The translations under genes were made by a program, and so were the position numbers. Shown piece by piece: positions 1-64,000 of a stretch of 64,000 nt of DNA (position 1 is the first letter of the stretch; each line of letters begins with the position of its first letter). The stretch is from Chlamydiota bacterium. GTDB lineage: Bacteria; Chlamydiota; Chlamydiia; Chlamydiales; SM23-39. The stretch spans positions 29,942 through 93,941 of the forward strand of contig DAIDHZ010000001.1 of NCBI GenBank assembly GCA_027451825.1, read 5' to 3'. The notes below the pieces were generated by a model, which worked only from the letters and a program-made list of their open reading frames with translations, did not search any database and was not told the origin of the DNA.

Positions 1-2
1 CT

Positions 3-200
3 CCGGGAGATCTTATTTTTTTTGGAGCTCATGAAAAAAGCATTTCACACGTCGGACTCTATCTCAAAGATCATGAGTTCATTCACGCAACCATCCAAGA
101 AAACCGCCCTTGGCTACGGATCAGCAAACTCTCAGATACTGCATGGGACGGCAACGCTCTTGCCATCTATCCTTTCCGCATAGGATATCAACCCATTTGA
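3..200 (+). CDS. 3' end of an NlpC/P60-family hydrolase gene (5' part lies outside the window)
   Basis: Frame 3 reads PGDLIFFGAHEKSISHVGLYLKDHEFIHATIQENRPWLRISKL...GYQPI with stop TGA at 198-200. This is the GDLxFF...HVGxYL...FIHA region typical of NlpC/P60 C-termini. It is absent from the ORF track because of edge truncation. Confidence 0.7.
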   Translation, partial: PGDLIFFGAHEKSISHVGLYLKDHEFIHATIQENRPWLRISKLSDTAWDGNALAIYPFRIGYQPI

Positions 201-205
201 TAACA

Positions 206-1048
206 ATGCAGTACACAATTTCTAAAACAAGACAAGTAGATTTAAGCCATTCTGAGCAGCTTACCACATCTTTCTTCGAAGCTGTGATGCCAATGAAACA
301 ACTGGCATTTTATTTTTTCCCGTCTCTTGGCGATCTCTATTCATATCACATGGAAATTAGAAATAATGATCCATCGCAACAGTCGATGATTCCCTATTCC
401 AGCGCCATCGCAGCAATCCAGGATGTAAAAAAACTTGCAAAAGCTGCAAATCTCTCTCGGGAAGTTACTCTCTACGCCTCTTTAAGCCATTACTTTTCAA
501 GCTTTGGAGGCCCTCTTTCTTTCACACACCCAACCATCAGCATTCCTTATTCAGAACTCATCAGTCCTTGGACTGAAGAGTCAAATACACTATGGAAGAG
601 ATCCGAACCGGAAGTGCGTTTTTTGATTGCACGAGAACTTGCGAGAATTAAAACTCCTACTTTTTTAATTCACTCAGCCATAAAAGTCTCTCTACTTGCT
701 CTTCTTTATTTTCATCCCATCTTTCAACTTTCTTATTTCGCAAGAAATGCCCTCCATATGACCACTCTCATTGTGGCTCACTGTTTTCTAGAAAGAAGGC
801 TGCAAAGACAAATGGACATTCAGGCGATTGAAATTCTTTCACAAGATCTAAAAGACGCTCAATTGGCAACAAAGACGGCAATCACCGCTCTAAATAGGAT
901 GAAAGAGCAGAACTTATGTCGACTGAAATTCAATAAACTATGTCACCTTTATATCACAGAAAAAGGAGACAACATTCTTGATTTAACACACGATCCGCTC
1001 TCTCAAAGAATCATTAAGATTGCTTCACATAAGCTTTTACAATCTTAA
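206..1048 (+). CDS. M48 (HtpX/Ste24-like) peptidase homologue with substituted zinc ligands (pseudopeptidase candidate)
   Basis: FLIARELARIK aligns to the M48 xxxAHELGHIK motif with both His replaced by Arg. ERRLQRQMDIQA aligns to SRxxExxAD with Glu replaced by Gln. The C-terminal THDPLSQRI matches the M48 THPPLxERI motif. I start at ATG 206 because track codons 110-205 overlap the end of the upstream P60 gene. Confidence 0.55.
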   Translation: MQYTISKTRQVDLSHSEQLTTSFFEAVMPMKQLAFYFFPSLGDLYSYHMEIRNNDPSQQSMIPYSSAIAAIQDVKKLAKAANLSREVTLYASLSHYFSSFGGPLSFTHPTISIPYSELISPWTEESNTLWKRSEPEVRFLIARELARIKTPTFLIHSAIKVSLLALLYFHPIFQLSYFARNALHMTTLIVAHCFLERRLQRQMDIQAIEILSQDLKDAQLATKTAITALNRMKEQNLCRLKFNKLCHLYITEKGDNILDLTHDPLSQRIIKIASHKLLQS

Positions 1049-1583
1049 TTGTCTCTAAAGGACGATCTTGAGCCCCTGTTTTTGCAGACTCAATTTTTTG
1101 CACGTTTTCGTAACCAGAAGTCACTTGTCCAAAAATCGTATGTTTCATGTTCAACCATGAGGTTGCAGATGTCGTAATGAAAAACTGACTTCCATTTGTG
1201 TTAGGTCCTCGATTTGCCATCGCAAGAAGACCCGGTTTATCAAATTTCACAGTAGATACACACTCATCTTTAAATGATTTACCCCAAATAGACTCTCCTC
1301 CGGCACCGGTCCCTGTAGGATCTCCACCTTGAATCATAAAGCTTTTAATCACTCTATGAAAAGTCACTCCATTGTAATATCCCTTTTCTACAAGACCTAT
1401 AAAATTTTCACATGTCTTTGGGGCCACATCCGGCATTAATGTAATTTCAATATTACCCATATTTGTTTCAAAAACAACAACTGGATTTTTCATAATCTTA
1501 TTTCCTTCTTCTTGAGCATTTAAAAACATACAAGGACAAAACAATCCCAAAATGATGCTGATAACATTTTTAAACCATGACAT
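1014..1583 (-). CDS. Cyclophilin-type peptidyl-prolyl cis-trans isomerase with N-terminal signal peptide
   Basis: FHRVIKSFMIQGGDPTGTGAGGESIWG and GPNTNGSQFFIT are cyclophilin signatures. The N-terminus is hydrophobic. Confidence 0.95.
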   Translation of the reverse strand: MSWFKNVISIILGLFCPCMFLNAQEEGNKIMKNPVVVFETNMGNIEITLMPDVAPKTCENFIGLVEKGYYNGVTFHRVIKSFMIQGGDPTGTGAGGESIWGKSFKDECVSTVKFDKPGLLAMANRGPNTNGSQFFITTSATSWLNMKHTIFGQVTSGYENVQKIESAKTGAQDRPLETIKIVKAYVKQS

Positions 1584-1640
1584 AAAATTTTCCTCCTTAA
1601 GGGGTCATCCAAAAATAACTGATCGAAACATAGAGCGGCA

Positions 1641-1706
1641 TATACCCGTTCCAGTTGAAAGCCACCTAAGAGACAAAATATTACCCGATTTTTAAAAAAA
1701 AGCTCT
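1641..1706. repeat. Diverged solo copy of the 50-bp variant-arm repeat also found at 55987 and 57158
   Basis: TATACCCGTTCCAGTTGAAAG...ACCCGATT matches the first 21 nt and the ACCCGATT block of the repeats at 55987..56036 and 57158..57207. It lies in the divergent ppi/pitA intergenic region. Confidence 0.4.
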
Positions 1707-2729
1707 ATGGAATTTTTTGTTCCGATATTCTATAAAGGATTCCTTATGGAATTCGTCATTTTAATTGTCATCATCGGTCTTGTTTTCGACTATACCAATG
1801 GATTTCACGATGCAGCCAACGTCGTTTCTACCGTCATCGCAACACGCACATTACGACCTGTCACTGCGATTGTCCTTGCTGCCATTTTAAATTTCATAGG
1901 AGCCACACAAATCAGCGGCGTTGCTCAAACAATTGCGACAGGCATTGTCGTTGCCTCTGACGCTACTCAGCTTGTTGTTTTATGCGCTGTGATCGGAGCC
2001 ATCTTCTGGAACCTCATCACCTGGTATTACGGCATTCCAAGCAGCTCTTCATATGCGCTCATTGGAGGACTGATTGGATCATCATGGATTCATCAAGATG
2101 CATCCGCCATTCTTTGGAATGGAGTCATTAATAAGGTACTTCTTCCCATGATCCTTTCTCCGATGATCGGGTTTGCCGTAGGCCTCTCCATTATGAAAAT
2201 CCTTTTTTGGTACACGAAAAAACGTCCTGAAGTTAAAGACAAAAAACTCTTTCGATATTTGCAAGTCATTTCAGCCAGTTTTGTTGCCCTTTCTCATGGA
2301 CTTAACGATGCACAAAAAAGCATGGGTATCATCACATTAGGTCTTTTTGCAGGAGGCTATCTCTTGGAACCTACCATTCCTCTTTGGGTGATTCTCGCTT
2401 GCGCAACCGTCATGGGTCTTGGAACCGCCTCCGCCGGATTTCGAATTGTAAAAACCATGGGATTTTCCATTACAAGAATTTATCCCATGCAAGGATTTGC
2501 TGCAGAAACGTCATCTTCTTTGGTCGTTTTTATCGCAAGCTTTCTTGGAATGCCAATCAGCTCAACACATGTCATTACAGGCAGCATTACCGGTGTCGGC
2601 ACTGCAAAGGGGAGAAAAGCAGTTCGCTGGCATGTACCTAAACGATTGATGTGGGCATGGCTCTTCACTCTTCCGGGAGCAGGTCTTGTTGGTGCCGCAG
2701 CCTATATGATTGGAACTCTCATCCGATGA
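1707..2729 (+). CDS. pitA: Inorganic phosphate transporter, PiT/PHO4 family
   Basis: GFHDAANVVSTVIATRTL near the N-terminus and a second LNDAQKSMG half-repeat, with about 10 TM segments. An alternative start is ATG 1746. Confidence 0.9.
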   Translation: MEFFVPIFYKGFLMEFVILIVIIGLVFDYTNGFHDAANVVSTVIATRTLRPVTAIVLAAILNFIGATQISGVAQTIATGIVVASDATQLVVLCAVIGAIFWNLITWYYGIPSSSSYALIGGLIGSSWIHQDASAILWNGVINKVLLPMILSPMIGFAVGLSIMKILFWYTKKRPEVKDKKLFRYLQVISASFVALSHGLNDAQKSMGIITLGLFAGGYLLEPTIPLWVILACATVMGLGTASAGFRIVKTMGFSITRIYPMQGFAAETSSSLVVFIASFLGMPISSTHVITGSITGVGTAKGRKAVRWHVPKRLMWAWLFTLPGAGLVGAAAYMIGTLIR

Positions 2730-3541
2730 AACGTTTGATTTTGTTTCTCTTTTTCGTCCTCTCATGCAGTCTTTTACCTGTTTCATTCAAAAGATTTACA
2801 TGCGGCTTTAAACTCCTTAAAATGCAATTCGACCTCCCCTTTAACCATCAGTTCAACGTCTCCCCCATTCTTTCCAATGAAGAACTTCAAACCATTTTAT
2901 CCCAACCATTTAACTACTTAAACCGTGGGGCTCAAGCCTATGTCTTTGAAAGCAAAGATAAAAAATATGTCATTAAATTCTTCCGTCATCATAACAGTCT
3001 CTTTTCCACAAAAAAACGAAAGACTCTGACTCATCAAAAAATACTTCGTTTTTGTTCTGCCAGCATCTTAGCCTACACAAAAGCGCATGAAGAAACAGGA
3101 GTTCTCTTTTTACATCTCAATCCTACAAAAGAAACGCTTCCACACTTACAAGTAACAGGGCCTCTTGGCGGACATTTTTCTTTAAACTTAAACTCCTATC
3201 GATTCATCATCCAAAAAAAAGCCCTCCCCTTTGAAGAGGCGCTTCTTCATGCATACCACTCTCATGACACAGCCCTTATGGCTCATTACATCGATTCTTT
3301 CGTGAAACTCTTAAAATCTCGTACAGAAAAGGGACTTCGAAATACAGATCCATCCTTATTTCGTAATTTTGGATTTCTCAATAAAGAGGCGATAGAAATT
3401 GATTTCGGAAACTATCAGGAAGACCCAAACAACAAAGATCTTTATCTATTTACCAAAAAATTCCGCAAATGGCTTTCTAAAAACACCCCGGAATGGGTCC
3501 CCTATCTCAATGAACAAATAAGAATCAACGAAATCAAATGA
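2726..3541 (+). CDS. Signal-peptide protein with a protein-kinase-like fold (atypical kinase candidate)
   Basis: The start ATG at 2726 overlaps the pitA stop (ATGA). The N-terminus MKRLILFLFFVLSCSLL is hydrophobic. GAQAYVFESKDKKYVIKFF resembles a Gly-loop plus VAIK lysine. LRNTDPSLFRNFGF resembles a catalytic-loop D...N, and IEIDFG resembles DFG. Confidence 0.5.
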   Translation: MKRLILFLFFVLSCSLLPVSFKRFTCGFKLLKMQFDLPFNHQFNVSPILSNEELQTILSQPFNYLNRGAQAYVFESKDKKYVIKFFRHHNSLFSTKKRKTLTHQKILRFCSASILAYTKAHEETGVLFLHLNPTKETLPHLQVTGPLGGHFSLNLNSYRFIIQKKALPFEEALLHAYHSHDTALMAHYIDSFVKLLKSRTEKGLRNTDPSLFRNFGFLNKEAIEIDFGNYQEDPNNKDLYLFTKKFRKWLSKNTPEWVPYLNEQIRINEIK

Positions 3542-4728
3542 CTCAAAAAGCTGAAAAAAAACCTCATATTCTCAGTCTTATGCTATTAAGCGCTTTTGCA
3601 GCCATGGGCGCATTGCTCATGACTCCCGGATTGCCTGATATATCTAAATACTTTTCAGTATCAACAGGATCTGCACAATTCATTGTCTCAAGCTTTCTTT
3701 TAGGCTATTCACTAGGTCAACTCCTATACGGCCCTATTGCAAATCGCTTTGGACGCAAACCTGCTTTATATGCGGGAATAGCCATTGCAACTCTAGGGTC
3801 TATTTTCAGCATTCTATCCTCCCCTATAGAATCTTTTTCTCTTTTAATCTTTGGAAGATTCTTGGAAGCCCTTGGAGCAAGTGCAGGGCTTGTCATCAGT
3901 TTTACAATCATCAATGATTTCTATACAGCTGAGCAAGCCAGAAAAATGACAGCTCTATTAACAATAGGCTTTGCAATCGTTCCTGGAGCTGCTGTTGCTA
4001 TTGGAGGCATTTTAACACAACTGATAAACTGGCAATCCTGTTTTTATTTTTTACTCGCATACGGTCTAACACTGCTTATACCTTGTCAACGTCTTCCTGA
4101 AACAATTCTAAATCGCGACCATACAGCTCTTCACTACAAATATTTAACAAAAAATTATTGGAAGATATTACTCAATCGAAAGCTGATTGGATACGCACTC
4201 TGCTCAGGATTTTCAAGCGCAATTATTTATGTATTTGGCAGCGAAGGGCCCTTTATTGGCATGAATACTCTTGGGTTTTCACCTAGCATCTATGGAATGC
4301 TTGGATTAACTCCTTTCATAGGTACTTTTCTGGGAAGCCTTCTTGTAGTGTATCTCTCCAAAACACCTCCTTTACAAGTTTTAAAATTTGGCTTTTTTTT
4401 AGAACTGATCGCCTCTCTGACAATGTTTCTTTTATTTTTCTTTCAAATTGTCTCTATATGGTCTTTATTAATCCCGATGGGAATTATTTGTATTGGACAT
4501 CCCATTTTATCCGGGACGGCACTCTCTTTGTCTATGAATCAGACTCATGATAAAGCAAATGGATCAGCAATCATGAACTTTGTTGGCTTAGCCATGCCTG
4601 TAATAATGACATTTTTATTAGGAGCCTTGCAAATTAAAGCCGCATTTGTCATGCCTACGATCTTTTTAATTTCGTTACTATTGATGTTCATTATTTATTT
4701 ACTTTTCCTTAGAAAGGATGAACCTTAA
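3538..4728 (+). CDS. MFS transporter, Bcr/CflA-like drug-efflux subfamily
   Basis: 12 TM profile and the motif LLYGPIANRFGRKP. The start overlaps the upstream stop (ATGA). Confidence 0.85.
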   Translation: MTQKAEKKPHILSLMLLSAFAAMGALLMTPGLPDISKYFSVSTGSAQFIVSSFLLGYSLGQLLYGPIANRFGRKPALYAGIAIATLGSIFSILSSPIESFSLLIFGRFLEALGASAGLVISFTIINDFYTAEQARKMTALLTIGFAIVPGAAVAIGGILTQLINWQSCFYFLLAYGLTLLIPCQRLPETILNRDHTALHYKYLTKNYWKILLNRKLIGYALCSGFSSAIIYVFGSEGPFIGMNTLGFSPSIYGMLGLTPFIGTFLGSLLVVYLSKTPPLQVLKFGFFLELIASLTMFLLFFFQIVSIWSLLIPMGIICIGHPILSGTALSLSMNQTHDKANGSAIMNFVGLAMPVIMTFLLGALQIKAAFVMPTIFLISLLLMFIIYLLFLRKDEP

Positions 4729-4749
4729 ATTTTTTTATACCGAAACAAC

Positions 4750-5847
4750 CTAAAGCATCGGTTTTCGAACCAATCGAGACATGGATGCATTTGTTTTGGC
4801 TGTAAACGACCTCACTTCTTCCCACCTCTTTTCATCGAATGAAAGACTCTTTGCCTGAGCCTCTACAAGACTCACCTCTTTTTTGACCCGAAAAAACTCT
4901 TTGATAAAAGCTTGAAGATCCTTACAGCCGGCATCATTGTTTGCTTCTTTTTCATAAGGCTCTACCTGCTCTGCATCTGAACAACTCACAACGATGATCT
5001 CATTGGATTGATTCAAAAGAGGTTTTCCCATGATCAAACGCACCTGCGATATGAATGAGATCTTTTCTATCTCTTCCGATAAAGGACTTAATGTTGCTAC
5101 ACGTCCATAAGGACGGCTCACATAAACACAATCCGTGCGAGAAGCTAAAGCTTTAGGAAGAGCGATAATCACAAGATCTCCCATTGGCAATGTGTTCGCT
5201 TCTTGAATCAAAGAAAAAGTGGTTTTAGCCGCATCTTCAACTTGGAAATACGGTTTTTCTTTTCCCATCTTCTCTATGATTTGAAAAGCTGCCTTTTCTA
5301 CATTCAATAAACTATAATTTGGCAGCCCTAGAAATTCCACAGAAGGAACACAACCATAAATCGTTTCTCGAATAGAGCCTCCCACAAAACTCATCGGAGA
5401 TTCGAAAGCAGTTTCATGGCAAATTCCAACCGTGGTTGCAAGCAAAGACTGTCCATGTTTCTTGCCATCTAAAGCTTCAAAAGCATCTTGATAAGATTGT
5501 CTTGCATGAAAAAATTTGCGCAAAAATCGATTTCTCAAATCTTGTTTTTGATCTTCTTTGGCTCTTTTTTGTAAATCCATCATAAGAGTTTCTGTAGATC
5601 CCATCAGATCTTTATCAAAATGTCGAAGCTGCTCAATGCCTTGATATCCTAAAGCGCGTCTAAATGCACTCATGACCGCCCATCCTTGACTACGACCATG
5701 AACCAATGGAACATATCCTTTTTTTTCTAAACAACAAACAACCGAAGCATAAGAACGGATCAAATTTGGGCTCGGATAGAGGATTCTATCAACAGAATGA
5801 GAATAAGGAGCTAATATCTTATCTAATGGTACTCTTGAAACTGCCAT
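4750..5847 (-). CDS. Hypothetical protein (366 aa)
   Basis: Long ORF. The track start at 5937 lies inside tRNA-Ser, so I moved the start to the first ATG downstream of the tRNA (5847). No family recognised. Confidence 0.6.
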   Translation of the reverse strand: MAVSRVPLDKILAPYSHSVDRILYPSPNLIRSYASVVCCLEKKGYVPLVHGRSQGWAVMSAFRRALGYQGIEQLRHFDKDLMGSTETLMMDLQKRAKEDQKQDLRNRFLRKFFHARQSYQDAFEALDGKKHGQSLLATTVGICHETAFESPMSFVGGSIRETIYGCVPSVEFLGLPNYSLLNVEKAAFQIIEKMGKEKPYFQVEDAAKTTFSLIQEANTLPMGDLVIIALPKALASRTDCVYVSRPYGRVATLSPLSEEIEKISFISQVRLIMGKPLLNQSNEIIVVSCSDAEQVEPYEKEANNDAGCKDLQAFIKEFFRVKKEVSLVEAQAKSLSFDEKRWEEVRSFTAKTNASMSRLVRKPML

Positions 5848-5856
5848 AAAAGAAAA

Positions 5857-5943
5857 CGGAAGAGGTAGGATTCGAACCCACGAACCCCGTGAAGGGTTTC
5901 CTGTTTTCAAGACAGGCGCAATCGGCCACTCTGCCACTCTTCC
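5857..5943 (-). tRNA. tRNA-Ser (anticodon UGA)
   Basis: The minus strand reads GGAAGAGTGGCAGAGTGGCCGATTGCGCCTGTCTTGAAAACAGG...GGGTTCGAATCCTACCTCTTCCG. It has a 7-bp acceptor stem, anticodon loop CTTGAAA, a long variable arm and a GTTCGAATC T-loop. Confidence 0.93.
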
Positions 5944-5987
5944 GTACTAAAGAAAGAAGAAATTCTAATATACGCTCCACTTATTTC

Positions 5988-7019
5988 TCAAGGAAATTGT
6001 GAAAGAAAACGTATATCGTTTTGTGTAAAAAGACGAATATCCGGAATCGAAGATTGCAAAATCACGAGACGCTCGATTCCCATTCCCCATGCAAAACCTG
6101 AATACTCTTCAGGATCGATATTCCCTTTTTTCAAAACGTTTGGATGGATCATTCCTGCCCCTAAAATTTCAAGCCATCCTGTATGTTTACAAAGTCTACA
6201 CCCTGAACCTCGGCAAGCGCTACAACGAACATCCACTTCCATGCCCGGCTCTACAAAAGGGAAATAGCTCGGTCGAAATCTTGTTTCAACCTTTTCTCCC
6301 AAAAGCTTACTCAAAAAATCATTCATTGTAGAAAGAAGATCCGCAAAAGAAACGTGTCGATCAATATAAAAGCCTTCGACTTGATGAAAAAAGACATGAG
6401 ATCTTGCTGAAATATCTTCATTTCGAAAACATCGCCCCGGAGCTACGACTCGAATCGGAGGAGCATGACCTTCCATCACATGAACTTGAACATTGCTCGT
6501 ATGCGTTCTTAAGAGCCAGCCATTTTCAAGATAAAATGTATCTTGCATATCGCGAGCTGGATGATCGGAAGCAAAATTCAAGCCGCCAAAATTATAATGC
6601 TCGGTATCTACATCAGGCCCGTAACGGACAGAAAATCCCATTCCAATCAACACATCCAAAACTTTATCCATCATTTGATGAATCGGATGAATTCTACCTA
6701 AAAAAGATTTGCGACCTGGCAATGTGGGATCTATCCATTCTTTTTCAAGACGATCTTCTGTTTCCTGTCTTAATAAACGCTCAAAAGTATGATCGGAATG
6801 AGAAACAAGATCATTTTTTAAATCGTTGATCAATTTGCCTAAATGAGGGCGATCCTCAGGTGTACAATGGCGGAGCTCTTGCATCAAAGCTTGAATAGAG
6901 CCCTTCTTTCCAAAATACTTAATCCGAAGGTTTTCAATATCTTTGACTGAAAAAGAATTTTTTAAATCCTGAAAAAAAGAAGATCGAAGGGAGTCAATCT
7001 GTTCATGTATAGACGACAC
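5988..7019 (-). CDS. pheS: Phenylalanine--tRNA ligase alpha subunit
   Basis: Class II motifs are present (HPARDMQDTFY, FRNEDISARSHVFFHQVEG, GFAWGMGIERL). It lies downstream of rplT as in the canonical operon. Confidence 0.97.
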   Translation of the reverse strand: MSSIHEQIDSLRSSFFQDLKNSFSVKDIENLRIKYFGKKGSIQALMQELRHCTPEDRPHLGKLINDLKNDLVSHSDHTFERLLRQETEDRLEKEWIDPTLPGRKSFLGRIHPIHQMMDKVLDVLIGMGFSVRYGPDVDTEHYNFGGLNFASDHPARDMQDTFYLENGWLLRTHTSNVQVHVMEGHAPPIRVVAPGRCFRNEDISARSHVFFHQVEGFYIDRHVSFADLLSTMNDFLSKLLGEKVETRFRPSYFPFVEPGMEVDVRCSACRGSGCRLCKHTGWLEILGAGMIHPNVLKKGNIDPEEYSGFAWGMGIERLVILQSSIPDIRLFTQNDIRFLSQFP

Positions 7020-7044
7020 AAGTACCCCCTTCAGGTATATCTAC

Positions 7045-7404
7045 TTAACCAACTAAGCCTTGCTTTGCTGCTTGAACGACTTGTCCAAATGCATTCGCAT
7101 CTTGAATCGCAAGCTCAGAGAGCCATTTACGGTTGATCGAACAACCTTGACGCTTCAAACCATTGATCAATTTACTATAAGACAAACCATGAACCTTGGA
7201 CGCAACACCGATTCGGCTAATCCATAAGCTTCGGAAATCTCTTTTTCTTAATTTACGATGCTTATAATTGAAAGCCATTGCTGACATCAATGCATCTTTA
7301 CTCAACTTGAGGTGGTTCTTACGATCTCCATAAAAACCTTTACAACGATTGAGCAATTTCTTAGTGCGCTTACGAGAAGCCACAGCATTTGTAATTCTTA
7401 CCAT
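7045..7404 (-). CDS. rplT: 50S ribosomal protein L20
   Basis: MVRITNAVASRKRTKKLL...YKHRKLRKRDFRSLWI is the typical L20 sequence. Confidence 0.97.
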   Translation of the reverse strand: MVRITNAVASRKRTKKLLNRCKGFYGDRKNHLKLSKDALMSAMAFNYKHRKLRKRDFRSLWISRIGVASKVHGLSYSKLINGLKRQGCSINRKWLSELAIQDANAFGQVVQAAKQGLVG

Positions 7405-7408
7405 AAAA

Positions 7409-7603
7409 CTATACCCCCATCAGCACTCTATACATCTTCAACTGACCCTCATCAACAAGGGCAGGTTTCGCCAATTTACGCTTACGATTCGCGCTTTTCT
7501 TTGTCAAAATATGACGACGTCCAGGATGAGTTCTTTTCAGCTTTCCTTTTCCTGTGACCTTAAATCTTGCTTTGACCGCTTTTCGGGTCTTCATCTTAGG
7601 CAC
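7409..7603 (-). CDS. rpmI: 50S ribosomal protein L35
   Basis: MPKMKTRKAVKARFKVTGKGKLKR, 64 aa, located between infC and rplT. Confidence 0.95.
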   Translation of the reverse strand: MPKMKTRKAVKARFKVTGKGKLKRTHPGRRHILTKKSANRKRKLAKPALVDEGQLKMYRVLMGV

Positions 7604-7622
7604 TGTGATCCTCTCTCTTTAT

Positions 7623-8150
7623 TTAATGATTAGAAACCGCTACTTTTGGCTTCTTGCCGCCCGGAGCTAGAACGGTTGTCATAGTCCGTCCCATCATTTT
7701 AGATGATGATTCAATGGCTGAGATATCGGAAAGCTCTTCGCAGAATCGCCTCACGACTTGCGCTCCCAAATCAATATGCAGCATTTCTCTACCTCTAAAC
7801 ATGATGCTGATACGCACCTTATTTCCCTTCAGGATAAACTCCCGAGCATGCTTTAACTTTGTCTGAAAATCATGCTCATCAATATTTGGCTTGAGCTTGA
7901 CTTCCTTTACTTTAATTTGGACTTGAGCTTTCTTACTGTCTTTTTCTTTCTTCTGCTGCTGATAACGAAACTTACCATAATCAACAATCTTCACTACAGG
8001 AGGTTTTGCAAGCGGAGAAATCTCCACTAAATCAAGACCTGCTTCCTCAGCTCTTACAAGAGCCTCCCTCAGAGACATGATTCCAATTTGCTCTCCCGCT
8101 TCAGAGATCACACGTACTTTATCAGCTCGAATTTCTCTATTAATTCTCAA
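7623..8150 (-). CDS. infC: Translation initiation factor IF-3 (TTG start)
   Basis: RINREIRADKVRVI...LDLVEISP...PPVVKIVDYGKFRY is typical IF-3. The codon at 8150-8148 is TTG, preceded by AAGGA 9 nt upstream. An in-frame stop lies at 8177-8175. Confidence 0.93.
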   Translation of the reverse strand: MRINREIRADKVRVISEAGEQIGIMSLREALVRAEEAGLDLVEISPLAKPPVVKIVDYGKFRYQQQKKEKDSKKAQVQIKVKEVKLKPNIDEHDFQTKLKHAREFILKGNKVRISIMFRGREMLHIDLGAQVVRRFCEELSDISAIESSSKMMGRTMTTVLAPGGKKPKVAVSNH

Positions 8151-8174
8151 GCAGCCAAATCCTTCTAAAAAATA

Positions 8175-9296
8175 TTAAACAAGGTCTTTTTCTATCAAAA
8201 GAGCCAAGTTTCTTTCAACTATAAGTTGAAAAAACAGAACTTCCTTCACCCAAAGCCTTGCTGAACTCCACATTCTACCCAATCCATCCGCTACCCTAAA
8301 ATCAACATAAAGGCCTTCATGTCCATCTTCCGATTGATATGACCACCCCAATGTTTTTAAGGCATCTGAAATCAGGCGAAATGTCTGGTCTTTACGCTTA
8401 AAACAGCAAAAGACCTCACATTCAAAGCCTAAAATATTAAGTGTTTTTCGAATGGATTGCAAGGAAGAAGTGAGATTTTTTACAAAAGCGGTCACATGAA
8501 AGACCGTCTTTTCCATCGAATCTAAGAGTCCAAGCTCTTCTATACACGAATTCTCGCCATTCTCTATTAAAGAAAAAACTTCACCCACATGAGAAACGTT
8601 CATTTTCTTCATGATTTTCTGATGTTTTTGAACACGATCCAGAGAGAATTTAGAAAGCTCTACCTGAAAAACCCCTTCAAAAAGAGATTGTTTGAATCGA
8701 GAAATCAGATTTTCTTTCGCTAAAATCCCCTTTTCCAGCCAAATCAACTTACCCTCTTCAATCATCCAAAAATCTTTAAATAACCCAACCTCTTCATGCC
8801 GCACTCTTGGGTATCTTTGCCATTTTTTCAAAAATTCCTTAAGCCCATCTTTCGAAGCATTGGCAACTCCCAAAACTCGAATCCTCTCTTGATCCAATGC
8901 AACCACAGGAAAAAGTTTAAACGCAGAAAGCTCCTTGGAAGAAGAAAGAACACTTCCCGAGCAAAGATCCGCAAAAGATCCCATCTGAAAAATGGAAAAC
9001 AATCCACCCTCTTCCATTTGCTCTGCTCGAAGAAAATGACCTTTACTCTTCAAAAATTCTCGAGCGCTGAAAGCCACCATCTCCAAGCATCGAATCTCTC
9101 GATTTTCTTTCACAATCTGACGCATTTTTTCTTCAATCTGCAGATGCAACTCGGGGTGAATGGGATGAGGAAACTCAAAATCATAGAAGAAACCGTAAGA
9201 GGTCGCACCGCCATTGATTAACTGAATATTCGGAAACAACTCAAAAACAGCCGCAGCTAAAATTTCTGCAGCAGTTAGACTCAATGAATTCATCAT
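8175..9296 (-). CDS. Degenerate threonyl-tRNA synthetase-like protein (no TGS domain, no anticodon-binding domain, editing-site residues replaced)
   Basis: It is collinear with E. coli ThrRS residues ~70-520: GFFYDFEF vs GFYYDVDL, FADLCSGSV vs YVDMCRGPH, PRVRHEEVG vs KRDHRKIG, GLYVDFRV vs GPKIEFTL. It ends at IVERNLALLIEKD vs GSMERFIGILTEE (motif 3). It occupies the thrS position upstream of infC. Confidence 0.7.
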   Translation of the reverse strand: MMNSLSLTAAEILAAAVFELFPNIQLINGGATSYGFFYDFEFPHPIHPELHLQIEEKMRQIVKENREIRCLEMVAFSAREFLKSKGHFLRAEQMEEGGLFSIFQMGSFADLCSGSVLSSSKELSAFKLFPVVALDQERIRVLGVANASKDGLKEFLKKWQRYPRVRHEEVGLFKDFWMIEEGKLIWLEKGILAKENLISRFKQSLFEGVFQVELSKFSLDRVQKHQKIMKKMNVSHVGEVFSLIENGENSCIEELGLLDSMEKTVFHVTAFVKNLTSSLQSIRKTLNILGFECEVFCCFKRKDQTFRLISDALKTLGWSYQSEDGHEGLYVDFRVADGLGRMWSSARLWVKEVLFFQLIVERNLALLIEKDLV

Positions 9297-9312
9297 GAAA
9301 ATTTCTTGAAAA

Positions 9313-9389
9313 TGGTGGGATGTAGCTGACTCGAACAGCTGACCTCCACGATGTCAACGTGGCGCTCTAACCAACTGAGCTAACACCCC
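9313..9389 (-). tRNA. tRNA-Val (anticodon GAC), CCA encoded
   Basis: The minus strand reads GGGGTGTTAGCTCAGTTGGTTAGAGCGCCACGTTGACATCGTGGAGGTCAGCTGTTCGAGTCAGCTACATCCCACCA, which folds as a cloverleaf with anticodon loop TTGACAT. Confidence 0.93.
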
Positions 9390-9447
9390 AGAAAAAAGGC
9401 AAATCATATGCGATACAAGATTTAAAATCTATGGTAGAATTTATGCC

Positions 9448-10035
9448 ATGAATGAAAAAGAAAAAAGATCGCCTCATATTCAGATGGCCCACAAGTATTG
9501 GCAAGGCCACCTTCAGCCCGGAGATTGCGTGATTGACGCTACATGCGGCAATGGCCACGACACTCTTTTTTTAAGTCAAATTGTCCTCTCCGCTGAAGAG
9601 GGAAAAGTCATTGGGTTTGACATTCAAGAAAAAGCCATCATGAATACAAAAGAAAGGCTCAAAAATCACTTACAAGACTCTCAGCTCAATCAAGTTTTTC
9701 TCTTTCACAAACCACATCAAGAACTCAAAAGCATCGCCCTTGAAAAACCGCCTCAACTGATTGTCTATAATCTCGGCTACTTACCCGGCGGAGATAAAAC
9801 AAAAACAACGCAAACACATGAAACCCTTCAAAGCATCGAGCAAAGTCTTGCCATCATTGCAAAAAATGGAGCCCTCTCGATCACCTGTTATCCGGGGCAT
9901 TCGGAAGGAGAAAAAGAAGAAAAAGCAATTCTTCAATACGTCGCATCGCTGCCATCTACAGAATGGGTTGTTTCTTATCATGCTTGGGTCAATCGACCTA
10001 AATCCCCATCCCTTCTTTGGATCGTAAGAATCTGA
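9448..10035 (+). CDS. mnmM: YtqB/MnmM-type class I SAM-dependent methyltransferase
   Basis: DATCGNGHDTLFL, YNLGYLPGGDK and CYPGHSEGEKE align closely with my recollection of B. subtilis YtqB (DATMGNGHDTQFL, FNLGYLPGGDK, VYHGHPEGK). Confidence 0.8.
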   Translation: MNEKEKRSPHIQMAHKYWQGHLQPGDCVIDATCGNGHDTLFLSQIVLSAEEGKVIGFDIQEKAIMNTKERLKNHLQDSQLNQVFLFHKPHQELKSIALEKPPQLIVYNLGYLPGGDKTKTTQTHETLQSIEQSLAIIAKNGALSITCYPGHSEGEKEEKAILQYVASLPSTEWVVSYHAWVNRPKSPSLLWIVRI

Positions 10036-11276
10036 TCCATGATGTAAAAACTTCCACATACAATATTCAGTTCAGCATCATGAAGCACATCCAATACAGA
10101 TGATGAAATGGTGATTGAAGATATACTGTGCGCGGTTAGGTTTTGAAGATTTGGACTGGCTGCGACCTTGCCAAATCGATCTTCGTCGTCGCCCTTCCCA
10201 ATTTGGGAATGGTGCTCCTCCTGCAGACTGCGAGCAATACTCGCTTCGATTTGGCTTTGTCTCGCAGAGTCCAAATCTTCAAAACCTAACCGCGCGCAGT
10301 ATAGATAAGCTTGCAAAACCGATGCAGATTCAAGCCTTGGCTTCTTACTTTCGATGGCCGTAATCGATGCAGCATAAGGCAAGATCTTATCCAAACATGC
10401 CTTCCAATCCTTATCCTTGGAAAAGCTCACAATAAAATGATATTTTTCTTTTGGATAAAAATAAAAAAGCGCTTCTAAAAGTTTTTCAAATCCGCTCTTG
10501 TTATGAGCCACATCTAAAATGACTTTTTTATCATCCACAATTCTTTCTTGAAAACGACATAAAGGCCTCGCCATTAAACCCTTTTCGATCGCTTTTGAAG
10601 AAATGGATAAAAGACGAAGAGCAGATCTTGCAATCTCTTGATTTTCCAAATCAAAAAAAGGAGCAGACTTTGATACAATCGCGTTTGGGAAAAAGGGCGC
10701 TGCGGAAGGACCTACAACAACAGGAATATTACCCTTTACAATCCCCCTCTTTTCTTCTGCAATCTCTTCCAAGGTATTCCCAAGTAAATGCATATGATCA
10801 AAGCCAATCGAAGTGATGATGGCCATCTCAGGCTCAATGATATTTGTCGCATCGAACTTGCCCCCAAGCCCCGTTTCAATCACTGCAAAATCCACTTTCT
10901 TTTCTCGAAAATAAACGAAGGCCAGATGCGTTAAAACATCAAAAAAAGAAAGCCCATATCGATCTAGATCAAACAGCTGTTTTAAAATCCGAAAAAAATC
11001 TTCCTTAGGTATGTGCTCCTCATTGATCTGGATTCTTTCTCGAACATCCACTAAATGAGGCGATGTATAAAGACCTACCTTAAAACCTTCTTCTTGAAGT
11101 GCTTTTGCAATTTTAGTAACAACGGATCCTTTTCCATTGGTTCCTGCCACATGAATCGATTTAAACGCTCGATGAGGATGATCTAAAAGAACATCCATTT
11201 GACGCATGCATGTTAAAGATCTCTCTTTTCTCGTAGGAAGATTGAATAATTTTTGAAGAAGAAAATCATCGTTCAT
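9978..11276 (-). CDS. folC: Folylpolyglutamate synthase / dihydrofolate synthase carrying an in-frame ~60-codon palindromic-element insertion near the C-terminus
   Basis: Mur-ligase P-loop VAGTNGKGS, then TSPHLVDVRERI, DVAHN and the C-terminal VCGSFY. The start is set at ATG 11276 (MNDDFLL); the track start is 11300. The 3' end overlaps the convergent mnmM gene by 58 nt. Confidence 0.88.
   Translation of the reverse strand: MNDDFLLQKLFNLPTRKERSLTCMRQMDVLLDHPHRAFKSIHVAGTNGKGSVVTKIAKALQEEGFKVGLYTSPHLVDVRERIQINEEHIPKEDFFRILKQLFDLDRYGLSFFDVLTHLAFVYFREKKVDFAVIETGLGGKFDATNIIEPEMAIITSIGFDHMHLLGNTLEEIAEEKRGIVKGNIPVVVGPSAAPFFPNAIVSKSAPFFDLENQEIARSALRLLSISSKAIEKGLMARPLCRFQERIVDDKKVILDVAHNKSGFEKLLEALFYFYPKEKYHFIVSFSKDKDWKACLDKILPYAASITAIESKKPRLESASVLQAYLYCARLGFEDLDSARQSQIEASIARSLQEEHHSQIGKGDDEDRFGKVAASPNLQNLTAHSISSITISSSVLDVLHDAELNIVCGSFYIMDQILTIQRRDGDLGRLTQA
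10122..10303. mobile_element. Family B palindromic element (182 bp, ~36-bp terminal inverted repeats) inside folC
   Basis: The left arm TATACTGTGCGCGGTTAGGTTTTGAAGATTTGGACT matches the reverse complement of the right arm AGTCCAAATCTTCAAAACCTAACCGCGCGCAGTATA with 1 mismatch. A second internal arm pair is GCGACCTTGCCAAATCGA / TCGATTTGGCTTTGTCTCGC. Two central hairpins are TTCCC-AATTT-GGGAA and GCGAG-CAATA-CTCGC. The element is open in frames on both strands. Confidence 0.8.
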
Positions 11277-12105
11277 GGAATAAACTTTCAAAAATATCAA
11301 GACTTACCCAAGAAGCTCCAAGTGCTACATTAGGTCTTATGAGTCCGTGATAATCAGAGCCTCCTGTAGGAATCCACCCTTTCTTCTTTGCAAGATCAAG
11401 CCACGGTTTTTCTAAATGTTTATCTAAAGTTCCATAGTAACACTCAATTCCATCAAAAGGAAAAACCAAAAGATCGCGAAGAATTCTTTTTTCTTTAATA
11501 AAATGAGGATGTGCAAGCACTGCCTTGCCTCTTGCTTGATGAATGGCCTGAATGACTTCCAAAGGCGTCAATCGAAATCCAGCCACATAGCAACAAGCTC
11601 TATCTTTCAGATAAAGATCAAATGCCTCTTGAAAACTAGAAACATATCCTTTTTCAATCATTAAAGCTGCAATGTGAGGCCGTCCAATCACCTGGTGAGC
11701 AACTCTACCCGTTTTTTGACCCACAAAATCCCAAAGCTCTTTTTCTGAAATCGGTTTCTTTTTTTGAGAAAGCTTTTCCAAAATCAATCGATTTCTTTCT
11801 CGTCTTTTTTCTTGCGTCTTTCCAATCACATCCAAAAGAGAAGAGGATTTTAAATCAAAGCCATATCCTAAAATATGAACTGTGTTTCCATATAAAGATG
11901 AAGAAATCTCAATTCCAGGTAAAATACGAATCTCTAAAGATTGAGCAAAAGCCAAAACTTCATCTGTATACGCGTCAATACAATCATGATCCGTGATCGA
12001 CAGTCCCGAAAGGCCAACTTCTTTTGCTTTTTTTAAAAGAGTGATTGGATCATCAGACCCATCGGAATAATTTGTATGACAATGCAAATCCGCTCGAAAA
12101 GTCAT
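11266..12105 (-). CDS. PHP-domain metal-dependent phosphoesterase (TrpH/YciV family)
   Basis: The N-terminal DLHCHTNYSDGS motif, plus ITDHD and AHP histidine clusters. Confidence 0.85.
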   Translation of the reverse strand: MTFRADLHCHTNYSDGSDDPITLLKKAKEVGLSGLSITDHDCIDAYTDEVLAFAQSLEIRILPGIEISSSLYGNTVHILGYGFDLKSSSLLDVIGKTQEKRRERNRLILEKLSQKKKPISEKELWDFVGQKTGRVAHQVIGRPHIAALMIEKGYVSSFQEAFDLYLKDRACCYVAGFRLTPLEVIQAIHQARGKAVLAHPHFIKEKRILRDLLVFPFDGIECYYGTLDKHLEKPWLDLAKKKGWIPTGGSDYHGLIRPNVALGASWVSLDIFESLFHER

Positions 12106-12956
12106 AAAACTCTAATTTCCGTTTCTAAAAGAACCCCTGTTCTTTCCTTGACCTTTTCTTGCACGATTCGAATCAATTGAAGAACATCTTCACTCGTTGC
12201 TCTAGATTCATTGATCAAAAAATTCCCATGAACTTCAGACACTTTAGCGCCGCCATAGCGCAATCCTTTCAAGCCGCACTTGTCAATCAATGCACCTGCA
12301 GACCCTTCTTTAGGATTGCGAAAAACACACCCTGCACTCTTTTCTTTTAAAGGCTGCGTTTGCATCCGATAGTCAATGATCGAAAGCTGTTTATTTCTTG
12401 CATCTTGACACTCATTCAGTGCAAAGCCTGCATAAACAATCACACCTTTCATTTCTTGAAACGATGATTTTCTATAAGAAAAAACAAGCTCTTCTTTTGA
12501 AAATTGACGAACAGCTCCATCTTCCTGCAAAAATCCAACATAAGAAAGAAAGTCTTTTGTTTCATGGCCATTGGCTCCTGCATTCATAAAAACAGCACCG
12601 CCAACACTTGCAGGAATTCCGGCTGCAAATTCAAGCCCTGAAAAACCTTTCCTAGCACTTTGCACTCCCAATAAAGAAAAACTAAAACCTGCGCCCGCCT
12701 CTACATGAGGGCCATTCCATTTACAAAAATCAATCTTGTTCAATAAAACAACCCCATCAAAGCCAAGATCTGAAAACAAACAATTCGATCCCTTGCCGAT
12801 CACCAGATAGGGAAGCTTTTTTTGGAAAGCAAATACAAGAGCTTCCTTCATTTCATCAACAGTAGAAACTTCCGCAAAATAACGAATTGGCCCGCCAATG
12901 CCAAAAGTAGAAAATTCTTTAAGAAATCGCCCCTGAGAAAACTGAAGCCGCTTCAT
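12102..12956 (-). CDS. murB: UDP-N-acetylenolpyruvoylglucosamine reductase
   Basis: FGIGGP...GKGSNCLF FAD-binding motifs, GAGALIDKCGLKG, and the C-terminal ETEIRV. Confidence 0.93.
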   Translation of the reverse strand: MKRLQFSQGRFLKEFSTFGIGGPIRYFAEVSTVDEMKEALVFAFQKKLPYLVIGKGSNCLFSDLGFDGVVLLNKIDFCKWNGPHVEAGAGFSFSLLGVQSARKGFSGLEFAAGIPASVGGAVFMNAGANGHETKDFLSYVGFLQEDGAVRQFSKEELVFSYRKSSFQEMKGVIVYAGFALNECQDARNKQLSIIDYRMQTQPLKEKSAGCVFRNPKEGSAGALIDKCGLKGLRYGGAKVSEVHGNFLINESRATSEDVLQLIRIVQEKVKERTGVLLETEIRVL

Positions 12957-13362
12957 TTTGGACCTTTTTATACAAGCGATCTAAAATCGCATTCACAAAT
13001 TGCGCGCTCTCAGGAGTTCCAAATTTTCGAGTCAGCCGGATTGCCTCAGCAATCACAACTAAAGGAGGAATGCTTGCATCAAAGAGCATCTCGTATACTC
13101 CCAAACGCAATATATTTTTTTCAACACGAGAAATTCGATCAAAACTATATTCCGTTGAAAATAGAGCAATTTGCTCATCAATCAAGACAAGTTTTTCCTT
13201 GATCTCTGCCACCTTTTCTTTAGCCAAAAGAACAGATTTCTTCGTCACTTTCAATTCCGCCATCAGCATCAAAGCGGTTTCCTCTGCTTCCGGAGATGGA
13301 AAGTCCGTACTATAAAGGATTTGGAACACAATCTCTCGAAATTTTTGAACAGGTAAAGCCAT
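12919..13362 (-). CDS. nusB: Transcription antitermination factor NusB
   Basis: REIVFQILYS...ILRLGVYEM...PPLVVIAEAIRLTRKFG. The start is moved to ATG 13362 (MALPVQKF); the track start is 13446. Confidence 0.88.
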   Translation of the reverse strand: MALPVQKFREIVFQILYSTDFPSPEAEETALMLMAELKVTKKSVLLAKEKVAEIKEKLVLIDEQIALFSTEYSFDRISRVEKNILRLGVYEMLFDASIPPLVVIAEAIRLTRKFGTPESAQFVNAILDRLYKKVQNEAASVFSGAIS

Positions 13363-13476
13363 ATGTTGCTTAGAATATAGCAAAAACAGAGACTTGTACG
13401 AAATATTTATTCTCTTCAAAAAATGATTGCACTCTTTTACACTCATTGTTAATCTTAGTCGTTAGACCGGAGAGAG

Positions 13477-14088
13477 ATGTTAGGGGTATTTCTCGATACA
13501 GAGACCAATGGGCTCAATCCTCAGTTTCACAAAATCGTAGAGATTGCATTTAAGATCGTAGATCTGATGACAGGGGCCGTTCAAGAAGAGTATCATTCCA
13601 TCATTGCTTGGCCTTTTGAGGATTGGCAAAAAAGCGATCCCGAAAGTCTTCAGATCAATCATTTTACCTGGGAAGAAGTTCAAGCAGGAAAACCTCCTGC
13701 CTTGGCGGCTCAAGAAATTATTGCCTGTTTTAAAAGATGGAACATTCAAAGAAAAAAAGCGGTCTTCATTTGTCAAAATCCGTCCTTTGATCGAATTTTC
13801 TTTTCACAACTCATCTCTTCTGATACGCAAGAACGTTTAAATTGGCCGTATCACTGGCTTGATCTTGCCTCCATGCATTGGTCTCTATCCATGGATAAAG
13901 CGAAAAAAAAACAAGGCCCGCTTCCTTGGGAAATTGGCGTCTCTAAAGATCTGATCGCCTCATCTCACAATCTTCCTTCAGAAGAAAAACCGCATCGAGC
14001 AATGAATGGAGTAGCGCACTTGCTTCTTTGCTACAAAGCAGTCGTCGGATTCCCCGGCCATTCGGGGTCGTCCAACAATAACTTCTAA
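13477..14088 (+). CDS. DEDD-family 3'-5' exonuclease (DnaQ/oligoribonuclease-like)
   Basis: Exo I is FLDTETNGL, Exo II is CQNPSFDRIFF, and Exo III is HRAMNGVAH. The usual Asp five residues after the His is not obvious. Confidence 0.75.
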   Translation: MLGVFLDTETNGLNPQFHKIVEIAFKIVDLMTGAVQEEYHSIIAWPFEDWQKSDPESLQINHFTWEEVQAGKPPALAAQEIIACFKRWNIQRKKAVFICQNPSFDRIFFSQLISSDTQERLNWPYHWLDLASMHWSLSMDKAKKKQGPLPWEIGVSKDLIASSHNLPSEEKPHRAMNGVAHLLLCYKAVVGFPGHSGSSNNNF

Positions 14089-14130
14089 AATTTATGATTG
14101 GACAATCCCGAATGACCGGGATTATGCGAA

Positions 14131-14436
14131 TTATTTCAGCTTAGAGAACTCTAAAAGAGTTGTGAGGCCCTGCTCTAGACTTGCATAACTTTCTGAAGAT
14201 TCTGCCTGAATATATGCATTCAAATCATGCTCCAATCGAACATTATGCTTATAAGCACCTTGTCTTTCCAATTCTTTCAAAGAAGCATTGATCAACGCTA
14301 AATGATCTCGCATTGTAACTGCGATTCTTTTTTTATCATCCGAAGATGCCTCTTTATACTGCTGTAAACTTTTACGAAAATGAAAACAGCCATCCTTAAG
14401 GTCTTTCTTATGTTTTTCTCTAGAATCATTTGTCAT
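14131..14436 (-). CDS. Small helical hypothetical protein (101 aa)
   Basis: ORF downstream of the EamA gene with an 11-nt overlap. The start is set at ATG 14436 (MTNDSREKHKK). No family recognised. Confidence 0.45.
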   Translation of the reverse strand: MTNDSREKHKKDLKDGCFHFRKSLQQYKEASSDDKKRIAVTMRDHLALINASLKELERQGAYKHNVRLEHDLNAYIQAESSESYASLEQGLTTLLEFSKLK

Positions 14437-15349
14437 AACAGATCTCCTTTGTTTCTTCGATCTTTGTGCGATATAAAATATACAAATTGCTACCAATAAT
14501 CAATGCTGCGCCCCACAGCGTATACTGATCTGGATGTTTCATCCACCATAAACAGTCAATGGCAATCACCCAAAAAAAACTCGAATAATCAATCGGAGCT
14601 AATGTCGATCCTTGAGCAAATCGAAGAGCTTGTGCAATAGCATATTGCCCACCTGCGGTCACAAGACCAATGAAGAAAAAAACAGCCACGTCGTACCAAC
14701 TCATCACTGTCCAATCATTCAAGATAAATGGCAAACTCACCAAAACCATCATGAGATTCGGATAAATAGCGATGGCTAAACTATGTTCAGTCGTCGCTAA
14801 TTTCCTCATCAGCACTTTATTAAGAGCCCCCAAAAAAGCGCCCATTAAAATCACAAGTGCAGAAAACTCAAAAATGCCATGGCTGATCCGTGTTGCAATC
14901 AATACTCCAATAAGCCCTACACAAACTGCAAACCACTTTTCCTTGCCAACTTTTTCTTTCAATAAAAGAGCACTTAAAAAAATCATAAAAAACGCTGACG
15001 AATAACCCACTGCATATACAGTGGTTAAAGAGGCAATCGAAAATGCATACATAAACGAATAAGTATAAGCAAGACTCACCAATAAACGAGCCCCATGCCA
15101 TCCAATGACTTTCGTCGCAAAAATTTGTTTAAAGCCCCCTTGAAAAAACACAGCCATGCATAAGGGAATAAGACGCATGGAAGATCTTAAAAAACTGGTT
15201 TGATAAACCGAGTAAGTCTCAATAAAATGCTTGATAAAAGCATCAGAAATGCCATACAAAGCAATCCCAATAATCATCAAGAAAACACCCAAAACCGACC
15301 GATTCTGAAGCGTACGTGCTGAAAATGTTTCTAAAGCCATGTCCTTCAT
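14426..15349 (-). CDS. EamA/DMT-superfamily transporter
   Basis: 10 TM profile with two EamA-like halves, 307 aa. Confidence 0.8.
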   Translation of the reverse strand: MKDMALETFSARTLQNRSVLGVFLMIIGIALYGISDAFIKHFIETYSVYQTSFLRSSMRLIPLCMAVFFQGGFKQIFATKVIGWHGARLLVSLAYTYSFMYAFSIASLTTVYAVGYSSAFFMIFLSALLLKEKVGKEKWFAVCVGLIGVLIATRISHGIFEFSALVILMGAFLGALNKVLMRKLATTEHSLAIAIYPNLMMVLVSLPFILNDWTVMSWYDVAVFFFIGLVTAGGQYAIAQALRFAQGSTLAPIDYSSFFWVIAIDCLWWMKHPDQYTLWGAALIIGSNLYILYRTKIEETKEICYDK

Positions 15350-15411
15350 AGCTTATCATAAAATCACTTTTTTCTTGCGTTTTTTTAAATGACAACACAA
15401 ATAGAAAATAG

Positions 15412-15521
15412 ATACCGAAACAACTTGAAGAATCGGGAATTTGGCAAGGAGAATTCTCGAAATTTTTATTCGGAGAGAGCAACTATTGCCAAGTTCCCGA
15501 TTCTTCAAGTTGTTTCGGTAT
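15412..15521. mobile_element. Family A palindromic element, short form (110 bp)
   Basis: ATACCGAAACAACTTGAAGAATCGGGAA at the left end pairs with TTCCCGATTCTTCAAGTTGTTTCGGTAT at the right end as perfect 28-bp terminal inverted repeats. It lies between the divergent EamA and SDR genes. Confidence 0.85.
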
Positions 15522-15541
15522 AAGCTTAAAAGTGGAATATT

Positions 15542-16594
15542 ATGCAAAAAAATGTGATCGTCGTCACGGGGAGCTGTGGACGTATAGGGACGGAAGTTGT
15601 CAAACGACTTGGGGAAAGATATACAATTTTAGGATTCGAACTTCTCAAGGCCATTTATGCATCAAAAAATGAAGAACTGATTCCTGTCGATCTTTCATCC
15701 GATGAAAGCGTTCATCAGGCCTTCACCCATATTAAAAATTTTTACGGCACTCAAATCACAGCCGTCATCCACTTAGCTGCCTATTACAGCTTTTCTGAAA
15801 AACACTCTGAAAAATATGAAACAATCACAGTCAAAGGGACAGAGCGGCTTCTTAAAGCGCTTCAAGATTTTGAAGTCGAACAATTTATATTTACAAGCAC
15901 CATGCTTGTTCATGCCCCAACAAAGCCTGGATGTCCCATTACAGAAGACTCTCCTGTGAAACCAAGCTGGGATTACCCTCTTTCTAAAGTACATACAGAA
16001 AAAGTAATTCATGAACTTCGCGGGAAAATCCCAACCGTCATCTTGCGCGTTGCCGGAGTCTATGATGATGAATGCCACTCGATCCCCATCAGCAACCAAA
16101 TCCAAAGAATTTACGAACATCAATTAGAAGCAAAATTTTTTGCAGGAAATTTAAATCACGGGGCCTCTTTTGTTCACATGCAAGATCTCGTGGATGCCAT
16201 TGAACTTGCTGTTGAAAAAAGAAAAGAACTTCCGAATGAACTGACCCTTCTGATTGGAGAGCCAAAAACACTGAGCTATAATGAACTTCAAAAAGCGATT
16301 TCATGTCTTCTGTTCGGCAAAGAAATCAAAACGTACTCTCTTCCTAAGTGGTTTGCAAAATTAGGAGCCTTTTTAAAATGCTGCATTGCCATTCAACACA
16401 AACCATTCATACGTCCTTGGATGATTGATCTTGCAGATGACCATTATGAACTCTGTATTGCAAAAGCAGAGCGCTACCTTGAATGGTTCCCCAAACACTC
16501 TCTGGAAAAAACACTCCCTATCATGATCGATCATTTGACCAAAAATCCGACTCATTGGTACAGAATCAACCAATTAAGAGCTCATGCAAAATAA
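15542..16594 (+). CDS. NAD(P)-dependent epimerase/dehydratase-family (extended SDR) protein
   Basis: N-terminal Rossmann motif VTGSCGRIGTEVV and a YPLSK active-site-like YxxxK. Confidence 0.8.
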   Translation: MQKNVIVVTGSCGRIGTEVVKRLGERYTILGFELLKAIYASKNEELIPVDLSSDESVHQAFTHIKNFYGTQITAVIHLAAYYSFSEKHSEKYETITVKGTERLLKALQDFEVEQFIFTSTMLVHAPTKPGCPITEDSPVKPSWDYPLSKVHTEKVIHELRGKIPTVILRVAGVYDDECHSIPISNQIQRIYEHQLEAKFFAGNLNHGASFVHMQDLVDAIELAVEKRKELPNELTLLIGEPKTLSYNELQKAISCLLFGKEIKTYSLPKWFAKLGAFLKCCIAIQHKPFIRPWMIDLADDHYELCIAKAERYLEWFPKHSLEKTLPIMIDHLTKNPTHWYRINQLRAHAK

Positions 16595-25731: not shown

Positions 25732-26477
25732 AAGAAAAAGCCACTTGGGATGCATCCGAAAAATGGTATCATGAATGTGTCGGAGAAAAAGGACACTATT
25801 ACCATCAAAAAAACATTCTTGCCAATGCTCTTCGCCTTCTTCATTTAAAACCCAATGAATCACTTTTAGACTTAGGCTGCGGACAAGGCGTTCTCGAAAG
25901 ACATCTGCCGAAAGAAGTTCACTACGTAGGTGTCGATCAATCAAAAGCCCTGATCGCTCACGCAAAAAAAGCATCCAAAAGAGAATTTATTGTCGGAGAT
26001 GTGTGCGATCAAATCCCTCTTGAAAAACAAGACTTTGATGCCGCTTGTTTTATTCTTTCTTTACAAAACATGGAAAAAGGCGATCTGGCCATCAAAAACG
26101 CATCTCGCCATTTAAAACACCAAGGAAGACTTCTCATCGTATTAAATCATCCTTGCTTCCGCATTCCAAGACAAAGCCATTGGGGCATTGACGAACAAGC
26201 AAAAATCCAATATCGACGATTGAATACTTACATGTCAGCACAAAAAATCCCGATCCAAACAAATCCAAGTAAGCAAGAAACATCCGCCCTCACTTACTCT
26301 TATCATCATCCTCTCTCCACATATACAACTTGGCTTCATAAAAACCATTTTGTGATCGCTCAAATGGAAGAATGGTGTTCCGACAAAACAAGCGAAGGAT
26401 CTCACGCTAGGATGGAAAATAAAGCACGTAAAGAATTCCCTCTTTTTCTAGCTCTTCTTTGTCATCTGGAAAGATAA
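25728..26477 (+). CDS. Class I SAM-dependent methyltransferase
   Basis: LLDLGCGQG motif I followed by an acidic post-I residue. The start ATG overlaps the permease stop (ATGA). Confidence 0.8.
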   Translation: MKEKATWDASEKWYHECVGEKGHYYHQKNILANALRLLHLKPNESLLDLGCGQGVLERHLPKEVHYVGVDQSKALIAHAKKASKREFIVGDVCDQIPLEKQDFDAACFILSLQNMEKGDLAIKNASRHLKHQGRLLIVLNHPCFRIPRQSHWGIDEQAKIQYRRLNTYMSAQKIPIQTNPSKQETSALTYSYHHPLSTYTTWLHKNHFVIAQMEEWCSDKTSEGSHARMENKARKEFPLFLALLCHLER

Positions 26478-26779
26478 AGAGCTTCCTTCATCGCTTTTCT
26501 GTATGTATCTCTATAATGCTGATCCTTGATTTTGATCTGTGGAGGCAATTGAGAAGTTGCTCTAAATAACGTTTCCGGAAGAGAGTGATAATAATCTCTT
26601 GCAGCACCCAAGTCTCTCTTTAACAAAGCTTGCATTTTTTCATAAACACGTTGAATCGCAAGATGATCTAAATCTCTTTTCTGCTCAGGACGTATCTGAA
26701 AACCTTTCTCCTCCTTTTGAAAACATCGCGATCTTGGTGCAGTTGCAGCTCTTTCTGGCGGCAAAGAATTGACAGACAT
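26462..26779 (-). CDS. Hypothetical protein (105 aa)
   Basis: ORF only. It converges on the methyltransferase gene with a 16-nt overlap. Confidence 0.35.
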   Translation of the reverse strand: MSVNSLPPERAATAPRSRCFQKEEKGFQIRPEQKRDLDHLAIQRVYEKMQALLKRDLGAARDYYHSLPETLFRATSQLPPQIKIKDQHYRDTYRKAMKEALYLSR

Positions 26780-26929
26780 ATCCTCTCCCTAAAAATTGAG
26801 ATAAAGAACATAGCACTCTCCAAAATTGTAAATAAAGAGGAAATTGCAAGACTCCCGCCAAATGGAGTCTTGCAATTTCCCCTAAAGAAAAAATTGCATT
26901 TCAAACAGCACCTGATATAACGTATGTTC

Positions 26930-28750
26930 ATGTGCGGCGTATTTGGTTACATTGGCATCAGAAATCCTCTTGAAGTATGTCTTTCAGGACTTGAGAAACT
27001 CGAATATCGAGGTTACGATTCTTCCGGTATTGGAGGCATTTTTGAGGGTCAAATCGTTCTCTGTAAAAAAGCCGGCAAATTATCTGCTCTAAAAAACTCG
27101 ATTCAACTTCCTCAAATCTCTCTTGCGATTGCTCATACAAGATGGGCAACTCATGGGAAAGTCAATGACGAAAATGCACATCCTCACTTGGATTTCACTC
27201 AATCGATTGCGCTCATTCACAATGGAATCATTGAAAATTACAAAGAACTCAAAAACGACCTTCTCAAAGAAGGAATCACATTCTCTTCAGATACCGATAC
27301 AGAAGTCATCGCCAATTTAATTGCCAAATACTACGAAGGAGATCTCGTTCAAGCACTCAACGCAACTTTATCTCAGCTTAAAGGCATTTTTGCGCTCGTT
27401 GTCATTCATAAAGACCATCCAGATCAAATTATTGCAGCAGCAAGAGACTGCCCCCTTTCCATTGGCTATAGTGATCAAGAAGATGAATCTTTAATTTCCT
27501 CAGATCCCAATGCGTTTGAAGAATCGAACTACAACATTGTGTTCTTAAAAGATGATGAAATTGCTAAAGTTCAAAAAAAATCGATTAAAATCTACAATAA
27601 AAATTTAGACATCATTTCTAAAAAAATAGAGAGGCTCGAAATCGATATCAGACCCCCATCCAAAGAAGGTTTTGAGCACTATATGCTCAAAGAAATCTTC
27701 GAACAACCCCTCACCATTAAAAAAGCTCTTTTAGGACGCTATGATGAAGATATTTTCTTTGAAGAGCTCAAACTTTCTACGGATGTTTTAAAAAAGATCA
27801 AAAATCTTTGGATTCTTGGTTGTGGAACGTCTTCTCATGCAGGACGAATCGCCTCTCTTTTAGTCGAAGATTGGGCAAGACTTCCATCCAGTGTAGAAAT
27901 CGCATCGGAAGCACGTTATCGAAACCCTTTAATTTCGGAAGAAACACTCATCGTTGCCATCAGTCAATCCGGAGAAACGGCAGACACACTCGCCGCTTTA
28001 AAAGAGACCAAAAAATACCATTGTCCTAATTTAGGAATCTGCAATGTTAAAAACTCCACTTTGGCAAGGGAAACAGATGGAGTGATCCTCCTCAAGGCAG
28101 GACCTGAAATCAGTGTCTGCTCCACAAAAGCATTCACTTCGCAAATTGCAGTCCTCACACTTTTCTCTCTCTATCTAGCACGTCTTCACAACCAACTTTC
28201 TAAATCTCAAGTCAAAACCATCTTTGAAGAGCTGCAAGAAATTCCAAAACACATAGAAACCGTACTGAACCAACTACCAACGATTCAAGCCATTGCCAAA
28301 AAATACGCAAAATTTGAACATTTTTTCTTCATGGGTCGTGGATACATGCTTCCAACGGCGATGGAAGCCGCCCTCAAACTCAAAGAAATCTCCTATGTTA
28401 ATGCAAACGCATATCCGGCAGGAGAGTTAAAACATGGACCCATTGCACTTTTGCATTCTCAATTTCCTGTCGTCGCTTTCTGCGCCCATAAAAAAACACG
28501 AGATAAAATCATCAGCAATCTCACCGAAGTCAAAGCAAGAGGATCTCCCGTTCTTGCCATTGCTCCATCTGATGATTCAGAAATCAAAGAGATTGCAGAT
28601 GATGTGATTTATGTTCCAAAAACTCGCGATGAACTGGCTCCCTTTAGCTCATCCGTTGTAGGTCAGCTTTTTGCCTATTTTATCGCCAAAGAAAGAGGCT
28701 GCGATATTGACCAACCTCGCAATCTCGCAAAATCCGTCACAGTGGAATGA
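26930..28750 (+). CDS. glmS: Glutamine--fructose-6-phosphate aminotransferase
   Basis: MCGVFGYIG gives the Ntn Cys right after Met, so I use the second ATG (26930) rather than 26924. Two SIS domains are present, and the C-terminus is KSVTVE. Confidence 0.96.
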   Translation: MCGVFGYIGIRNPLEVCLSGLEKLEYRGYDSSGIGGIFEGQIVLCKKAGKLSALKNSIQLPQISLAIAHTRWATHGKVNDENAHPHLDFTQSIALIHNGIIENYKELKNDLLKEGITFSSDTDTEVIANLIAKYYEGDLVQALNATLSQLKGIFALVVIHKDHPDQIIAAARDCPLSIGYSDQEDESLISSDPNAFEESNYNIVFLKDDEIAKVQKKSIKIYNKNLDIISKKIERLEIDIRPPSKEGFEHYMLKEIFEQPLTIKKALLGRYDEDIFFEELKLSTDVLKKIKNLWILGCGTSSHAGRIASLLVEDWARLPSSVEIASEARYRNPLISEETLIVAISQSGETADTLAALKETKKYHCPNLGICNVKNSTLARETDGVILLKAGPEISVCSTKAFTSQIAVLTLFSLYLARLHNQLSKSQVKTIFEELQEIPKHIETVLNQLPTIQAIAKKYAKFEHFFFMGRGYMLPTAMEAALKLKEISYVNANAYPAGELKHGPIALLHSQFPVVAFCAHKKTRDKIISNLTEVKARGSPVLAIAPSDDSEIKEIADDVIYVPKTRDELAPFSSSVVGQLFAYFIAKERGCDIDQPRNLAKSVTVE

Positions 28751-30042
28751 AACGTTTTATCCTTTTTTCATCCAGTTTCATCCTATTGATTCTTCTGATC
28801 CCTTCGATTCTTTCCTCATTTTTAGGAAAACCTCTATTTTTACTCATCTTAAAAAAACATTTCGAAAGCGATATTCACATTGAGCAAGTTCATTTAACTT
28901 GGTTAGGGCCTCAAACATTCCATCTGATTACCTTTTCAAATAACGAACTGAAAGGATCGATTCAAGATCTCTCCTCTACAGTTCCTTTTTGGCAGCTAAA
29001 GAAAGTCAAACAATCATTCCAACTTACAAATGGAACATTGACTCTTCCCGAAGATCCACAACATTCTTTACACAATGTAAGTATCACATTTCAAAAAAAC
29101 ATCATCCAAGCCAATGGAAAAATAATGGATGGATCTCTTGCAATTGAAGGCACTCTAGATCCAAATCAATTCCATGTAACAGCCCAAGTCCAAAATTTCC
29201 CCACCAAAATCCTCGACCCTTTCGTAAATCATTTAAGCTCTATTTTAGGTCATTTAATCTCATTCAATGGTTCTTATTCCTACAAAAACAACATCGGTTC
29301 TTTTACCGGTCAATTTTCTTCCTCAAATATCGATGGATCCATCAACGGACAACTTCAAAATCAAGTGTTCACGCTAAAAAATCCTCTTTCTCTTGTGATT
29401 CACTTAAAAAAAGAGCTCAGCGAGTATCTCATCCATCAAATGCACCTTCCGATCTCCTCGATCACTGCAAGAAATCCCATCTTTTTGACCATTTTCCCTG
29501 AAAACACAAAAATCTCTTTCAAAACATTCGAAATCGGAAAAGGCATCTTAGATTTAGGCAAAATCAACCTAGAAAGTCAGAAAATCTATCTTTCTTTAAA
29601 GAAGCTCTTTAAAAATGTCGCTCTCAGCGCTCAAATTCCTTTTTGGTTTACCCCGATTCTCTTTGAATGGGGAAAAAATGATCTTCTCATCGATCGATTT
29701 GATGTACTCATTGCAAATTCAATCCATCTTTGTAGTTGGGGAAATATCAATCATCAAAATCTAGACATGATGTTAGGCATTCCACAAGATACCTTGAGTC
29801 GATTTTTCCATTTAGACAATCTCAATGAGAGCTTTGTCTTAAAAATTCCGGTGCATGGGACTCTTCAAGAACCGGATCTAGATGCGGGATCAGCTCTTGC
29901 CAAAATCATAAGTCTCTCTACAACACAAGAGCTCCCAGGAAAAACAGGCAAAATCTTTGGCAAAGTCGTAAGTAAAATCACTCAAAAGAAAGAAGAAAAA
30001 AACACTCCCCCTCCCCATCGTCCTTTCCCTTGGGAAAAATAA
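28747..30042 (+). CDS. Membrane-anchored hypothetical protein (431 aa)
   Basis: ATGA-coupled to glmS. It has an N-terminal TM helix followed by a beta-rich region. No family recognised. Confidence 0.6.
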   Translation: MKRFILFSSSFILLILLIPSILSSFLGKPLFLLILKKHFESDIHIEQVHLTWLGPQTFHLITFSNNELKGSIQDLSSTVPFWQLKKVKQSFQLTNGTLTLPEDPQHSLHNVSITFQKNIIQANGKIMDGSLAIEGTLDPNQFHVTAQVQNFPTKILDPFVNHLSSILGHLISFNGSYSYKNNIGSFTGQFSSSNIDGSINGQLQNQVFTLKNPLSLVIHLKKELSEYLIHQMHLPISSITARNPIFLTIFPENTKISFKTFEIGKGILDLGKINLESQKIYLSLKKLFKNVALSAQIPFWFTPILFEWGKNDLLIDRFDVLIANSIHLCSWGNINHQNLDMMLGIPQDTLSRFFHLDNLNESFVLKIPVHGTLQEPDLDAGSALAKIISLSTTQELPGKTGKIFGKVVSKITQKKEEKNTPPPHRPFPWEK

Positions 30043-30045
30043 AAA

Positions 30046-31440
30046 TTATTCCAAAGGAAGCCCTCTTGTTTCAACTCTACAAACAAGCGTCACAATCGAA
30101 CCAATCAAGCAAAGAATTCCGACCAAAATCAGCGTCGAAGAAAGCCCTATTGAATGAGCCGATAAAGGCAATAAAAAAACACCGATGACAGCTCCCATCT
30201 TGCCGCAAGCAGCCGCAAATCCGTGTCCAGTGCCTCTCAGCTGCGTTGGGAAAACTTCTACCGGCAAAAGATACGTCGTTGCATTCGGACCTAAATTCAC
30301 CATTAAATTAAAGAGACTAAATCCAAAAATAAGACCGCCTCTTGCATCTTTACCAAAGATAGCAACCATCCCCGTCCCGATTGCCATCCCGATAAATCCA
30401 AGAATTTGCAACTGAATCCGTCCTCTTGATTCCACCATCAAAATATTTAAAAAAAATCCAATCACTAAAAATAAGTCAGCAATCGATGCAGCGACATCGG
30501 ATCGAAAATCAGCAGCTAGAAACCCACTTGTGTACGCAGACTCTCCATGAAACAAATAAAGAAGAATCATCGGAGTAAAAAGGCCAATTCCGTAAAGTCC
30601 AATATCCATTAAAAACCAAGGAACTGCCGTCAAAATCGTTCGAGTTCTATATTTTGGCAAAAATAAATCTCTAAAAGATCCCTGCTTAGGCTCTTTTTCT
30701 TCTCTTTGAATCAACGTAAGTTTGCGATGAAATGAGACAACAGCCTCTTCTCCAAGAAGCCAACCTAAAACACGTGTTGCTTCTTTCAGGCGTCCTTTTC
30801 GAGCAAGAAAACGAGGGCTTTCTTGAATACGGCGCCTTGAAATCGCGACAATCGCAGAAGGAATCGCACAAGAAAACATCATCCATCGCCAAGCCCCATC
30901 GCCTCTTACAAAAAACAAAATCAATGTTGCTGCAGCTGCTGCCGTCATCATTCCTAGAGCTTGAAAACTAAAAGCTCCCGTCATCCATTTTCCACGATTT
31001 CGCCTTGGCATCACTTCCGCAATCAAAGATGCGCTAATCGGATATTCAGCACCGATGGCAACTCCCTGAAGAAAACGGAAAAAAATCAAAGAAAAAGAAC
31101 TCCACGCAATGGCACATAAAATCGAAGTCACTGTCAAAAGGGCGATATCGAAAAGCAAAATAAGACGTCTGCCATATCGATCCGAAAGTTGACCGGAAAT
31201 CAAAGCCCCAGGGATCGCTCCCAACAAAGTAGCTCCCGCAAAAAAACCTGCCATCGCAGGAGAAAAGCTCACAAAATAGGCCTGAATTAAAGGAAGAGCT
31301 AGGCTCATGATGAATAGATCATAGCCATTCAACCCAATCCCGGCCGCAGCAAGCGTCCACATCCATTTCTGATTGGCAGTTACCTTAGATTCATCGATCT
31401 CTTCATAGATGATCTTTCGAGCCGCAATTTCTTGAGTCAC
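30046..31440 (-). CDS. MFS transporter, sugar-porter/metabolite:H+ symporter type
   Basis: GQLSDRYGRRLILL and PESPRFL motifs, with 12 TM segments. Confidence 0.85.
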   Translation of the reverse strand: MTQEIAARKIIYEEIDESKVTANQKWMWTLAAAGIGLNGYDLFIMSLALPLIQAYFVSFSPAMAGFFAGATLLGAIPGALISGQLSDRYGRRLILLFDIALLTVTSILCAIAWSSFSLIFFRFLQGVAIGAEYPISASLIAEVMPRRNRGKWMTGAFSFQALGMMTAAAAATLILFFVRGDGAWRWMMFSCAIPSAIVAISRRRIQESPRFLARKGRLKEATRVLGWLLGEEAVVSFHRKLTLIQREEKEPKQGSFRDLFLPKYRTRTILTAVPWFLMDIGLYGIGLFTPMILLYLFHGESAYTSGFLAADFRSDVAASIADLFLVIGFFLNILMVESRGRIQLQILGFIGMAIGTGMVAIFGKDARGGLIFGFSLFNLMVNLGPNATTYLLPVEVFPTQLRGTGHGFAAACGKMGAVIGVFLLPLSAHSIGLSSTLILVGILCLIGSIVTLVCRVETRGLPLE

Positions 31441-31551
31441 AAACCCTCCAAAGCCTTATATATACGAAGCCAAAATGCGGTGCAACCCTAAAAAAAGCCT
31501 CCGATGAATAACGCAACACACTAACAAACAGCCACTTAAAAAGTATTGAAT

Positions 31552-31568
31552 TATATATATATATATAT
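31552..31568. repeat. (TA)8 dinucleotide microsatellite in a divergent promoter region
   Basis: TATATATATATATATAT lies between the MFS gene start (31440, minus strand) and ORF 31627 (plus strand). Confidence 0.95.
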
Positions 31569-31626
31569 TAAAATTAAACTATAAAATCTTAATAAATATT
31601 AAAATAACAAAAAAAGGAAAATAAAA

Positions 31627-31905
31627 ATGTCAAATCAAGTCAGTTTTCATACAAATACAGATAGATTATTCGCTGGTATAGCTTCTTATTCACAACCAGC
31701 AGAAGACGCATTTTCATCACATCCACATAATGTTCGTCTACGACAAGCACGCGAGGCTTATGATTCTTATCAAGGACCAGATCGATCAGTTGTAGTAGTA
31801 GCAATACGCTGTGGTGTAGAAAGACGAGATCAAGAAAATATGGAAACATTTGCAGAACGAGTAGAGGACGCTGCAAGACAGTACGTTTTAGCAGGTCTCG
31901 GATAG
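31627..31905 (+). CDS. Small hypothetical protein (92 aa)
   Basis: An AAGGA sequence lies 10 nt upstream of the ATG, and a hairpin (31918..31951) lies downstream. The antisense frame is also open, so coding is uncertain. Confidence 0.4.
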   Translation: MSNQVSFHTNTDRLFAGIASYSQPAEDAFSSHPHNVRLRQAREAYDSYQGPDRSVVVVAIRCGVERRDQENMETFAERVEDAARQYVLAGLG

Positions 31906-31971
31906 TGATTAGGAACAATGAGCGCCTTAGACCCTACTCCGAGACGCTCATATAATCATCACTTTGCTTAT

Positions 31972-33027
31972 TTAGGCAATTGTAATCTCTTTACACAAGT
32001 AAACATCTTGGATGGCGTGAAGCAGCTGCACGCCTTCTTTCATGGGCTTTTGAAAGGCTTTGCGGCCTGAAATCAGCCCCATGCCGCCTGCCCGTTTATT
32101 AATCACCGCTGTTTTCACAGCTTCTTCAAGATCGTTCTTGCCTGAAGGGCCTCCTGAGTTAATGAGCCCCATCCTTCCCATATAATTGTTCAGTATTTGG
32201 TAACGTGTTAAATCAATCGGATGATCCGTTGATAAACTTGTATACATCAGATCTGACGACTTTCCAAATTTAAGCGCTTTAAAACCACCATTGCACTCAG
32301 GCAATTTTTGCTTGATGATATCGGCTTCAATCGTCACGCCTAGGTGATTTGCCTGTCCTGTTAAGTCGGCAGCTTCATGGTAATCTTTTTCTGCCGTTTT
32401 AAAGGCAGGATTGCGCAAATAACACCAAAGAACCGTTGTCATTCCAAGTTCATGAGCATGCTGAAAAGCGCGACTTACTTCAATAATCTGACGACGGCTC
32501 TCTAAAGATCCAAAATAGATGGTAGCTCCCACGGCAACACATCCCATCTCATAGGCTTGTTTTACAGATGCAAAAAGAGTCTGATCATAGGTATTTGGAT
32601 AGGAGAGAAGTTCATTATGATTGAACTTTAAAAGAAACGGAATTTTATGCGCATATTTACGAGCAACGCTTCCCAAAGATCCAAGTGTTGTTGCCACTGC
32701 ATTGCATCCGCCTTCGATAGCAAGTCGAATGATATTTTCAGGATCAAAATATTCAGGATTCGGAGCAAAAGAGGCTCCCGCCGTATGTTCAATTCCTTGA
32801 TCGACTGGTAAAATTGAAAGATACCCCGTTTTAGCAAGTCTTCCTGACTGAAACATCGTTTGCAAACTACGAAGCACACGAATGTTTCGATCGCTCATCA
32901 TGAAAATACGATCGACCCAATCAGGCCCCGGCAAATGAAGCTGATCTTTACTCACAGTCTTACATACATGCTTCAATAAACTTTCAGAAGAATCTCCAAG
33001 GATTTTTTGAATATCAGAATATCCCAC
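31972..33027 (-). CDS. fbaB: Class I fructose-bisphosphate aldolase, DhnA/FbaB type
   Basis: 351 aa. It has the aldolase-type TIM barrel with the Schiff-base Lys region (ADIIKQKLP) and resembles the E. coli FbaB / chlamydial DhnA family. Confidence 0.85.
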
Positions 33028-33057
33028 ACCAACCTACTTTTTAGACTTATTTTTAGG

Positions 33058-34233
33058 TTAATCAGAGACAAATAGCAAGAAACTTTTTAAGTAAGAGGTT
33101 TCCGGATGAAAAATAGAAATCGGATGATCTTGAGCAAGCCTGTGACGCCCCACAATTTGAACAGAACGCTTTGCTCCAAGAGCGGCTCGAAAGAGAATGT
33201 TTTGAAAAAGTTCTTCCCCTACATGATAAGAACAAGAGCATGTTAAAAGAAGCGTCCCCGATCGAACCTTTGACATTGCAAATTGGTTCATATCTTTATA
33301 GGCGCGAAATGCAACATCAACATCGCTTCGTTTTTTCACAAAAGCAGGAGGATCTAAAATGACAAGATCATAATTCCAATCACACTTAGGCAAAAAGTCA
33401 AACACGTCGCTTTCAATGAATCGATGCTGACTCGGATCTAAAGCATTCAAAGTTATATTACGATCGATAATAGGCCCGCATTTTTTACTCACTTCCACAC
33501 TGTCCACATGAGAAGCTCCGCCTGCCAAAGCCGCAATCGAAAAGCCTCCTGTGTAAGAAAAGCAATTCAACACTCGTTTATTTTCGGAAAGCTGTTTCAC
33601 CTGCAAGCGCATTTCTCTTTGATCTAAGAAAAAGCCGGTCTTTTGTCCTTCTACAAAATCGACAGAAAAACGAAGGTTATTTTCTAAAATCTCGCTTTCA
33701 GAAATTTGAGCGCCATAAAGATGTTGGCGAACCTCTTTTAAACCCTCTTTTTTTCTTAAAAAAGAGGTCGATTTTTCAAAGATAGCAGCCGGAGAAAAAG
33801 ATTCAACAAGTAAAGAAACAATCAAATCTCGAATCTTCTCGATCCCCGGATGAGAAATTTGAAGAACCAAAACATTCGCATAACAATCGACAATAAGGCC
33901 CGGGATTCCATCTCCCTCTGCATTCACCAATCGATAGCTATTGGTCACTTTAGGATCGAACCACTTTTCTCGAAGAAGTTTCGCCCGTTTTAAAGAAGCG
34001 CGTAAAGACTCTTCTAAAGATATCTCACCAAAAGCAATCATGTGAGCTGCAATCGAATGGCCGAGATTTAAAAACGCAAGCCCCAATTTTTGGCCGCTTG
34101 CATCCAAAACTTCCACTAAATCGCCATCTTCTCCCGATTGCTTTGCAATAGCCCCTGAATAGATCCAGAAATGGCCCTGAAGAATCGGACGTTCTTTGCC
34201 CTTTTTTAAACTAAGGCGAGCTTTTGTTTGCAT
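33058..34233 (-). CDS. rlmI: 23S rRNA m5C methyltransferase RlmI-like (PUA + SAM MTase)
   Basis: HFWIYSGAI at the N-terminus (PUA), GFFLDQRE, NCFSYTGGFS, and DPPAF. Confidence 0.88.
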   Translation of the reverse strand: MQTKARLSLKKGKERPILQGHFWIYSGAIAKQSGEDGDLVEVLDASGQKLGLAFLNLGHSIAAHMIAFGEISLEESLRASLKRAKLLREKWFDPKVTNSYRLVNAEGDGIPGLIVDCYANVLVLQISHPGIEKIRDLIVSLLVESFSPAAIFEKSTSFLRKKEGLKEVRQHLYGAQISESEILENNLRFSVDFVEGQKTGFFLDQREMRLQVKQLSENKRVLNCFSYTGGFSIAALAGGASHVDSVEVSKKCGPIIDRNITLNALDPSQHRFIESDVFDFLPKCDWNYDLVILDPPAFVKKRSDVDVAFRAYKDMNQFAMSKVRSGTLLLTCSCSYHVGEELFQNILFRAALGAKRSVQIVGRHRLAQDHPISIFHPETSYLKSFLLFVSD

Positions 34234-35585
34234 GGAAGAGGTCCTAATACAGTACCGATGAGATCATAATCTGACACATCTGTAATTTCAACTTCGTAGA
34301 GTTTCCCAAATTGAGTCACTCGTCTTCCATCATTGATGATGATTTGTCCATCAATATCCGGACATTGCCCTTGATGACGAGCTCTTAAAAGAAGATTGGA
34401 TTCAGGATGAAAACCTTCGACAATAGCGATCACTTTTTTCCCAATCCACTCTTTTTGTCTTTTTCTTAAAACCTTCAATTGCGCTTTGGCAAGTCTTTCA
34501 AAACGATCCTTTTTCACCTCTTCAGAAATTTGATTCTCAAGACGCGCTGCATACGCTTCTTTCTCTAAAGAAAACTGAAAAATCCCAACATTATCTAAAG
34601 GATGCTCCTTCACAAATTTGAGCATTTCCTGAAATTGCTCTTCCGTCTCACCGGGGAACCCCACCATCAAAGAGGTTCGAATGACAATACCTGGAATTTC
34701 TTCACGTAATTTTTGAATGATTTGAACAATTTCTTCTTTCGAAGTTGTTCGATGCATCGCCTTTAGCATCTCATTATTGACGTGTTGAAGCGGCATATCA
34801 AGGTACGGACAAATTCTTGAATCACTTTTCATGACAGAAATCAATTCATCGTCAATTTCATCAGGGTACAAATACAAAAGTCGAATCCAAAAATTTTGCT
34901 TGATTTCAAGCATCGATCGAAGCAGCCTTGCCAAAGCCCCTTTCTCTTTACGATCCCTTCCAAAATCCCCTAAATCCTGAGCAATCAAAATGATTTCAAA
35001 AACGCCCTGAGAAAGAAGCGCTTGAAACTCTTTTAAAACTTGAGTCTCCGTCTTACTTTTTAAAGGACCTTTAATCGTTGGAATGATACAAAAAGCACAC
35101 CGTTTCTTACAGCCTTCAGCAATTTTCAAATAGGCATAGTGCTTGGGAGTCGATATTGTGCGAGGAACTTCACCCCATTGAAGATAGCTTTTTGCATCGG
35201 TCACTTCTTCTCCGGAAGATCCCGCTTGAACTGCCTGCAAAATCTTTTCCACATCACCGGATCCCAAAAGATAGTGAATCTCCGGAAATTTCTCCTTCAA
35301 TTCGCCGCTATGCTTTTGCACCATGCATCCGGCAACAATGACCTTGGCATCTTTCTTTTTTCTTTGAAAAAGATCCTGAATCGTATCCACCCCTTCTTGG
35401 CGAGATGCTTCCAAAAAGCCGCACGTATTGACAACCAAATAATCGGCATCTTCCACAGTTGAAGAAGCCTCATATCCGTTTTTTAACAAAATCCCAATCA
35501 TGACCTCGCTATCCACAAGATTGCGAGCACATCCGAGAGAGGTGAAATGAAATTTATTTTGAAAATCAATCTTTCTTTTAAACAT
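34206..35585 (-). CDS. rimO: Ribosomal protein S12 methylthiotransferase (radical SAM, MTTase)
   Basis: SLGCARNLVDSE in the N-terminal UPF0004 domain, the radical-SAM CKKRCAFC motif, and a C-terminal TRAM domain. Confidence 0.82.
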   Translation of the reverse strand: MFKRKIDFQNKFHFTSLGCARNLVDSEVMIGILLKNGYEASSTVEDADYLVVNTCGFLEASRQEGVDTIQDLFQRKKKDAKVIVAGCMVQKHSGELKEKFPEIHYLLGSGDVEKILQAVQAGSSGEEVTDAKSYLQWGEVPRTISTPKHYAYLKIAEGCKKRCAFCIIPTIKGPLKSKTETQVLKEFQALLSQGVFEIILIAQDLGDFGRDRKEKGALARLLRSMLEIKQNFWIRLLYLYPDEIDDELISVMKSDSRICPYLDMPLQHVNNEMLKAMHRTTSKEEIVQIIQKLREEIPGIVIRTSLMVGFPGETEEQFQEMLKFVKEHPLDNVGIFQFSLEKEAYAARLENQISEEVKKDRFERLAKAQLKVLRKRQKEWIGKKVIAIVEGFHPESNLLLRARHQGQCPDIDGQIIINDGRRVTQFGKLYEVEITDVSDYDLIGTVLGPLPCKQKLALV

Positions 35586-35608
35586 GGCTTAAGGATTATA
35601 CCCATTCA

Positions 35609-36028
35609 CTATTTTTTAGAAGAAGCCAAAATTGAGAAGACATCTCGAACCCCTCGATCAATAAAATGCAAGGTTTCTTGAACCATCCGCCTTTCTAACC
35701 TTCTAAAATCAACCACTCTCTCTTTGTTACAACAACCTGAAGAAGGACTATCTGCCACGCCTTTTTCCTTCAAAGGATCCTGATGTGATGGATGAGAAGA
35801 CTGACAACTCACTTCACGAGGACATGAAGAAGAAATTGTACCAACGAGAGCCTGACGAGGGAAAGATGATGATCGCACCTCAGAAGGAGGACTCTTTTCT
35901 AGAGAACGAACCTCCGGAGACTTCCTGCCTCCAGTGATTGATATATTGGAACACACTTCACTCCTAGAAGAACAAGACAAGGCCCCGCTCCTAAAAGAAG
36001 GATCCCAAAAAGAACAAGGATAAGACAT
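35609..36028 (-). CDS. Ser/Cys/Pro-rich hypothetical protein (139 aa)
   Basis: ORF with repeated xEV(R/S/C)S motifs, divergent from oppB. Low complexity, so coding is uncertain. Confidence 0.35.
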   Translation of the reverse strand: MSYPCSFWDPSFRSGALSCSSRSEVCSNISITGGRKSPEVRSLEKSPPSEVRSSSFPRQALVGTISSSCPREVSCQSSHPSHQDPLKEKGVADSPSSGCCNKERVVDFRRLERRMVQETLHFIDRGVRDVFSILASSKK

Positions 36029-36137
36029 AAAATCACCATTTTTTATATGAAATTTTAAAGAATAAAAAAGAATAAAAAAAGTAAAAAAAAAATGCTAACA
36101 CCTTTATTCCTATTTTCATAAAAATTAGGCTATACAA

Positions 36138-37067
36138 ATGTTAGTAAAAAAAACTTTAATCCTTCTTCTTTCTCTTTGGTGCATCATCACTCTCACCTTT
36201 TTTCTGATGCACGTCATTCCGGGAGATCCGTTTATCGGAGAGCAAAATGTCCCCAAAGAAGTTTTACAAGCTTTGCATGCTCATTACGGGTTAGACCAAC
36301 CCATTCACATTCAATACTTCAAATACATTCAAAATTTACTTCACGGGAATTTAGGCTATTCCATCATCTATCATGGAAGAAGCATCAATCAATGCATTCA
36401 AGAAGGATTTCCCATTTCAGCAGCGCTTGGAATACAAGCCCTTCTCATTGCAGTCCCTTTAGGAATACTGATGGGCACTTTAGCAGCTCTTCATAAAAAC
36501 AAATGGCAAGACACATCCACCATGATCCTTTCTACACTTGGAACTTCTGTACCGAGTTTTGTTTTATCGAGCTTTCTTCAATTTATTTTTTGCATCCAAT
36601 TTCATCTTCTTCCTGTCGCACGCTGGGGAAGCTTCGAACACACGATCTTGCCATCGATTGCTCTTGCTGCACTTCCCTCTGCTTTCATTGCAAGACTTGT
36701 CAGATCCAATCTCATTGAAGTCTTAGAGCAAGACTACATCCGAACAGCGCTAGCCAAAGGAATTCCTTGGTTCAGAGTCGCTTTCAAACATGGACTCAAA
36801 AATGCAATCCTTCCAGTCATCGGTTATTTAGGTCCTTTAACCTCCAACATCATCACGGGAAGCTTTCTCATTGAAAGGATTTTTGCCATCCCGGGACTTG
36901 GTCAATGGATGATTCATAGCATCTACGGAAGAGACTATCCAATGATCATGGGGCTTACCATTTTCTTTAGCACATTACTCATTCTTTCCATGTTTATCGT
37001 AGATTTTGTATATATATGGATCGATCCTAGATTACGGAAACAAAAGAAGCCTGTTCTTGATGCTTAA
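36138..37067 (+). CDS. oppB: Oligopeptide/dipeptide ABC transporter permease
   Basis: N-terminal GDPF motif and the EAA-like loop YIRTALAKG. Confidence 0.92.
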   Translation: MLVKKTLILLLSLWCIITLTFFLMHVIPGDPFIGEQNVPKEVLQALHAHYGLDQPIHIQYFKYIQNLLHGNLGYSIIYHGRSINQCIQEGFPISAALGIQALLIAVPLGILMGTLAALHKNKWQDTSTMILSTLGTSVPSFVLSSFLQFIFCIQFHLLPVARWGSFEHTILPSIALAALPSAFIARLVRSNLIEVLEQDYIRTALAKGIPWFRVAFKHGLKNAILPVIGYLGPLTSNIITGSFLIERIFAIPGLGQWMIHSIYGRDYPMIMGLTIFFSTLLILSMFIVDFVYIWIDPRLRKQKKPVLDA

Positions 37068-37875
37068 ATACAAATTCACCGCTGTCCTTGCATTGTGGAG
37101 CTTCATTGCCATTCTCTTCATGGCCATCATAGGCCCTTGGATTTCTTCTTACAACTATTCAGAGATCCATTTAGAGCTCAAAAACACACCTCCCGGGGCT
37201 CAATTTTGGTTTGGGAGCGATGAATTAGGCAGAGATATCTTTAGTCGTGTTTGGTGGGGAGCTCGGGTTTCTTTATTCATTGGATTTGCAGCCGCTCTCA
37301 TCGATACAATTTTAGGAGTTTTATGGGGATCCATTGCCGCTTACTATGGAGGCAAAATCGATGAATTCATGATGCGATGTGCAGACGTTCTTTATGCAGT
37401 TCCTTATACTCTTGTTGTCATTCTTCTCACCGTCATTCGAGGGACCGGAATTCAAACCATTTTAATTGCAATGACACTCACCGGTTGGATCAGCATGGCG
37501 CGCATCTGTAGAAGCCAAATTCTTCAAATCAAACAACTCGACTACATTCTCGCAGCCCATACAATCGGAGCTTCATCTAGCCGCATCGTTTTACGACATC
37601 TCATTCCCAATGCTATCGGACCCATCATTGCCACAATGACTCTAACCATTCCTTCAGCCATCTTTACCGAATCATTTTTAAGCTTTTTAGGTCTTGGTGT
37701 TCAAGCGCCCGCAACAAGTCTTGGATCCATGATCAGCGATGGAGTTGGTGCAATGCGCTATTATCCATGGAGGCTTCTTTTCCCTTCTTTTGCAATCACA
37801 ATGACAATGATTTCTTTAAATATTTTAGGAAATCACTTCAGAGATCTTTTAGATCCCAGAGTCAAAAACCGATGA
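37060..37875 (+). CDS. oppC: Oligopeptide/dipeptide ABC transporter permease
   Basis: HLELKNTPPGAQFWFGSDELGRDIFSR and the EAA loop YILAAHTIGAS. The start is set at ATG 37060, an 8-nt overlap with oppB. Confidence 0.9.
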   Translation: MLKYKFTAVLALWSFIAILFMAIIGPWISSYNYSEIHLELKNTPPGAQFWFGSDELGRDIFSRVWWGARVSLFIGFAAALIDTILGVLWGSIAAYYGGKIDEFMMRCADVLYAVPYTLVVILLTVIRGTGIQTILIAMTLTGWISMARICRSQILQIKQLDYILAAHTIGASSSRIVLRHLIPNAIGPIIATMTLTIPSAIFTESFLSFLGLGVQAPATSLGSMISDGVGAMRYYPWRLLFPSFAITMTMISLNILGNHFRDLLDPRVKNR

Positions 37876-39443
37876 AAAAGCCTCTTCTTACCGTCAAAAA
37901 CCTAACTGTTTGCTTCTCGCATCAAAAAGAACGGATAAAGGCCGTTAAAGACGTCTCATTGACTCTTTTCGAAAGAGAATCTCTCGGAATTGTCGGAGAA
38001 AGCGGATCCGGGAAAACATCCATCATTCAAGCCATCACAAAGCTCTCGGATGCATCCATTGAAGGAGACGTTTTTTTTGAAGATACAAATCTTCTTCAGA
38101 ATCGATCTAAAATTTTAGGAACTAAAATCGGAATGATTTTTCAAGATCCGATGGCAAGTTTAAATCCCATCATGAAAATTGGAGAGCAAATCGCTGAAGG
38201 GATGATCTATCACAAACTTGCAAATCGACAGGTTGCAAAACAAAAGGCGCTCCAACTTTTAAAACTTGTCGGCCTTTCTAATGAAGAACTTCGCTATCAC
38301 CAATATCCCCATGAGCTCAGTGGAGGGATGCGCCAAAGAGTTGCGATTGCGATTGCTCTCGCATGCAATCCGCAACTTTTAATTGGAGATGAACCGACAA
38401 CAGCACTCGATGTGACCATTCAAGCTCAAATCCTACAACTCATCAAAAACATCCAAAAGAACTTCAACATGAGCCTTCTTCTCATTTCTCATGATCTTGG
38501 GGTTGTTTACGAAACATGCGATCGTATTTTGATTCTAAAAGATGGAATGATCGTTGAAGAAGGAGAAACAAAAACTCTTTTTAATTCCCCCAAGCACCCT
38601 TACACAAAAATGCTCATCAATGCCTGGGAACACAGATCTTATTCTTCAACACCACCCGCTCCCATTCATCTTCAAACAAATCAGGCACCTCTTCTTGAAG
38701 TCAAAAACCTCTCAAAACACTTTCTTTTAAAAGATCAAATCATCCACGCTGCCAAATCAATCTCTTTTTCCTTACAAAAAGGAGAAATTTTAGGACTCGT
38801 TGGAGAAAGTGGATCCGGCAAATCAACTCTTGGAAAAATGATTCTAAGATTAATCACCCCTTCCTCCGGACAAATTTTCTTTAAACAAGAAGAAATCTCA
38901 AATCAAAAAAAGAGACATCTCTACCGACAAATACAAATGATTTTCCAAGACCCCGCCTCTTCACTCAATCCTCGAATGACCATTGAAAGCATTTTGAAAG
39001 AACCAACAGATATCCATCATTTACCTCCTCGAGTGGATGAGCTTTTAGATCTTGTCGGCCTTCCTCAAAGCGCTAAAAAAAGATACCCTCATGAATTTAG
39101 CGGCGGACAAAAACAAAGAATCTCGATTGCAAGAGCTCTCAGCTTAAAACCGGATCTCATTGTCTGCGACGAACCCATTTCATCGTTAGATATCCTCATT
39201 CAAACACAAATCATTCATCTTCTCCTAAAGTTACAAAAAGAGCTTGGGCTATCTCTTCTTTTCATCACACATGATCTGACGACAGTGCTCTCGATTGCGA
39301 ATCGAATCGCTGTCATGCAAAAAGGCGAAATTGTCGAACTCAAAGAAAGCAAAACTCTTAAAGAAAATCCGGAGCATCCTTACACAAAGCATCTTCTTTC
39401 ATCCATTCCAAAAATCGAAAAAAAGGTATACTTAACTTTATGA
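37872..39443 (+). CDS. Fused two-domain OppD/OppF-type ABC ATPase
   Basis: Two complete NBDs: GESGSGKT...LSGGMRQR...DEPTTALD and GESGSGKS...FSGGQKQR...DEPISSLD. The start is ATGA-coupled to oppC. Confidence 0.92.
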
Positions 39444-39564
39444 AAGAGGTTCATCCGGTTCAAGCAGCAGCAATTGTCCATACAAATGGCAGAGCGTTCA
39501 TCCACTTCATCACTCGTATGGTCAGAGAATCGCAAAAAGACTACCTAAGATTATTTTTAAAATA

Positions 39565-39746
39565 GAGCCAATTGCAAAACTGCTTTGCCCGGAAAAATCG
39601 ATGATTTTGAGGTCATTTAAGAGGGCAAGCGAGCTTGCCCGATTCACTTCGACGAACCCAACCCCTGGTGGGTTGGGTAAGGAGAGTGAACTTAAATGGC
39701 CCCAAAAGGGCGATTTTAACGGGCAAATGAGTTTTGCAATTGGCTC
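39565..39746. mobile_element. Family C palindromic element or structured RNA locus (182 bp)
   Basis: The left arm GAGCCAATTGCAAAACTGCTTTGCCCGGAAAAATCG pairs with the reverse complement of CGATTTTAACGGGCAAATGAGTTTTGCAATTGGCTC (4 mismatches in 36). Internal hairpins are GGGCAAGC-GA-GCTTGCCC and CCCAACCC-CTGGT-GGGTTGGG. Confidence 0.75.
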
Positions 39747-39753
39747 AATAGCT

Positions 39754-40272
39754 TTAAGAGGACGTTTTAACATCTCCCAAAGAAAGCATCGCCGATCTTA
39801 CACCATAACATAGATTCTGAACAGATTCACCGTTCACAAGTCTTCTCAATTTTTCCACATCCGCATCATTGATAGGAGAGTCGAGAGGACATGGATGATG
39901 ATGAGTTCCACTTGTCCAAACAGAATCTCCTCGATGTCGTTTAAATAGATGTTGAACACCTTCTTCTTGAGAACCATCTGGATGGGTAACCTTATTACGC
40001 ATGACAAGAGAAGTGCTTGAAGGATACCCCTCAATCCCATCAAAAGCTCCCACTAAACGCATTAAAGGAGAGGGTACTTGATCAGGAGGAATCCCATCTG
40101 CAGGATATGTCCCCTGCTGAAACTCAGGGCGAAATGCTAAAACAGGCAATCTACAAAAAGCTTCTGGACCTCCTACAGCATCTACAATTTTTGCAGAAGT
40201 GCCCTCTTGAAGGTATTTTTCAACCTCATACATACATTTCCAAAAAGCAGTTGAATCACTCACCGGCGGCAT
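39754..40272 (-). CDS. Hypothetical protein (172 aa)
   Basis: ORF with somewhat higher GC than its neighbours. No family recognised. Confidence 0.5.
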   Translation of the reverse strand: MPPVSDSTAFWKCMYEVEKYLQEGTSAKIVDAVGGPEAFCRLPVLAFRPEFQQGTYPADGIPPDQVPSPLMRLVGAFDGIEGYPSSTSLVMRNKVTHPDGSQEEGVQHLFKRHRGDSVWTSGTHHHPCPLDSPINDADVEKLRRLVNGESVQNLCYGVRSAMLSLGDVKTSS

Positions 40273-40315
40273 AAAACTCTCCTATATAAAAAGGAGAACA
40301 TAATACCAAAAAAAA

Positions 40316-41506
40316 TCAATTCTCAAAAGACATTATTTTCTCTTGAACGCCACCAATAATATGAACTTGTCTTTGCAAATCCACATAGAGATCATATTCA
40401 AGTCGAATCCCAAAATCTTGTAAGTAAATACCCGGTTCTATCGAAAAGCAACTACCCGGTAAAATCGGACGAACATCATGCGTTTCCAAATTATCCATAT
40501 GAGCGCCACTGCCATGCAGCTCTTCGCCAATATTATGCCCTGTTCGATGAATGAAATATTGGCCGTAGCCTGCATCCACAATGACTTTTCGAGCCACATC
40601 ATCCACCTCAAATCCAAGCACTTGAGTGTGCGCTGCGAACCGCTCTTTAATAAATTCAGTAGCAGCTATTTGCGCTTTACGAACGATCTTAAACACTTTG
40701 ACGTGCTCTTCTTTTGGCTGATTGGCAGCAATCCCGACTCTTGTAATATCTGCATACACAGATCGAGGCGCTTTTTCTTTCGCCCACATATCAATGAGAA
40801 TAAAATCGCCCATAGAAATGGGAAGAGATGTTTTTTGAGACGGTTGATAATGAGGATCCGAGCTATGGCGATTCACACTCACATTCGGAGGCGAATCGGT
40901 AAAAAGGTTTCTTTTTTCAAATTCTGAAAGAATCTTTTGCTGCACATCATGTTCCGTCAAAAAATCTCCTTTTTTGATTGTATAAAAAATCCATTGCCAT
41001 GTCTCATTCACAATAAAATCCAAATGTTTTCCGACTCGAATAAGACTCTCTTTTTGAGCATCATCTAAAACAGCTGTAAAATAAGGAACAAAATTCGCAG
41101 AACTCCCCACTTCAACACCCAAAGAACGAATCCATTCTACAGTACCGGCATCCACCTTCGACACATAAGGAATTTCATTTTTTGGAGAATATTCCATGGC
41201 CACTTTTTTCTTGCCCTGCAAAAGCACTGCCATCTCTTTGTGTAAACTCTGCCAGGAAAAATAGACTTTTTTAATCCCTGGCCACTCATCCAAAATATGA
41301 GATTCAATGGCATGGACTAACTTCATTGGTTCTCCTTCCGCCGGAATCCAATAAAAAAACCGTCTTCTAAAAATCGTATTTTCCGGAAATTCCAAAAAAT
41401 TGTAACAAATGGGATTGTTTCGCATGAAATCATACAAAAGCCACCCATCAAAATGTTCTTCTTGAAGAAGAGTTTGCACTTTTTTTATTTTTTCTTGTTT
41501 TGTCAT
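40316..41506 (-). CDS. M24-family Xaa-Pro aminopeptidase
   Basis: Pita-bread metal-ligand pattern: DMWA...DITR, HRTGHNIG, EPGIY, and LEYD. Confidence 0.88.
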   Translation of the reverse strand: MTKQEKIKKVQTLLQEEHFDGWLLYDFMRNNPICYNFLEFPENTIFRRRFFYWIPAEGEPMKLVHAIESHILDEWPGIKKVYFSWQSLHKEMAVLLQGKKKVAMEYSPKNEIPYVSKVDAGTVEWIRSLGVEVGSSANFVPYFTAVLDDAQKESLIRVGKHLDFIVNETWQWIFYTIKKGDFLTEHDVQQKILSEFEKRNLFTDSPPNVSVNRHSSDPHYQPSQKTSLPISMGDFILIDMWAKEKAPRSVYADITRVGIAANQPKEEHVKVFKIVRKAQIAATEFIKERFAAHTQVLGFEVDDVARKVIVDAGYGQYFIHRTGHNIGEELHGSGAHMDNLETHDVRPILPGSCFSIEPGIYLQDFGIRLEYDLYVDLQRQVHIIGGVQEKIMSFEN

Positions 41507-43263
41507 CTATGAATACTCTGAATTAATGCAGCGGCAGCAGCCACGCGTAAAATTGGGAAAGGCTCTTTAAATGCAGACAGTAAAAAGTGAAATGACTCAA
41601 TGCCTCCGACGTGTCCCATTGCCTCCAAAATATGAAGCTTTTTATCGTGATCGGAAGAAGCATAAAACTGCTGAAGATCTCGAATCACCGACTCATCGCG
41701 TCCAAACATCGCCAAAACAAAACAAGCCTGCAAACGGACATCCGGATCTGAATCATTCAAAAGCTGTTTTACCACATCCAAAGAAGACTCATCCCCTTCT
41801 TGTAAAAGCGTTGCCGCGGCAACCCCTGTAATGCCCCATGATTTCTTTTTCAGAAAACTTTTTAAAGCATCCAAAGCTCTTGGATCTTCCACTAAAGCAA
41901 GTAAAGAAATGATATTCAGCCGCGTCATTTGATCGATTGCTTCCGGATAATTGGGAATATGATCTACATGACGCACCTGGTTTGGCGCTAACACCTGGAA
42001 AAGAGGATTCGGTCTTGTATCCCACATCCACATTCTCTTATCTTGGGAAAATTGAACCAAGATATCACAGCAAAGAGGAACTTCCTTCCTTTGAGAAATA
42101 AGACCTAGAGCCAAATTCGCAAGTACATAAGGATCTTGAGATTCTTTCATCACGGAAATGGCAATCGGCACCCCAAGACTTCCGGTGGATGACAAAACTG
42201 CAGCTGCAAATCTACGATGCTCAGACAAAGGACTATTCAACCACTTTAGAAAGCAAGATTTTACATCCATGCCGGACACTAAAGCCGCCCACGCAGCGGT
42301 CATCGCAACTTCCGGACAAGAATCTTCGATCGCTGATTGAAGATGTCCTTGAAGAGTCTCTAAAGGATATTTTGTCCGATAAAAAAGCCCAAGCGCATTC
42401 AATGCAGCAATACGAACGTCCGGATGAGGATCATGAATGAATTGCAAGATTTCATCTCCGGCAGCATCCAGTTTAAAATGCAAAGCAATCGAACATGCTA
42501 AATGACGAAGACCTGCGCGATTGCTTTTTGCAAAAACAAGCCATTTTGAATGGTCGATGTCATCATACATAGACATCAAGGATTCAATCGCTCCCACTCT
42601 CTCTTCATAAGTGGTTTTTTCAGACTGGATAAGCTGCGTTAATTCAGGACCTAATTCTTTCATTCTCAAAGCGCCAAGAGTTCGAATCACCTCTAAGCGA
42701 ACCATCCAGACTTTTTCTTCTCGCACGAGTCTTACAATTTCATCTTTCAAAGGAGCATCTTGATATTGAGCGGCCATTTGAACAGCAACAGAGCGAATCA
42801 CAGCATTGCTATCGCGCATCATTTTAATGAGAAATGGAACGGCCCGAATATCATGCGTCAAATAAACACCAATCAAAGACGCCAATCGAACTCCATACTG
42901 CGTAGAGTCCAATCCTTTTTTTAAAACCCCCCAAGAAAGCTCCTCTAAAAGATGTCTTTCTGTCGCTAAATCGGGATATTTTAAAGAAAGAGCATGCCAA
43001 GAATCTAACGCCTTTTCTTCGAATCCATTGGCAGAGAGCGCCTCAATATAAAGAGAAGACACTTGCTTAGAATCAGGAAATCGAAGAGAAAGCTCTTTTA
43101 CTTCTGACAAGGCAGCTGCAGCATCATCAATCAATAAATGAGAACGAACACGACGCATCCCTTCGAATTCATCCGGCAAATCTTGAACCGCTGCAACGAT
43201 GAGCAGCGGGAAAAAAAAGCATCGTTTCCAATTATCCAAGGTGTCCCAAAACCCTTCCCCCAA
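41503..43263 (-). CDS. HEAT/PBS-lyase-repeat protein
   Basis: Repeated DxxxxVRxxAaxaLg units occur throughout (DPHPDVRIAALNALG, DSDPDVRLQACFVLA, NAVIRSVAVQMAA). Confidence 0.7.
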   Translation of the reverse strand: MGEGFWDTLDNWKRCFFFPLLIVAAVQDLPDEFEGMRRVRSHLLIDDAAAALSEVKELSLRFPDSKQVSSLYIEALSANGFEEKALDSWHALSLKYPDLATERHLLEELSWGVLKKGLDSTQYGVRLASLIGVYLTHDIRAVPFLIKMMRDSNAVIRSVAVQMAAQYQDAPLKDEIVRLVREEKVWMVRLEVIRTLGALRMKELGPELTQLIQSEKTTYEERVGAIESLMSMYDDIDHSKWLVFAKSNRAGLRHLACSIALHFKLDAAGDEILQFIHDPHPDVRIAALNALGLFYRTKYPLETLQGHLQSAIEDSCPEVAMTAAWAALVSGMDVKSCFLKWLNSPLSEHRRFAAAVLSSTGSLGVPIAISVMKESQDPYVLANLALGLISQRKEVPLCCDILVQFSQDKRMWMWDTRPNPLFQVLAPNQVRHVDHIPNYPEAIDQMTRLNIISLLALVEDPRALDALKSFLKKKSWGITGVAAATLLQEGDESSLDVVKQLLNDSDPDVRLQACFVLAMFGRDESVIRDLQQFYASSDHDKKLHILEAMGHVGGIESFHFLLSAFKEPFPILRVAAAAALIQSIHR

Positions 43264-43567
43264 TCAAATGAAAATGCAAATGAAAAACAGTTTGTCCTGC
43301 ATTCGGTCCATTATTCGTCACAAGACGATACCCGTCCACAATCCCTTTTTCCTCTGCAATCTTTTGAGCAACCGACATCATTTCACCAACGAGTGGCCAA
43401 TCTTGAGGCTCTAAACTATGAATATCTGGAATCTCCTTTTTAGGCATAATTAAAATATGAACCGGTGCTACCGGATGAATATCTTCAATTGCCAGAATTC
43501 TTTCATTTTCAAAGACTTTTTTACTCGGAATCTTCCCTTGAATAATCAAACCAAAAACCGTACTCAT
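43232..43567 (-). CDS. HIT-family (histidine triad) nucleotide hydrolase
   Basis: GQTVFHLHFHLIGG is the HxHxHxx motif. Confidence 0.93.
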   Translation of the reverse strand: MSTVFGLIIQGKIPSKKVFENERILAIEDIHPVAPVHILIMPKKEIPDIHSLEPQDWPLVGEMMSVAQKIAEEKGIVDGYRLVTNNGPNAGQTVFHLHFHLIGGRVLGHLG

Positions 43568-43570
43568 GAA

Positions 43571-44437
43571 TTACCTCTGCGTTGCAATATGAAGAGCCTT
43601 TAAAGCATCTTCTTTCGTTTCCCAAATAGAAATAAACCTGCCCTTATGGCAAAAAATAGCCCCTGGAATCTGACTGACTCGCTTCAAATCTTTCTCCAAA
43701 AGACCCGCCCAAGCTTCAGGTAAAGGACGTCTTACCTTCAATCTCTCTTGCAAAGTCGGAGGAATCCCTCTCAATTTCCAATGAGCGCCTGTTGGCATAA
43801 TGATAAAGGTTGCCGAATGAAACTCGCCGCCAAGTTCAAAAAAGCTCTCCATCCAAGGAATGGGATGATCAAAAATTAAAACATTCAAAGAACTTGCCAT
43901 CGCCTTTCTGACCATCTCTTTACAATCCAGCGTATATTGATGCCGTTCCTTTAAACGAAGCAAATGTCCGTAGACAAAATCAACAGCGGATAAAAAAGAA
44001 GCATTCATTTCTTCATCCGTTGCTTCATAACGGATGGGCAAAAAATTAGAAAGCACTTGAGAAAAAGAAGAGGTTCCAATTTCTATTTTAGAAAGACCGT
44101 TATCATGCGCATCCACACCCATCACCAGAGTCTTATGATACATATCGTAAAGATGGCTGCTCATCAAACCGTGTTCTTTCAAATACAGAAGAACCATTCC
44201 TGCGCTACTTAAAAGTCCTTGATATTCAGCTTGATGATGATCAAAGCGTTTCTTTTTTGGATCATAAACGCCTCCGACATCGCAGACGTATTCACACTCA
44301 TTGAACACAGATGAATCTCTTGTTCTAAAGATTTTATCTCGATCAATGAGATCGTAAAGCAATAAAAACGCACAAGCAGTCACTTCATCTGCATGAAAAG
44401 ATCCGCTATGAACACCTAAACTCCGTGAGATTTTCAT
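43571..44437 (-). CDS. MYG1/UPF0160-family metal-dependent hydrolase
   Basis: HSGSFHADEVTA at the N-terminus and DHHQ in the FDHHQAEY region. Confidence 0.85.
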   Translation of the reverse strand: MKISRSLGVHSGSFHADEVTACAFLLLYDLIDRDKIFRTRDSSVFNECEYVCDVGGVYDPKKKRFDHHQAEYQGLLSSAGMVLLYLKEHGLMSSHLYDMYHKTLVMGVDAHDNGLSKIEIGTSSFSQVLSNFLPIRYEATDEEMNASFLSAVDFVYGHLLRLKERHQYTLDCKEMVRKAMASSLNVLIFDHPIPWMESFFELGGEFHSATFIIMPTGAHWKLRGIPPTLQERLKVRRPLPEAWAGLLEKDLKRVSQIPGAIFCHKGRFISIWETKEDALKALHIATQR

Positions 44438-44501
44438 TTTTCTCTTTAAAGCTAAAAGTTAAAAAAGATAACCTCATATTGAATTTGATGTAAACAAGCT
44501 T

Positions 44502-44960
44502 ATGAAAATTTCAAGCCCTGCTTTTAAACACAATGGAAAAGTCCCTTCTCTCTATACATGCGAAGGGAAAAATATAAATCCTCCTTTGGAATTTGTCGAC
44601 ATTCCCAAAGAAGCAAAAAGTCTCGTCCTCATCATGGACGATCCTGATGTTCCTCATCACTTAAGAAAAGATGGAATGTGGGATCATTGGATTTTATTCA
44701 ACATTTCACCATCGATTCATCAGATCAAAGAAGATTCCACTCCCGTATGCAATGGTGGGAAAACAACTTGGGGCCATACTCAATATGGAGGTCCTTGTCC
44801 TCCCGATCGAGAACATCGCTATTTTTTCAAGCTCTATGCTTTAGATACAATGCTCAAACTTCCAACAGGCGCCACAAAACAAGAAATCGAAAAAGCAATG
44901 CAAGACCATATTTTAGCAAAAGCTGAACTCATTGGTCTTTACGAAAAAAAGAACCCATAA
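44502..44960 (+). CDS. YbhB/YbcL (PEBP) family protein
   Basis: DDPDVP...WDHWILFNI...GPCPPDREHRYFFKLYALD are PEBP signatures. Confidence 0.9.
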   Translation: MKISSPAFKHNGKVPSLYTCEGKNINPPLEFVDIPKEAKSLVLIMDDPDVPHHLRKDGMWDHWILFNISPSIHQIKEDSTPVCNGGKTTWGHTQYGGPCPPDREHRYFFKLYALDTMLKLPTGATKQEIEKAMQDHILAKAELIGLYEKKNP

Positions 44961-44966
44961 GCATCT

Positions 44967-64000: not shown

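Follow-up and report, generated by a model that had tools for sequence, protein, structure and literature searches.

A palindromic, in-frame repeat in chlamydial folC and its dispersed, probably mobile family in Chlamydiota

The folC locus and its palindromic segment

Within the 64-kb window (the whole stretch of chlamydial DNA analysed), a folC gene on the minus strand contains a near-palindrome of 182 bp (Table 1). The gene product carries Mur_ligase_M/C domains, scores 272.6 bits for TIGR01499 against a cut-off of 162.65, and matches the sequence of PDB 1o5z at E = 5e-52. Foldseek aligned the FolC model to FPGS/FolC structures with TM values of 0.69-0.72, and the fold matches 1o5z and 1w78.

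Table 1. Positions within the window of folC, the palindromic element and its parts
Feature	Coordinates	Strand	Remarks
folC, host gene	9978..11276	-	432 aa from the ATG used in database protein P0001; mechanical ORF 9978..11300 is 440 aa
Whole palindromic element including TA at each end	10122..10303	- (sense, peptide-coding)	Profile match E = 6.5e-47
TA at 5' tip, coding strand	10302..10303	.	Positions 2-3 of codon CTA, Leu333 of 440-aa ORF; putative target-site duplication
TA at 3' tip, coding strand	10122..10123	.	Positions 2-3 of codon ATA, Ile393; putative second copy of target TA
Left 36-nt terminal inverted repeat, TATACTGCGCGCGGTTAGGTTTTGAAGATTTGGACT	10268..10303	-	TATAC tip conserved in family; positions 6-27 variable, co-vary with other arm
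Right 36-nt terminal inverted repeat	10122..10157	-	1 mismatch to left repeat
Conserved left core, ATTTGGACTCTGCGAGACAAAGCCAAATCGAAG	10244..10276	-	Encodes LDSARQSQIEA motif; major-base frequency 0.88-0.95 at all codon positions
Conserved right core, GCGACGACGAAGATCGATTTGGCAAGGTCGCAGCCAGTCCAAAT	10149..10192	-	Encodes DEDRFGKVAASPN motif; imperfect pairing with left core, asymmetries conserved
Apical hairpin, CCCTTCCCAA T TTGGGAATGG	10192..10212	.	Hairpin kept in family with differing sequence, e.g. GCCCTGCCCC/GGGCAGGGC, GGCCATAG/CTATGGCC
Small side hairpin, GCGAGCAATACTCGC	10230..10244	.	Extra 9-bp module; sets the 182-bp class apart from the common 173-bp class
Insert peptide, LYCARLGFEDLDSARQSQIEASIARSLQEEHHSQIGKGDDEDRFGKVAASPNLQNLTAHSI, 61 codons	10122..10304	-	L333-I393 of 440-aa ORF, 325-385 of 432-aa P0001
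Antisense 82-aa ORF	10115..10363	+	Opened by the palindrome; by-product, no evidence of being a gene

The anatomy given in the original prediction is all present: the outer 36 nt of both arms with one mismatch, a further arm pair (GCCAAATCGA/TCGATTTGGC) inside the extended arms and two inner hairpins; the insert peptide that it quoted is also correct. The extended arms (10122-10179 and 10246-10303) are 58 nt long and 84% complementary. Folded as RNA, the element reaches -109 kcal/mol, compared with -47.6 +/- 4.1 for shuffles (z = -15), and folded as DNA it reaches -67 kcal/mol (z = -14). Its GC content is 50.5% against 39.9% for the window, it has just one stop-free frame per strand, and its length lies within the small-repeat range (~100-400 bp), with no transposase gene inside. 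Neither the element nor its 61-aa frames matched a Pfam or NCBIfam family, and we rejected an intein or other in-frame selfish protein element for an insert that is 61 aa long, of low complexity and unmatched in these collections.

The closest FolC orthologue (P0002/L089) is 74% identical and syntenic, with the order PHP-folC-methyltransferase conserved. It lacks the segment, as do 13 other homologues (14/14 aligned), which bears out the proposal that the segment is specific to this lineage. Taking out 180 bp and keeping one flanking TA gives a gapless alignment of folC with the orthologue. The predicted in-frame insertion of about 60 residues therefore stands as to frame and gain, but the gene has grown by exactly 180 bp (60 codons), and the 182-bp span counts a TA at each end. 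A TA target-site duplication is suggested by this frame arithmetic only (net 180 bp against a span of 182 bp), because the one empty site available, in L089, shares only 74% identity and reads GCG at the position of the insertion-site codon CTA in the window.

All 68 invariant columns of the FolC alignment (68/68) are kept in the element-bearing protein. FolC is probably functional, as judged from its sequence, because it retains its invariant residues and an undamaged terminal VCGSFY strand. Modelling, which the original prediction had put forward as a way to place the insert, located it between H326-338 and E396-399; AlphaFold pLDDT is ~90 in the body and 44-58 in the insert, which in this one host protein is modelled at low confidence as an excursion that leaves the secondary-structure elements on either side intact. 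On this model the element appears to lie at a place that the fold tolerates, on the surface or in a loop.

Copies, hosts and reading frames of the family

The peptide recurs with unchanged orientation and frame in ~30 unrelated proteins, among them PhyH, GT9, Ser/Thr kinase, LolD, phosphoglycerate mutase, SctQ and DapB. A search of 1.84 billion cluster representatives found it in 79, including MenF-like and MenD proteins and one protein of 3308 aa; P0174, with six matched stretches, was rejected as a false positive, an unrelated tandem-repeat protein. Among metagenomes, 98 sites on at least 80 contigs were confirmed to carry the element, with an RHS protein, an ABC-F protein, UDPGP and a UCH protease among the Pfam-confirmed host genes. 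Copies that are 100% and 98.8% identical sit at three different loci with different flanks (L070, L073, L071). About half of the copies are intergenic, with stop codons close on both sides, and intragenic copies are enriched at protein termini. A sub-family has the same core with other tips and arms (L008; P0133, P0140, P0144, P0151). The 64-kb window itself holds one copy only, and a scan with the 20-mer TAGGTTTTGAAGATTTGGAC of genome contigs from a collection without the source genome gave just six single-arm matches, in Latescibacterota MAGs, which we rejected as copies of the element as the palindrome partner is missing. This is a large, previously undescribed family, dispersed in uncultured Chlamydiota.

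These copies bear on whether the folC palindrome might be an artefact of sequencing or assembly, for instance an inverted duplication of chimeric origin in a metagenome-assembled genome. The source genome is known from one assembly, whose 160,744-bp contig is also the source of P0001, the identical protein in the database. However, the same architecture, tips and core recur on >80 independent contigs from many samples, the folC frame is exactly kept with both junctions clean, and the arms are imperfect and asymmetric in a family-typical manner, unlike a fold-back chimera. We give an artefact a negligible probability.

Most of the 58 complete copies have TA at both ends, and their spans fall into classes of 164/170/173/182/212/251/290 bp. 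The span was 3n+2 in 55/58 complete copies and the sense frame was open in 41/55, with stops in 14/55, fractions that may be inflated by the retrieval of copies through sense-frame peptide motifs. Although there is usually one stop-free frame on each strand, long ORFs use the sense frame in 22/55 copies and the antisense frame in 4/55 (about fivefold; Fisher p = 8e-5), and no database protein carries the antisense frame as its best match. The opposite-strand ORF noted earlier in folC thus exists, but the antisense open frame is a by-product that is rarely used. The length series, the open sense frame, the enrichment at termini and the low-confidence excursion modelled in FolC all fit the suggestion, made in the original prediction, of selection for stop-free elements or tolerated insertions. 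We infer that the stop-free 3n design was caused by selection, with insertions surviving only where they are tolerated.

Conserved core and covarying arms

An alignment of 53 DNA copies shows conserved tips, TATAC...GTATA, and a conserved asymmetric core. The core is conserved in genomes of 38-57% GC, and its conservation covers all three codon positions (entropy 0.25-0.30 at first and second positions and 0.44-0.47 at the third). Sub-terminal arms vary freely in sequence and retain complementarity. The consensus structure comprises 46 pairs, with compensatory changes in 29/46, a level reached by 0/500 shuffles; 95.6% of arm cells are paired, against 82% when shuffled and 22-40% when slid, and double-change cells number 279 against 73. 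The apical hairpin likewise co-varies across the family, and on the sense strand G-T cells outnumber A-C cells by 75 to 32, counts uncorrected for shared ancestry. Family A, in the same window, has the tips TATACCG...CGGTATA in common with the folC element. The two families had been described as unrelated in sequence; the folC family is indeed a second one that sits in frame in many unrelated genes, but it is not wholly unrelated to family A.

A protein-level origin, as an ancestral FolC linker or as a shuffled domain kept for its peptide, would account for the well-conserved motifs DSARQSQIEA and EDRFGKVAASPN, for the slightly greater variability of core third positions and for the dominance of a single orientation in genes. 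It is largely refuted, and we consider it very improbable: every other FolC homologue does without the segment, roughly half the copies lie between genes and some have stops in the sense frame, the DNA is palindromic and compensatory arm changes scramble the encoded residues, and the peptide has no Pfam or NCBIfam match and low AlphaFold confidence in the FolC insert.

The stability of the hairpin in the mRNA, the preservation of its pairing by covariation and the sense-strand wobble bias would also be expected of a host-level regulatory RNA, a target of double-strand RNase or a translation brake kept in folC mRNA for that function, and Correia/ERIC transcripts have been reported to modulate mRNA via RNase III or RNase E (PMC2229807). 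The copies, however, lie at arbitrary positions of unrelated genes and in intergenic DNA, and the nearest folC orthologue appears from its sequence to do without the element. Nor does anything tie the element to folate regulation. No Rfam family matches it at gathering or permissive thresholds, and a promoter and terminator scan of it gave no signal above chance. There is only a slight chance that regulation explains it.

Free but complementary arms around a conserved core are the reverse of the usual MITE, which conserves its terminal inverted repeats (TIRs) and lets its interior vary. This reversed pattern suggests that what is recognised is a folded single strand and not the TIR sequence. 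The family may spread via a folded single-stranded intermediate, a ssDNA or RNA hairpin recognised at its base and conserved internal loops, with an HUH/Y1-type enzyme (compare REP/RAYT and IS200/IS605) or an RNA-level route in place of a TA-duplicating, TIR-binding DDE transposase. The behaviour of the arms and apical hairpin, the conservation of the asymmetric core across that range of GC content, the excess of G-T over A-C cells and the core-sharing sub-family with other tips and arms are all consistent with such a route, and a DDE element with these tips was not found in the window and 562 kb of related loci. Nevertheless, symmetric inverted tips, TA on both sides and a net length like that left by a 2-bp duplication are hallmarks of cut-and-paste MITEs (Correia, ERIC, RUP), whereas IS200/IS605-type elements have asymmetric ends and no duplication. 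Moreover, the wobble excess is uncorrected for shared ancestry, and arm covariation is also expected from symmetric protein-binding sites in both TIRs. We therefore hold a single-stranded route to be possible but unlikely.

More speculatively, the core rather than the tips may be the mobility module of a structure-recognised hairpin element, with the arms and the nested 39-bp and 78-bp cassettes exchangeable, all 3n and stop-free. Such an element would have evolved specifically to colonise the coding sequence of gene-dense intracellular genomes, and could give dozens of chlamydial proteins one shared peptide tag, for example in the form of a new N- or C-terminus. We consider this reading unlikely.

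A MITE-like reading and its relatives

We propose, with a probability of roughly 0.8, that the family is a non-autonomous, TA-flanked, MITE-like, protein-coding palindromic mobile element of Chlamydiota, similar in behaviour to the Rickettsia palindromic elements (RPE) without being one of them. Its anatomy would be that of conserved tips (TA/TAC...GTA/TA), free but complementary arms, a conserved asymmetric core and a small apical hairpin. With a span that, minus one TA, is a multiple of three, and a stop-free frame that puts TA at codon positions 2-3, a copy landing in sense orientation in an NTA codon would leave its host gene untruncated. The host would gain a hydrophilic peptide of ~57-60 aa, predicted to form a helix and then a Gly/Asp/Glu-rich coil. 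In folC, the codon entered would have been that of Leu333 (CTA); the C-terminal domain has a helix on one side of this site and its penultimate strand on the other, and exactly 60 residues would have been gained as a surface excursion. The folC insert is presumably translated, and FolC activity presumably retained.

Mobilisation of the MITE-like element would probably occur in trans, by a putative transposase. The window and 562 kb of related loci yielded neither a transposase nor any autonomous element that shares these tips. A MITE derived from IS630/Tc1-mariner would fit the TA flanks, although the tips TA/TACYR are unlike the CAGT tips of Tc1 and no IS630-family transposase was found in the same sequences. 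Three tip pairs lie 0.5-2.9 kb apart in related loci, all with family-A-like tips. Those in L064 and L070 were rejected as autonomous insertion sequences and taken as separate small family-A-like elements, because ordinary genes (lgt, rlmH, an SDR gene) lie between the tips.

Ogata et al. reportedly described the RPE in 2000 and 2002 and protein-coding palindromic repeats of Wolbachia in 2005, and TIGRFAM models of RPE domains exist. MITE-like repeats that lie within genes, carry an ORF and have TA tips are an established class, and the repeats of Rickettsia and Wolbachia are palindromes of ~105-150 bp with an open frame in obligate intracellular bacteria, lying between genes and, as tolerated surface additions, in frame in many unrelated conserved genes (PMC2229807, PMC10969869). 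The chlamydial element is likewise a palindrome with an open frame, in frame in unrelated conserved genes, and those repeats, too, have no known mobilising enzyme (PMC2229807, PMC10969869). It differs in its host phylum, Chlamydiota rather than Alphaproteobacteria, in its greater length (164-182 bp, up to 290 bp with nested modules) and in having TA at both tips in nearly all copies, which RPE have only sometimes. Widely varying compensatory arms around the conserved asymmetric core of the chlamydial family may be a further difference, and its peptide matched no Pfam/NCBIfam model.

Similar parallels extend to ERIC/RU-1, the 107-bp Correia/NEMIS and RU-2/RU-3 repeats of enterobacteria and Neisseria, which are MITE-like, with TIRs, 5'-TA-3' termini and TA duplication (Delihas 2007, 2008; PMC2229807 Table 1). 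Their transcripts form long stem-loops and their ORFs can form in-frame fusions with host genes (PMC2229807 Table 1). On the features tabulated for them (Delihas 2008 Table 1), the chlamydial element is alike in being small, with TIRs, a stem-loop, TA termini, many dispersed copies and signs of recent movement. Those repeats, however, are mainly intergenic, with intragenic fusion exceptional, their tips and sequences are unrelated, and a strict 3n length series is not reported for them. QMITE1/2 of Coxiella burnetii, reportedly described by Wachter et al. in 2018 as MITEs that insert into genes and contribute coding sequence, are likewise MITEs of an intracellular bacterium, but their sequence and host differ. 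REPs are extragenic repeats of 20-40 bp tagged with GTAG/CGTC (PMC3733652). REP/RAYT repeats resemble the chlamydial family as hairpins that, apart from a short tag, conserve their structure and not their sequence, and are a possible analogue for structure-based recognition; we rejected a REP/RAYT repeat for the folC element, which is 182 bp long, with TATAC tips, and intragenic.

Protein-coding palindromic repeats have been described as characteristic of Rickettsia and, later, Wolbachia, and to our knowledge their origin and mode of spread are still not known. An analogous, much more diverse and apparently sequence-unrelated family is present in a second, unrelated obligate intracellular lineage, which suggests that 'gene-compatible' selfish DNA evolves convergently wherever there is little intergenic space. 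Its metagenomic copies (at least 80), which fall into clear length classes and combine covarying arms with a conserved core, make a richer data set than RPEs on what the mobilising machinery recognises. The family also accounts for spurious N-terminal extensions and short ORFs in these chlamydial genomes, and the 57-60-aa inserts in chlamydial FolC, MenD, MenF-like, DapB, LolD and SctQ proteins should be treated as mobile-element scars in annotation and structure prediction.

A palindromic insertion in folC

The product of the gene carrying the family B element combines Mur_ligase_M and Mur_ligase_C domains, scores 272.6 bits against TIGR01499 (cut-off 162.65), matches solved FPGS/FolC structures in sequence (for example, 1o5z, 1fgs and 1w78), and has an AlphaFold model that superposes on FPGS/FolC structures with TM 0.69-0.72. 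The database version of this protein (P0001) comprises 432 aa and starts at an ATG at 11276, and most of the other FolC homologues listed span 290-420 aa, the exceptions being a small number of fused or partial proteins. Its nearest homologue, P0002 (74% identity; CAYVDU010000136.1, GCA_964450765.1), lies in the same gene order, PHP-folC-methyltransferase. In the window, the 3' end of folC shares 58 bp (9978-10035) with the convergent methyltransferase gene (9448-10035), and its 5' end shares 11 bp (11266-11276) with the PHP-domain gene upstream; both overlaps are also kept in the orthologous locus L089.

The palindrome described in the original prediction is real, with a single mismatch in the outermost 36 nt of the arms and two inner hairpins. 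The full arms reach 58 nt and are 84% complementary (10122-10179 against 10246-10303). The coding-strand RNA folds at -109 kcal/mol, compared with -47.6 +/- 4.1 for dinucleotide shuffles (z = -15), and the DNA fold gives z = -14. GC content is 50.5% in the element versus 39.9% in the whole window. One frame per strand is stop-free, the other four being closed by TAG and TGA in the arms, and the open opposite strand that had been predicted is present. Scanning for a promoter or intrinsic terminator at the hairpin gave no signal above chance. A third, unrelated palindrome (ATAGAGCCAATTGCAAAACTG...) occupies 39562-39749, between ORFs 37767-39443 (+) and 39754-40272 (-), and has 39-nt arms (87% complementary) separated by 110 nt.

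Features of the window and of related loci
Feature	Position	Remark
folC ORF containing the element	9978..11300	minus strand
Family B palindrome	10122-10303	182 bp, imperfect
Small hairpins between its arms	10192-10212; 10230-10244
Antisense ORF across the palindrome	10115..10363	present
Family A copies	15411-15522; 18953-19118; 56337-56504
Family A partial inverted copy	56034-56146
Long family B variants	L062 4002-4291; L077 1423-1673; L029 7472-7683	all sample Ga0169931
170-bp family B copies	L070 2619-2788; L073 2465-2634; L071 2464-2633	sample Ga0155551
Copy with divergent arms	L008, about 10100-10290

The segment between the helix ending in SVLQAY and the C-terminal strand VCGSFY is absent from all other members of a 15-sequence FolC alignment. 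The coding-strand junctions read GCT TAT C[TA TAC TGC ... AGT A][TA] TCT TCA, and removal in silico of 180 nt (the element with one of the two TA) yields LQAYLSSITISSSV, which aligns without gaps to the orthologous LQSYAPEIRISSSV at both DNA and protein level. Thus, one TA within the 182-bp span originally reported belongs to the target, and the net insert is 180 nt. These alignments show a lineage-specific insertion of exactly 60 codons, in keeping with the predicted in-frame addition of about 60 residues ahead of VCGSFY. This arithmetic matches the expected outcome of a 2-bp TA target-site duplication, which we infer, short of proof because the orthologue codon at this position is GCG.

An AlphaFold2 model built on the same 15-sequence alignment has a mean pLDDT of 81.7 (about 90 in the FolC body), and residues 341-390 average 44-58; the model gives them a helix (343-364) and then coil. 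The modelled insert lies between helix 326-338 and strand 396-399, with the final strand 412-416 (VCGSF) and last helix intact. As the protein retains every one of the 68 columns that are invariant in the family alignment, and given this modelled placement, the insert looks like a tolerated surface excursion of the C-terminal domain.

A dispersed family and its hosts

Searching six-frame translations of the element against 5.8 billion proteins identified its peptide in about 30 mutually unrelated proteins. A PhyH-domain protein and an MptE-like protein, found in NCBI only, carry inserts 98% and 95% identical to that of the window and probably share its genome. Further hosts include a GT9 glycosyltransferase, a Ser/Thr kinase, LolD, phosphoglycerate mutase, a MYND-finger protein, a Fic protein, a helicase, LptF/G, a histidine kinase, SctQ, DapB and a glycosyltransferase labelled Rhabdochlamydiaceae by its source. 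When 1.84 billion cluster representatives were scanned exhaustively with HMMER, 79 proteins matched at E <= 1e-3, many of them short ORFs, with a MenF-like protein, MenD, a PurN-like protein and a 3308-aa protein among the long hosts. The peptide alignment also matched JGI metagenome contigs at 98 confirmed sites, from which 80 loci were kept; Pfam-supported hosts at several of these are an RHS protein, UDPGP, a UCH-type protease, RecC, Lnt and an ABC-F ATPase whose inter-domain linker holds the insert. The folC element is thus one member of a large, dispersed family.

In host proteins the insert frequently sits at the extreme N- or C-terminus, and part of the N-terminal cases probably reflect gene-caller extension through an upstream copy. 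The N-termini of P0130 and P0145 (RFGLAATLPN...LAESK..PNRAQY) correspond to another antisense-strand frame, one that stops usually close, and are probably mis-called extensions of this kind.

GC content in the flanks of the metagenomic copies varies between 38% and 57%, and that of the elements themselves is near 51%, which indicates that family B is spread over many genomes. The source of the window is an uncultured Chlamydiota member, its GlmS and FolC having their best named relatives (50-66% identical) in Chlamydiales, Chlamydiia and Parachlamydiales MAGs. Eukaryote-like repeat proteins are typical of amoeba-associated chlamydiae; a MORN-repeat protein in the window (47082-48854, -), and WD40, LRR and Ank/PARP giants near other copies (flanks of L007 and L008), are consistent with this placement. 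Additionally, the 20-mer TAGGTTTTGAAGATTTGGAC from an arm of the element occurs once per genome in six Latescibacterota MAGs (L001-L006); we rejected these matches as copies since they have no inverted partner, which suggests that they mark a conserved sequence particular to those genomes.

Length, frame and covariation

Among 58 copies with both tips, 55 have spans of 3n+2, namely 164 bp (8 copies), 170 bp (3), 173 bp (37), 182 bp (4), and 212, 251 and 290 bp (1 each); those out of phase measure 172 bp (2) and 174 bp (1). Seven of nine length classes are thus in phase (binomial p = 0.008 by classes). The long variants consist of the 173-bp form with a nested 39-bp hairpin module encoding HTGSPPMHHRKGC within the left core, a 78-bp module (AAETREGPVDL...) ahead of the right core, or both. 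Each module is 3n and stop-free, which points to modular nesting of in-frame cassettes.

Across 55 distinct complete copies, found via sense-frame peptide motifs that may favour intact copies, the sense frame is stop-free in 41 and part of a long ORF in 22 (10 internal, 8 at the 5' end and 4 at the 3' end), compared with 36 and 4 for the symmetric antisense frame (Fisher p = 8e-5 for long-ORF use). About half of all sites are intergenic, judged by stop codons close on both sides. Orientation and frame are as in FolC in 29 of 31 other matching proteins, and in none of the 31 is the antisense open frame the best match. Although the antisense frame is as a rule open too, long ORFs use the sense orientation five times as often, an argument that host proteins tolerate the hydrophilic sense peptide but not its Cys/Trp/Arg-rich antisense counterpart. 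The proposed selection for stop-free or tolerated insertions fits the phase and openness of the copies, their frequent place at protein termini and the modelled position of the FolC insert; overall, the initial observation is confirmed and its interpretation supported with refinements.

An alignment of 53 copies shows conserved tips (TATAC...GTATA), with A4, C5 and the mirrored G and A invariant and the outermost TA slightly less so, and two core blocks, ATTTGGACTCTGCGAGACAAAGCCAAATCGAAGCG and GACGAGGAGGATCGATTTGGCAAAGTCGCAGCCAGTCCAAAT, that pair imperfectly with asymmetries kept across copies. Arm positions 6-27 diverge widely with complementarity retained. RNAalifold predicts 46 pairs, 29 of which show compensatory double changes; 95.6% of cells are paired, versus 82.3% in column shuffles and 22-40% with one side slid by 1-3 columns, and double-change cells number 279 against 73 expected, values matched by none of 500 shuffles. 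Among sub-families the apical hairpin is swapped for different self-complementary sequences. L008, P0133, P0140, P0144 and P0151 keep the conserved core with entirely different outer arms and tips (CTTAAGGGCTCGTAACGAAATAACTTCCGC...); members of this sub-family, whose hosts include an epimerase and LptF/G, switch frame internally (peptide ..ITSAFGLCETKPNRSE..HHSQIGKGDEEDRLG.V.SPN.EVISLRA). Third codon positions of the core vary just slightly more than the first two (entropy 0.44-0.47 versus 0.25-0.30; major-base frequency 0.88-0.89 versus 0.93-0.95), which places the conservation chiefly in the nucleotide sequence and leaves a coding signature that is faint at best.

Arms free in sequence yet complementary, together with an asymmetric conserved core, would suit recognition as a folded single strand, and on the sense strand G-T wobble cells outnumber A-C cells (75 versus 32, uncorrected for shared ancestry), a weak hint at pairing in a single strand of sense polarity. 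However, the symmetric TA-flanked tips suggest movement by a cut-and-paste transposase, the assumed mover of Correia, ERIC and RUP (PMC2229807), and we consider single-strand recognition unlikely.

Mobility and proposed mode of persistence

The clearest sign of recent transposition in our data comes from three 170-bp copies, 100% and 98.8% identical, on three contigs with unrelated flanks (L070, L073 and L071). Several further copy pairs share 95-98% identity. None of the DNA copies retrieved exceeds 82% identity to that of the window, but P0121 and P0122 carry near-identical peptides, which points to recent copying within the genome of the window. In the window and 562 kb of related loci, we found neither a transposase nor a longer element bearing family B tips.

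Family A, described as sequence-unrelated to family B, shares the tip TATACCG with it, and the claim fails for the tips. Its copies (TATACCGAAA...TTTCGGTATA) include one within the 5' part of ORF 56241-57209 with the frame open, one terminating ORF 18801-19118 and one intergenic; unlike family B, its 166-bp span gives 164 net, not a multiple of three. Similar tips occur at metagenome loci L064, L068 and L070.

Intragenic MITE-like repeats that carry ORFs form a known class, including Rickettsia palindromic elements (RPEs; 44 insertions in R. conorii genes, with an RPE-bearing gmk enzyme that retains activity), Wolbachia palindromic repeats, ERIC/RU-1, the 107-bp Correia form and Coxiella QMITEs (PMC2229807, PMC10969869, PMC3184786). 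Family B shares their defining behaviour and, with most of them, TA tips, but stands outside these groups by host and by every model tested; Pfam, NCBIfam and Rfam models match neither element nor peptides. Our literature search, incomplete in coverage so that an earlier description elsewhere is possible, found no report of palindromic or MITE-type elements in Chlamydiae, and a 2024 MITE review does not mention Chlamydia. Thus, family B is not categorically new, and its behaviour belongs to the known class.

On the best-supported reading, family B consists of non-autonomous palindromic elements with TA flanks that are moved in trans, their sequence having been shaped by selection among insertions. 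With little intergenic DNA, an intragenic copy would survive only if it added a multiple of three bases, if the frame that is read lacked a stop, and if the encoded peptide were harmless. Surviving copies would then persist at permissive places such as loops, linkers and termini.
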